A stretch of DNA of 64,000 nucleotides from Eledone cirrhosa. Lineage: Eukaryota. The notes beneath the pieces were generated by a model that did not search any database, was not told where the DNA came from, and saw only the letters and a list, made by a program, of their open reading frames with translations. Positions 1 to 64,000 of this stretch are shown piece by piece (positions within the stretch are counted from its first letter, which is position 1; every line of letters begins with the position of its first letter). The DNA lies in NCBI GenBank assembly GCA_964016885.1, contig OZ024747.1, positions 62,992,001 to 63,056,000 on the forward strand, written 5' to 3'. The translations under genes and the position numbers were made by a program.

Positions 1-309
1 ATAGCATAACAACAAAGGCAATCCAAGAATGACCAGCCTGTCTTACTTTTCAGATACAGTTAATATCTAGGATAACATTTCCAATGTTATTCACTTTTAT
101 TTTAAAGAAGTTAAGGAGTGATGTGAGGGAGATATTGCTACTTTTTCTAGCAAGTGGAGCAGCCACTTTGGTGCCCATTCATTAGTACATTTCTTGCAGT
201 AAGTTCCTTCATTAATGTAAGGGTGTAATGTATGATATATGAATGATAGACTTTTAGATGAGGATAGATTGTACCCTCACAGTAGATTTTATTTGGTTGG
301 ATGGGGGAC

Positions 310-748
310 TGCAGATGTCTGAATGTGATGTGATGGGGTGTGGTAAGTTGTATTTTGTTGTGGTGTGATTTTTGTGGTATTATTGATGTGGTGGAGTGTT
401 GTGGTGCAGTGTATTGTAGTAAGGTGTAGTTTGCTGTTGTGGTGTATTGTGTTGTCATGGTGAGTGTGATTATGGTGTGTTGTGTTTTAGTGTGGTTTGC
501 ATGGTGTGTTGTATTGTGGTGAGGTTTATTATGTTGTAGTGTGGTTATTATGGTATGACATGGTTGATGTGTTGTGTGATGTAGTGCGTTGTGGTGGTGT
601 ATGGTGTGGTAGGATGTGTAGTGTGATGTCCTGTGGTATAGTTTGGTATAGTATTGTGTGCTGTGGTGTAGTGTAATGTAGTGTAGTGTGGTATCATGTG
701 GTATAGCTTGGTGTGGTGTAATGTAGTGTGGTGTGGTATAGTGGGGTG
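310..748. repeat. GT-rich low-complexity tract (gtggt/gtagt/gtgtt pentamers)
   Basis: Degenerate pentamer repeats visible directly; explains ORF 147..458. Confidence 0.85.
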
Positions 749-1097
749 CTATTAACTCTGAGAATAGTGGATGGAATTAACATAGAGAGAAATGACACAG
801 GATTATGAAATTGCTCCCCTTGGCTAGAAAAACATCACTTCATTAGTTCCTTTATTCTAAGGTTCTAAGTTCATATCTTTCCAGGCATGACTTTAATTTA
901 CAAAACAATTTATTCTGGTAATATACTAAGGCATATCCACTTAAATATACTCCACTACACATACAAAGTATTATCTGTGTGTTTATGGATATAAAATCAA
1001 ATCTAATATATGTCAACTGTTAAATGGGTGGAAATAGCAAATACAATACTACTCAATATTGTATTACAAGGTTCAATATTTTCCTATATTGTTGGTT

Positions 1098-1460
1098 CCT
1101 CTGAAGGGTCTTTATAGTAACTTTGGAGTTACTCAATAAAGTGCATAACTTGGAGATCAGAGCATCACTCCAGGTAGAGCCGCTACTTCTTCGAATTGAG
1201 ACATCATAGCTCTGATACGATGAGTATGTGATTAGAATTTGATTAGAATGTCTGGATAGATTTTGCGGGCAAAACCAACTGGGAAGAGACCCAGGGATAG
1301 ACCTCGAGCAAGATGGTTGGATAACATCCATGAGCTTGGCTGGTCATGCTTGGGGATCCAGCCAGATCAATTGGAGATGGTTGCTTCTGACAGGATCTGG
1401 TGGAAGGAGTGTTTGAGGATTCTGCTCCCATGACCCTCTCAGAAATAAGTGGGCGAAGGA
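1098..1460 (+). mobile_element. 3' fragment of an RTE-clade LINE (family copy 1), decayed
   Basis: + strand gives ..IRASLQVEPLLLRIE..AKPTGKRP..RPRARWLDNI..DRIWWKECL, typical RTE C-terminus (GRP..W.D); homologous to 4052-4298 and 10848-11246. Confidence 0.8.
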
Positions 1461-4051
1461 CTTTTTTTTACTATTTAGTCAGAGAGGGAAGAGCAGAGCC
1501 TATGACCCTTTTCAAAGTTTCTTAGACTCATGATAGGGAGGAAGGAGATCTTCTAACTGGATATCTGGTGTAAATACTTGCAACATACTGGGCTCTGTTA
1601 AAGACATCCAAGGCTTAGTTGGTAGTGTTAAACTGGGCAATGGGATAAGTCTACGAACCAAGTTAGATACAGTCGAATTTCAAAACAGAAGACAAAGGAC
1701 TGGTACAAATATCACAGGGCATCTCATTTAATGCCCAAATAATTCCATCAATCCATCATACTGAACTGGTACTTTATTTTAATTATCCCTGAAAGGATAA
1801 GAGGAAAAGTTGGCCTTGCCAGGACTTGAACTAAGATTGTAGAGAGCGAGAACGAATTCCACATTGAATTTTGTCTAATGTTCTATTAACTCTAACAATT
1901 CTATGATGCCAGTGAAAACTCCAACAGCAGCTAGAAATGGTTGACACTCAAAGAGTAGCGAGTCAACAGGTTTCCATGGTGACATTTAAAATGTCAAACT
2001 TGTCTAAACTACAAATGTATCAGTTGTTAAGTTTTCTTGTACAGGAAATGGATTAAAACATGTTTCTTCTTGAACAAATAAAAGCAACACTCTTCCTCAC
2101 AGAAAAGAAATAATTTATTAGTTTCTTGTAAGGGAAATTGTAGTAGATCGACTAAATATATCATTTGAAGGTGAACAGGTTGATCTTTGATAATTTACCA
2201 ATACATTAAACAAATAAATATTTTTATTTCCTTCTGCTTCAAACAGACATTTCTTCATGTTCTGCCTTTACCCATAAATAAAATAGAAATAGAAATAAAT
2301 AAAATGAGAATAGAAAAATAAACTAAAAATAAAATAGTTTATACTTGCAGAATAGTTTGTCTGAGAGTAAAAAAACAACAACAAAAACTGTTTTATTTTA
2401 TTTCATTGTATAATCCATACATAACATAGCCACTACATCTTACTACTGAGAATTTATTGAAAAAATACTTTAGTTTTTTTTTATTGCTTACTGGGGAGGA
2501 ATGAGAGCATCCATAATCATTTTCACGTGTTTATATAAGCGTATATAAATATTTGTGTACATTATGGTATCTAAAGCTGAGTAGTGATATGTCATAATGT
2601 AAAATACATATCCACCTATACACATGCTGTGACATTAAAGGTGAATGTAGAGACAGATCATAGTTTGCTAATTGAAACTACTGAATGATGACAGTATAAG
2701 ATTTGCGAAGACTCTTCAGCCTGGCCTAACATGCGACAAACTCTATAGTGCTGGTGCTATGCTAGGATGTACCCAGCATGCTCTGAAACATGTTAATGCT
2801 TGTACCATGAAAGGGGGCACCCAAGCCACCCTGTGAAGTGGTAGTGCTGGCATCATGAAAAACATCCCCATGATAGTGTTACAAAAGATGGTTGGTGTTT
2901 GGAAGTGCATCCAACAGTGGAAATCATGGCATATATGGAACATAATAAGGAAGATTGGTCACTCTGAAACATTGGTCTTCCCAGAATTTGTCTCTCACTA
3001 AGGGCCCTTTCAGCTCCCATGTCTTTCTTTTCTATATTAACTACTGTCCCCACCTCCATCTGGCTCTAATTAATAATTACATGTGGATTTAATTTAAAGT
3101 CACGACCTACTAGGTTATGTCGTGTGTTACATGCTTCACCAACTGACTTTGTATTTACAAGCATCTGCACTGATTCCTGTCGAGGATAAAATCTATTTGG
3201 CTTGTGTGGTTGCCTGATTGATAGATAATCAGATAGTTGGCTAATATTCTGAAGTTAGTGTTGCAGATAGGTAATTTACAAGATTTGTTATCTGAAAACA
3301 TGTGTTGAAACAAATATTGTTATACTTTGAGAGGGTCACGCTGCCACTAAAAACATATTCACCCATTGGGTTTCACTTTAATTTACTATTATAATTCCCC
3401 AGTTGGTAATATTTTTACACCCCCAGGCACACACACACACACACACACAGACACACACGCAGACACACACACATAATGAATACATCTTTGCATATATTTT
3501 CAAATCTCAAACAGAAAATAGAAAAAAATATTTTTAAATGTTTTGATAAGAAATTACACTATACTGAATTCTAAGAATTTATATTTCAGAAATTATATTT
3601 CATCTTTATTCATTGTTATTTTGTTATCTTGTTTGTTTTACGAGAGACATTTTAATTGCTTTAGGTGAACTGGTTAAAACTACTTTTATCCTAATAAAAC
3701 TGCTAAGCATTGGATACATAACTTTAAAAAAAAAAAAAAAGGGGTTTTACAATTTCACAGGAATAAACTGCTGCTGATATCGCTATCATCATCATCACCA
3801 CCATCACCATTCTTCTTATTCTTATTATTATTTATGCTAGAAGAAGAACATTGCCCTTGAGAATGTTGCCTTCAGAATGGTATTTTTTGTATATATTAAA
3901 ATGCTTACATACAGCAAATAAGATAAATGTCTTATATAAATGTGTGTGTGTGTATATATATGTGATATATGTATATGTAGAAAATATATGTAGGTGTAAA
4001 AAAGGAAAAGGAAAACAGTGCTTAATCAGGGATGAGAGCTGATATATCTTT

Positions 4052-4298
4052 TTCTTCTTCTTTGCCCACTTATTCCTGAGAGAGTCATGAGGGAAGAGTC
4101 CTCAAACACTCCCTCCAGCGGGTCCTGTCAGAAGCAACCATCTCCAACTGATCTAACCGGATCCCCAAGCGAGACCAGCCAAGCTCATGGATGTTATCCA
4201 ACCATCTTGCTTAGCGCTTACGCCTGGGTTTCCTGCCAGCTGATTTTGCCCATAAAATCTGCCCAGTAATTCTTTCCTGAGGCACTCTAACCATGTGC
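4052..4298 (-). mobile_element. 3' fragment of the same RTE LINE family (copy 2) with (GAA)n tail
   Basis: Reverse complement matches 1260-1460; begins with ttcttcttc tail. Confidence 0.8.
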
Positions 4299-4489
4299 TG
4301 ATATATTATATTATTTTTGTTCATACATAAAACAAGAGCACGACCTAAAGTTTCAATCCCCAATATTGACCATATTTCTACATTGTTCTAGGGATCAAAA
4401 TTGTGACCTAATATTCAGGCGCTTAGATGAGTGTGAAGATACCGTTAAAAGTATAGCATCACAGGATCACATCACAGCAAAATCTAATA

Positions 4490-4950
4490 TTGTTTGAGAC
4501 AGATCCATCTGGTTTCCTTGTACATTTCCTAACCCAGGATAATTATTGGTTCATCATTTTTAAGTCGGAGACAAAGAAACAATCCATGCAGTAGAAACAC
4601 CCCTCTTCAACTTCTCCAAAGAAGGCCAAGGTCGTTTCATGTGCAGGGAAGGTGATAGTCTCAGTTTTGGGGATGCAAAAGGTATTGTGTTTATTAAATA
4701 GTTTCAAAAGAGTCACATGATCAATGGAGAGTATTATGCCAGCTTGCTGGTGCAGTTACAAAATGCTATCAAGACCAAATGCCTAGGAAAACTGACGAAA
4801 GGGTACTTATTTCATCAGGACCATGCTCCAGCCCACAGTTCCTTGGTTTCAATGGCTATTGTGCATAACTGGGGCTTTGAACTGGTTGATCACTCTCCCT
4901 ATTTTACTGATTTTGCCCCATCTGACTATCATCTGTTCCCCAAATTTACT
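4490..4950 (+). pseudogene. Mariner (DD34D-type) transposase catalytic-domain fragment with stops and frameshifts
   Basis: ..FLTQDNYW..ETKKQSMQ*KHP..KKAK..AGKV.. then INGEYYASLL..LFHQDHAPAH..HSPYFTDFAPSDYHLFPK (cf. mariner HDNA and YSPDLAPSD motifs). Confidence 0.9.
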
Positions 4951-5377
4951 GATCATATATTTCTCTACTACTCACTGTTATGAGATCACATACGATGTGT
5001 ATGTTTTTACTTATGTATGTATGTACTCACATGTGTTTGCATCTATGTATGTGTAGACCTGCAACTCCATTAGGAGTTGTAGAGAAACTGAAGTGTTATA
5101 TGCCAATTAGAAAAAAGTTTGAACCCATCCCACTCCAGGACTGAACTTAGCTGATTTCTGTGTGTGTGAGAAAAAATTGACCCAGTACTGCACTAGTACA
5201 TTTTTGTATCAACCTAGACAAGATGAAAGTCAAAGTTTGACCTTGGTGAGATTTGAACTCAAGGTACAGAGAACAGAAACAAACAACCACAAATCATTCT
5301 GTCCGACATTCTACCAACTCTGCCAATATGCTGCCTTTTACAAACAATAAATAGATCAACAAATAACTGGCACTCCA

Positions 5378-5940
5378 TTGGTTACAACGACTAGTGTTCC
5401 AGTTGAGCCAATCAGCAGAATAGCCTGCTTGTGAAATTAACGTGCAAGTGGTTGAGTATTCCACAGACATGCATACCTTTAATGTATAGTTCTCAGGGAG
5501 ATTCAACATGACACAGAATATGATAAGGCTGGCTCTTTGAATTACAGGCGCAATTCATTTTTGCCAGCTGGAGCAATGTGAAATAAAGTGTCTTGCTCAA
5601 GGACCAAACACACTGCCAGGAATCAAACTCATGACCTTACGATTGTGAGCGGAGAACCCTATCAACAGAACAGCCTACTCGTGAAATTAACATGCAAGTG
5701 GGTGAGCATTCCACATACATGCATACCCTTAGCGTAGTTCTCAGGGAGATTCAGCTGGACACAGAATGTGACAAGGCTGCCTGCCTCTTCGAATTACAAG
5801 TACAACTAATTTTTGCCAGCTGAGTGGATTGGAGCAATGTGAAATAAAGTGTCTTGCTCAAAGACATGTGCCACCAGGAATCGAATGCACAACCTTATGA
5901 TTGTGAGTCAAATACTCTAACCACAAAGCCACACACTTTC
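5378..5940 (-). mobile_element. Two tandem copies of a tRNA-derived SINE with CORE-like centre
   Basis: aacagcctgct..gtgaaattaa..gttctcagggagattca..ggagcaatgtgaaataaagtgtcttgctcaa occurs twice (about 5395-5660 and 5662-5940); tRNA-like head at right end on - strand; another copy at about 50655-50910. Confidence 0.8.
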
Positions 5941-6654
5941 ATAGATCACCAAATATAGACAGCATTGATATCAACAAAATCAAATACTACTAAAGCTTTC
6001 AGAATTCAAAACTTTCTACATAGTATTTTATCATGCAGATTGTATCTTTGGGTAATTAACCTCAGTGGTTTACATTTTTCTACCAAGGAACTTTAGTTTA
6101 TAGATATATTACTTCATGCATAAGCATATTTCAGAAGTCATTTTGTTATTTAATTAATTAATTTAGTTGATTAATTCATTTAATTTATTTATGTTTTTTT
6201 TTTGTTATTTCCATCATCCATTTAAACTTTTTACAATGGCTAGCATCTCAACCATACGAATTGACACAATCATTCTAAACAAAATTCTTTGCCTTGACTA
6301 ATCTTCAAACCACATTATCTTCCATTTAATATGGTTTTGGAATAATAATAATAAAAAAAAAAATCACACACACACACACACAAACAAATATAATAAAAAG
6401 CAAAGTTTTGTTTCACCAAACTTAATTTTTTGGCTCATCAGAAAAAATGTTAAAAATATCATAAAATAAGATTTGGAAGTCATTATGAAGGATAAAAAAA
6501 AATAATGATGATGATGATGGCTTAGTTTTAATATAGTAATGTCATCAGTCAGGTATAACTAATGATGTTTTATGCGTGCTAGTCAGAAGGAAACTAAGAT
6601 AACTTTATATGATATGTTGTATAGTTATTTTGGTGTTGTACAATTGATGTGAGT

Positions 6655-6798
6655 TGCATTGTGTACTTCTGTCTGTGCATCTGTATGTATGCAGCTGTAT
6701 GTAGCATCTGTTTGTGTGCATCTGTATGTGATATCTGTTTGTGTGCATCTGTATGTATGCATCTGTATGTGACATCTGTTTGTGTGCATCTGTATGTT
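6655..6798. repeat. Minisatellite of tgtgcatctgtatg-type units
   Basis: Direct tandem repetition; explains ORFs at 6605-6858. Confidence 0.85.
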
Positions 6799-7006
6799 TT
6801 TTGTCATCGCTTTCCACTTCTTCAAGTTACCCCTCACCAACTGTTAATGAAGGTATAACATAACCCCTGAAGATATGATCTATGGCAGAAGTTAATACAA
6901 ACCATTTCATATAATTGTTCATTTACAAATAGTTTTACCATGTACCAGCACTGGGGATGATGTTATGTCTTTGACACAGCTGAAGCAACCTTTCAACCCA
7001 TATGTA

Positions 7007-7195
7007 CAGGTAAAATTCCGTTATAACAAATACCAATATAATGAATTTTTCAGTATAACAATTTTTTTTTTCAATCCCTGAGGTAGTAACAAACAAATGT
7101 TCGATTTGTTTTGGTCAATCTCCTTATAAAGAATTTTTTGTTACAACTAATTTAAAAAAAAAACCCTTAAATTTTGTTATTACGGAATTTCACTG
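7007..7195. mobile_element. Tc1/mariner/pogo-type MITE
   Basis: Imperfect terminal inverted repeats CAGGTAAAATTCCGTTATAACAAA / TTTGTTATTACGGAATTTCACTG flanked by TA on both sides. Confidence 0.75.
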
Positions 7196-8309
7196 TATAA
7201 GTATAATATATGTAAGTGTGTGTGTGTATAAATAAAAATATATATAGAGAGAGGGAGAGAGGGAGGGGAGGGGAGAAAAATAGATCTATCATTGGTTTTC
7301 ATTGGAAAGGTATTTGCACTTGGTGACTGTTTATACAATATGAAAAAGACCCCATCAATGATGACAAAGAGGAAGAATTTGGTGTTGAAGTCACAGTAGA
7401 GATTGTAGCAAATATAATGAATTTATCAATAGTAGTATTACTTACAGAATCAATTTGATTAAGCAAATATAAGGGACTGTAAATTATAAAAGAAATTCAG
7501 GAAAGTAAAAATGTGTTTATTGAAATTGTAATCAGAGCCGTTTTGTCTAAACATTCTACAAAACTGTTATTAAAGGGAGTGAGGAATATGTCATAACAAA
7601 TAATATTCAAAATTTGTTTTGTTATTTGTTAGTCAACTGTCAGGCGAAATAATTGAAAAATATACATAGTGTAATTTATTTTTCAGTTCCATGTTTCAAT
7701 CAATACAAAAGCCCCCCCCCCCCCCCCCAAAAAAAAAAGAAAAAAAAAAAGAAAATTAAGAATCAAAAAGCAAATTTTCTTCTATACAATAAGAAAAGAG
7801 TTTAGCATTATTTATTTCAATTTCTTTTTTTTTTTTATTTTCCTGAATGATCTGTGTGAATATATTAAGAGAAATATATTTTTTTACTTCTATTGCACTC
7901 GGCTTGAAACAAAAAGTAATTTCAATATTGATTAATAGTCAAAAGCTTTCTGATGTCATTAAAGGCATCCGTTGATTAAATATTTCTATGGTTGGAGAAT
8001 TGTTGTGGAGGTGGTCGTGATGGTGGTGGTGGTTATAGTGTTAATGGTCGTGGGAGTGGAGTGTTAGAAGAGTGGTCATTATCAGTAAGAAAACACACCT
8101 TTTCTTTTCAGTGCAGGTGCTTGAAAATCTTTGGTAAATAGTAATTAAATAAATTCAATATAAAAGGTTGAACAGTTCAATCTGAATGAAGATGTTAGTT
8201 TGTTTTTTATCATCAACTATACACTGTAGAGACTATTCCTAGTGAATAAAGTGTCAGATAACAATACTAAATGTTTTCTTTCTCAAATCCATTCACCAGC
8301 ATTGTGCTT

Positions 8310-8598
8310 GAACATGGCCTTGAACACAACATTAAGCCTTATGTTGTGTTCAAGGCCATGACACTTAAATACTGTCTTATTCAAGGCCAAGCTACCTAAA
8401 TACTGTTGTATTCAAGATCAAGCTACTTAAAGGCTAAGACTCCTAAATCTTAGGTTATATTCAAGGCTAAGACTCCTAAATCTTGTGTAATGTTCAAGAC
8501 TAAACACTTCTAAATCTTATGTTGTGTTCAAGACTAAACACTTCTAAATCTTATGTTGTGTTCAAGGCTAAGTTTCCTAAATCTTATGTTGCATTCAA
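8310..8598. repeat. Minisatellite of about 30-bp units (taaatcttatgttgtgttcaag..)
   Basis: Repeated ttcaaggc/ttcaagac..taaatcttatgttgtg units. Confidence 0.85.
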
Positions 8599-9352
8599 TT
8601 TACCTGGATTTCCTATGTAGGGGATTGAAGTGGTAGAATCATTAGAATGAAAGACAAATTATCTTGCAGTATTTTTTCTGGTTCTCTGTGCTCTGGATTC
8701 ATGTCTCATTGTGTTCAACTTTGCTTGTCAGTCATTCAGAGTTGATAAAATGAAAGAGTCCCATCATATATATATAAATGTATATATGTGGGTGTGTTTG
8801 TGTCTTTGTTTAATTTAGGGACTTTGACAAAAAGGTAACGATAAAGTAACAAACTTGAAAAAATAAGCAGTAAGGTCAATATGCCTGATTAATTCCCTTC
8901 AAGGTGGTACTCCAGCATGACCTCAGTCAAATGACTGAAATAAAAGAATTTTGTAATGGATTTTGGTGACTGCCAGCCTTTACAACACTGATCACTGTTA
9001 ACATTTATTAATCTTGGCAGGCTGCCATATCAGTCGAAAGACATTGACTGTAAACAGCTTGCAGAGTTTCATCTAATATGCTTGCTGTTATGTTTCAAAA
9101 TAAATTGTTGTTGCATCGTTAATAATCCAATTTTCTTTCTTTAGTTCTTCTTTTATCATGTCTGTTTATTCAGACTTATAAAAGAAGAGCTCGTAAGAAA
9201 TTTTCTCAGTCAAATAATGATAATAATGTAATAATAATAATGATGATGATATTTCAACTATAGGCCAAAGGCCAGCAATTTTGGGGGAGGGGAAAAGTCG
9301 ATTACATTGACTGGTACTTTATTTTATTGACCCTGTAAAGGTGAAAGGCAAG

Positions 9353-10735
9353 GATTTGGATTGGAAAAATGCACAAAAGCAACATTCAAGAAAGGCAGAA
9401 TGAGAAGCCCAAACTCAATGGAAATAGATGTGAATTAAGCAACTCGAACAGGAACAAACCTTCAGATATTTTGGGATCAATCAAGGCCAAGGTATTCATC
9501 ACACCAGCATAAAAGAGAGAATCAGGTAGGAATACTGCTGGAGAATATGTGCTGTCTTGAAAGCTGAGCTCAACTCACAGAATTTAATATCTGCCATAAA
9601 TGCACTTGCAATTCCAGTTGTCACATATAATTTCAATGTCATAATTGGAATGTTAATAGAATAAAGAAAATGGACGTCAAAATCAGGAAACCTCTTACCT
9701 GTAATAAAATACATCACTCAAAAGCAGGTGTGAATCACCTCTATCTCCCTAGACAAAAGCAGGTGTGAATCACCTCTATCTCCCTAGACAAAAGCAGGTG
9801 TGAATCACCTCTATCTCCCTAGACAAAACAGAGGTAGAGAAATGATCCAGCTTGAGCTGTCATTCAAAATATCAACCGTTGGACTCTAACAATACCTTAA
9901 CATTTCAGATGAGTCAATGATGAAAATGGTAACAGATTATGAAAGGATGAAGAGGTTACTTTCAGTCACGAAGGAAAGTAGGAAGTTTGTGGAAGAATTT
10001 GGAATACATTTTGAAAATGATGGCGATTCCACAATTAAAGCTGCAAAGAATATCAAAATGTTGGCAAAACATGAAGGTCAATGGAAACTGTGCACTAAAT
10101 GGGAGCAAAAACAACTGCATGGGCAGTATGTTCTCTGTAGCAAAGAATCTAATGTAGATCAAACTCTCACCCATCAATGGGTGTAGAATTCTGGGCTAAA
10201 ATTTGAGTGTAAGGGGGTTCATTTTGGCTGCACAAGACCAGCGTTTTAAAACACAACTTTCAAACCGATGTGATCAGAAATGGGACTGTCACAAAGTATC
10301 AAGTCTGCAATGAGCATGTTGAGACCATTGACCACATGGTTTCAGGCTGCAAAGTATTAGCTTCCTAGAATGTAAAACTAGGCATAATAGTATAGAGTAA
10401 TATTTACCTTTGGTAATATGCAGGTTTTATGGTATAAAAACAGAGGGAAAATGGTACAGCCATCACCAAGATGCAGTAACAGGAGGTGAGATTGTGACAA
10501 TCCTATGGGATTTTCCTGTGAACATTGACAGAATAATCAAAGCCAACAGACCTGATATAATTGTGAAGGACCATAAAGAGAAAACATGCATCTTAATTGA
10601 CATGAGCATTCCATCAGATCGTAACATCTCTACAAAAGAGTGCCAAAAGCTCAGTAAATATAAAGATCTATCAACTGAAATTGAGAAAATGTGACATCTT
10701 AAAGCTTGTACAGTACCAGTGATAGTTGGTGCACA
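9353..10735 (+). pseudogene. R4/Dong-like non-LTR retrotransposon 3' half (RT end, Zn knuckle, restriction-like endonuclease), decayed
   Basis: FGLEKC; LYLPRQ..GRG-like; WEQKQLHGQY; AAQDQ; VCNEHVETIDHMVSGC; ILWDFPVNIDRIIKANRPDIIVKD..LIDMSIPSDRN..KLSKYKDL..VPVIVGA; many stops. Confidence 0.88.
9721..9828. repeat. Perfect 35-bp tandem triplication inside the LINE relic
   Basis: aaagcaggtgtgaatcacctctatctccctagaca at 9721, 9756, 9791. Confidence 0.95.
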
Positions 10736-10847
10736 ATTCCTGTCACTCCACTGCTTCTAACTATAATATATTAATTCCTAACATTAATTTTAGGCAAAAG
10801 TATAATTGATTAAATCAACCCCAGAAAGAGTAATGACTGAAAGAATA

Positions 10848-11246
10848 TGATCGTGAATACAAGCGGCTGAAATGTGATTCCTCCGAAGAGTCTTTGGAGT
10901 AATGTTACTCGATAAAGTGCATAGCTTGGAGATAAGAGAGTCACTCCAGGTTGAGCTGCTACTTCTTTGAATTGAGAGATCACAGCTCTAATACTTTGGG
11001 TATGTGATTAGAATGTCTCAGGAAAGAATTACTGGACAGATTGCATGGGCAAAACCAACCAGCAGAAGTCCCAGGGGTAGACCTTGAGCAAGATGGTTGG
11101 ATAGCATCCATGAACTTAGCTGGTCATGCTTGAGGATCCAGCCGGATCATTTGGATAGAATTGCTTCTGACAGGGCCCGCTCGAAGGAGTGTTTGAGGTC
11201 TCTATCCTCATGACCCTCTCAAGAATAAGTGGGAGAAGAAGAAGAA
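10848..11246 (+). mobile_element. 3' fragment of RTE LINE family (copy 3) with (GAA)n tail
   Basis: Homologous to 1098-1460; ends gtgggagaagaagaagaa. Confidence 0.85.
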
Positions 11247-11411
11247 CCCCAGAAGGACGAAAGACAGAACTGACCTTTATGGGATTTGAACTCTGAACCT
11301 GAACTTAAAAAGCCATAACTAAGTACAAAAGCAATTTTATCCAGCACTCTATTAGATTTTCGAAACCATCTTGAAAATAAATAGGAGAAAATTTTCTCTT
11401 TCTATTATAAT

Positions 11412-11700
11412 ATAATTGTTTCTACTTTTGGCACAAGGCCAGCAATTACCCAGTACATTACTGGTACTTTATTTTATCGACCCCGTAAGGATGAAAGGCA
11501 AAGTTAACCTCGGCGGGATTTGAACTCAGAATGGAAAGGGCCGTAACTCTATGCATCAAAGCATGGTGTCCGACCCTCTACCGATACTGCCAATCCACCG
11601 CCCTATAATATAATTGTTTCTACTTTAGGCACAAGGCCAGCAATTACCCAGTGCATTACTGGTACTTTATTTTATCGACCCCGTAAGGATGAAAGGCAAA
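11412..11700 (-). mobile_element. tRNA-derived SINE 'family B', full copy plus adjacent partial copy
   Basis: - strand: A-box tggcagtatcggtag, B-box gagttcaaatccc, centre gcctttcatccttacggggtcgataaaataaagtacc, tail agtagaaacaattat. Confidence 0.9.
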
Positions 11701-12039
11701 GGCATGAAAGATGTTTTGATGTTGTTTTCAAATTTATGTTCAAAATATTTCCAAATATTATTCTTGGTTTAATTAAATATTCCGGGAATCGTTAAAAGAA
11801 ATTTAAATTCTTTAATTTACAGTCAATATTTTGATTCAATTTAGCAGTAAAATTCTTTATTAGAAAACTAATTTTATTGTGCAAATAACTGCAGAAACTG
11901 TTAAACATAGCGTTCTGTAAAAACATAATGAAACTCACAAGATATGGAACAACTGAAAATTATGGTTTCTGGCAAATCCGTCATTTAATTTAGAGAGTCT
12001 TCCATTTGATATATCAATACAGGTATGGTTAAGTGTAGG

Positions 12040-12270
12040 GGTGGCTGTGTGGTGGAGGTGTGGCTGTGTGGTGGAGGTATAGATGTATGACTGTGTGGCT
12101 GTGGTGGAGGTGTGATTGTGCAGTGGAGGTATGGCTGTGTAGTGAAGGTATGGCTGTGTGGTGAAGGTATGGCTGTGTAGTGACGGTATGGCTGTGTGGT
12201 GAAGGTATGGCTCTGTAGCGAAGGTATGGCTGTGTGGTGAAGGTATGGCTGTGTGGTGGAGGTATGGCTA
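12040..12270. repeat. 19-bp minisatellite (aggtatggctgtgtggtga)
   Basis: Roughly a dozen tandem units visible. Confidence 0.9.
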
Positions 12271-12279
12271 TAAGACACA

Positions 12280-12460
12280 TGGATGGCTGTGTGGTTAAGA
12301 AGTTTACTTTAAAACCACGTTTTGGGGTTGGTCCCACTATGTAGTGCCTTAGGCAAGTGTCTTTTACTCTAGCTTCAAGCTGATCAAAACATTGAGTGAA
12401 ATTTGGTAGACACAAGCTGTGCATAAGCCTGTCATATATATGTGTGTGTGTGTATTTGTT
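12280..12460 (+). mobile_element. Old tRNA-derived SINE 'family D'
   Basis: atggctgtgtggttaag head, ccttaggcaagtgtc CORE-like segment, gagtgaaatttggtagac; related copies at about 14700-14850 and 43815-43990. Confidence 0.7.
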
Positions 12461-12868
12461 TCTACATATATCTTCACATTGATACTGCTTAAACAAATGT
12501 TGCTGATCAGTGAAATCAATATCATTTTATATGTTACAAAGCCTCTTATTCTAAAGTGTTTCTATTTAAAATGAAACCTACCATATTCATTTTATGTGAG
12601 AGCCTGTTTTTTAATGCCATCCTAATAATTGTTTTTAATTAAGGCACAAGGTCAATAATTTTCTGGCAGATGACAAATTTTATTAGATTGATCCCAGTAC
12701 ATGACTGATATTTTATTTTATCAATCATGGAAAGATGAAAGGCAAAGTTAATTTCAGCAGGATTTGAACTCAGAACAGAAAAGGCTGTAACCAAATGTTG
12801 CAAATAATTTTGTCTGATGTTTGGATGACTGTGTCAATTCACTCCCCTCTAATACCAGCCTAATAATG

Positions 12869-13081
12869 GTTTCTGATTTAGGCATAAGGCCAGCAATTCC
12901 GGGAGAGGGGAAAGTCGATTAAATCAACCCCAGTGTGTGACTGGTACTTTATTTTATCAACCCTGTAAGGATGAAAGGCAACGCTAACCTCGGCGGGACT
13001 TGAACTCAGTGTAAAGGGTCGTAACTCTATGCCGCTAAGCATGTTGTCCGATGCTCTACCGATTCTGCCAAGCCACCACCC
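12869..13081 (-). mobile_element. SINE family B (long variant) with 16-bp TSD
   Basis: Flanked by taccagcctaataatg at 12853-12868 and 13082-13097. Confidence 0.9.
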
Positions 13082-13199
13082 TACCAGCCTAATAATGAAA
13101 AAAACATTTAGTTAATTCAGTAAATCTCCAAAGTTTTTCTCATCAGAGAATAACTAAAGCATTCCAAGCTCTTGATGTTTCAACTTACTCAATAAACAC

Positions 13200-13655
13200 T
13201 TTGTGCAGACCAGGCAGTTATATTTTGTCTTTGCACTTATGAAATGGTCTCTCCACATCACATATGATTTGTTTTGAAACCTTGAGCTCCTTAGCAATGG
13301 TGCTAATTAAGTTTCTAGGGTTCTTATTGATAGTTTTCTGCACTTTTCGTACAAATTTTGTTGTTCTGGTGGTAATAATACATTTAGCAGGTATTATATA
13401 TTTGGTTTCTACTGTAGATTCCTCATTAGTGGCTTCCGGTTCTTTGCAAACTTTGACAACAAACGACTGCGTAACTTTCAGAAAGCAAGCATGCTCTAAA
13501 TCCTTATGCTCTGCCTTTAAGGCAATGATAACAGTGTGTCTTTACATTTTCTGTGTTAGCTTGATGGATGTCAGAGAGGAAATGATAATCAGAATAATTT
13601 AGTAAAAAGTTAGAGCTATTAAAAGACATGTCCTCAAAGAATTAAGCATCCTTAT
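13200..13655 (-). pseudogene. Tc1/mariner-superfamily (DD37D/maT-like) transposase N-terminal fragment
   Basis: - strand: LTQKM*RHTVIIALKAEHKDLEHACFLKVTQSFVVKVCKE..RTTKFVRKVQKTINKNPRNLISTIAKELKVSKQII, two HTH-like segments; subfamily assigned from recall. Confidence 0.7.
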
Positions 13656-14049
13656 ATATTGTACATTTTAGATTTTGTATGTAAAATGGAAGTGTAACTT
13701 ATCTACTGGACCTACAAAACCTAAAATCAAAATAAATGGTACATTGTAAATCTCGTATATAAAATGGTGGTGGAACTTAACTACCTGTTCAATCTATACA
13801 CAATTGTATACAGTAATCAAGGTGTTAGAATTTAATAAAATGTCTGTAACTTTATATATGTTATGTTGATGAATTGAATTCTCAATCGAGATTTTAATTT
13901 AAATATAAATACTTAAGTGCATTGGCAATATATTGTATTTCATATTGCTTTAGTTCACTCAGTTGGAAAAAAATAATTATGCCTGTAATTCAAAGAGCCA
14001 ACCTTGTCATCTACTGTGTCAGAGTGAATATTCCTGAGATCTACATTAA

Positions 14050-14273
14050 CCCTTTAGCATTTACACTGGCCATATCTTGCCAGATTTCTCTCACCTCTTT
14101 CTGTCCAAACCCGCCCTAACTGACCACTCATACCGACAACATTAAGGTATTGTTCTCAAAATAAATAATATCAAAATCTCATAGATTCGATATTATGTGA
14201 GATAATTATGTGAAGTAAAGCCTTTACCATGAAAATACAATAGTATATATAGAGTAATGTAAATGTTAAAGGG
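14050..14273. mobile_element. piggyBac-like MITE
   Basis: TTAA on both sides; TIRs CCCTTTAGCATTTACA / TGTAAATGTTAAAGGG. Confidence 0.88.
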
Positions 14274-17200
14274 TTAAATGTACATGAGTCTGTGCAATAC
14301 TCAACCCCTTGTTTGGTAATTTGACAAACAGGCTGCCCCATTGATGAAACAACTGGAAGAAATATTGTTAGAACCTACAGAAGTCCAACATGAATCAACA
14401 CAACACAGTCAATTGGTTTTTAACCATCTCTGTTCCCAAGAGAGATGCTTTAACAGTTAACAAGTTAAACAAAACAGAAGAATTAGAAATAGAAATGTTA
14501 GTATATTCAGGTGCATCTTATATTCCAGGAATGTTGAAAACATGTCAAAACTAATATAAGAGCATTATACTCTGATATTATTATCTTAGATCTGAATGGA
14601 AATATAATAGAGAAGACTAGAAGACAACTTAATTTTATTTGATTTGTTTGTATTTCATGTAGATTAATATTTCTATGCATGCATAGGTGGAACCAAATAC
14701 AGCATGGTGGAATGGTAAAGGGGTTTGCTTTACAATCAAATGTTTCTAGGTTCAGCTTCGTTGCATGGCATTATAGGCAAGTGTCTTTTACCATAAACCT
14801 CAAATCAATCCAAGCCTCGTGTGGATGGAGACTGTATGGAAGCCCATGAACTGACTAGAAAGGCAGTAACTCCAAATAAGAACTATATTGAACGATAATT
14901 AGTTGCACTACACATGCCAGTATAGAAAATGTATGTAGAATGTTGATGATGATGATGGTGGTGGTTGTTCCTCCTCCACTAGTGATGGTATCTATCCACT
15001 TTTAGGATAGCAGAATAATTTTGTTGTTCTATCATAACAATTGGTTACAATAACATGAAATAATGGCTTCTGATTCAGGCAGAAACCCAACAATTTTTCA
15101 GGAGGGGAAAGTCGATTGATATAATGATGGTAAACCAGCAATGAGCTGACATTGCACTTTTCTTTTCATTTACTCTTTTATTTATTTCATTTATTCTTTA
15201 CTCCTTTATTTTGTTACTCTTTTTGGTTTCAATCTCCCAGAATTATGGTAAACCACCAATGAGCTGAAACAACACAGTCCCTTGTAATTTCTCTATATGT
15301 ATGAGAGTTTGGCAGAAAATAAATAACAATGAGAGATTGAGGGAGGGAAAGAGAGGAAGAAAGAGGAGAGTGAGAGATGTTCTGTAGTTCACTGGCTTAA
15401 CCTTAACCTACTACATGAAGTAACATTTTTTGCTCTCCGAATCATTCATCATAAAATGTTATGGGACACTTATATTTTATTTTTCTGTAGGAGTTTATAA
15501 AATGTAATCATGATTTTTAGTTTCATGTTTATAGAATTGGCTGTTCTTTATAATCAGTTGAGTTAATAACAGGAGGTTTACATTAGTTGTCATTCCCATT
15601 CCATACAGGTTTATTGCCATATCAAAGCATCAAAGTTTGCTTTGTGAATGTTTCATGTAAAGAACAACAAGTCTTTCATGTTTAATATTCAATGTTTAAT
15701 GTTCTGTTCATTGATTTCAATAGATCCATACCATCCAACCAGTTTAATCAACTGCAGGATGAAGTCTCAGAAAATATGTTTGTTCAAGTTCTACCTGTCC
15801 TTGTCGGTTGGGCGGAGTACAGTATTTAAAATCAGAATGCAGAAAGCCAGAATAGATACAGCAGAGAACATCTCATTTAATGCTCTAACTATTTATTCTG
15901 ACTCACAAGACATTGGTCAGCTAGATGCTACAGTAGAAGATACTTTCCTAAAACTGCCACAGAGTAAGATCAAACTTGAAATAACATGGCTGCAAAGTGA
16001 ACTTCTTAATCACACAGCCATGCCTGTGACTGATAAATAAATAATTAAATGACTAAGAATATATGGTAGTTGATCTAATGTACGTTATCAAATATCTTTT
16101 CATTCTCTCCAATGTATAATTTACATCCATGGTATTGATAAGTTAATTGAGGGATTTTTTGTGTAATCTAATATTTCTGAAACTAGGAGACTAGCTAAGT
16201 ACATTCATTAGAAGCTCTAGAATATTTAACTTTCACGTAATCTTAACACAACATGATTTATATAACACATTAACAGGCTGCATAGCTCAGGAAAGTAGGG
16301 AAACAGCAATATTAACTGACATTAAGTAATATAAGCACCAAGTTGTATATATATATTGCAACGAAACAAGGAATACTTAATGTGAAGGAACATAACGTAG
16401 TTTTTATAACTGTTAGCTATATGAATAACAGAAGAAAAAAGTAAACTACAGTATAGGCATATAAAAGCTGAACATTCCCTGATGGTATCAATGCTTCTTG
16501 GAACTACTTGGATGGAGTATTAATGTCGAAAGGTTCTAAAATCCTTAAAATACCCAACCATCTGTTGACAAAAGAATGTACCCACATTGAAAACTGTATG
16601 TAGAATTTTGGCTCCTAATTTAGGCTCAAGGTTACCAATTTTAGGGAGAGGGGTAAAATAATTTATATTGTATATGCTTTCATATATGCATTTATTATGA
16701 TTCCCATTATGTTAGTGCTGTCTGCCAGGAGCATGAAACAATCATAATATTACTTCACAATAACTGTTTCTGTTATTGTAGTGTGAGGGGTTGGCAGAAT
16801 TGGTAGAGCATCGAATAGAATGCCATTGGGCCATTTGTACTGGCCTTTTATATTCTGCCTTCAAATCCTACCAAAGTCAACTTTACCTTTCATCCTCTGA
16901 GGTTGATAAAATAAAGCACCAGTCAAATACTGGGGTTGGTTTAATCATTGATCTTGCCCTAAAAGATCTGAATGCCTTCTGCCTAATTTATTGATATCTA
17001 AATTAGGCAGAAGGCCATCAAATCTTTTAGGGCATTCGATTCTTTGACCAGCCAGCACATTGTCTCCTTGAGCAAGATGATTAATTGCTCCTGTCCACTT
17101 AGCTGAAGAAAAAGTGAGTACCAGCTATAACTGGAGCATAACCCCTGAAATGGACTTTTGTCCAGCTCAGAGAGACGTCAGGGAGACGTTTCATGATAAG

Positions 17201-17568
17201 ACAAGGGCTCATTTAATTAAAACACCTGAGAAGCATATGAGATACAACCTCATAGGTAGCCAGCTAAATCTACATAGCTGTGAGCTGTAACAACCACCAG
17301 AAGTAGTTGGGGATTGACCCTTTCAACTGACAGAGGGAAGCCTTTTCATTAAAACACCTAAAAAAACCTCCTATTGGAGGCTGATTAAACATAGATAGGT
17401 GTGATCACTGATATATATGTGTGAGTGTGGGCATGTATTAGAGCCTGGGGCCCCTATGATTAAAACACCTGAGAAACCTCCCTTGTTGAGAGGAACCTTA
17501 GTAGAAGGCCAGCTAAAACTATATAGGTGTGAGCTGTCACAACAACATCAAGTTTCATGTGAAATAAT

Positions 17569-17748
17569 TGTTTCTACTTTTGGCACAAGGCCAGCAATTA
17601 CCCAGTGCATTACTGGTACTTTATTTTATCGACTCCGTAAGGATGAAAGGCAAAGTTAACCTCGACGGGATTTGAACTCAGATCGTAAAGGGACGTAACT
17701 ATGCTGGAAAGCATGGCATCTGACCTTCTACCGATACTGCCAAATCAC
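17569..17748 (-). mobile_element. SINE family B with 20-bp TSD
   Basis: caagtttcatgtgaaataat (17549-17568) and caagtttcatgtgatataat (17749-17768). Confidence 0.9.
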
Positions 17749-18561
17749 CAAGTTTCATGTGATATAATGTCTTGTAAATATGCATTCATGATGAATTAAA
17801 GAACTTTCTAAAAATATATCACAGCATATTTTTTGTTGAAACTTATTATAAAAGAGATCTAGTGTTAATGCTGACAGTAAAGAAGAAATGATACATTTCT
17901 TACAAAATAATATTTTATTGCAAGATCTAGACTTGACATAAAAGATGAATAGACTTTAAAATATATCATTTTTCAAACACTATTCAAGATAAACATAAAG
18001 TGAGAATAAACTTGATTTGTGAGTTTCTCTTTATGATAAACTGCTTGAAAAAAGTTTCCAAGGGAACCGAGCCCAAAATTATTTAAATGGACGGAAACAT
18101 TTATTGTATGTCTTCATCAGAAATTGAATTTCATTTTCAGTTAAGGAATACTGTAAAACAAATGAGATAAAATATCAAAGTTATGTTTTTTTTTCTATTT
18201 TCCTAACAAATTATAAACTGTCTTCTCCTTATAAGTCTCATCAATTCTTTCAGATATCAAATTTCAATAGAAAAAAATTAAAATTTTGAAAGAACTCAAA
18301 AAAATATGCAATTTTTTCTCCTTCAAAAAAATGTAAATTTTAAAATAAAATATCATATTATTGAGAAATATCAAATTATAAGAAGAAAAAAATAGTATAT
18401 CTTTCTAGAACATATCAATTAAAGGATAGAATGAAAATAGCAAGCAGAATTGAATTTAAATATGCTGAGAGAGATGCAATAAACACAAAGTTGTTTATTA
18501 GCAATGAAAGTTTCAAACCCAGTTTACATAACTTTAATAAACAAATTTATAGACATAAAAT

Positions 18562-18909
18562 GGAGGCACATGGCTTAGTGGTTAGAGCATTGGCCTTGCA
18601 ATCGAAAGGTTGTGAGTTCAATTCTCTGACCGGGTAATGTGTTGTTTCCTTGAGCAAGACACTTTATTTCACATTGCTCCAGTTTACTCAGCTGTAGAAA
18701 TGAGATGATAGGGACTGGGGTCCATATCATTCCACTGCAAAGTGGTCGTGGAGGTGCCACGGCAAAAAAAGCACCCAGCACTCACTGTAAATGAGGTTGG
18801 TGTTAGGAAGGGCATCCAGCTGTAGAAATCAAGCCAGCATCAGTTCCCGTCCCACCCTTGCAAGCAAGGAAAAAGCGGACGTAAAATGAAATGATGATGA
18901 TGATGATGA
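18562..18909 (+). mobile_element. Young tRNA-derived SINE 'family A' (CORE-like centre, RTE-type tail, (GAT)n)
   Basis: A-box tggcttagtgg, B-box gagttcaattc, ccttgagcaagacacttt centre, tail cttgcaagca..ggacgtaaaatgatgatg; near-identical to 24537, 28861, 31984 copies. Confidence 0.92.
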
Positions 18910-19051
18910 AAAGGAATGAGAAGGAGCTGATTGTCAGATTGAACCAAGGGAACTATGTTTCCATGGGTATTTTCATTGCTGATAGCATCTGTTGTCTGCA
19001 ATTAATTCCTGAAAGTAGTGTCATTGCAATGCCTCCTTTCCAACTCATTAA

Positions 19052-19251
19052 CTCTTTAGCATTTAAACTGGCCGAATCCAGCCAGAATTCTCTTCTGTTC
19101 AAAATGGCTGTAACCAGCTACTCATAATGACATTACGGTATTGTTCTCAATATAAATAATATCAAAATCTCATAGATTTGATATTATGTGAGATAATACC
19201 TTTACAATGAAAATGCAATAGTAAATATAGAGTAAGGTAAATGCTAATGGG
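19052..19251. mobile_element. piggyBac-like MITE copy
   Basis: TTAA flanks; homologous to 14050-14273. Confidence 0.85.
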
Positions 19252-19370
19252 TTAAATATTCCATCAATCAAGGACCTCTTGATAAATAATTTATTGATTT
19301 TGAAAGGATCAAAGACAAAGTTTACCGTAACAGAATTTGAACACAGCACAGAAAGCTGGAACAAATACAG

Positions 19371-19563
19371 TAGCATTTAAATCAGCTGTATCTGGCCAGA
19401 ATTCTCTCACTTCTTTCTGTCCAAACCAGCCACTAATACCAATGTTAAGCTATTGTTCCCGAAATAAATAATATCAAAATTTCATAGATTCGATATTATT
19501 TGAGGTGAAAACTTTACTGTGAAAATGTAATAGTAAATATAGAGTAATGTAAATACTAAAGGG
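19371..19563. mobile_element. piggyBac-like MITE copy, left end clipped
   Basis: Homologous to 14050-14273; ends aaaggg-TTAA. Confidence 0.8.
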
Positions 19564-21149
19564 TTAAACTAATATTCTAACCACTCTGCCAAATTTCCAC
19601 CTGTGCAGGTTCAAATAACGTTGATTTATTATAAGTGTATATAGCTACAAATATAGGAGAGATATATAGTTGACTATATCAACCCAGTATTTGACTGGTA
19701 TTTTATTTTATCAGTGAAAGCATGTGGCCTAGTGGTTCCGGATTTGGTGTCAGTATCATAATGTTGTGATTGATTTACATACTGTGGTGTTGTGTCCTTG
19801 TATAAAACATTCCAATACATGTTGTTTTGATTCACTCAGCTTAAAATGAGAACAAGTGGCAGATGGGGGCTAACTCTCTACAATGGACACACATCTCTAG
19901 GGATAGCTCTTGTATGTTCAATTACTTAACTCCCATGAAACCAGGATAGTATTTGTGATTTATCCATCCCTTACAAACAATAGGAAAATGGCTGTAAAAC
20001 GATTACTCTAGCTCTTTATTTCCTCTATCCCTGAAGGATGATGATAATGTTGACTCCAGCAGGTATTGAACTCAGAACAACATGTCATATGGAATGATTT
20101 TGTTTAAAAATAAAATCTAGTGGAACTTATCCCTCACTGGGAGTGAACGCAACTGATTTCTTCCAAAGCGATAGAGATTAAGATAAATAAGAAACTACAT
20201 ACACTCGTATTTTATTTAAAAACCACAAAAGGATGAAAGGCAAAGTTAGCCTTGGCAGGATTTGAACAGAGAACTGGAATAGGTATCATAAAGAATTTTA
20301 TCCAACACTGTAATTACTCTGCCAACTCATCGCCATGTTGTGGGTTATATCAACCCCAGTATTTAACTGCTACTTATTTTATTGACTTTGTAAGTATGAA
20401 GGGTAAATTTGAACTCAACGGGATTTGAACTCTGAGTAAGTGAGGAAAAAATTGCTGGTTACTATATTCATGGAAAGAGGACAATTTTTTTTTGACTTAT
20501 CTTGAGTATAATTTAAAATTAAACTACTGCATAAGAAAATCAATAACTATGATGGACAGTTGGTAGAAATTGTAATTTTAGATAAAGACAAAAGAATCAG
20601 AAAAACACAAAAAGAATCAATATAGAACAGTTTTAGTTTTTTAACCGAAGCTAGATAGAAACCAGCATAGTTTATTATTATTTTTTATTATTTGACCTTA
20701 CAATTTCTATTGTTAATAATTTGGATGGTTCAAACATTGCTCTCTTATGGGAAGAATATGCCAGTTAAAAGTTTGGACGAGCTCTGGAGGTTCTTTATGT
20801 TTGAACAACTTTGCTCTATCTAAGTAATTATTACATCTGATCTAGTGGTTGTTATAGAATTATTGACATTTGAATCACATGCGCACACACACACACACAC
20901 ACTTGTATGTATGTATGTTTTTATCTGTGTATGTATATGTATGTATGCATGTACATATGTATGTATGTGTGTATGTATAAGCATGGATACATGTGTATGT
21001 ATATCATAAGGAGAATGCATCACACAACATAAGTTATTAGTGACATCAGAATAAACAGAAGACAGAACAAGAAATGCATGAAAATATGGAGAGCAGGAAG
21101 GAATGTATAGGAACTGTCTGTTAAATATAGTTTTTAAAAAGCTCAATGT

Positions 21150-22204
21150 AATGCATATGACAAGAAAGAGGAGGAGTTAGACTCATATGATATTGAGGAC
21201 AATTGGAAGATTCTATGAGACAACCTGTGGCTGGAGCTGTTAAAGAAAAGAGACAGGCATGGAAAAATTGGGAAAATGGAGGTAGCAAAGATCAATATCA
21301 AGATGATCAAAGAGAACATAGACAACAGGTATATACAGTACACAAAAAAGCTGAAAGCAGGAGGTTTGCCAATGTCTTGTGTTGTGAGGATCAGGGATGT
21401 GAGGTGTTCTGAATTGCTAAGAAGTATGTCTGTGATAACCAGGACGTTGTTTGGGAAAAGTGTATTTGAAATGACACTGGTGCACTTAGCATCACTGATA
21501 CCCTAAAGGAAAAGGACCAGAAATGCTATTATAAGACATTGATGAGTGTGAGGAAGAGAGAGACTATCCACAGCTGATCCATCATATTGACCAGGTATTA
21601 AAATTGACAATTATAGAGTCAAAGAAGTAATCAATGAGATGAAAAATGGTAAGGCTGTCAATCCATGAGAGATAGCCACTGTAATGCTGAAATACTGAGG
21701 AAGTAGGAGTCGAACTAGTCACCCACATAATCAATTAGATAGTACATGATAGTCATACCCAATGCCTGGCATAGTAGCATACTCATTAATTGCTACAAGG
21801 GTAAATGTGATACACTAGAAATGAGCAACTACTGATAACCCATGTAAAATAAGTTTAGCACACCTAATTAGGGAGAGATTAAAGTTAGATGAGATGCAGT
21901 ATGGTTTTGAGAGGAGCACCACAGATGCTATTTTCTTAGCTACAAACTATTCTTGTAGTTGTCTCACTATGTGTAAGTCACTATGTCTGGATTTTGTTGA
22001 GAGAGAAGGCCTTTGACAGATTACCATATCTGTCATCTAGTGGTGCTTAAGGAAACTACGAACAGGTTGTGAAAGCTGATCTCAAATCACTGAAGCACAC
22101 AGTCAAGGTGATGAAGAATCATGATGAGTGGAGGGCTGCTAAGCTAGAAAAGACCCATCCAACCATGCAAGCATAGATAAACAGATGTAAAACAATGATG
22201 ATGA

Positions 22205-22208
<4 letters not shown>
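21150..22208 (+). pseudogene. RTE-clade LINE relic (part of RT region plus 3' tail)
   Basis: AVKEKRQAWKNW..NQDVVWEKC..MKNGKA..INCYKGK..IKLDEMQYGF..STTDAIF..KAFDR; ends ccatgcaagcatag..atgtaaaacaatgatgatg. Confidence 0.85.
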
Positions 22209-22255
<47 letters not shown>

Positions 22256-22256
<1 letters not shown>

Positions 22257-22445
22257 GGCTTTTACAAGACTAGAACTGTTTCATTCAAAAGAAATCATCA
22301 GGAAAGCCAACTGTCCCAAGGATTTCTTTTAAATGAAACAGTTCTAGTCCTGTAGAAGCCATTTCTATATTAAATATTATGTTTACATACTCTACTAATG
22401 TATTGAATACCTTACTTATTGTGGTTACTCCTGATTGAATCAGAC
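22256..22445. mobile_element. PLE-type terminal-repeat relic with inverted repeat and hammerhead-like motif (older copy)
   Basis: Imperfect inverted arms 22256-22296 / 22321-22361; - strand ggctttc-CTGATGA-tttcttttgaat-GAAACAG-ttctagtc-TTGTA-aaagcc; homologous to 23741-23925; abuts (TA)n. Confidence 0.65.
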
Positions 22446-23697
22446 ACACACACATATACGTATCATCATCATCATTACATACCATCTTACTATCATCGTA
22501 GTTTTAATATTTTAAACATTTTAATATTTTACATCAAACATACTCTTTGCCCTTAAATAATCTGAAAAAACACTAATAAATAAATGTTGTTTCTGTATAA
22601 CATATTGGCATTATTAGATTAAAAAACGATTGTTTCATTGATATGGCAAGTAAAATATAGTAAAGGATATGTTTCTGTCACATTGAATTTCTAAATCACC
22701 TTTGATTTCCATTTGTAGTTATTTTATTACATTCAGAAATGTAAGATCTATCTCTTCGATATGTTGTGATGCATCATCGGTGATGTGAACTACAATTATT
22801 TAATGTTTTGGCTCTGTTAGCATCATGCTCCCATACCCAGGTGACCCTACCAGGACTGAACAGACCTCAGATTTGTTGTCTCAGCAACAACTACTAACAA
22901 ATCAGTTAATTTAATCTAAAACCCTCTCTCGGTGTCTTTCTCTGTGGCTTTGCTCACAGATTAATGGCTCTCCTCTTTGTTGCCCTTGTAAAGCCTAATT
23001 ACCAGAGAACGCTGCAGTGTGAACATCGACTAATCTCCTTACATCTCACCTCTATATCCTCACAATGCATTTCCCAACCTCAGCTCTGGCACTTTTCACA
23101 TATTTTTTTAATTAGCTAATAATGGTTTCTGATTTAGTAACAAGGCCAACAATTTTAGGGGAGGGGAAAGTCAATTAAATCGACCCCAGTACATTACTGA
23201 TACTTTATATTATTGACCCCCTGTAAGGATGAAAGGCAAAACTAACCTTGATGGAATTTGAACTCAGAACATAGAGGGCCGTAAATCTAAGCCACAAAAC
23301 ATATTGTCCAAAAGATATAGGTTTTACCAGCATTAATTTCTTTGTTCTTGAAATCAGCATGAGACAGATAGGGTGTCAGCATATTACTGATACCTATTTT
23401 ATTGACTCGTAGATTATGGAAATGCAATTTCAAACATAGACTTTGATCTCAAACTATAGACAGACAAAACAAAATATTATAATGTACAAGTACTATGTTC
23501 AGCCTTACTGATTATATTGATACAGTTCACTGCATTTTACAAGCACAAATGTTAACATTTTGTTTAATTTTAAGTAGCAACAAATTATGTAATATACATG
23601 TATATATAGACACACACACACATACACACATACACACACACACATATATATATATATACACATATATTCAGGACCCCAACGACTGTTGTGGACCTAC

Positions 23698-23732
<35 letters not shown>

Positions 23733-23740
23733 CATATATA

Positions 23741-23925
23741 CGTAGGTCCCGGGTTGAGTCGGGGATAACCACAGTAAGTAAGGTACTCAATACATGGCAG
23801 AGTAAACATTTTTTATAGAAGGAGCTTCTACAGGACTAGTACTGTTTCATTCAGATGAAATCTTCATCCTGAAGATTTCATCTGAATGAAACAGTACTAG
23901 TCCTGTAGAAGCTCCTTCTATAAAA
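23741..23925. mobile_element. PLE-type terminal-repeat relic ending in a perfect 56-bp-arm palindrome
   Basis: Arms 23811-23866 and 23870-23925 with 3-nt loop tcc; flanked by TA/TC microsatellite. Confidence 0.7.
23868..23912 (+). ncRNA. Minimal hammerhead ribozyme-like motif (stem I truncated at the palindrome axis)
   Basis: CTGAAGA 23869-23875, stem II t-ttca-tc-tgaa-t, GAA, stem III ACAG/CTGT with loop containing palindrome actagt, GUA cleavage triplet. Confidence 0.55.
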
Positions 23926-24536
23926 TAAAAAATATATATATACTTAATTTTTGTATTTGGTTTGCAAGAATTTTTATCTGAAAAAGTGTGTTGAAACTGA
24001 TATTGTTATAGTTTGGGAGGGTCATGTCGCCAATAAAAGTACTTGTTGCATTTTGCTCCAAAATCCATTATTATAAACTTCTAGTCATTTAGTTTAATAA
24101 CTGGATGGTTGTTTAGTTCTTGATTGTCATCAAAACTCTTTTGCCACATGTTCTGTGACCTCCTCAGTGACTATTTTTGCTATTATTTTGTGTCATTCCT
24201 TTGTTCTGTCATACACCATCTTGTTTTTGTGAGCTGTGTACTTGGGCTGTGCATGCATTGTATCTGGATTTGTGAGTGTGTATGTGTGTCTTTATTTGTT
24301 TGTTTATTAAAATTAAATATTAAGATAGTACAAAAAACAAGTATTCCTATAAAAGCCCTGATTAGTAGAACAGGAATTTGAGAAAAAACCCTGCACTGGT
24401 AGAAAATGTATAGTCTGCTGATTTAGACCATGATGACCCACATACAACTTGATGTCCACTTCTTGCTTAACCCTTTAGCATTCACATTACTCTATATATA
24501 CTATTATAGTTTCATGGTAAATATAATAGTATATAT

Positions 24537-24872
24537 GGAGGCACATGGCTTAGTGGTTAGAGCATTGGCCTTGCAATCGAAAGGTTGTGAGTTCAATTCT
24601 CAGACCGGGTGATGTGTTGTTTCCTTGAGCAAGACACTTTATTTCACATTGCTCCAGTTTACTCAGCTGTAGAAATGAGATGATAGGACTGGGGTCCCTA
24701 TCATTCCACTGCAAAGTGGTCGTGGAGGTGCCACGGCAAAAAAGCACCCAGCACTCACTGTAAATGAGGTTGGTGTTAGGAAGGGTATCCAGCTGTAGAA
24801 ATCCAGCCAGAATCAGTTCCCGTCCCACCCTTGCAAGCAGGGAAAAAGCAGACGTAAAAATGAAATGATGAT
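24537..24872 (+). mobile_element. SINE family A, full length
   Basis: Near-identical to 18562-18909; sits in a short TA run. Confidence 0.92.
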
Positions 24873-24899
24873 ATATATGTAAAAACAATGAGTTATATG

Positions 24900-25215
24900 C
24901 TTTGTTGATGAATATTCAACAGAATTACCTTCATAACATATATGAAGCACTCTACAGGAAAAAACTTTATCTGGAGCATTATAATATTAATAATTCCTTA
25001 CAAATGTATTTCCAACTATGCTGAAATGGTCCAGTCATTAGAATAAATAATTAAAAAAATACAAAAAGTCCTCATGTATAGTCAGCTTGATAGTCGATAT
25101 AGAAAAGTTAGATGACCATGCCTCAGGTACGAAGACAAGCTGAATAGTTTTCTGTCAGCAACCCATATAACTTATGAGACATTTGAGCAAGTGGCCTTGG
25201 AACGGAAAGAATAAT
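24900..25215 (+). pseudogene. Highly decayed RTE-type LINE 3' fragment
   Basis: KVLMYSQLDSRYRKVR*PCLRYEDKLNSFLSATHITYETFEQVALERKE resembles RTE C-terminus (..GRPRLRYKD.L..W...A.DR..W). Confidence 0.55.
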
Positions 25216-25230
25216 GTTCTGTGTATCATA

Positions 25231-25427
25231 GGGCGGCGGATTTTGGTAGTATCGGTAGAGGGTCGGACGCCATGCTTTGCAGCAAAGAGTTACGGCTCTT
25301 TATGGTCTGAGTTCAAATCCCGCCGAGGTTAACTTTGCCTTTCATCCTTACGGGGTCGATAAAATAAAGTACCAGTAATACACTGGGGTAATTGCTGGTC
25401 TTGTGCCAAAAGTAGAAACAATTATAT
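25231..25427 (+). mobile_element. SINE family B, full length
   Basis: gggcggcggattttggtagtatcggtag..gagttcaaatccc..agtagaaacaattatat. Confidence 0.9.
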
Positions 25428-25726
25428 TTTCATGGTAAAGGCTTTACCTCGCATAATTATCTCACATAATATCGAATCTATGAGATTTTGAAAGTATTTA
25501 TTTAACATCAGTTTGAGCGACCAGTTACAGCCAGTTTCAACAGAAAGAGGTAGAGAATTCTGACTGGTTTTGGCCGGTTTGAACATTAAAGGGTTAAGTG
25601 CATTCTAGCCCATTACAGAGTATACTGGGTACATTTTATCATGACAACAGCACTATGGGTGGCTTCATTTCTTAACATTCAATCACTTTACAGAGTGTAC
25701 TGAGTGCTATTTATCATGGCACCAAC

Positions 25727-25767
<41 letters not shown>

Positions 25768-26049
25768 ACACACACTCACACACTCACACACATACAAACA
25801 TACATATATATATACACACAAATATATATAATATATACACCTTGTCAATGAATGCAATTCTTGTAGCAGAGTTTCAACTCATTGACCAGGAATTTAAAAT
25901 TCTTCTAATTCAGACATTACGACTCGGTGATTTTAAATACTTTGCCATAGATATTAAAATTTCCAATATTTGTTAACAATAACAGAACTAAAAGATCAAA
26001 GAGAAGGCTATTTATTGCATAGCTAGTTTTTGTTTATCTCTGACATAAT

Positions 26050-26712
26050 ACATATATATACACACATGCACACTCACACTCACACATATGCACTCACACT
26101 CACACACATACATATGCACTCACACTCACACACATACATATGCACTCACACTCACACACATATGTATTCACTCACACTCACACTCGCACACACACGTGCA
26201 TGTAGACACACAATCTTAGAGATAACCAGATTAACCTATAGAATATCAGTGTATGCGCACAAATACTCACACACACACACACACACACTCATATATACAC
26301 ATACACATACACACTGTCTCTCTTTCACACACATACACAGATACACACAGACACTCACGCACAAATACACACACACTCATACACAGACAGATATACACAC
26401 ACAGATACACACACACTCTCTTTCTTACACACACACACACTCTCTCTCACATACATACGCACACACATACACACATATGCACACTCTCTCTCTCTTTCAC
26501 ACAGACATAAATACACACACACTCTCTTTCTTACACACACACAGATATACACACACACACTCTCTTTCTTACACAAACACACACACTCTCTCTCACACAT
26601 ACACACTCTCTCTTTCACACACACATAAATACACACACTCTCTCTCTGTTTTTCACACACACACACACACACTCACACTCACACACACACACACTCACAC
26701 ACACATACACAC
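26050..26712. repeat. Compound (CA)n/(CT)n microsatellite
   Basis: Direct inspection. Confidence 0.95.
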
Positions 26713-27686
26713 CAACTTTTATTTGAAATTTCTACTCAAAACCATCACAAAGTGGTAGATTCTATATTATTTGTAAACAAAACTATTAATTTGTTTACAT
26801 CAAATTGTTTGCATCAATTTTCAATGTTTGCTTTGAATATTTTTATATTTTGTTAAAGGAAATAGTTTCACAGTTGAATTCACTTACACTGTGCAGTTGT
26901 GTCCTTATCTGGTCCCTTGGCTTGCTAGAGATAGCAGCTAAATCCCTCTCAAATTCCAAATTTTAGAAAAGATGTGCATAATAGATAATGAGGTCCTCAG
27001 TGCATATTATCATCCGCGAAGCCATATGACGTTTATTTTTCCATGTTGGAATAGATTAGACGGATCCCCACAGACCAAATCAGTTCTTAATCAGAGCTAT
27101 TTAGCTTCCAGTTAAGCTACACATCATATCTCAAATATATACTGGCTTTGGTATGATTTCTACAGCTACATGCACTTCCTGTTACCAACCACTTTACAAA
27201 GTCGTTTATCATGGCATCAGCATTAGATAGGTTTACATAATTCAAGAATTTTTCTCATCCTCTTGGCATGGTTTCTGTGGTAGGCTACCCTTCCTAATAG
27301 CAACAACTTTTCAAAGTTTACTGTATTCAGTTTACAATAAGAATACTATATCATTGTGTGTTGGATGTGGTGACTAAAGATGTTGGCACCAGGAAAGTTA
27401 TCTGGACATAAAACACAGCTTTAGAAAAGAACCCATGATGAGTATGAAGACTAACATGGGAGCCACTTGATTAATTTTAGCAGGAAAAACCTCCTTAAAA
27501 TCATCATCATCATCATCATCATTTTACATCATGGGTTGGACAAATTAGATTGGTTTAAGACTAGATGGGACAGTGGTTCATATCTTGCTCATAGGTATCT
27601 TATTTGGTATGGTTTGTACAAGTGAATGTGTTTTCTAATGCTTTATAGAGTATAATGGGTGCATTTTATTGTGTTGTTATTATATA

Positions 27687-28012
27687 GGAGATTGGCAGAA
27701 TCGGTAGAGCGTCGGACAATATGTGTTGCAACAAAGAGGTATGGTCCATTACACTCTGAGTTGAAATCCTGCTGAGGTTAGCTTTGCCTTTCATCCATTA
27801 CAGGGTTGATAAAATAAAGTACCAGTCATTCACTGGGGGTTGATTTAATCGACTTTCCCCATCTCCCAAATTGTGGGCCTTGGGTCTAAATCAGAAGACA
27901 TTATTATATAACTTTGCCTTTCATCCTTACGGGATCGATAAAATAAAGTACCAGTAATGTACTGGGTAATTATTGGCCTTGTGCCAAAAGTAGAAACAAT
28001 TATTATTATTAT
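27687..28012 (+). mobile_element. SINE family B full copy plus 5'-truncated copy in tandem
   Basis: ggagattggcagaatcggtag head; gcctttcatcc centre twice; (ATT)n tails. Confidence 0.85.
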
Positions 28013-28790
28013 TTTTCCCGTATAACACGATTTTTACAGAAACCCATAATCTAACATTTTGATTCCCCCCCACCTCTCTCAATACTCTCTCTCTCTATAT
28101 ATATGGAGTATATATTTGGTGTGTGTGTGTATGTGTATATATCTTCTGTAATCAGTTCACAATGTCTCATATCTCTCTCATAAGAACATTGCTGAATAAA
28201 TGAGATTGAAGTAAAAATATATTCTATCAATTGAGCTTAGATCCATTTTGTTTACACAGTCAGTCCTCCACCTCTGCTCGTCCCTTAACTTCCTTTAAGC
28301 ATCTATAATCCCCACGAAATGAGAATTGCTATAAACATTGATAAAATGATTGCAAAGTTAATTCTTGCTTTAGCTTCCGGAACATCACTTTTGACATGGT
28401 TTGTCACTCTTTGGATTATTCCTATACTTTCGCTTCTGATTGCTTATCGATATATCTATGTATGCCCTTCTTCTATATATTAACTATATATCTCTATGTG
28501 TGTATAATATATATATTTATTTAAACACACACACACACACATATGCATTTATACACACACAAATGTATTTATATATATATTAATGAAGTAGATATCCAAC
28601 TGTGACCTCAGGCGATTTCAGCTAACCTTCTCCAAGAGCTTGCAGTTGGACATCTTTCTCCTTAATATCCTGACTCTACATCTCACCATACATCAAGTAC
28701 TACTCTGATTAGTGGACTTTCCATTCTTTGCATTGCAGATGTTCCATATATATATGTATATATATATATATACACATATGCAGATGTTCC

Positions 28791-28825
<35 letters not shown>

Positions 28826-28860
28826 TAAATATATATATATATAAATATATATATAACTAT

Positions 28861-29178
28861 ATCATCATCATCATCATCATCATCATTTTACGTCCGCTTT
28901 TCCCTGCTTGCAAGGGTGGGACGGGAACTGATACTGGCTTAATTTCTACAGCTGGATGCCCTTCCTAACACCAACCTCATTTACAGTGAGTGCTGGGTGC
29001 TTGTTTGCCGTGGCACCTCCACGACCACTTTGCAGTGGAATGATAGGGACCTCAATCCCTATCATCTCATTTCTACAGCTGAGTAAACTGGAACAATGTG
29101 AAATAAACAACACATCACCCGGTCCGAGAATTGAACTCACAACCTTTCGATTGCAAGGCCAATGCTCTAACCACTAAG
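28861..29178 (-). mobile_element. SINE family A with small internal deletion
   Basis: Reverse complement of 18562 family; (CAT)n at left; lies in TA microsatellite. Confidence 0.9.
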
Positions 29179-29300
29179 ATATATGCCTACATGCATATAT
29201 ATATATCTATCTATCTATCTATCTATCTATATCTATCTATCTATCTATATATCTATATATATATATCTATATATGTATATATATATATATATATTTATTT

Positions 29301-29822
29301 ATTGTCAGCAAATAAATGTATTAAAATAAGATTTTATTGTTTTAACACTTTGTATATATATATACAGTATATATATATATGAACAAATATCATTATAATA
29401 TCTAGCCTATGCTAGCATAGAGAAATGAAGATAAATGATTATAAATATATATATACCGATCGAATCAATCGACAAGTTCCCAGATTTCGTTCACTTACTG
29501 AGTTTCCATTGGTCTTCCCCTTACTGATACTATCTACAGGTTACAACTCCTGACAGAAAGAGCAACATGAAATAAAGTGTGTTGCTGAAGGACATAACAC
29601 ATTTCCCACTCAAGGAATTGAACTTGCAGCCTCATGTCTGTGAATCCAATTTTCTAACCACTAAGCCATGTGCCTTCACATATATTTATATATCCCATTG
29701 ACTTGTACTTCCTAATTATGATTATACTCTGGAGTAAACAGACCCACTTGTGTATTTCGTTAAGTGTTCTACCCTGAATATAAAAGTGATGGTGATAAAC
29801 TAACACGTACTCTAATTAATTA
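29301..29822 (+). repeat. Left arm of a ~520-bp inverted duplication
   Basis: Reverse complement of 31601-31980 plus 32328-32480, with scattered mismatches; contains an old SINE (about 29455-29680). Confidence 0.95.
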
Positions 29823-29848
29823 TATATATATAGTTATATATATATAGT

Positions 29849-29883
<35 letters not shown>

Positions 29884-30079
29884 GGATACTATTTATGGTT
29901 ATGTATATACTAAAACTTTTTATAGTTATGTATATTTTAAACCCTAAACAGTGAAGGTCAGTAATTTATTACTACCTTACTACCAGTAAGATAAATAGCT
30001 CAATGTAATAGCATCAGTTGTTCTACAGAGCAGTTATATAGAATTCACAAGAATCAAAGCTATGTTCAAAGCATTTATT

Positions 30080-30126
30080 CACTTACAATTGTTTCTTCCA
30101 AACCTAGGCTTGGAGTCTTCGGAGCA
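30080..30126 (-). ncRNA. Minimal type-I hammerhead ribozyme motif with CCGAAGA core, in a PLE-type relic (about 29875-30185)
   Basis: - strand tgct-CCGAAGA-ctccaagc-ctag-gtttggaa-GAAAC-aatt-GTA-agtg-AATAAA. Confidence 0.65.
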
Positions 30127-30221
30127 TTTTTCAATGTTTGTACACATAATTGACCTCCTTTCCAATGCAAGAGACATACAGATACATATATATATATATA
30201 TAACTATATATATATATATAT

Positions 30222-30286
<65 letters not shown>

Positions 30287-30327
30287 TAACAATTTATATA
30301 TATATATATATAACTATATATATATAC

Positions 30328-30925
30328 CTTGAATACTGTTGTCCACTGTGGTCTCCCCACACGAAACAAAGTATCATGAAACTTGAAGCTCCCCAAAGGG
30401 CAATCACGAACAAGATAGATGGCATGTCAGACCTTGACTACTGGGGTCGACTAGAAAAGCTGAAACTTTACTCACTCCAACGTCGCCGTGAGCATTATAT
30501 TATCTGCATGATGTGGAAAATTTTTCATCAGCACTGCCCAAATGATGTTGGCATCACCTTCAAAATACACCCAAGGCTTGGGCCCCGTGCTATCTGTCCC
30601 AAACAAAAATCTAAATCGCAACTCATAACAACAATACGGCACAATTATTTCACCTCAATTGGCCCTGCTCTCTTCAACATCACACCAGGACACGTCAAAA
30701 CAGAAACTGACCACACAAAATTCAAGAAGTCTTTGGACAAATTCCTCCAAGTAATCCCGGACAAACCACCCACACCTGGATATGTCTCCGCAAACAGTAA
30801 TTCCCTTCTCGAATGGGCCATGATGCCCAAATCCTGAATTGAAAGACTTCGCCAGGTGGTGCTATTAAATTAGACATGGCCTGGGCCAATACTGGCCAAA
30901 ACATTTAAAAGTTATTCAAAGTTAT
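30328..30925 (+). mobile_element. 5'-truncated CR1-like LINE (ORF2 C-terminus open 30328-30837, plus 3' UTR)
   Basis: [51 protein letters not shown]; no stops, so relatively young; inserted in (TA)n. Confidence 0.88.
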
Positions 30926-30972
30926 ATATATATATAACTATATATATATATATATAACTATATATATATATA

Positions 30973-31035
<63 letters not shown>

Positions 31036-31038
31036 CAG

Positions 31039-31354
31039 AATAGAAAGATTTGAATGGATACAGTTTAGTTGAAAGGAATTTATTGACACGTGTTTCTATA
31101 ACAGTTACATAACCTAAAACAGCTATCTACAAACTTTTAGTTATGCAGACATTCAATATTTCAATGTTATTATTTACTGTCATTTCATCAGAATCAGGAT
31201 TCTGATGAAATGACAGTAAATAATAACATTGAAATATTGAATGTCTGCATAACTAAAAGTTTGTAGATAGCTGTTTTAGGTTATGTAACTGTTATAGAAA
31301 CACGTGTCAATAAATTCCTTTCAACTAAACTGTATCCATTCAAATCTTTCTATT
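31039..31354. repeat. Perfect palindrome, 157-bp arms with 2-nt loop (PLE-type relic extending to about 31465)
   Basis: 31039-31195 is the reverse complement of 31198-31354; (TA)n on both sides of the element. Confidence 0.95.
31199..31311 (+). ncRNA. Hammerhead-like motif with extended stem II (mirror copy on - strand)
   Basis: att-CTGATGA (31202-31208)..88 nt closed by atgacagt/actgttat..GAAAC-acgt-GTC (31297-31308)-aat, overlapping AATAAA. Confidence 0.55.
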
Positions 31355-31600
31355 TTTCTCCGGATTACTTTTGGAACTACAACTGGAACCGTCGAGCAAA
31401 CTCTACGTGAGCTGATAATCTACTGTGTGTAATATTTATATTACAACACAACGGAAAATACTGTATATATATATATAACTATATATATATATAACTATAT
31501 ATATATATATAACTATATATATATATATATGTAACTATATATATATGCGGGTGAAGCTGCAGTAACTCCAAGTTACACTCCCTAGATATATATATATATA

Positions 31601-32480
31601 TAATTAATTAGAGTATGTGTTAGTTTATCACCATCACTTTTATATTCAGGGTAGAACACTTAACGAAATACACAAGTGGGTCTGTTTACTCCAGAGTATA
31701 ATCATAATTATGAAGTACAAGTCAATGGGATATATAAATATATGTGAAGGCACATGGCTTAGTGGTTAGAAAATTGGATTCACAGACATGAGGCTGCAAG
31801 TTCAATTCCTTGAGTGGGAAATGTGTTATGTCCTTCAGCAACACACTTTATTTCATGCTGCTCTTTCTGTCAGGAGTTGTAACCTGTAGATAGTATCAGT
31901 AAGGGGAAGACCAATGGAAGCTCAGCAGTAAGCGTATGAAATCTGGGAACTTGTCGATTGATTCGATCGATATATACATATATGGAGGCACATGGCTTAG
32001 TGGTTAGAGCATTGGTCTTGCAATCGAAAGGTTGTGAGTTCAATTCTCAGACCGGGTGATGTGTTGTTTCCTTGAGCAAGACACTTTATTTCACATTGCT
32101 CCAGTTTACTCAGCTGTAGAAATGAGATGATAGGACTGGGTTCCCTATCATTCCACTGCAAAGTGGAGGTGCCACGGCAAAAAAGCACCCAGCACTCACT
32201 GTAAATGAGGTTGGTGTTAGGAAGGGCATCCAGCTGTAGAAATCCAGCCAGAATCAGTTTCCGTCCCACCCTTGCAAGCAGGGAAAAGCGGACGTAAAAT
32301 GATGATGATGATGATGTTGATGATGATATATATTTATAATCATTTACCTTCATTTCTCTATGCTAGCATAGGCTAGATATTATAATGATATTTGTTCATA
32401 TATATATATATATATATATATATGTATACAAAGTGTTAAAACAATCAAATCTTAGTTTCATACATTTATTTGCTGACAAT
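31601..32480 (-). repeat. Right arm of the inverted duplication, interrupted by a SINE A
   Basis: Matches 29301-29822 once 31984-32327 is removed. Confidence 0.95.
31984..32327 (+). mobile_element. SINE family A, full length, present in the right arm only
   Basis: Empty site visible in left arm at about 29445-29456 (aaatatatatataccgatcg). Confidence 0.93.
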
Positions 32481-32517
32481 TGTTTCTTCCAGAGGGAAGT
32501 CTGGAATCATCGGAGCA
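32471..32517 (-). ncRNA. Minimal type-I hammerhead ribozyme motif with CCGATGA core
   Basis: - strand tgct-CCGATGA-ttccaga-cttccc-tctggaa-GAAAC-aatt-GTC-agca-AATAAA; stems I and II fully paired; palindromic stem III ACAATTGT. Confidence 0.75.
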
Positions 32518-32758
32518 TAGGGAACGTCTAAACAGGTGATTAAAATCCTAGTCGTTCAGAACATTTAGGTAGATACATAAGTGTTGTTAGTGTCATAGAC
32601 ATCATGTATAGAATCAGGAGTTAAAAAGATGTTATGCTTGAGAGAACACAATTACAAGGAGCGCTAGTTGAAAGTGTAAGTACTACCCTTCATATTTATA
32701 ATTGTAAATTAAACATATATAAGTATAAATATTTTATTACTATATATATATATATATA

Positions 32759-32937
32759 AGGCGGGTAAAATTCCCGAGATCCATGGACGATGTCTCTCCA
32801 GCGGTCTCTGTCCCTCATTATCGCTGCCATGTCCTGCGTCTCCAACAGACCAGTGTCTGTCCTTAGGGCATCAACATACGTTAACCTTGGTCTTCCTCTT
32901 CTAGTGTGTCCATGTAGCGGCTCCCAAAGGAGCACTG
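32759..32937 (-). mobile_element. Short 3' fragment of an RTE/RTEX-like LINE in (TA)n
   Basis: LLWEPLHGHTRRGRPRLTYVDALRTDTGL..MRDRDRWR. Confidence 0.75.
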
Positions 32938-34759
32938 AGTTATATATATATATAACTCACTCAGATATATATATATAACAATCTATACATATATAAATTT
33001 TTTTTACGATGAATGTGAACTTAAATGATATATTTATTAACATGAAATATGATAAAACAGTGTGTTATCATCGTTTACACCATCAAAACACACATCTATT
33101 GTAATCTGGGGAACTGCATAGACTACTACACTAAGAAAACCTAGCTAATTTTTTATCTTGAATTGAGTGTACTTCAACGTCTTGCTGTATAAATTACAAT
33201 TGGTGTGGCTCCTGTCATATCACATAACAATCAACAATATGAAGAGCCATCACAAAGAGATATGTTAATAATATTTCAAGCTCACTGTTATTCCACAATC
33301 AGCAAAATAAGACAAATTGACTCGCCACTGGGATAATCCATAAATGTTATTTAGTATAAAACTTCATGTAAGTAAATCTGATAATCTGTATGAATGTGGT
33401 GCTATAGAGCTTCTAAATAATGATGTTTACTATAGGCACAAGGCCAACTATTTGAGGAGAGGGGTAAGTTGATTAAATTGATCCCAGTGCATTACTGGTA
33501 CTTTATTTTATTGACCCCTTAAGAATGAAAGGCAAATCTAACCTCGGCATTTGAACTCAGAACACCTAAATAGTAATGTAGAAAATACAAATGTAAAAAA
33601 TTAAGTTATTTGACATATTTGTCCAAAACTAGAATGAAAAACTCAATATTGGAAAGGCTTTTCAATATTTTGTCTCTTTTCTCACTTGTTTTGTTTATCA
33701 TTGTAGAAACATGTGTCAAGATAATTCTACTATTATATCACATTTTCTCTCATCATAAATCGCCTTATTTGCTTGTATAACTTAATTTTTTCTTTTTCTT
33801 TTTCTACTTTTGGATGAAAGCATTGCAGCCATGATTATCCTGTTATTTATTCAGATATAGTGTATTTAGCATTACATTATGCCCTTCCCTTTTTTAAAAA
33901 TGTTTGTGTGGAATTTGATGGAAAAATCACATTTATTTGATTAAAAATAAATGTTAAATGTTCTGCTCACACCTCTGCTGATTTCATAAGTGTTTTAATA
34001 AAAGGGGCTTGAAGCATATCATGAACAGCAACATAAAATGAAATGTCTTGCTCAAGAAACACAATGCCCCATCTGGTTCAGGAATCAAACCTGCGACCTT
34101 ATGATAGTGAGCCCAACAATAATCACGAGGTTAACTATGATTGTCCAATCATAAGACCACACACCTTCACACTTATTTCATCAAAGCATTATAGCAGTAA
34201 TAGCAGCAATGGTTTTGATTGGTAATAAGACAAGGGAGCTATTTTGTTATCAAAAGCTCTAAATATTTAATTTGGGCAAATGATTAAAAAACGCTGAAAT
34301 TAGTTAAAGTATTTAAAATTCTTTCTCATGCTACTGTGTAATGAAAATTAGATTACTAGTTCTTTCTAAAATTCCTTTACCAGTTCTTTCAAATTCTTTT
34401 TTATTTACGAATTTGAACCGAATCTTTGAAACAGAATCTATCTGTGGTTATAGATGAAATAAGAGCTAAATTAACTTATTAGATATATAAAAAGAAAACA
34501 AATATCATTTCAAGTTATTAATTAATTTACAAGAAGGATAATTCAACAAATATTCTCCTTCTGATACATATAGCCAATAAGATATGACTTTGCATATATA
34601 CACTTTATTTCTCCACCATTTTATTAGATGCAGAACAATACTTAGTAATGATGTGCCTCTACTTCATTTTTTCCACAAATATCTTATTTCAAGTATGTTA
34701 TTTGTTTATCCTATTAACTTATTACAAGCTTCATTTTTTAAAGAATGTTCTATTGTTAT

Positions 34760-35152
34760 GATATATATATATATATGTTTGTGTGTGTGTATGTTTCTGT
34801 ATGTGTGTGTATATATATATGTGTGTATGTATATGAGTGTATATATATATATTCACACACACACACATATACATGTATATATGTATATGTATGATTGTGT
34901 GTGTATATATATATATATATATACATATATATACAGTAAAAAGAAAAAAAAAGAAAAAATAATGGTTTCTGAATGAGTCACAAGGTCACATATTTCATGT
35001 ATATGTGTGTGTGTATATATATATATATATATACATATACACATGTATATGTGTGTGCATGTATATATATATACATAAGTATATGTGTGTGTGTATGGAT
35101 ATATATATATATACACACACACATGTATATGTGTGTGTGTGTGTATATATAT
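34760..35152. repeat. (TA)n/(TG)n compound microsatellites
   Basis: Direct inspection. Confidence 0.9.
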
Positions 35153-35179
35153 TTAGATTTATAAATAAATTATAATAAT

Positions 35180-35367
35180 TGTTTCTACTATTGGCACAAG
35201 GTCAGCAATTACCCAGTACATTACTGGTACTTTATTTTATCTACCCCGTAAGGATGAAAGGCAAAGTTAACCTCGGCAGGATTTGAACTCAGAACATAAA
35301 GGGCCATAACTCTATACGTCAAAGCATGGTGCCCGACCCTCTACTGATACTGCCAATTCACCGCCCC
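35180..35367 (-). mobile_element. SINE family B with ~17-bp TSD
   Basis: aaataaattataataat on both sides. Confidence 0.88.
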
Positions 35368-36303
35368 AAATAAATTATAATAATAATCTCTGGTCTTATT
35401 GAATTTTGAATTATATTCATATGTATATATAGATATAAGTGAGGACTCATGGAAGCATGGAAAAATATACATTAAATGGTAATGATGATGATGGTATATA
35501 TATATATATATATATATATAACATGCAAACTTTTTCTTGAAAATATCTCCAAACTTATAACTACAAAATGTTCTTCACTTTTAATGGTATAAATCTCATC
35601 AATAAAATAATCAATAAATCAAACATAATTTGATGAAATGCTGAAAAGATGTTGATTTTCTCTTTTTTTAAAATCTAATATCGCCCATTTTTCTCCTACT
35701 TCTAATAACAATACAGGAGCTCTATACAATATTATAAGAATATGGTTGTATATTTATGAGAACTATAATGTATATGAATATAATTGACAAACATGATGGT
35801 AAATGTGAATTCCAAACAGAACATTTTTGACTCAATTAGGAAGGAAGACTGAGGATGGCATGTCATTTTTTACAAAATAAATGCTTCAAATTCTGTGCAA
35901 TTGTCAATCATATTAAATAACACAATAAATTTACCTCCCAAATAGTTATTTAAAATATTATCATACTGGAAAAAAGTTTGAATTAAATGAAATTTCAAAC
36001 GTGGCAATAGATTAACCCTTTAGATAACAAACAATCCGAAACCTTCGCTGGTTCTAAAATACAGGAGTTACTGAGAAGGGAGAAGACAGAGAGAACATAA
36101 TTCATAATTCAAGGGGAGAGAAGATGATGATTGATGTTGCTTTTTAAATTTTGTAAATTGTAATGGGTAGGAAAACAAGAAGCTGAAACAGAATTCATTA
36201 GGATAAATATGTGGGGGAAGAATCTATCAGAATAGAATTTATGATTTAAAAATTTCAACTGCAAATGGATGAGACATAACTGCCAATCTGGTGCTCTGTA
36301 TAA

Positions 36304-36495
36304 CCCTTTAGAATTCTTTCACCTCTTTCTGTTCAAAATGACTGTAACCGGTTAATTATACTGATGTTAAGGTATTGTTCTCAAAATAAAAATAAAAATC
36401 TCATAGATTCAATATTATGTGAGATAATTCTGTGAGATAAAGCCTTTATCATGAAAATATAATAGTAAATATAGAGTAATGTAAATGCTAAAGGG
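36304..36495. mobile_element. piggyBac-like MITE copy
   Basis: Homologous to 14050-14273; ends aaggg-TTAA. Confidence 0.8.
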
Positions 36496-38409
36496 TTAAA
36501 CTTGTGGGAACAAGGTAACAAAGAGGAAAGCTCATCTGAACAATACCTATGAAAATATATATAAAAAAGGTAAAGAGGGGACATTTTGAGTGTGTGATGG
36601 TGTGATAGTGATTGAAGCTGGCATGATAAACAGGATCGATAATGTTGACATTCAACTGATCCAGAGGAGAGTATCTTTGAATAAGAACTGACCTAGGAGG
36701 ACAGTATATTTGAATGAGAACTGACTTGTATTGTTAACTGTCCAACCTATGCCAGGATGGACATTTCTGACAAAGAATAATGATAATGTTGGTGATGGAG
36801 ATGATGGTGGTGGTGAAGGTAGTTTGTGGTTGTGGCGATGATAATGCTATTATCAAAACACAGCACTTCAGTGATATATGAGAAGAAACTAACATCCTTA
36901 CAAATGATTTCTATTTCCTTGTCCATTAAAAATGCATTTCTTTACATCTTTTCTCATTACAACTCCTGCTTGTGCACCTTAATACCTATAATATCCATTC
37001 TGTCATTATTTGAATCATCACGTTCCATCTTTAAATAAGATATTCAGTGAAGCTTGAAGGTTATTTCATCCCTGATTGCTGACTAAACCTCATTACTAAT
37101 CTTCTCATCAAGGAACGTGAACACTCAATTTCTATGACATTTCACTGAAGAAATATATTGCCTTATTTCAGTTACAGGAACTTATAAACCAATCAGATCT
37201 CATTTGATCTATTCAGTCATCAATCAATATTCATAAAAATCAAAACATAGTTATGCAGCTTTTCATAGATTATTAGAATTAAATTTATCAAATCCCTATC
37301 TCATATGTGCCATCAGAATTATAAATCACTTCTTGAATAAACAGTAAACATTTATTTTTCTATGAATATTCCAACCAAGAATCTAATCTTCTTGTATTTA
37401 TAATAGTGTTTTGTTTTTACTCTTTAATCAGAAAGAGATTGGCTGTGTGTGATAACTTCTTCACAGCCTCTAAAACTGGAGGGAGGGGGGCATGAAGATA
37501 TCTTCAAATTGGAGATTTGGCTTGCATGCTTCCAAAGGTAACTATGCAACAGGCACCCAGATGCTAGATAAGGATGTTCAACCATTCAACCAATTAAGTC
37601 TACTATCCAAGTAGATAAAGTTAGTTAAAGCCTGTTTTAAGATGAAGGTTCATTAGGCTAGTGCTTATCCCCGGTTTCCTTAGTGTTCAGTCAATGAGTG
37701 CACAAGACTCTCCCTGGACAGGCTGTCAATTTACCAAAGGATTAACTATCCAGCTACTGCTGGTTTTCACTCTCGGCTGAGTGGACTGGAGTAATGTGAA
37801 ATAAAGTGTTTTTCTCAAGAACACAATGCAGCACCATGTCCAGGAAACAAACAGATGACATTAGGATGTTAGACTTATGATCTTAAACACTAGGCCATGC
37901 ATCTTTTAAATAGGTGGGATTTGAATTCAAAGCGAAATAGCTGGAAACAAATATTGCAAAGCATCTCATCTGACACTCTAACAATTCTGCCAATTCATCA
38001 CCTTGGGCCGTTATTTTAATTCTACAAAGATGGAAGGCAAAGTTGACCTTAGTATACTGGGTACATTTATCATGGGGCTAGTACTAGGGAGGCTGTTGTG
38101 TCATGACTAGAAGTTCCTCTCAAACCTTTGTGGCATACATTCTGTGGCTAGAAGCCCTCCCTAACAACAACCATAAAATAAAGTGTCTTGCTCAAGGACA
38201 CAGTGCAACACAGGAAATTGAACTCCCAACTTTACGATCAAAAGCAAAATACCCTAACGACGAAGTAATGTGCCTTTACATTAGTTTAATGCTTGATGTA
38301 GTAGGAAAAGAGTCTTTAAGTTTTGGACAATTGTCCTTCATGAGAAAGCAGAAGAAATAAAAGATGAGATAGAAAGATAGAGAGTGAGAAGAGGAAGAAA
38401 CGTATGTGT

Positions 38410-38442
<33 letters not shown>

Positions 38443-38674
38443 CAGAAATATACACATATCTATATAGATAGTGATATCCAGTAGATGATATGTTTATTGT
38501 TGGCTTTCTTTTCCGAGTGTATTGCTTACGTATAAGGCATTCAATGATTGCTTATGTTTGTTCTACATATGTATATAGTGATAGAATGTATAGATGTGTA
38601 TTGTAAGTGTATATATATTTAGGGTAGATATTGAAGGTGCCTAGACTGGTTGGAGCAGTAAAGGTCTTGTTTAC

Positions 38675-38723
<49 letters not shown>

Positions 38724-38799
38724 TGATAAAGGAAACAACAAAACAGAAACAAAAAGACTTATTATTTTCACGCTTATATGGAAAAGGGGAAAGAAAGTT

Positions 38800-39737
38800 C
38801 AATATATATATATATATATAAGCAAATATACATACATATATATATATAATATATATACACATATGTATATATATTATATATATATATGTATATGTATGTA
38901 TAATGTATATATATGTATATGTATGTATATGTATATATATGTATATGTATGTATATGTATATATATGTATGTATATATATATATGTATGTGTATGTATGT
39001 ATATGTATATATATGTATGTATGTATATGTATATATATGTATGTATGTATGTATATGTATATATATGTATGTATGTATGTATATGTATATATATATATGT
39101 ATATGTATGTATCATCATCATCATCATCATCATCAGGTTTAGCGTCCGTGTTCCACGCTTGCATGGGTTTGGACGGGGGTTTTCCCACTTGAGGCAAGAG
39201 TGGTTGTCTTGCTCGCATAGGACTGTCTGGCGGGTTTTCTACAGTTGGATGCCCTTCCTAACACCAACCACATTTACAGTGTGGGGCTGGGAGGTTTTTA
39301 CCGTGTTGCCTACACGGCCACATTACAGCGTGGACTGTCATGTATATATATGTGTATGTATGTATATGTATATATATGTATGTATATGTATATATATGTA
39401 TGTATGTATGTATATGTATATATATGTATGTATGTATGTATATGTATATGTATATATATATATGTATATGTATATATGTATATGTATATGTGTATATATG
39501 TATATGTATATATATGTATATGTATGTATGTATATGTATATATATGTGTATGTATATATATGTGTATGTATGTATATGTATATATATATGTATATGTATG
39601 TGTATATGTATATATATGTATGTGTATATGTATATATATGTGTATATGTATATATATGTATGTATGTATATTTATGTGTATATGTATATATATGTATGTA
39701 TGTATATAAGTATATATATACATATGTATGTATATAA

Positions 39738-39808
<71 letters not shown>

Positions 39809-40810
39809 TATATATATATGTATGAGTATGTATATATATATATGACGTTTATGATTTATAGATGCTTTGTTAGGTTGATTACTCACTATTATATGCTTGT
39901 ATTGGTTTAATATTTTAAGCACTCTGTAAAGTTGATTTTACAGATATTCTCATATTCTCCCAGCTTCCATAGCAATTCCATTTTCTATCTGACAACTTCG
40001 ATGAATTTACATTTGATTTATTACAATATATACATAGAGGGGGGATGGGCAAAGGTGGAAAGGGGAAGCAATGTTATATCGTATTGTATCAGATCATCAT
40101 TATTAGCATATAAATATGTTTTTCTCTTCATCTCTCTCTCTTTCTCTCTCCCTTTCTCTGCCTCTCTCTCCCTCTCCCCCTCTCTCTCTCCCCTACGGTG
40201 TATATATATGTGTATATATACATATATATATCTAGAAATATACACACACATATATATATATATATATATATGCATATATGTATATGTGTGTATTTGTGTG
40301 TGTGTGTGTATATATATATGTGTGTGTGGGTGTATATATATGTGTGTGTATATGTATATATATGTGTGTGTATATATATATATGTGTGTGTATATATATA
40401 TATATGTGTGTGTATATATATATATATATATATGTGTGTGTATATATATGTGTGTGTGTGTATATATATATGTGTGTGTGTGTATATATATATGTGTGTG
40501 AATGTGTATATATATATATATGTGTGTGTATATATATATGTGTGTGCGTATATATATATATGTGTGTGTGTGTGTATATATATATGTGTGTGTGTATATA
40601 TATATGTGTGTGTGTGTATATATATATGTGTGTGAATGTGTATATATATATATATATGTGTGTGTGTGTATATATATATGTGTGTGCGTATATATATATA
40701 TGTGTGTGTGTATATATATATGTGTGTGTATATATATATATATATGTGTGTGTATATATATATATGTGTGTGTGTGTGTATATATATATGTGTGTGTGTG
40801 TATATATATA

Positions 40811-40844
<34 letters not shown>

Positions 40845-41332
40845 ATCTGCTCTCTCTCCTTCATTACTTTCATTCATATATTTATTCATTTATATTTCAA
40901 CTTAATCTTTTCCCTCCCTTTTTTCCATCTCTAAAATTAATAATTTTTCTATAACCAGTTGATTTTTATTCTTTTACCCATGGAAGTTAAGCTTTGAACT
41001 GTCTGTTCTGTATATATTTTTTGTTTTTCATATTTACAATATTTGTATTTTATTTTTAATTTTCATTTAAACTTTTTTTCATATATTTGTTGTTTGTATG
41101 TTTATTTGATTATTTTTTTTGTTGTGTTGATGATGTTGATATTGGTGTTACACTATCTTTTCAACAAACAATAAATAGTTCAAACATGATCAAAGTATCT
41201 CAGAATTTTCCTTTTAAGTAATTTCAACATATAAGAATAGACATACATGTATATATATGTGTGTCTGTCTGTATGTATATCACTGTATGAATATATAAAC
41301 ATGTATATATTTATTTATGTTTATGTTTGCAG

Positions 41333-41376
<44 letters not shown>

Positions 41377-41415
41377 ATATAATATGTGTATATATATATA
41401 TATATATACATACTC

Positions 41416-41484
<69 letters not shown>

Positions 41485-41618
41485 CTCATATATATACATA
41501 TATATATATATGAGTGTATGTATATATGCACGTGTATGTAAATATATATATATATATATATGAATGTGTGTGTGTATGTGTCCATGTTTGCATGTGAGAG
41601 TGTGTATATATGTTTGTG

Positions 41619-41660
<42 letters not shown>
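38800..41660. repeat. Large compound microsatellite field, (TATG)n/(TA)n/(TG)n with short unique islands
   Basis: Direct inspection; source of many spurious Y/I/M/V/C ORFs. Confidence 0.95.
39111..39340 (-). mobile_element. 5'-truncated SINE with RTE-type (GAT)n tail
   Basis: (CAT)n then ccacgcttgcatggg..ggatgcccttcctaacaccaacc; homologous to 62555-62830. Confidence 0.8.
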
Positions 41661-42772
41661 TAAGATAGATGTGTTGTTCAATGACCCATTAATTAAATTG
41701 TATTTTCTGAGGAAAACTTATTTTTCTTTTTTTCCCCACTCCAATTTTTTTTATTCATTATATATTCGGTTTTCTAGAAAATATTAATATATTTTATATT
41801 CCACATAATAATTTATTTCAGTCAGACTCAAAAGACATATATTTTGTAAATACTGCTTCATAACTCCACTCTTCGTGGGCACATACTGTCCCCATGATAT
41901 AAGGTACCCCGTACACTCTGCAAATGGTTATTCTTCATGCCATGATAAAATGACCCAGTAGAAGCTGTAAAATGTTTTGTGTAAGGAAGGACATCGATAT
42001 GTAGAAACCATACCCAAAATGAAATATATGAGCATGCTTGCATTGGTTAGAGCATGTCATATTTCATCTTTAGTGAAATCTGACATCCTCAGATCAACCA
42101 TCACTACACCTATCCACACCAGTCTTCTTCTTTTGCATAATTTTCCCAATGTTGTCTAATAAGCCTTTTACCTTCAACTATCATTCTTCATGTGATCATC
42201 TGCTGTATTGGTGGGGTGTTTAGCTAGTAGATCAAGCCTAAGCCAGGAGAGCCAAACACAAGTCATTCAATATCTGATGCCCCCCTCATAAAGGGGGAGA
42301 GAGAGCGAGAAAATCAATTTATGTAGGGTATTGGAGAGTGAGAGTTTTACAATAATATATAATAATAATTAAGGCCTGTAAGATGAGGATGGTTAAGCTT
42401 GCCATTAATCCTAAGGTCTGAAGGACCATAAAAGAACCTGTGAATATCTGATGCCCCTTCCTCTAAAAATAAAAGCCTTTCAGCCCCCTTGTATTTAGAG
42501 AGGAACTCCTCCACCATTCTTCCAGGTTTATAAGCAGTCAAAAATTCTTTACAAAAATTCTCACAAAAACCACCATCATGCCGTCTCCATATCAGTGCAA
42601 TCTTCTCTACACATTATGGCTACTAATTCTAATGTTCTGTCTTTCTGGGACTTAGAGTTATCAGTCAATGAAGAGAAAATAAAAACAACTAAACTGCTGC
42701 TTTCAAATAAAATTAATATGTCATATTTTTCTACTCAGAATTAGACATGTGAAGCTCTGTGCCTTATTTCAC

Positions 42773-42979
42773 ACTTTAACATTTACATTACTTTATATTT
42801 ATTATTGTATTTTCAAGGTAAAGGCTTTATCTCACATAATATCAAATCTGTGAGATTTTGATATTATTCATTTTGAGAACAATTGATTAATATCAGTATG
42901 AGTGGCTAGGTGCGATTGGTTTGAACAGAAATAGATGAGAGAATTCTGGTCAGATACAACCAGTTTAAATGTTAAATGG
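42773..42979. mobile_element. piggyBac-like MITE copy, diverged
   Basis: Reverse-orientation homolog of 14050-14273; TTAA at right. Confidence 0.7.
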
Positions 42980-44444
42980 TTAAATTCAAATAAGGATTGG
43001 ATTCCAGACGGGCCTCGGGTTATAGAGAACTTCGTCATAAAAGTATCATGAAATCTCTTCCAATATATAAAATCAGATGTAACACTGATGGTGATGATAA
43101 TGATGATGACTAGTAGTTGCAGCCATATTTTACAAACATTGTGCTGGAGAAGGAGAAGAGCAATAAGAATGATAGGTGTTAAAAGATTTACAACGGGAGA
43201 TGTCTGACAATAACAGATGAGTTAGTTTTCCATCAGATACATCCAAAATATTCTAATAATAGAAGTGATTTAAAATATTAGCTGTAAAATAATGTAGCTT
43301 TGTTTCAGTCAAGAGATAGTGTAGATTGATAGACATGACTTATTTGTTGTTTCCTATCTTTATTTTGTCAGTTAAATACGGTATTGAAAACTTGTACAAT
43401 CTTTCATTAAATATAAATTAAGCTTTCAAACAAGGTTTTGCTCCAATATGGCCCTACCTGGGATATATACAAATCAAAATGAAGAAAATAAGTAAAAGAA
43501 AAACTATGACTGTTCATGTCAATATATAATAATTTGCGTTTTATTTTTGTTAATTATATATTATAGTTGGGTTTATGTCAAACAAAATGAAGTTGACAAA
43601 AGATAAATATATGGTTTCATTGTGTTCAGACTTGGTGTATATCTATATATTTATTTACCACACCACATTAATACTTCACATACTCTTTAATATCAGTCTA
43701 TTACAGATGCTGTTTCTTTGAGATATATGAATTCATTATTGCAAGACATTAACTACAAGTCTCTCTTTCAAATGGGATACACCCAACAAAAGATAAATTA
43801 TGTTAATATAATTGCAGACATAGCTGTGTGATTAAAGAGTTTGATTTGTGACCACGTGGTTTTGAGACTGGTTTCACTGCATGGCACCTTAGATAAGTGT
43901 GTTCTATAATCTCAGCTTGACCAATACAAGTGAGTGAAATTTGGCAGACAGAAACTCTGTGGAAGCATATGTATATATGTATGTATGTGTATGTCCAACC
44001 TTTGTTAGCAAGGAAAGCAGATGATAATGATGATGATACTTATGCATGTGTGCAGTCATATCTCTGTTTGTTTCTATTTACTGTTTATTTATGTCTTGTA
44101 ATTAAGAAGTTTGATAAAAATGAGATTGATAAAATAAGTACAGGTGATGATATGATTAACTTAAATCCCTTCAAGGTGGTGCCCCAGCATGGCAACAATC
44201 AAATAACTGAAACTAGTATAAGAATAAAAGAATATGCTGATAATGGATCCTCTATTGGTTTTGATGAAGAGAATTCAGTTGTTTGAATCAACTGAACGCC
44301 AGATTTGAGAATTAATGTGTTAAGTGCTGGAACACTATACAGTAGACACATGTACACTGACTCTAATTTATAGGTTGATTCAGTGTGATTTATGTTACAA
44401 GTTTGGAGATTTGAATTATAGGTACAGTCTATATTATGTTATAA

Positions 44445-44840
44445 TTGTTTCTACTTTTTGGCACAAGGCCAGCAATTATCCCAGTGCATTACTGGTACTT
44501 TATTTTATCGACCTCCTTAAGGATGAAAGGCAAAGTTAACCTCGCCGGGATTTGAACTCAGTCCGTAAAGGGAAGTAACTCTTTGCTGCAAAGCATCGCG
44601 TCCGACCCTCTACCGATACTGCCAATCCACCGCCCTATATTATGTTATAACTGTTTCTACTTTAGGCACAAGGCCAGCAATTACCCAGTGCATTACTGGT
44701 ACTTTATTTTATCGACCTCCGTAAGGATGAAAGGCAAAGTTAACCTCGCCGGGATTTGAACTCAGTCCATAAAGAGAAGTAACTCTTTGCTGCAAAGCAT
44801 GGCGTCCGACCCTCTACCGATACTGCCAATTCACTGCCCT
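44445..44840 (-). mobile_element. Tandem dimer of SINE family B
   Basis: Two full copies, 206-bp period, tattatgttataa before, between and after. Confidence 0.92.
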
Positions 44841-45575
44841 TATTATTATGTTATAACATAAGTGATTAAGTATTCCACAAACACACATAGTAGTGATTGT
44901 CATTGCTGTTGTGGTGGCAGTGGTGTTGTTGCTGTGGTAGTGGTGATAGGAAGGTGGTTATGCTCTTCTCTCAATTTACTGTAGTCAGAATTGGGTGAGG
45001 AATGAAATCTACCAAGGAAGTAGATCATAACAGGACTTGATCACCGAACATACAGAGCTGAAACAAATATGACATTGTACCTTATCCTAACACTCTAGCA
45101 ATTTTGTCAATCCACTGCCCAAGTTAAAGAAAAAAGTTAGTCTGTCATGAGCCCCAGTGCTCATTAGGGCACAGGTTATCCTGGTTTCAATTGTCTTAAG
45201 TGACTGAGAGTACAAAACCCTCCCTTGGTCAGGACGCCAGCTGCTCCACTCTCTCCAGGAATCAATCTACAACATTATGATCATAAGTCCCAAACCCTAA
45301 CCACTTGACTAGATCTTTATTTATTGACATTGAAAGGTTCGAGGAATTTAGTATTAAATATTAACTCTATTCAATGTAGTGTTGTCGGATGTCATAATAT
45401 ATAGAAAGTAATATTAATAAAAGTATTGCATCTGAAAAATAAGGTTTCACATAAAAGCTGTTATAAAGAAATGCTAAGGTTTAAATGACAAAGACATTAT
45501 GATGTTTGTCTAAGTGAAACTGTGTGTGTGTGTAATCTTTAACTCTACAAAATACTTCAGCAATGCTGCTATAGG

Positions 45576-45855
45576 GGAGGTGCATGGCCTAGAGGTAAGG
45601 GTATTTGATTTATGATCATAATGTAGTGGATTCGATTCCTGGGCCGGGTTGTGTATTGTGTTCTTGAGCAAAACATTTCATTTCACGTTGCTCCAGTATA
45701 CTCAGCTGAAAATGAGTATAAGCAATAACTGGGGATTTAACCCTGTGATGGGCTGGCATCCTGCCCAGGGGCAAGTCCTGTACTCTCAGTCTCTTCACGC
45801 CATGAAACCTGGAGCACTGGTCTAACAAGCCTTCTGTGTTAAGACAGACTTTAAA
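45576..45855 (+). mobile_element. Older tRNA/CORE-like SINE (different tail from family A)
   Basis: ggaggtgcatggcctagagg..gattcgattcct..cttgagcaaaacatttc; related copies at about 37650-37905(-), 48389-48520, 48655-48925, 53010-53285. Confidence 0.8.
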
Positions 45856-46621
45856 TGCTGGTATAGTCACTGCCTCCATCTCTCTCACTCTCTCCATCTT
45901 TCTCACTCTCTCCACCCCTCACTATTATAAGCAAATGGATGAAAGGTGAAGTTGACTTCAGCTGGATTTGAACTGAGAAAACAAAAACCTGGAACAAATA
46001 CCACAAGTCAACTCATCCTGACACTGACAATTTTTGTCAATTCAATATACTAGGTTATTAGATTATTTTATAGACCTCACCACCCAAAAGATTAAAAGGC
46101 AAAGTTGACCTTGGGTAGATTTGAACTTAGAGCAGAAATACAGAAAAGCATTTTATCTAATACTCTAACAAATCTGCACATTCACAATGGATAGATGGAA
46201 AGATGGAATAAAATGTTTTATGGAAAGAACATAAATTAGAGGAAACATTATGCAAGTGACAAAGAAAAATATTGACTTTCGGTTGACACTGTTACCAGAG
46301 GTCAGATTTGACATGTCACTTACAGAATTTCAGAACATATGAGAATAAATGAATATAATAATGATAATGGTAATAATAATAATAAGATGATTCATTGACA
46401 TATATTTGTTTTATACAATTGAGATTTGAAATAACTGTAAAATAAAAATTTATAGAAATAGGAAAAGGTGAAATGTTGTAAAGCTTAATCCCAGTCTGAC
46501 AATAACTTTCTGAGAAAAAAATATTACTCAATTAAAATAATGATTGCTTTTGTAGAATTTCAAATGATACATACAAAAGTTATTGATTATTTTACTCTAA
46601 CTAATATGTTAATAGTAATAA

Positions 46622-47505
46622 TAATTGTTTCTACTTTTGGCACAAGGTCAGCAATTACCCAGTGCATTACTGGTACTTTATTTTATCGACCCCGTAAGGA
46701 TGAATGGCAAAGTTAACTTTGGCGGGATTTGAACTCAGACCGTAAAGGGACGTAACTATGCTAGAAAGCATGGCATCTGACCCACTACTGATACTGCCAA
46801 TTCACCGCCCTTACGCAACATAGAATTACGGAGTTCAATTCCTGCCAAGGTTAGCTTTACCTTTGATTCTTACAGAGTCGATAAAATAAAGCACCAGTAA
46901 TGCACTGGGGTCGATTTAATCGACTCTTCCCCTCCCCTCCCCACTAAATTGCTGGCTTTATAATAATAATAATTTCTAATAATAATAATTTCTAGTAATA
47001 ATAATTGTTTCTACTTTAGGCACAAGGCCAGCAATTACCCAGTGCATTACTGGTACTTTATTTTATCGACCCCGTAAGGATGAAAGGCAAAGTCAACCTT
47101 GGCGGGATTTGAACTCACTGCCAATCCACTGCCCTTTCTATTATTTCTAGTAATAATAATGATTTCTATTATAGGCACAAGGCCAGCAATTTGGTGGGGA
47201 GAGGAAGAGTCAATTAAATCGACCCCAGTGCATTACTGGTGCTTTATTTTATTGACTCTGTAAGAATCAAAGGCAAAGCTAACCTTGGCAGGAATTGAAC
47301 TCCGTAATTCTATGTTGCGAAGCACGTTGTCTGACGCTCTACCGATTCTGCCAATGGTTTCTGATTTAGGCACAAGGCAAATAATTTTTGGAGAAGGGGA
47401 AAATGGATTAAATCAACCCTAATGTGTAACTGGTACTTTATTTTATTGAGACCATGAGGTTGAAAGGCAAAGCTAACCTCGGCGGGATTTGAACTCAGAA
47501 TGTAA
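46622..47505. mobile_element. Cluster of five SINE family B copies or fragments in both orientations
   Basis: Family B centre seen five times; (AAT)n linkers. Confidence 0.88.
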
Positions 47506-47529
47506 ATAATAATAACAGATAGATGGGGT

Positions 47530-47720
47530 GCAAATGAAAACAAACAAGAAATAACAACAGAAATTGCGAAAAACGTAAACAAACCTCTAGAATACAATGT
47601 TAAAATGATGGCAAGAAAGCCCTTACATGGCCAATACCTGTAGAGGCTGAATAGAGAGGAAGTAGACAAGAAAATTACACAAAACTGATTACAATTTTTA
47701 AAATATTGAACAGTTACAAA
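47530..47720 (+). pseudogene. Small R4/Dong-like LINE fragment
   Basis: KPLHGQYL*RLNREEVDKKITQN*L aligns by eye with QLHGQYVLCSKESNVDQTLTHQWV at about 10110-10185. Confidence 0.55.
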
Positions 47721-49015
47721 GAATTTGGAACTATAATTATTTTTCTCATAATTTAGCTGGTGTTTGGATCCTAATTTAGAATTTATCATCATCATCACTG
47801 TTTAAGGTCCATTTTTCCACACTGGCATTTTGGCTTGGTTTCTACAGTGAGTACTGGGTGCTTTTTGCTTTGACACCTACAATTATAATGGAAGATTTTA
47901 GATAAATTTATTCTTAAACAAATAGTTTTGTATCATAGGACCAAAAGAAAATTTGCATCATAAGTGTTACTAACATCAATAGCAATAATAGCAGTTTTGC
48001 TACCATTGCTAGCCTAAGGGAACGTCTCAATTTAGGTCAGTTCCCAAGATTTTAATTAAACCTTTCTTTGAAGATTTAATTATTATATTTATAAAGCTTT
48101 AGAGGAAATTATTAAAAGAAACACATAGTTTATGACTTTGCTGCTTTCATGTCTTTTATGTGATATTTCTTCATGATTTTCTTGGCTTTCACAAGATTTA
48201 AGATAATAAATGGGTTAACATTAAAACAATATGGTGGTGTTGTGGTTTGTTTTAGAACTATGTTGTTTCATGGCTATCACAAGATTTAGGATAATAAATG
48301 TTAATTTTGAAACAATAAATGTAATTTTGAAAAAATGTGTGGTTTGCTTCAGAACTATATTGTTTCATGTTCTGTCTTACTGCACAGTGGAGGCACGTGG
48401 CCTCGTGGTTAAAGTGTTGGACTTGTGATCATTATGTTGTAGGTTTGATTCCTAGAAGGGTTGTGTGATGTGTTCTTGAGCAAAACACTTCATTTTATGT
48501 TACTCCTAATGGCCAAAACACTTCATTTTATGTTACTCCTAATGGCCAGTAACACTAACTACTATACTGTATATTTGATAATGTAATCCTAGATACACTA
48601 TGTCTGATGGCCAGTAGCACTAACTACTATATTGGGTAATGTAGTCATAGACAGTGGAGGTGAGTGGCCTAATGCGATCATAATGTTGTAGGTTTGATTC
48701 CTGGAGTGGGTTGTGTAGTGTGTTCTTGAGCAAAACACTTTATTTGAAGTTGCTCCAGTATACTCCACTGTAAATGAGTACCAGAAATAGTTGGAAGTTT
48801 AACTCTGCAATGAACTGACGTCCTGTCCAGGAGGGAGTCTTGTACACTCAGTCACTTAATGCCACAAAAACCAGGATATGCACCAGCCTGATGAGCCTCC
48901 TGGCTCAAGACAGATTTTAGACTTTAGACCTATTGTATATCACCATAGACAAATATCTTTAATTATAGCTCCTGGCTTTGAGAGAATTTGGTAGATAGAA
49001 ACAGTAAGGAATCTT

Positions 49016-49220
49016 ATCATCATCAACATCATCATCATCATCATCATCATCACCGTTTTACGTCCTTTCTTCCACGCTAGCATGGGTTAGACGGGTTGTC
49101 CTCTTGTGGGCAGTGTCTGGTCGGCTGACCATGCCTTGCCCATACAGGAACTGATTTGGGTCTCCCCACTCCCCGGTTTCCATCGACTTCTAGTGCTCTG
49201 CACCTTTTTATGCAGCTGTC
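49016..49220 (-). mobile_element. RTE LINE 3' fragment with (GAT)n tail
   Basis: DDSCIKRCRALEVDGNRGVGRPK then cccatgctagcgtggaag..ggacgtaaaacggtgatgatg. Confidence 0.75.
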
Positions 49221-51205
49221 ATCCAATTTATACAATATATACAATTTATGCATATTTCTCCAAGATGGCTGACAGAATACAAACGTGTATTTTTTTTCAA
49301 AAATTATTTTACATTCCTTCCTCTTCTCACTGCCATTCTTTCTATTTCGTCTTTTATTTCTCATTCTATCTTCTGATGAAGGACTTGTGCCCCAAACATA
49401 AACATTTTTTTCTACTAGACTAAGCATTAAATTAATGAAGTGTTGTTTGCTTTTCACACACACATATATATATATTTTTATACAATTGTACTTGTGTGTG
49501 TACATGTGTGTACATGCATGTATGTATCCATGTATGTATATGAATGTGTATCTGTGTGTATGCTAATAATTTCAAACATTGTATTGATACCATTCATAAA
49601 ATGCTACAATGACTTTATTTCCCTCATAAAAATATGACCTGCAGTTTAACGGTTTGTTGAACATTAGTAGAATGTATACTGTACTTATATAAACAAACTT
49701 ATGGGTTGGCATCAGGAAGATCATCCAATTTATAGAGAAATCCTGCCTCAAAAAGTCTCATCCCAACCCATGCAAGCATGGAGAAAGCAGTAGTAAGAAA
49801 TGATAACAATGATTTGTAATTTTATACAATATTCTAGCATCCTAAACATTTTTGGCTTTCATGTATAAATTCAGGTTTAGAATAGAAAAAAAAAAAAGGT
49901 TTATGCATTTGAAATGAGTGAGTAATTTAAAATAATATTTAATTCATATCCCCTGATACAAAATTCCCTATCATACCAAATATAATATTCTAGAATCCTG
50001 AAAATTGCTGGCTTTCATGTACAACTTCATGTTGGAAATAAAAAATGATTTATGCGTTTCAAATGACTGAGTGAAAAAAAAAAAAAAAAAATTTCTAATA
50101 AATTCTAGAAAAATGAAATTATAAATTATGGAAGCTTTAACCAAGTTAAGTTTTTGAGTTAACTGCCATGTAACAGATGCATCATCATCATCACCACTGC
50201 CACCACCACCATTATAATCTTCATTTTCTTTGCCCCCACCATCCATCACTATCATTATTATCATCACTGGCACCATTGTCATCACCATCACCATCACCAC
50301 CATCACCATCATCATCATATCCACATTTTGATGCTTCCATGGACTGGTCAATATGATTTCTTTGAGGCAATATTTTGCAACTAGCTGCCTTTCTTGTTGC
50401 CAACTCTTATTTTTAAGTATGTTACACTTATCCCAAAAATCTTCACATGTTAAACTGCTGAACTGCAGGACATAATCAAATGGTACCATTTTGGGGTTAA
50501 GTTTAGATTTTATTGTTTGGGATTAAAGAAATGTCTAATATTTGTTTTGAAAACTGTAAGTCCTATTTAGTAAAAATATATATACAAACCATGATGCTCT
50601 CATCATTTATGGATGTTGTTGGACCTCTGTTGATTCTAACAATGAAAGTTTCTGTTGCTTAGTCTATAAAATAGCCTTCTTGGGAAATTAATATGTCCAC
50701 AGACACATGTACCCATAGTGTACTCCTCAGGGAGATTCAGCATGACACAAGGCTTTTTTGAATTACAGATATGACTAATTTTTTTCCAGTTTAATAGACT
50801 GGAGGAATGTGAAATAAAGTACCTTGCTTAAGGACACAATGCACTAATGGAATCCAACTTATGGCCTTCCGATCAAAAGTGGAACACGCTAACCATTAAG
50901 CTACGTCTTCCCATTCAAATCTTTTACTGTGATATATACAACAACAACAAAGGTTTTAAGTTAATTTATCCTTCTAAAACAAGAGTTGACTATGTGAAGC
51001 TCCATGAGAGACTTAATACACATCATGCTGTATCAGGCATTTTATAAAAAAACTGAGCTGTATTTCAAAAGAAAAAAATTTAACTCTATTGTCAAGAGCC
51101 AAGCCAAAAGCAGCTCAGTTTCTATGGAACAAAACCATCCATTTAATAGATTTCTGTTTAATTTTAAGTCTTCCAATCTAATTTTATATAAAACCTTTTT
51201 GTTAC

Positions 51206-51306
51206 ATTACGAATTCCAACAAAATGATTTTAGGAGATTCCCCCCAAATTATGCATTGATTAATTTGTGGGGAATCTCCTAAAATCATTTTGTTGGAATT
51301 CGTAAT
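51206..51306. repeat. Near-perfect hairpin, 46-bp arms (1 mismatch), 9-nt loop
   Basis: attacgaattccaacaaaatgattttaggagattcccc.. and its reverse complement. Confidence 0.95.
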
Positions 51307-51515
51307 TTAAATACTGTGTATTTTATCCAAAATATAGTAAAGAAAGGGTTAAATGAAATGATTTACTCTGTCATTTCTAAATGTGATATGAGATGTGCAA
51401 TTTAAGGAAGTTATTTTACTCAGCAGTAAAAGAAGCCATTTATGTTTTGTATTTCATACGAAATCTTTGAAATCTCTATGTAATTTATGATCTAGAATTT
51501 GATAGGATAGGTGTC

Positions 51516-51555
<40 letters not shown>

Positions 51556-51919
51556 TGTATGTGTGATTGCATGTGTATGTTTTGTGTGTATATGTATTTG
51601 GGTGTGTGTTTTGGTGTGACTTTCATATGTATATGTGTATAAATGTGTATATATATTTGGATGTGTTTAAATGTGTGTTTTGGTATGATTTTGAGATGTG
51701 TATGCATACATGTCTATATATATTTGGCTGTATTCAAGTGTGTATGTGTGCTTTGGTATGATTTTATGATGTGTGTATGGGAGAGTAGGTGTGTGTGTGA
51801 GTGTGTATATTCTTATTGTGTTGAAGTAAAATCATATTATAGGTCTTATTGCTTGAATAGTTTCATGATAAGTTGTTTGTATTGGATGGATGACTAGAGT
51901 AATTACTAAAATACACTGA

Positions 51920-52743
<824 letters not shown>

Positions 52744-53359
52744 AGTAAGTATATGTTCATAATTGTGTATATATTTGTAAGTAAGAATCAGTTTTTCTTT
52801 CTAATATGTTATATTGAAAACACGACTGTGTTCCAGTTAGATATTATTTTTATTATGCATTTTCCATATTTTATTATTACTTAATTATGTTTAGCTTCAA
52901 ACAATAACTTTCCTCAATCAATGCATTCATAAATGTTTCAAAACCATCCCAGCACCATTTTCAGAATCAGACTGGTCATACCAGTGGCATACTCATTATG
53001 TTCTTGACACACAGCCTAGTGGTAAGGGTGTTGGACTTATAATCATAATGTGCGTTCAATCCCAGGACTGGCTTGTGTGTTGTGTTCTTGATCAAAACAC
53101 TTAATTTCCCATTGCTCCAGTATACTCAGCTGAAAATGAATGAGTATCAGCAATAGCTGGGGGTTTAGCCCTGTCATGGACTAGCCTTCTGTTCAGAGGT
53201 TGTCCTGTACTCTCAGTCACTTCATACCACGAAAATCAGGATAAACCCCAGCATGATAAGCCTCTAGGTTTGAGACAGAATTTAGACATTTATTGACTGT
53301 AAAGTACCGTGGGAGTGGTAAGAAGTAATAGACACCAATCTAAACATAAAGAACTAATA

Positions 53360-53573
53360 ATAGTTTCAGCCAAAGGCAAAAGGCCAGCAACGTTTGTGGA
53401 GAGTAAAATTGATTAAATCAACCTCAGTGCATTACTGGTGCTTATTTCATCAACACTGTAAGGATGAAAGGCAAAACTAACCTCAGCGGGATTTGAACGC
53501 AGAATGTAAAGGGCCATAACATGCTGCAAAGCATGTTGTCTGAAACTCTACCGATACTGGCAATCCTCCACCC
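53360..53573 (-). mobile_element. SINE family B (long variant)
   Basis: Family B centre and head. Confidence 0.8.
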
Positions 53574-53862
53574 TATAAAGAACTGATAATGTATTATGAA
53601 AGCATTCTTAATAAAATACCAGACTGTAGCACCAACTAAAACACCTTTTGTTCTACACTATTAAGTCATTTATTTTAATTGCTTATATTTATCTATAAAC
53701 TTTCCATCATAATATTATTAAGAACTTTTGTTAAGTAATATTCTAAACAACTGCTTAATAATGAGAAAGTTAGTTGTATTACTAAATCTCCTTCTAAATT
53801 ATTCGAAAATCATAGTCAGTGTATTTCATTAAAGATATGTAATGAAGAATTTTAATATGCTA

Positions 53863-54044
<182 letters not shown>

Positions 54045-55609
54045 AATCAAAATTATTTAAAAATATTTTTCACAAAGGCCAGTTTGTGATGCTATTTTTT
54101 GCCTTTTTCTTTCAACTAACTAAAGTATGGTAAGTTGGAAGAAATGTTAATGTATGGATCTAAATGTCTGACAAGTATTTAGGAGTGATACCTCTTGGAG
54201 TGTAATATTCCATATGAATTGGTAGGGCCCATTGAATGGGCCAATAACTTAAGACCCATACAAATATGGGAATTAATTTGGATGATTATATGAAGCATCA
54301 GACACTGGTCCTTATGTAACTCTAGTGGGAACCACTACATCGTGAACATTTAAGACAGGTTTTTGATTTAAGGATAACATCTGCTTTCTCATTCCCTATC
54401 CTGAGTGGCCCTAGAAAAGGTCCAACTACCTGAGTCATACAAGTTTAAAAACTTAATAAAAAGCTAATATATCTTGTGATGGAAATGAAAAAGTATGCAG
54501 AGGGATAGAATCCCTTTACTTTGCAATTTCAGGCTGGAGGTTTATGGAGTCTAACCCCTCATGCTGGTCCTTATTAAACTCATCCTCACAGATTTAATGT
54601 AACCCTATTTCCTAAAGCCCATTTCCATCACTAAATATATCTTCACTAATTCTGATTAATTTTTATTACATCTATATATTAATTAGGAAAGAAACCTCTA
54701 CTAGTCCCTCAACCTGTTTGAATAACAGTAAAATATCCCTCAAATCACACCTTATCATCATAAATAAAAGATATCTTAGATATTTTAGTCCCTGATATAT
54801 AAAGATGAGATGGACATCAAACCAGAGTTTATTTTGGTTTTATTTGTGGTAAGTGACTGAGAACAGAAGACTCACACATGGACAGGATGTCAGTCTATTG
54901 CAAGCATATGTTTTCAGCTGGATTAAGTGGAGCAAAGTGAAATGGAACATTTTACTCTAGAACACATTTAACTTGATTCAGGAATTGAAACCTCTGACAT
55001 TGTGTTTGTAAGCCTAACACCCTAACCCCTAGTATGCATAACTTCATATGTGTTCAAGCTAACATATGATTTCTAGAACTGTAAGAGACTGATAGCAAGT
55101 ATTAGAGACTGTTAGTAGAATTCTATAATTCTTCCAATCTGCTGATTCTTTGTTGGTTATTTTTCTGTGATTTCTTCAGACAACAGATAAATTGAATTAC
55201 ATCATGCTAACTAATTTAGTAATTCGATAGTTTTCTACTTAATCGTATCATCTTAACCTTTTTTCTCATAGTCTACACTATGTTTCAATTGATATATTTG
55301 CTTTGTAACTTCTCCTATCATTACACTCGGAACTTTTATTTCAAATCCAGTTGTTTCATCTTATTTACTGAACCAGTCTACTAGATAATTACTTGTCAAA
55401 TTTGGTGATGTTTAAATTCTTTTCACTGCAAATGGTAACTATAGTCCAATGAAATCTCTGCTCAATGTATTATAGAAAAATGGAAAGGAGTTGATTGTCT
55501 ATGTTTCCATTGATCTATTGATTGATGATACTATCTGTTGGTTGCAACCATTGACAGATGTGTTACCATTTTTCTGGTTACAGGAGGCAAGAATTGAACT
55601 CAGAAACAT

Positions 55610-56136
55610 GATGTTGGTAGTAGTGGTGGTTTTGTTTTTGGTGGTGTTGGTGATGGTAGTGATTTTAGTATTATTGATGTTGTATTTGATAATGGTGGTG
55701 TTGGTGGTATTGGTGATGGTAGAGGTATTAGTGTTGTTGATGGTGTGTTTGATAGTGGTGGTGTTGGGGATGGTAGTGGTTTTGGTATTGTTTATAGTGT
55801 ATTTGATAGTGGTGGTATTGGTGTTGGTGGTAGTGGTGGATTTGTTTTTGGTAGTGTTGGTGATGGTAGTGATTTTAGTATTGTTGATGGTGTATTTGAT
55901 AGTTGTGGTTTTGGTAGTAGTTTTGTTTTTGGTGGTGTTGGTAATGGTTGTGGTTTTAATGTTGTTGATGGTGTGTGGATAAAGGTGGTGTTGGTAGTAG
56001 TGGGGGTGGTGATAGTAGTGGTTTTAGTGTTGTTGAAGGTGTTGGTAGTAGTGGGAGTTTTGTTTTTGGTGGTGTTGGCAATGGTGGGGGTTTTAGTGTT
56101 GCTGGTGGTGTTGGTAGTAGTGGAGTTGGTAGTAGT
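55610..56136. repeat. GGT/GTT/GAT trinucleotide-derived low-complexity repeat
   Basis: Recurring gtgttggtgatggtagtg..gtatttgatagtggtg blocks; explains poly-V/G/T ORFs. Confidence 0.9.
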
Positions 56137-56547
56137 CCATTGGTATCCAGACAATGTCTAAAATACAGAAATTGGAGCTTATAACATTAATGAAATAAGA
56201 CATTGCTAACCTCAGCTTCATAGCTTCTGTACAGTCTTTGTTTCAGTTCCATTATCTTTGGAGATTACTAATTAAAAGTTTCTTAAAAATAAAGAATCTT
56301 CATTTGATATTGAATGAATTTTTATTCAGATATTGGTACAATCTTGTAATCTTATTAGGAATGGTGAATGTAACATCCAATATGGCCAGACTGCTATGCT
56401 ATGTAATCATAAAAGTATAGTGCTCATTAACTGGAAAGTACTTGGTAAAGAAGGAAATATTCTTTACCGTATTTCACCTGGTTAAGATTCTAAGTTAAGC
56501 TCTAAATTTAGAGTAGATTATTTGATGAAAGTTGTTGGTAGATAGTA

Positions 56548-56682
56548 CAGATCTGCCAACCTCTGAAAACCCAAACACGGAGAATCATGAAAAAAAGTGC
56601 CCCACTTGGAGACATGAGGCAAAATGGGGAGATTTTACATAAGGAAAGCTATACCATCGGATGAGGAGAGTTGACAGGTCTG
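56548..56682. mobile_element. Small MITE-like element
   Basis: Imperfect TIRs CAGATCTGCCAAC / GTTGACAGGTCTG; tagta directly repeated on both flanks. Confidence 0.5.
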
Positions 56683-56709
56683 TAGTATAAGAAACAAGTA
56701 CTTTAAGGT

Positions 56710-56995
56710 CATTTTCTTTTCAGAATGGGAAGGGTGATTGAGGCATAATAACTTTCAATGTCAAATTGAAGGAACTTGGTCCTTTCTTTGTTGTTAATCC
56801 ATTGGAACCAGTCAGGGACTTCAGTGATGTTCATTCAGAGATTAAGGTGCAAATGTGCCTAAAAACTTAGGTATAAAACAATCCATCAGTTGCTTGCTAA
56901 TCCATCTATGTCAGACTTGATGGAGTCGATAAGATGTATAGTCGGGTTGTGGTTGAAGTCACATTTGCGGTCCTTCAGGGTAAAGTGCGGTTACC
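56710..56995 (-). pseudogene. Penelope-like element reverse transcriptase fragment
   Basis: - strand with frameshifts: PHFTLKDRKCDFNHNPTIHLIDSIKSDI..LNL*MNITEVPDWFQWINNKERTKFLQFDIESYYASIT (RT motif A); matches recalled PLE pattern TLKDHK..NP..RLINP.KS.IG..FDI..FYPSI. Confidence 0.72.
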
Positions 56996-58141
56996 TGCCC
57001 TAGCACTTGCACTCCCACCAGAAATTCCCCTACAGACCCCACCCCTGGTTCCATGTCCCATCCCTTTACCCCTCATGTCTTGTATTTACATACTATTTAC
57101 CATGTATCATCTACCAATCACTACTCACCTTGTAAATTTCTTTTTCCATACTATACTTGTTAAGTGTATGTGTGCAAACAATTTTACAACTTCTATATGT
57201 GTGTGTATGTGTATGTGTGTGTGCATGCGTATGTATGTTATATACTGGCAAATATAGTAATAGTTTTCTAGAGAAAGGCACTAACTTTTCAACTTCTTAT
57301 CCTCCATCTTTTAAAATCTATGCCTTTATATTCATTTAGTAGTAAATAAAAAAAAAAAAATTAGTTTTGCATAGCTCTGAAAATATTCCTAATTATTTGC
57401 AGATAAATTCATCTTATTTGTTGAGCAAATATTTATGGAGGGAGAAAGAGAAAAAAATATATTCTGTTTGGTTGATAAAAAGCAAATATTTCATATGCTT
57501 GGTGGTATTGAATTGGTTGTTTGAAATGAAGGGAAATCATATTTCTAGAGCTACTCAATCAAATATATTACTGCTCTTATCAGTGCAAAATAATTCTCTT
57601 CCATTTTTTGTTATTCTGTTTTCACTTAAAGAAGAAATTCTATGCTCAGAGCTCTTAGATTCTAAGAATGTTAAGGTTATTTGAAATTAGTTTCCTTTTA
57701 CTAAGCACGAAGTTCTTATAATTTTAACATTTTTGTTAACACATTTCTAATGAAAAACACAGCTTATTATTTTAAATAATTAAAAAAATAAAGAATTTGG
57801 AGGTATTTATCATTATGAAGCTGGCATTTGGAACATAACTTAATGTTCTTACACAACTTATGATAAAATGTTTTTATATAAACATAAACAATTTTTTCCA
57901 TCACCCTGTGTATCAAATCCTTTTGTCTCTCTCTCTCCACTCAGACAAATTTGATTTATGAGGTTTATTTATATGAAGCCTGAAGAGGGGATAGGATCCC
58001 CAAGATTTTAAATGCCCAAGAAACACCATATGTTACAACGGTGCCCCTACAAATCCATCAAGATTTATGGGTACATATATACAAACAATTTAACTCTTAA
58101 CATTCTGTAATGTATTTGTGAGTGAATAGTAATAATAAAAT

Positions 58142-58565
58142 AATTGTTTCTACTTTTGGCACAAGGTCAGCAATTACCCAGTGTATTACTGGTACTTTAT
58201 TTTATCGACCCCATAAGGGTGAAAGGTAAAGTTAGCCTTGGGGGGGGGGGGGGGGGGATTTGAACTCAGAACGTTAAGGGCCATAACTCTATGCTTCAAA
58301 GCATGGCGTCTGACCCTCTATCGATATTGCCAATCCACCACAACAACAATAATGGTTTCTGATTTAGGCACAAAACCAACAATTTTGGGGGAGGGGTAAG
58401 TTGATTAAATCAGGGCCAGTGGATTACTGGTACTTTATTTTATCGATCCCGTAATGATGAAAGGCAAAAGTTAACCTCGGTGGGATTTGAACTCAGAGCG
58501 TAAAGGACCATAACTCTATGCTGTAAAGCATGGTGTCTGACACTCTACCAATACTGTCAATTCAA
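58142..58565 (-). mobile_element. Two adjacent SINE family B copies
   Basis: About 58142-58340 (with poly-G expansion) and 58352-58565. Confidence 0.85.
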
Positions 58566-59289
58566 TAATATCATGATATTATTAATATTCAGTTTGTTTA
58601 CAAGTAAACAGCCTCATAAAACACCATCCTTTTGTTCCAGCAGTAGCTGAGAGAAAACAAATTCAGAAACAAATCTAAAAATGGGATTGTTAATTCAAAT
58701 ATTTATAGTATCTTTACTAGTAAATAAGATGTGAAAATGTTTTAACAAATAAACAACAGGTCTGGAAAACATTTGTATGACGCTCTGTTATTTCCTTTGT
58801 TTCTCATATTCATAAAATAAGAGTTTATATAATTTAACAAAACAAAAACAGAAAAAGAAACGAAAAGAAAAAAAAAAGACACTTCATATAATGTCTTTGA
58901 TCTGTAAATAAACTGATATCATGTAATTTATGGGTGATCAAAGAGAACATAATTCTGAGACTATAAACTATGACAGTGTATTAATTAAAATATACAATAA
59001 CTTTTTATACTTGAAGTAAATAAGTTAAATCATGTGAAGATTATTAACAGATATATCTGTGTGTATTTAATATGTAGACTATCATCATAAGACAGCAATA
59101 CATCATTAAATGGAATTTTTGGAATGTTAATCAATAGTTTTGCTTTTGGCATCAAAAATACAAAACATATGTCTATGAATTATCTCTCTCTCTGAAGGTA
59201 TATATTTATATATACATACACACACACACACACAGATACGTACACACACACACATATGTACACACACACACACACACTCACACACATAA

Positions 59290-59453
59290 ATTAGGTATAT
59301 GAAGACAAATTAATAGCTAGCAAATATAGAAATTACTGAAGGAAAAGGATTATATGTGCATATATATATATATATATATACACACACGTACAGACACGCA
59401 CACCCACACATACACACTCACACACATATGTGTGTGTGTGTATGTGTCTGTAC

Positions 59454-59492
<39 letters not shown>

Positions 59493-59563
59493 TGCACATA
59501 TAATCCTCATCCTTCAGTAATTTCTATATTTGCTAGCTATTAATTCGTCTTCATATACCTAAT
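59290..59563. repeat. Fold-back inverted repeat enclosing a mirrored microsatellite
   Basis: attaggtatatgaagac..ggattatatgtgca-(TA)n-cacacgtacagacac mirrored on the right. Confidence 0.92.
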
Positions 59564-60169
59564 CTATTCTTACCAATTCTAATATAGTATTTACTCTCAT
59601 ATTTGTGAGTATGTGTTTGTGTATTATCATTTAGATTCATCAAAAGATTTTTGTCAATTTATTACACCAATTACTATTTCCATTATGAAATGAAAATATG
59701 TAAAAATATGATCAGTAAAATAGCCTAAAACATTTCTTGATTATTAGACTAGTCTCTGCTTTTTCTGATAAGAAATTATATCATTCAACAATTTATTGCA
59801 TTCTGATATATCCCACTCCATGTCTTTTGTATCTTTCTCATTAATTACATGAAACTTGTATTAAAATTTGACATATCAGCTAAAGGGTCGTGAGTTGTTA
59901 CAGTGTTGAATAGGTGAGAGGAAGAGAGAGAGGGAGAGAAAGTGGGAGTTGGGCTTTCACTAGACATGTCTTTGACACAATACTTTAGAATGCTTTTAAC
60001 ATCTTCTCATCATATTCCATTCTAGGTGGTGATTGGCAGAGTCATTAAAGTGTCATGAACTATACAGAACAGCTCTCTACTCTCTGCAACAAATTTAAGT
60101 CTTGCTGAGGTCAATTTTGTATTTCATCCTTTTGGGTTTGATAAAATACCAGGCTGGTACTGTCGCTGA

Positions 60170-60222
60170 CCCCCCCCCCCCCCCCCTCTCTCTCTCTCTC
60201 TCCCACTCTCTCTCTCTCCCTC

Positions 60223-60266
<44 letters not shown>

Positions 60267-60277
60267 ACTCTCTCTCT

Positions 60278-60340
<63 letters not shown>
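60170..60340. repeat. poly-C/(CT)n/(TA)n microsatellite
   Basis: Direct inspection. Confidence 0.95.
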
Positions 60341-60341
<1 letters not shown>

Positions 60342-60558
60342 GAAGGACTAAATTTATTCATATGTATCCCATTTGCAACCACGCAGCACGCCATGTTTTC
60401 ATATTTATATATATATATTTTCCTCCGCTGTGACCCATCTGTTTCTTTCTTACTGCTTCCTCTTTTCTCTGTATCTCTCACTTCCCTTTACCCCCTCTAA
60501 CAGTCACTCTCTCTGTTAGCCTCTTCCTCACTCTCTGCTACTCCCTCTCCTACTTCAT

Positions 60559-60817
60559 CCCGTTTGACCTGTGCAAAATTCTTTCCTCACGCACACTTTG
60601 ACCAGGTCGGTTGTTCTTTATTCTCTCTCGTCTACGATTTCACAGAACTTATGTTCACTGATTTCAGGGACTTGACTCCTTCTTCCTCCCATTTGACCTG
60701 TGCGAAATTCTTTACTTGCTCACATTTCGACCAGGTTTGATGGTCTTTATTCTCTCTCGTCCACAATTTCAAAGAACTTATGTTCATAGATTTCAGGGAC
60801 TTGACTCCTTCTTCCTC
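60559..60817. repeat. 129-bp tandem duplication (diverged)
   Basis: tttgacctgtgc at 60563 and 60692; both units end gatttcagggacttgactccttcttcctc. Confidence 0.9.
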
Positions 60818-60988
60818 ACTTTTTGTTGCATTACCATCTTTGATTGTTTACAGTGTCGCTCATTCCCCTTATTTACGTGTCCCAACGACTTTCTTTAGCC
60901 GTTGCTCAGACCAACCGAAGGTATATGGTCTTTAAAGCGATGAAATACCAATGAAGGTTGGCAGATCACTGATGAAGGACTAAATTTA

Positions 60989-61033
<45 letters not shown>

Positions 61034-61041
61034 ATATATAT

Positions 61042-61358
61042 AGTTTACTCAGCTGCAGAAATGAGATGATAGGACTGCGGTCCCTATCATTCCACTGCAA
61101 AGTGGTCGTGGAGGTGCCACGGCAAAAAAGCACCTAGCCCACACTGTAAAGTGGACGTGTAGGCGCCACGGCAAAAAAGCACACACCACTCACTGTAAAT
61201 GAGGTTGGTGTTAGGAAGGGCATCTAGCTGTAGAAATCAAGCCAGAATCAGTTCTCATATGAGTAAGACAAGATCAGCTGACTGGACACTGCCCACAACG
61301 GCACAAGTCCCACCCTTGCAAGCAGGGAAAAGCGGACGTAAAATGATGATGATGATGA
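61042..61358 (+). mobile_element. 5'-truncated SINE family A variant in (TA)n
   Basis: Starts mid-CORE agtttactcagctg; duplicated gccacggcaaaaaagcac module; (GAT)n tail. Confidence 0.85.
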
Positions 61359-62367
61359 TATATAGAATCTTTCACTTTCTCCCTCTTTTGTTCTCTCTGG
61401 AAGAAAGTGGCTATGTTTGAATGATGGGCTCTGGCAGGTTTCAAATGCCCAAGAAATGTCATATGTCGCAAGTCTCCTATAAAGGTTTTAGACAAAATTA
61501 TTGACACATCACTCTTGCAATGTTCTTTTTTTTGTCCCTGATGCTACTATGTACAGGTTTAATGTACAGTTAATGTGTATTGTAGAAAATATTTTCAACA
61601 GTTCAAGCAAGTGGTGAAAAGAGATAGATAGTTTTGACAAAGGGCAATAACTCAGAAACATGTTAACTGTTTCTCTATTGTTAGAAAAAACTGATAATGG
61701 CAGACATTTAAAAAAACAGCATAATGAGGCTGTTTGCTTGCAAACAAATCAAATATTATTGTTATTCAATATAAAACTCATAAATACATTTATGTAAGAG
61801 CAAGAAACCAAGTTCTAATTTAGTTTATATATATGTTTATATACATATACACACACACACACATATATATATATACATACATACAAATATATATATATAC
61901 ATACATTATATATATACACATATATATATTGGTGTGTGTATGTTTGTTAATGGAATTGTCGTAATCTACAAATTGGAAAATGCACCTCTGCAAAATTTCG
62001 TTAAAATCTATGCATAATTCGGAAAGATATATGAAAGAAACTTCGAGGGAGTGGAGCACTAAACTAGTTATGCCAAAGAAAAAAATTGATTATGTCAAAA
62101 TTTGAAACTAGAATGCTGGATGAAATTAAATATTGATAAACAACTCTACAAATTTCTTAACTATTCACAGTACTAAGCTCACAACAATTCCCATTACTTT
62201 CTGTTTATCTGGTAATTTTCTTTATCTTTAACAGCCTAGGGTTAAGGTTTTCTTAAAAAATATCAAAAGAAATAGTGTTACAGTTGAGATTGAAAGAAAG
62301 AGGTGGATTTACTGGATTAAATAAAAAATATTTAAACTACAATGAAAAGAATATATATTGCAAAACC

Positions 62368-62416
<49 letters not shown>

Positions 62417-62507
62417 TATATATATATATCATCATCATCATCATCATCATTTTACGTCCGCTTTTCCCTGCTTGCAAGGGTTGGATGGGTCCTATAAGAC
62501 CCATCCA

Positions 62508-62554
<47 letters not shown>

Positions 62555-62555
<1 letters not shown>

Positions 62556-62830
62556 CATCATCATCATCTTCGTTTAACTTTCATCTTCCACGCTAGCATG
62601 GGTTAGACGGGAGTTGTCCCACTTGAGGCAAGGTTGGTCGGGTGACCGTGTCTCACACATATAGGACTATCTGGCAGGTTTTCTACGGCTCGATGCCCCT
62701 CCTAACACCAACCACATTTACAGTGTGGAACTGGGAACTTTTTCCGTGTTACTTACACGGCCACATTACAGTGTGGACTGTGTGTTTTTTTGTCGTGACA
62801 CCTACACGATCTCGATCTCATTATCTCATT
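62555..62830 (-). mobile_element. SINE with RTE-type tail (same family as 39111-39340)
   Basis: cccacttgaggcaag..cctaacaccaaccacatttacagtgtgg..cacggccacattacag. Confidence 0.8.
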
Positions 62831-63022
62831 TATTTGGACTGAATGTTGTGGTACCAACTTTACAGAGAGAGGGTGGTGTTGGTGAGAGTGGGAGGATAGG
62901 GTAGGGGTAGTGGATATATGTATATATTAATTCCAGAATCCACGTCTGATGAGCTATCAAATCCTATTGGGCCCTATCACTACCAATCTTACCTTGAACT
63001 GATCAAATGTCATGTGTGAATA

Positions 63023-63090
63023 ACTTAGATACCTTAGATAGGTTTTGGCCAGTATAGGCCCAGGCCATGTCTCACTTAATAGCACCACCT
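63023..63090 (-). mobile_element. Extreme 3' end of the CR1-like LINE family
   Basis: Reverse complement aggtggtgctattaagtgagacatggcctgggcctatactggccaaaac matches 30854-30902. Confidence 0.8.
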
Positions 63091-63813
63091 AATAAACATA
63101 TTATATTGATATGTTGTTCCTGCTCCTAATATATATATATAAATTTGATTATGTGATGGTTGTTTACCAACACTTCAGTATGCAGGTGTGTCTGTAATTT
63201 AAAAACAAAAGTGTAAGTCAACAGGTTAAAATTAACTTAGTTTATTCATATTCGCTGCAATATATATTTCAGCGATAAACATTATTCAACAGCAATGACC
63301 TGAGGCAGCTAGAACTTGAACATTTAGCAGCGAAGGATATAAATGTAATTGGGACACGAGTAACATAATAATGATGTCAACAGCAGAAATAAGAGATGAA
63401 ATGTATGTTTATTTGTTGTAACACAAAGTAATGTTTGTTTAGTTGAAGTTAAATATAAGAGGGTTACAAAAGGAATGTGGCATTGTGCCAGGCCCAAGGA
63501 AGGCCGGCAGGCCAAAGTGTAAATCTCACCGTTACATGTTGTTTGTGCTTACGGAGCAAGAGAATAAGTGGTCTTTACCTTAGCATGGTCAAGCTGCAAG
63601 AGAGAGATTTTTTGGAGCTGACGCGGGAATTTTTCCCTCAGGGCGTGTGTAGGGATACATTCTCCTACGCAGGCGGCGATTGGCTGAGCTGAGCCAAACA
63701 ACGCATGGAGAATGTATATGAGCTCGCGGAATGTAGGTCACTACAAACAGAAAAAACAAGAAAACATAAGGGTGGAACAAAGTTTACCTCTGTTATTTCG
63801 TTAATATGCCCAC

Positions 63814-63872
63814 TTCCGAAGTGTGGTATTGTTTTCTCCAGTTCTTTGAGAAAACAATACCACACTTCGGAA
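63814..63872. repeat. Perfect hairpin, 25-bp arms, 9-nt loop
   Basis: ttccgaagtgtggtattgttttctc / gagaaaacaataccacacttcggaa. Confidence 0.95.
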
Positions 63873-64000
63873 TTACCTTGCTAATTCTACCTATGTTGAA
63901 TTTTGACTGGCTGATAAGTCTAATTGATGAAGGATTGCTAAGGAAATCTAATTTATGGTTTTGCAGCTGAATTGGGTTGGAAAAGTTCTGCTCCATCTTC
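63872..64000 (-). pseudogene. Second Penelope-like RT fragment, running off the window edge
   Basis: QLQNHKLDFLSNPSSIRLISQSKFNIGRISKVI is homologous by eye to FTLKDRKCDFNHNPTIHLIDSIKSDI at 56910-56990. Confidence 0.6.

Follow-up and report, generated by a model that had tools for sequence, protein, structure and literature searches.

The inverted duplication and its surroundings

The window, that is, the whole stretch of 64,000 nucleotides of Eledone cirrhosa DNA analysed here, contains an inverted duplication of ~0.55 kb, which is a mirror image of the adjoining DNA and lies inside a TA tract rich in pieces of Penelope-like elements (PLEs). The features of the region are listed below, with A and B denoting the duplicated segments of host DNA and signed positions being counted from the predicted ribozyme cut.

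28861..29190, minus strand: SINE X, tRNA-headed, an independent insertion outside the duplication (10/303 off the family majority; no non-majority column in common with the right copy; absent from the right copy's 41 best matches)
29195..29292, no strand: TA/TCTA run, outer junction of the new copy
29293..29300, plus strand: ATTTATTT, reverse complement of 29310-29317; a short snap-back-like junction insert or a host TTTA remnant
29301..29355, plus strand: piece of an F2 PLE tail, running from -6 in hammerhead loop 3 to a 3′ end at +49
29380..29820, plus strand: duplicated host DNA, A (29380-29445) and B (29457-29820)
~29560-29694 and 29690-29822, plus strand: an old SINE and an old repeat, respectively, within or around the duplicated host DNA
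29821..29880, plus strand: TA run with two AC-interrupted units reversed (29828, 29842); inner end of the copy
29881..30182, minus strand: F1 PLE pseudo-LTR fragment, hammerhead core at 30122, predicted cut 30089/30088, at or beside the fold axis (1074 exact tails)
30329..30918, plus strand: older LINE 3′ fragment with an ORF, in the unduplicated loop (best matches 81-86% among sampled loci)
31039..31460, no strand: F3 PLE head-to-head insertion with a perfect 157-nt palindrome at 31039-31354 (family with an intact 785-aa ORF)
31464..31546, plus strand: AC-interrupted TA tract, forward; putative priming site
31547..31582, plus strand: 36-nt young repeat fragment, right arm only (190 matches within 1 mismatch)
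31603..31970, minus strand: B, source copy
31985..32327, plus strand: young SINE X between A and B of the source arm (4/316 off the majority)
32335..32400, minus strand: A, source copy
32429..32680, minus strand: F2 PLE pseudo-LTR fragment, hammerhead 32517-32471, predicted cut 32475/32474 (138 exact tails)
32679..32742, plus strand: inverted F2 3′ piece, head-to-head partner, with a TA run at its end

The left arm (29301-29842, plus strand) pairs with two blocks of the minus strand, 32480-32326 (155 nt, 93.5%) and 31981-31583 (401 nt, 96.3%). The likeness between the arms was about 98%, against at most 90% for any other scored genomic copy. The segment 29690-29822 was 98% like the partner arm and at most 90% like the others (40 scored of 604 candidates), and the start of B (query 160-260) was covered only by the two local copies among the 40 scored of 1569 candidates. 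On these scored copies, the arm was rejected as a dispersed mobile unit. The left and right copies of SINE X were discarded as parts of the rearrangement, since they have zero non-majority columns in common. The inverted duplication proposed in the original prediction is, by the difference between the arms and the other scored copies, real and local, and several details of its description were adjusted. The old SINE was copied together with host DNA, but the part at 29690-29822, taken for unique, is an old dispersed repeat; the arm ends in TA, as described, but another ~30-60 nt on its inner side, within the interrupted TA tract, also belong to the copy; and the arms converge over a spacer, given as ~1.8 kb, of 1742 nt between inner ends, but the right arm is split by two young insertions missing from the left one, a SINE of 350 nt (31985-32327) and a repeat fragment of 36 nt (31547-31582). 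The LINE fragment of the spacer, which we take to be CR1-like, has an ORF that gave no match in a Pfam search.

The left arm starts as ATTGTC/AGC in loop 3 of the hammerhead 32517-32471, confirming the earlier placement in the stem III loop, and the outer end of the copy lies 3-6 nt before the predicted cut. Nucleotides upstream of the cut, previously counted as six, are indeed present, but they may be only three (GTC), because ATT equally fits the host TTTATT side. The copy includes a single 55-nt tail piece and has no recognisable target-site duplication. It is a local inverted copy in the element sense with flanking TA runs, as first described; it contains no intron, and a DNA or an RNA template would have given the same product.

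PLE families and predicted hammerheads

The hammerheads of the window belong to pseudo-LTR pieces of three PLE families, F1, F2 and F3, which insert into (TA)n. Their ends were surveyed in anchors, meaning copies in which the 29 nt of tail from the cut onwards match exactly (90 F2 of 138; 100 F1 of 1074, all the latter from contig C1), a design that excluded copies starting downstream of the cut. The F2 family is scarce, with 138 exact tails in the 3.0-Gb assembly. The 3′ ends of F2 were placed at +39-50 or +165-183 in 89/90 anchors, and those of F1 (n=100) at +44-49 (51), +166-169 (5) and +208-213 (42). Two 3′ ends in the tail, head-to-head inverted partners and (TA)n targets are hallmarks known for PLEs (PMC8557442, PMC11167929), and the three families resemble hammerhead-bearing pseudo-LTR PLEs (PMC4209133, PMC8557442, PMC11167929) in these traits, in their type I motifs, in the 5′ truncation of the partners and in the GIY-YIG-type ORF upstream in F1, F2 and F3. 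In F3, an intact 785-aa ORF was found in tandem units of 3596 nt (L292, 1249-7202) with many identical copies, and its protein was 100% identical at 50 places among the matches listed; judging from its sequence, F3 is apparently an autonomous and active PLE. The Atlas neighbours of this ORF (0.96-0.99) were associated with HTH_animal, GIY-YIG (26-50% of members) and RVT_1, and Pfam and PDB searches with it returned no significant match. Remains of a related ORF were located upstream of 4 F1 anchors and in 5/17 long-F2 loci. A non-LTR retrozyme, defined by tandem monomers with a hammerhead in each (10.64898/2026.07.22.740005), was rejected, as the F1 and F2 copies were dispersed ORF-linked fragments.

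The motif at 32517-32471 is predicted to fold into a type I hammerhead whose helix III has 2 bp and whose loop AAUU is palindromic. When 62 F2 and 61 F1 copies were set in register, the helices were mostly paired; in helix II the two families differ by an A-U/G-C swap, and the cleavage triplets were GUC or GUA (NUH). The F1 and F2 cores read CCGAnGA, departing from CUGAnGA, and we take this C to stand at position 4 of the hammerhead numbering, unlike in described PLE hammerheads. With this core, three helices and an NUH triplet, the F1 and F2 motifs are type I hammerheads as far as sequence can tell, and the one first pointed out at 32471-32517 is a credible predicted PLE hammerhead, with helices mostly paired across the family copies. 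The Rfam hammerhead models gave no match to the motifs even at E<=10. As for the two further hammerheads ascribed to the spacer, the one at 30122-30089 (minus strand) is well formed, but in the palindrome 31039-31354, which has the core CUGAUGA..GAAA on both strands, helix I could not be placed. Single type I motifs with a short helix III are described as poor cleavers (PMC4209133).

Some additional observations were made on these elements. More pattern matches resembling the hammerhead core are found in the window at 6441-6408 (minus strand), 17103-17153 (plus strand) and 57980-58026 (plus strand), and a fragment like the PLE reverse transcriptase region (37%, E 4e-10) at 56990-56715 (minus strand). 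Three head-to-head PLE junctions (L170, 5956-6017; L175, 3938-4170; window, 31039-31354), of which two fall in hammerhead helix III, look as if the 3′ end of a cDNA had primed itself by fold-back. In L135 (2250-2290), the 3′ end of an inverted F3 copy lies within the hammerhead GAAA/helix III and is followed by TA, a possible third priming site.

Element ends relative to the predicted cut

Among the 190 anchors, the hammerhead was passed by 181 and a start exactly at the cut was found once. The 5′ ends lying within 10 nt of the cut comprised 6/90 in F2 (-9, -6, -6, -5, -2, 0) and 3/100 in F1 (-4, -4, -3), so that the pooled count was 9/190, against the 5.0 predicted by the frequency of ends from -10 to -190 (p=0.068). 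Ends at -6, as in the window copy, were those of L158 and L175, and two partner pieces start at +4. The alignments of four of the 100 F1 anchors (L224, L269, L277, L284) stop in the loop of helix II (-21), and at least two of these look like divergence from the reference.

Since nine ends were near the cut, one was at it and 181 were past it, helix III may be a weak stopping place of the PLE hammerhead, and cleavage is not the rule in the sampled ends. This is in line with the available text of PMC11167929, according to which uncut RNA is the dominant substrate, no reads ending at the cut are reported and cleavage is dispensable in vitro. The earlier claim that ribozyme cleavage bounds the copy was thus not borne out: the 3-6 nt upstream of the cut were retained, 1/190 copies start at the cut, and ribozyme cutting probably did not set the outer end of the window copy. 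A transduced product whose 5′ end is the cleavage site would likewise differ from the copy, which starts at -6 to -3.

Flank duplications at other loci

A sample of 140 loci of 10 kb (80 F2, 60 F1), each chosen for holding a PLE, was surveyed and yielded, outside the window, 18 inverted, 19 direct and 12 palindromic entries. Moreover, 160 tail flanks were tested for local copies, and 12 loci plus 14 others were viewed closely. Two TA-centred inverted duplications of host DNA were verified. In L185 (7243-9530), arms of 630 nt have 625 matches and 5 substitutions, with at most 88% elsewhere among 40 scored copies, and one copy is TA-flanked on both sides; in L227 (5284-5817), a host inverted duplication centred on TA has 2 genomic matches only. 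No hammerhead core was present within 150 nt of the outer ends in either of them. A similar hammerhead-free, TA-centred arrangement in L124 (2275-4665) is a candidate from the locus view alone. The original prediction had called for a read-through RNA or cDNA; a need for RNA is not supported, given the same architecture at L185 and L227 in the absence of a hammerhead, and one tract providing both the priming site and the target in the window. With two verified cases and two candidates in 1.4 Mb of PLE-containing loci, such duplications recur, they create long hairpin-forming sequences, and they may be a common class of structural variant in this genome.

Two other local duplications include the F2 hammerhead region and fit either a DNA or an RNA template. 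In L177 (5270-7746), the F2 tail, the TA tract and a downstream LINE piece are duplicated in tandem, and the repeated unit has its start within the hammerhead core (-37); in L133, a tail-to-tail copy extends past the ribozyme and ends ~700 family bases upstream, with a private deletion in common. Among the nine loci with a 5′ end near the cut, a small sample with a 10-kb reach, none has a duplicated flank at the element. Other cases were set aside: L153 was rejected as a hammerhead-free analogue, its arms being a dispersed repeat, and many inverted pairs, such as those of L135, L151, L279 and L282, look like divergent inverted-repeat PLE insertions rather than duplications of host DNA. When 193 downstream flanks were compared between loci, the matches were overlapping loci or apparent nested repeats, L271/L274 aside. 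These two F1 loci, 1.2 Mb apart on C1, agree in their ORF remains and, at 99.6% identity, in their downstream flank, through either segmental duplication or transduction.

Origin of the duplication

The AC-interrupted TA units were the most informative feature of the locus; they were rare elsewhere (2 sites vs 2097 TA runs in the 140 sampled loci). At this locus they are forward at 28851 and at nine places in 30198-31529, and reversed only at 29828 and 29842. By this distribution, the copy includes the start of the central tract, the fold axis falls at 29853-30198, and the reversed units place priming and insertion in the same TA tract, as DNA fold-back requires. Fold-back templated inversions at breaks have been described (PMC11724301, PMC3907307), and TA repeats are reported as break sites repaired by MMEJ (PMC13645644). 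Other features of the locus agree with such a process: the inverted copy adjoins its source with an unduplicated spacer between them, the self-complementary TA tract is an inverted homology common to the break and priming sites, and at the far junction ATT overlaps and ATTTATTT and AAATAAAT form a hairpin of 8 bp, features that in AT-rich DNA may be due to chance. This hairpin resembles one at an ordinary F2 5′ end in L170 and, as a property of the sequence, does not tell which polymerase was involved.

The geometry, the reversed microsatellite units, the TA runs on both sides and the later insertions in the source arm are observed, and the duplication probably arose by fold-back templated insertion at a (TA)n break. 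A break at ~29860-30190, perhaps made by cruciform cleavage or a PLE endonuclease, would have been followed by resection, and the TA 3′ end would have paired with the tract 31464-31546 on its own strand. The resulting loop would have held the older LINE piece and measured ~0.7-0.9 kb, a size suggested by the greater age of that piece (best matches 81-86% among sampled loci). Synthesis through B, A and the F2 tail would then have halted between -6 and -3, shortly before reaching the helix II hairpin of the hammerhead. Either ATT microhomology or a short run of templated bases would have served to rejoin the new end to the left TA end. The insertions of F1, F3, SINE X and the 36-nt piece would date from about the same time or later. 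Any part played by the hammerhead would have been limited to that of a structural stop and would not have involved cleavage; among the non-TA DNA hairpins along the copying path, its helix II is the most stable (-5.3 kcal/mol), but the stalling argument is weak because a hairpin of -4.8 kcal/mol in A was passed. Against fold-back, the inserts known from yeast are much shorter (5-34, up to ~150 bp) than the ~550 nt seen here, the copy ends in the 10-nt interval where PLE cDNA 5′ ends are mildly over-represented (9/190 vs 5.0, p=0.068), the junction hairpin is like that of an ordinary F2 insertion (L170), the tail has diverged more between the arms than A+B, the F2 hammerhead region takes part in the duplications of L133 and L177, and the verified hammerhead-free analogues are two only, from loci chosen for their PLEs.

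The involvement of PLE reverse transcriptase is a possible but doubtful alternative, in which the enzyme would have copied in cis a read-through RNA of the element at 32680-32429, with a TA end priming on (UA)n, a stop in hammerhead helix III (by a pause on uncut RNA, or at a cut bridged by a few bases) and joining of the cDNA in the adjacent tract. The copy has the element sense and is TA-flanked as PLE insertions are, its -6 end recurs in L158 and L175, and an active PLE machinery is present (the intact 785-aa ORF with many identical copies). PMC3846280 proposes self-priming by read-through PLE transcripts, a sense template giving tail-to-tail repeats, and the ages of the segments would permit the duplication and the F2 insertion to be coeval. 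However, the copy contains 3-6 nt upstream of the cut and 1/190 copies start there, the PLE 3′ ends in the sample are internal to the tail, a local duplication at the element is absent from all nine near-cut loci, and no dispersed A+B copy was present among the 40 scored. Furthermore, the process would need a nascent transcript acting at its own locus, and it fits poorly with the dominance of uncut RNA and the lack of reads ending at the cut in the available text of PMC11167929, as well as with the poor cleavage of single type I motifs with a short helix III (PMC4209133). Were the RNA route true, it would give the PLE hammerhead an in vivo role, with the ribozyme fold setting the breakpoint of a structural variant, and would represent a cis form of PLE transduction. 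Its generalization is unlikely: a (TA)n end cut by an endonuclease would prime PLE reverse transcriptase on a read-through transcript still being made, the enzyme would write tail-to-tail inverted host copies in cis and stop in helix III, and PLE activity at TA tracts would be a general source of the TA-centred host palindromes in this genome.

The divergence between segments bears on whether the left tail shares the origin of A and B. The arms differ by 3/52 substitutions in the tail (4/55 with a fourth at the tail end), 1 in A and 7/364 in B, four of the latter clustered with a 3-nt gap; the tail is thus more diverged than A+B (3/52 or 4/55 vs 8/426; Fisher p 0.11 or 0.04), which keeps alive a model with an independent tail. 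In this model, the left tail would be a separate 5′-truncated F2 insertion, or the second half of one event, and A+B would have been copied by template switch or gene conversion, through a switch between two inverted tails and TA runs or later homogenisation. The left and right tails have two private changes each and none in common, and TA-flanked F2 pieces starting near -5 occur alone (L170). Nevertheless, no common change would be expected in 55 nt at these ages, and two independent F2 copies 3 kb apart would be unlikely, because the family has only 138 exact tails in 3 Gb. In addition, a single pooled rate of 1.4% fits the arms as well as the deviations from the family majority of F2 (6/252), SINE X (4/316) and F1 (4/299), so that the duplication and the F2 insertion may be coeval or successive; the separate tail is improbable. 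An assembly artefact, with two haplotypes set in inverted order, is far less credible, close to negligible. A 219-nt contig of run X17 shows left-arm alleles only over 31920-31935 and departs from the right arm at 31981, and no read spanning both arms was found, but contigs can drop variants, the junction bases and the reversed microsatellite units are peculiar to the left copy, two element insertions distinguish the arms and the flanks continue on both sides. The X17 contig is consistent with a SINE-free junction, and X17 is possibly the assembly's own source. The contigs of public runs were swamped by repeats and none spans the locus; those from runs of two other organisms, equally repeat-swamped, contained no orthologous allele, an absence that carries no weight.

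Relation to known systems

If produced by fold-back repair, the duplication of the window is a known sort of rearrangement. Like the local fold-back inversions of yeast (PMC11724301) and human (PMC3907307, which describes inverted duplications with a disomic spacer), it has an inverted copy beside the break, an unduplicated loop, inverted homology at the fold and a short microhomology or insert at the far junction. Unlike them, its size of ~550 nt falls between the yeast inserts of 5-150 bp (PMC11724301) and the megabase human events (PMC3907307), its homology is a long self-complementary (TA)n, it is fixed in a germline assembly and there is no terminal deletion. The copying of element-adjoining host sequence together with part of the element is also seen in the capture of host DNA by PLEs (Adineta vaga, PMC3846280; PMC6431247) and in L1 3′ transduction; in the accounts available, however, such sequences end up far from their source, with target-site duplications and a frame of pseudo-LTRs or poly(A), whereas the window copy stays in the adjacent microsatellite. 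It also differs from usual PLE insertions in being tail-to-tail, with host DNA 3′ of the tail. Among the titles, abstract openings and open-licence full texts consulted, no description of cis PLE transduction was found. What is new at this locus is that two units of the central TA tract, with their rare AC interruption, are present in the copy in reversed orientation.
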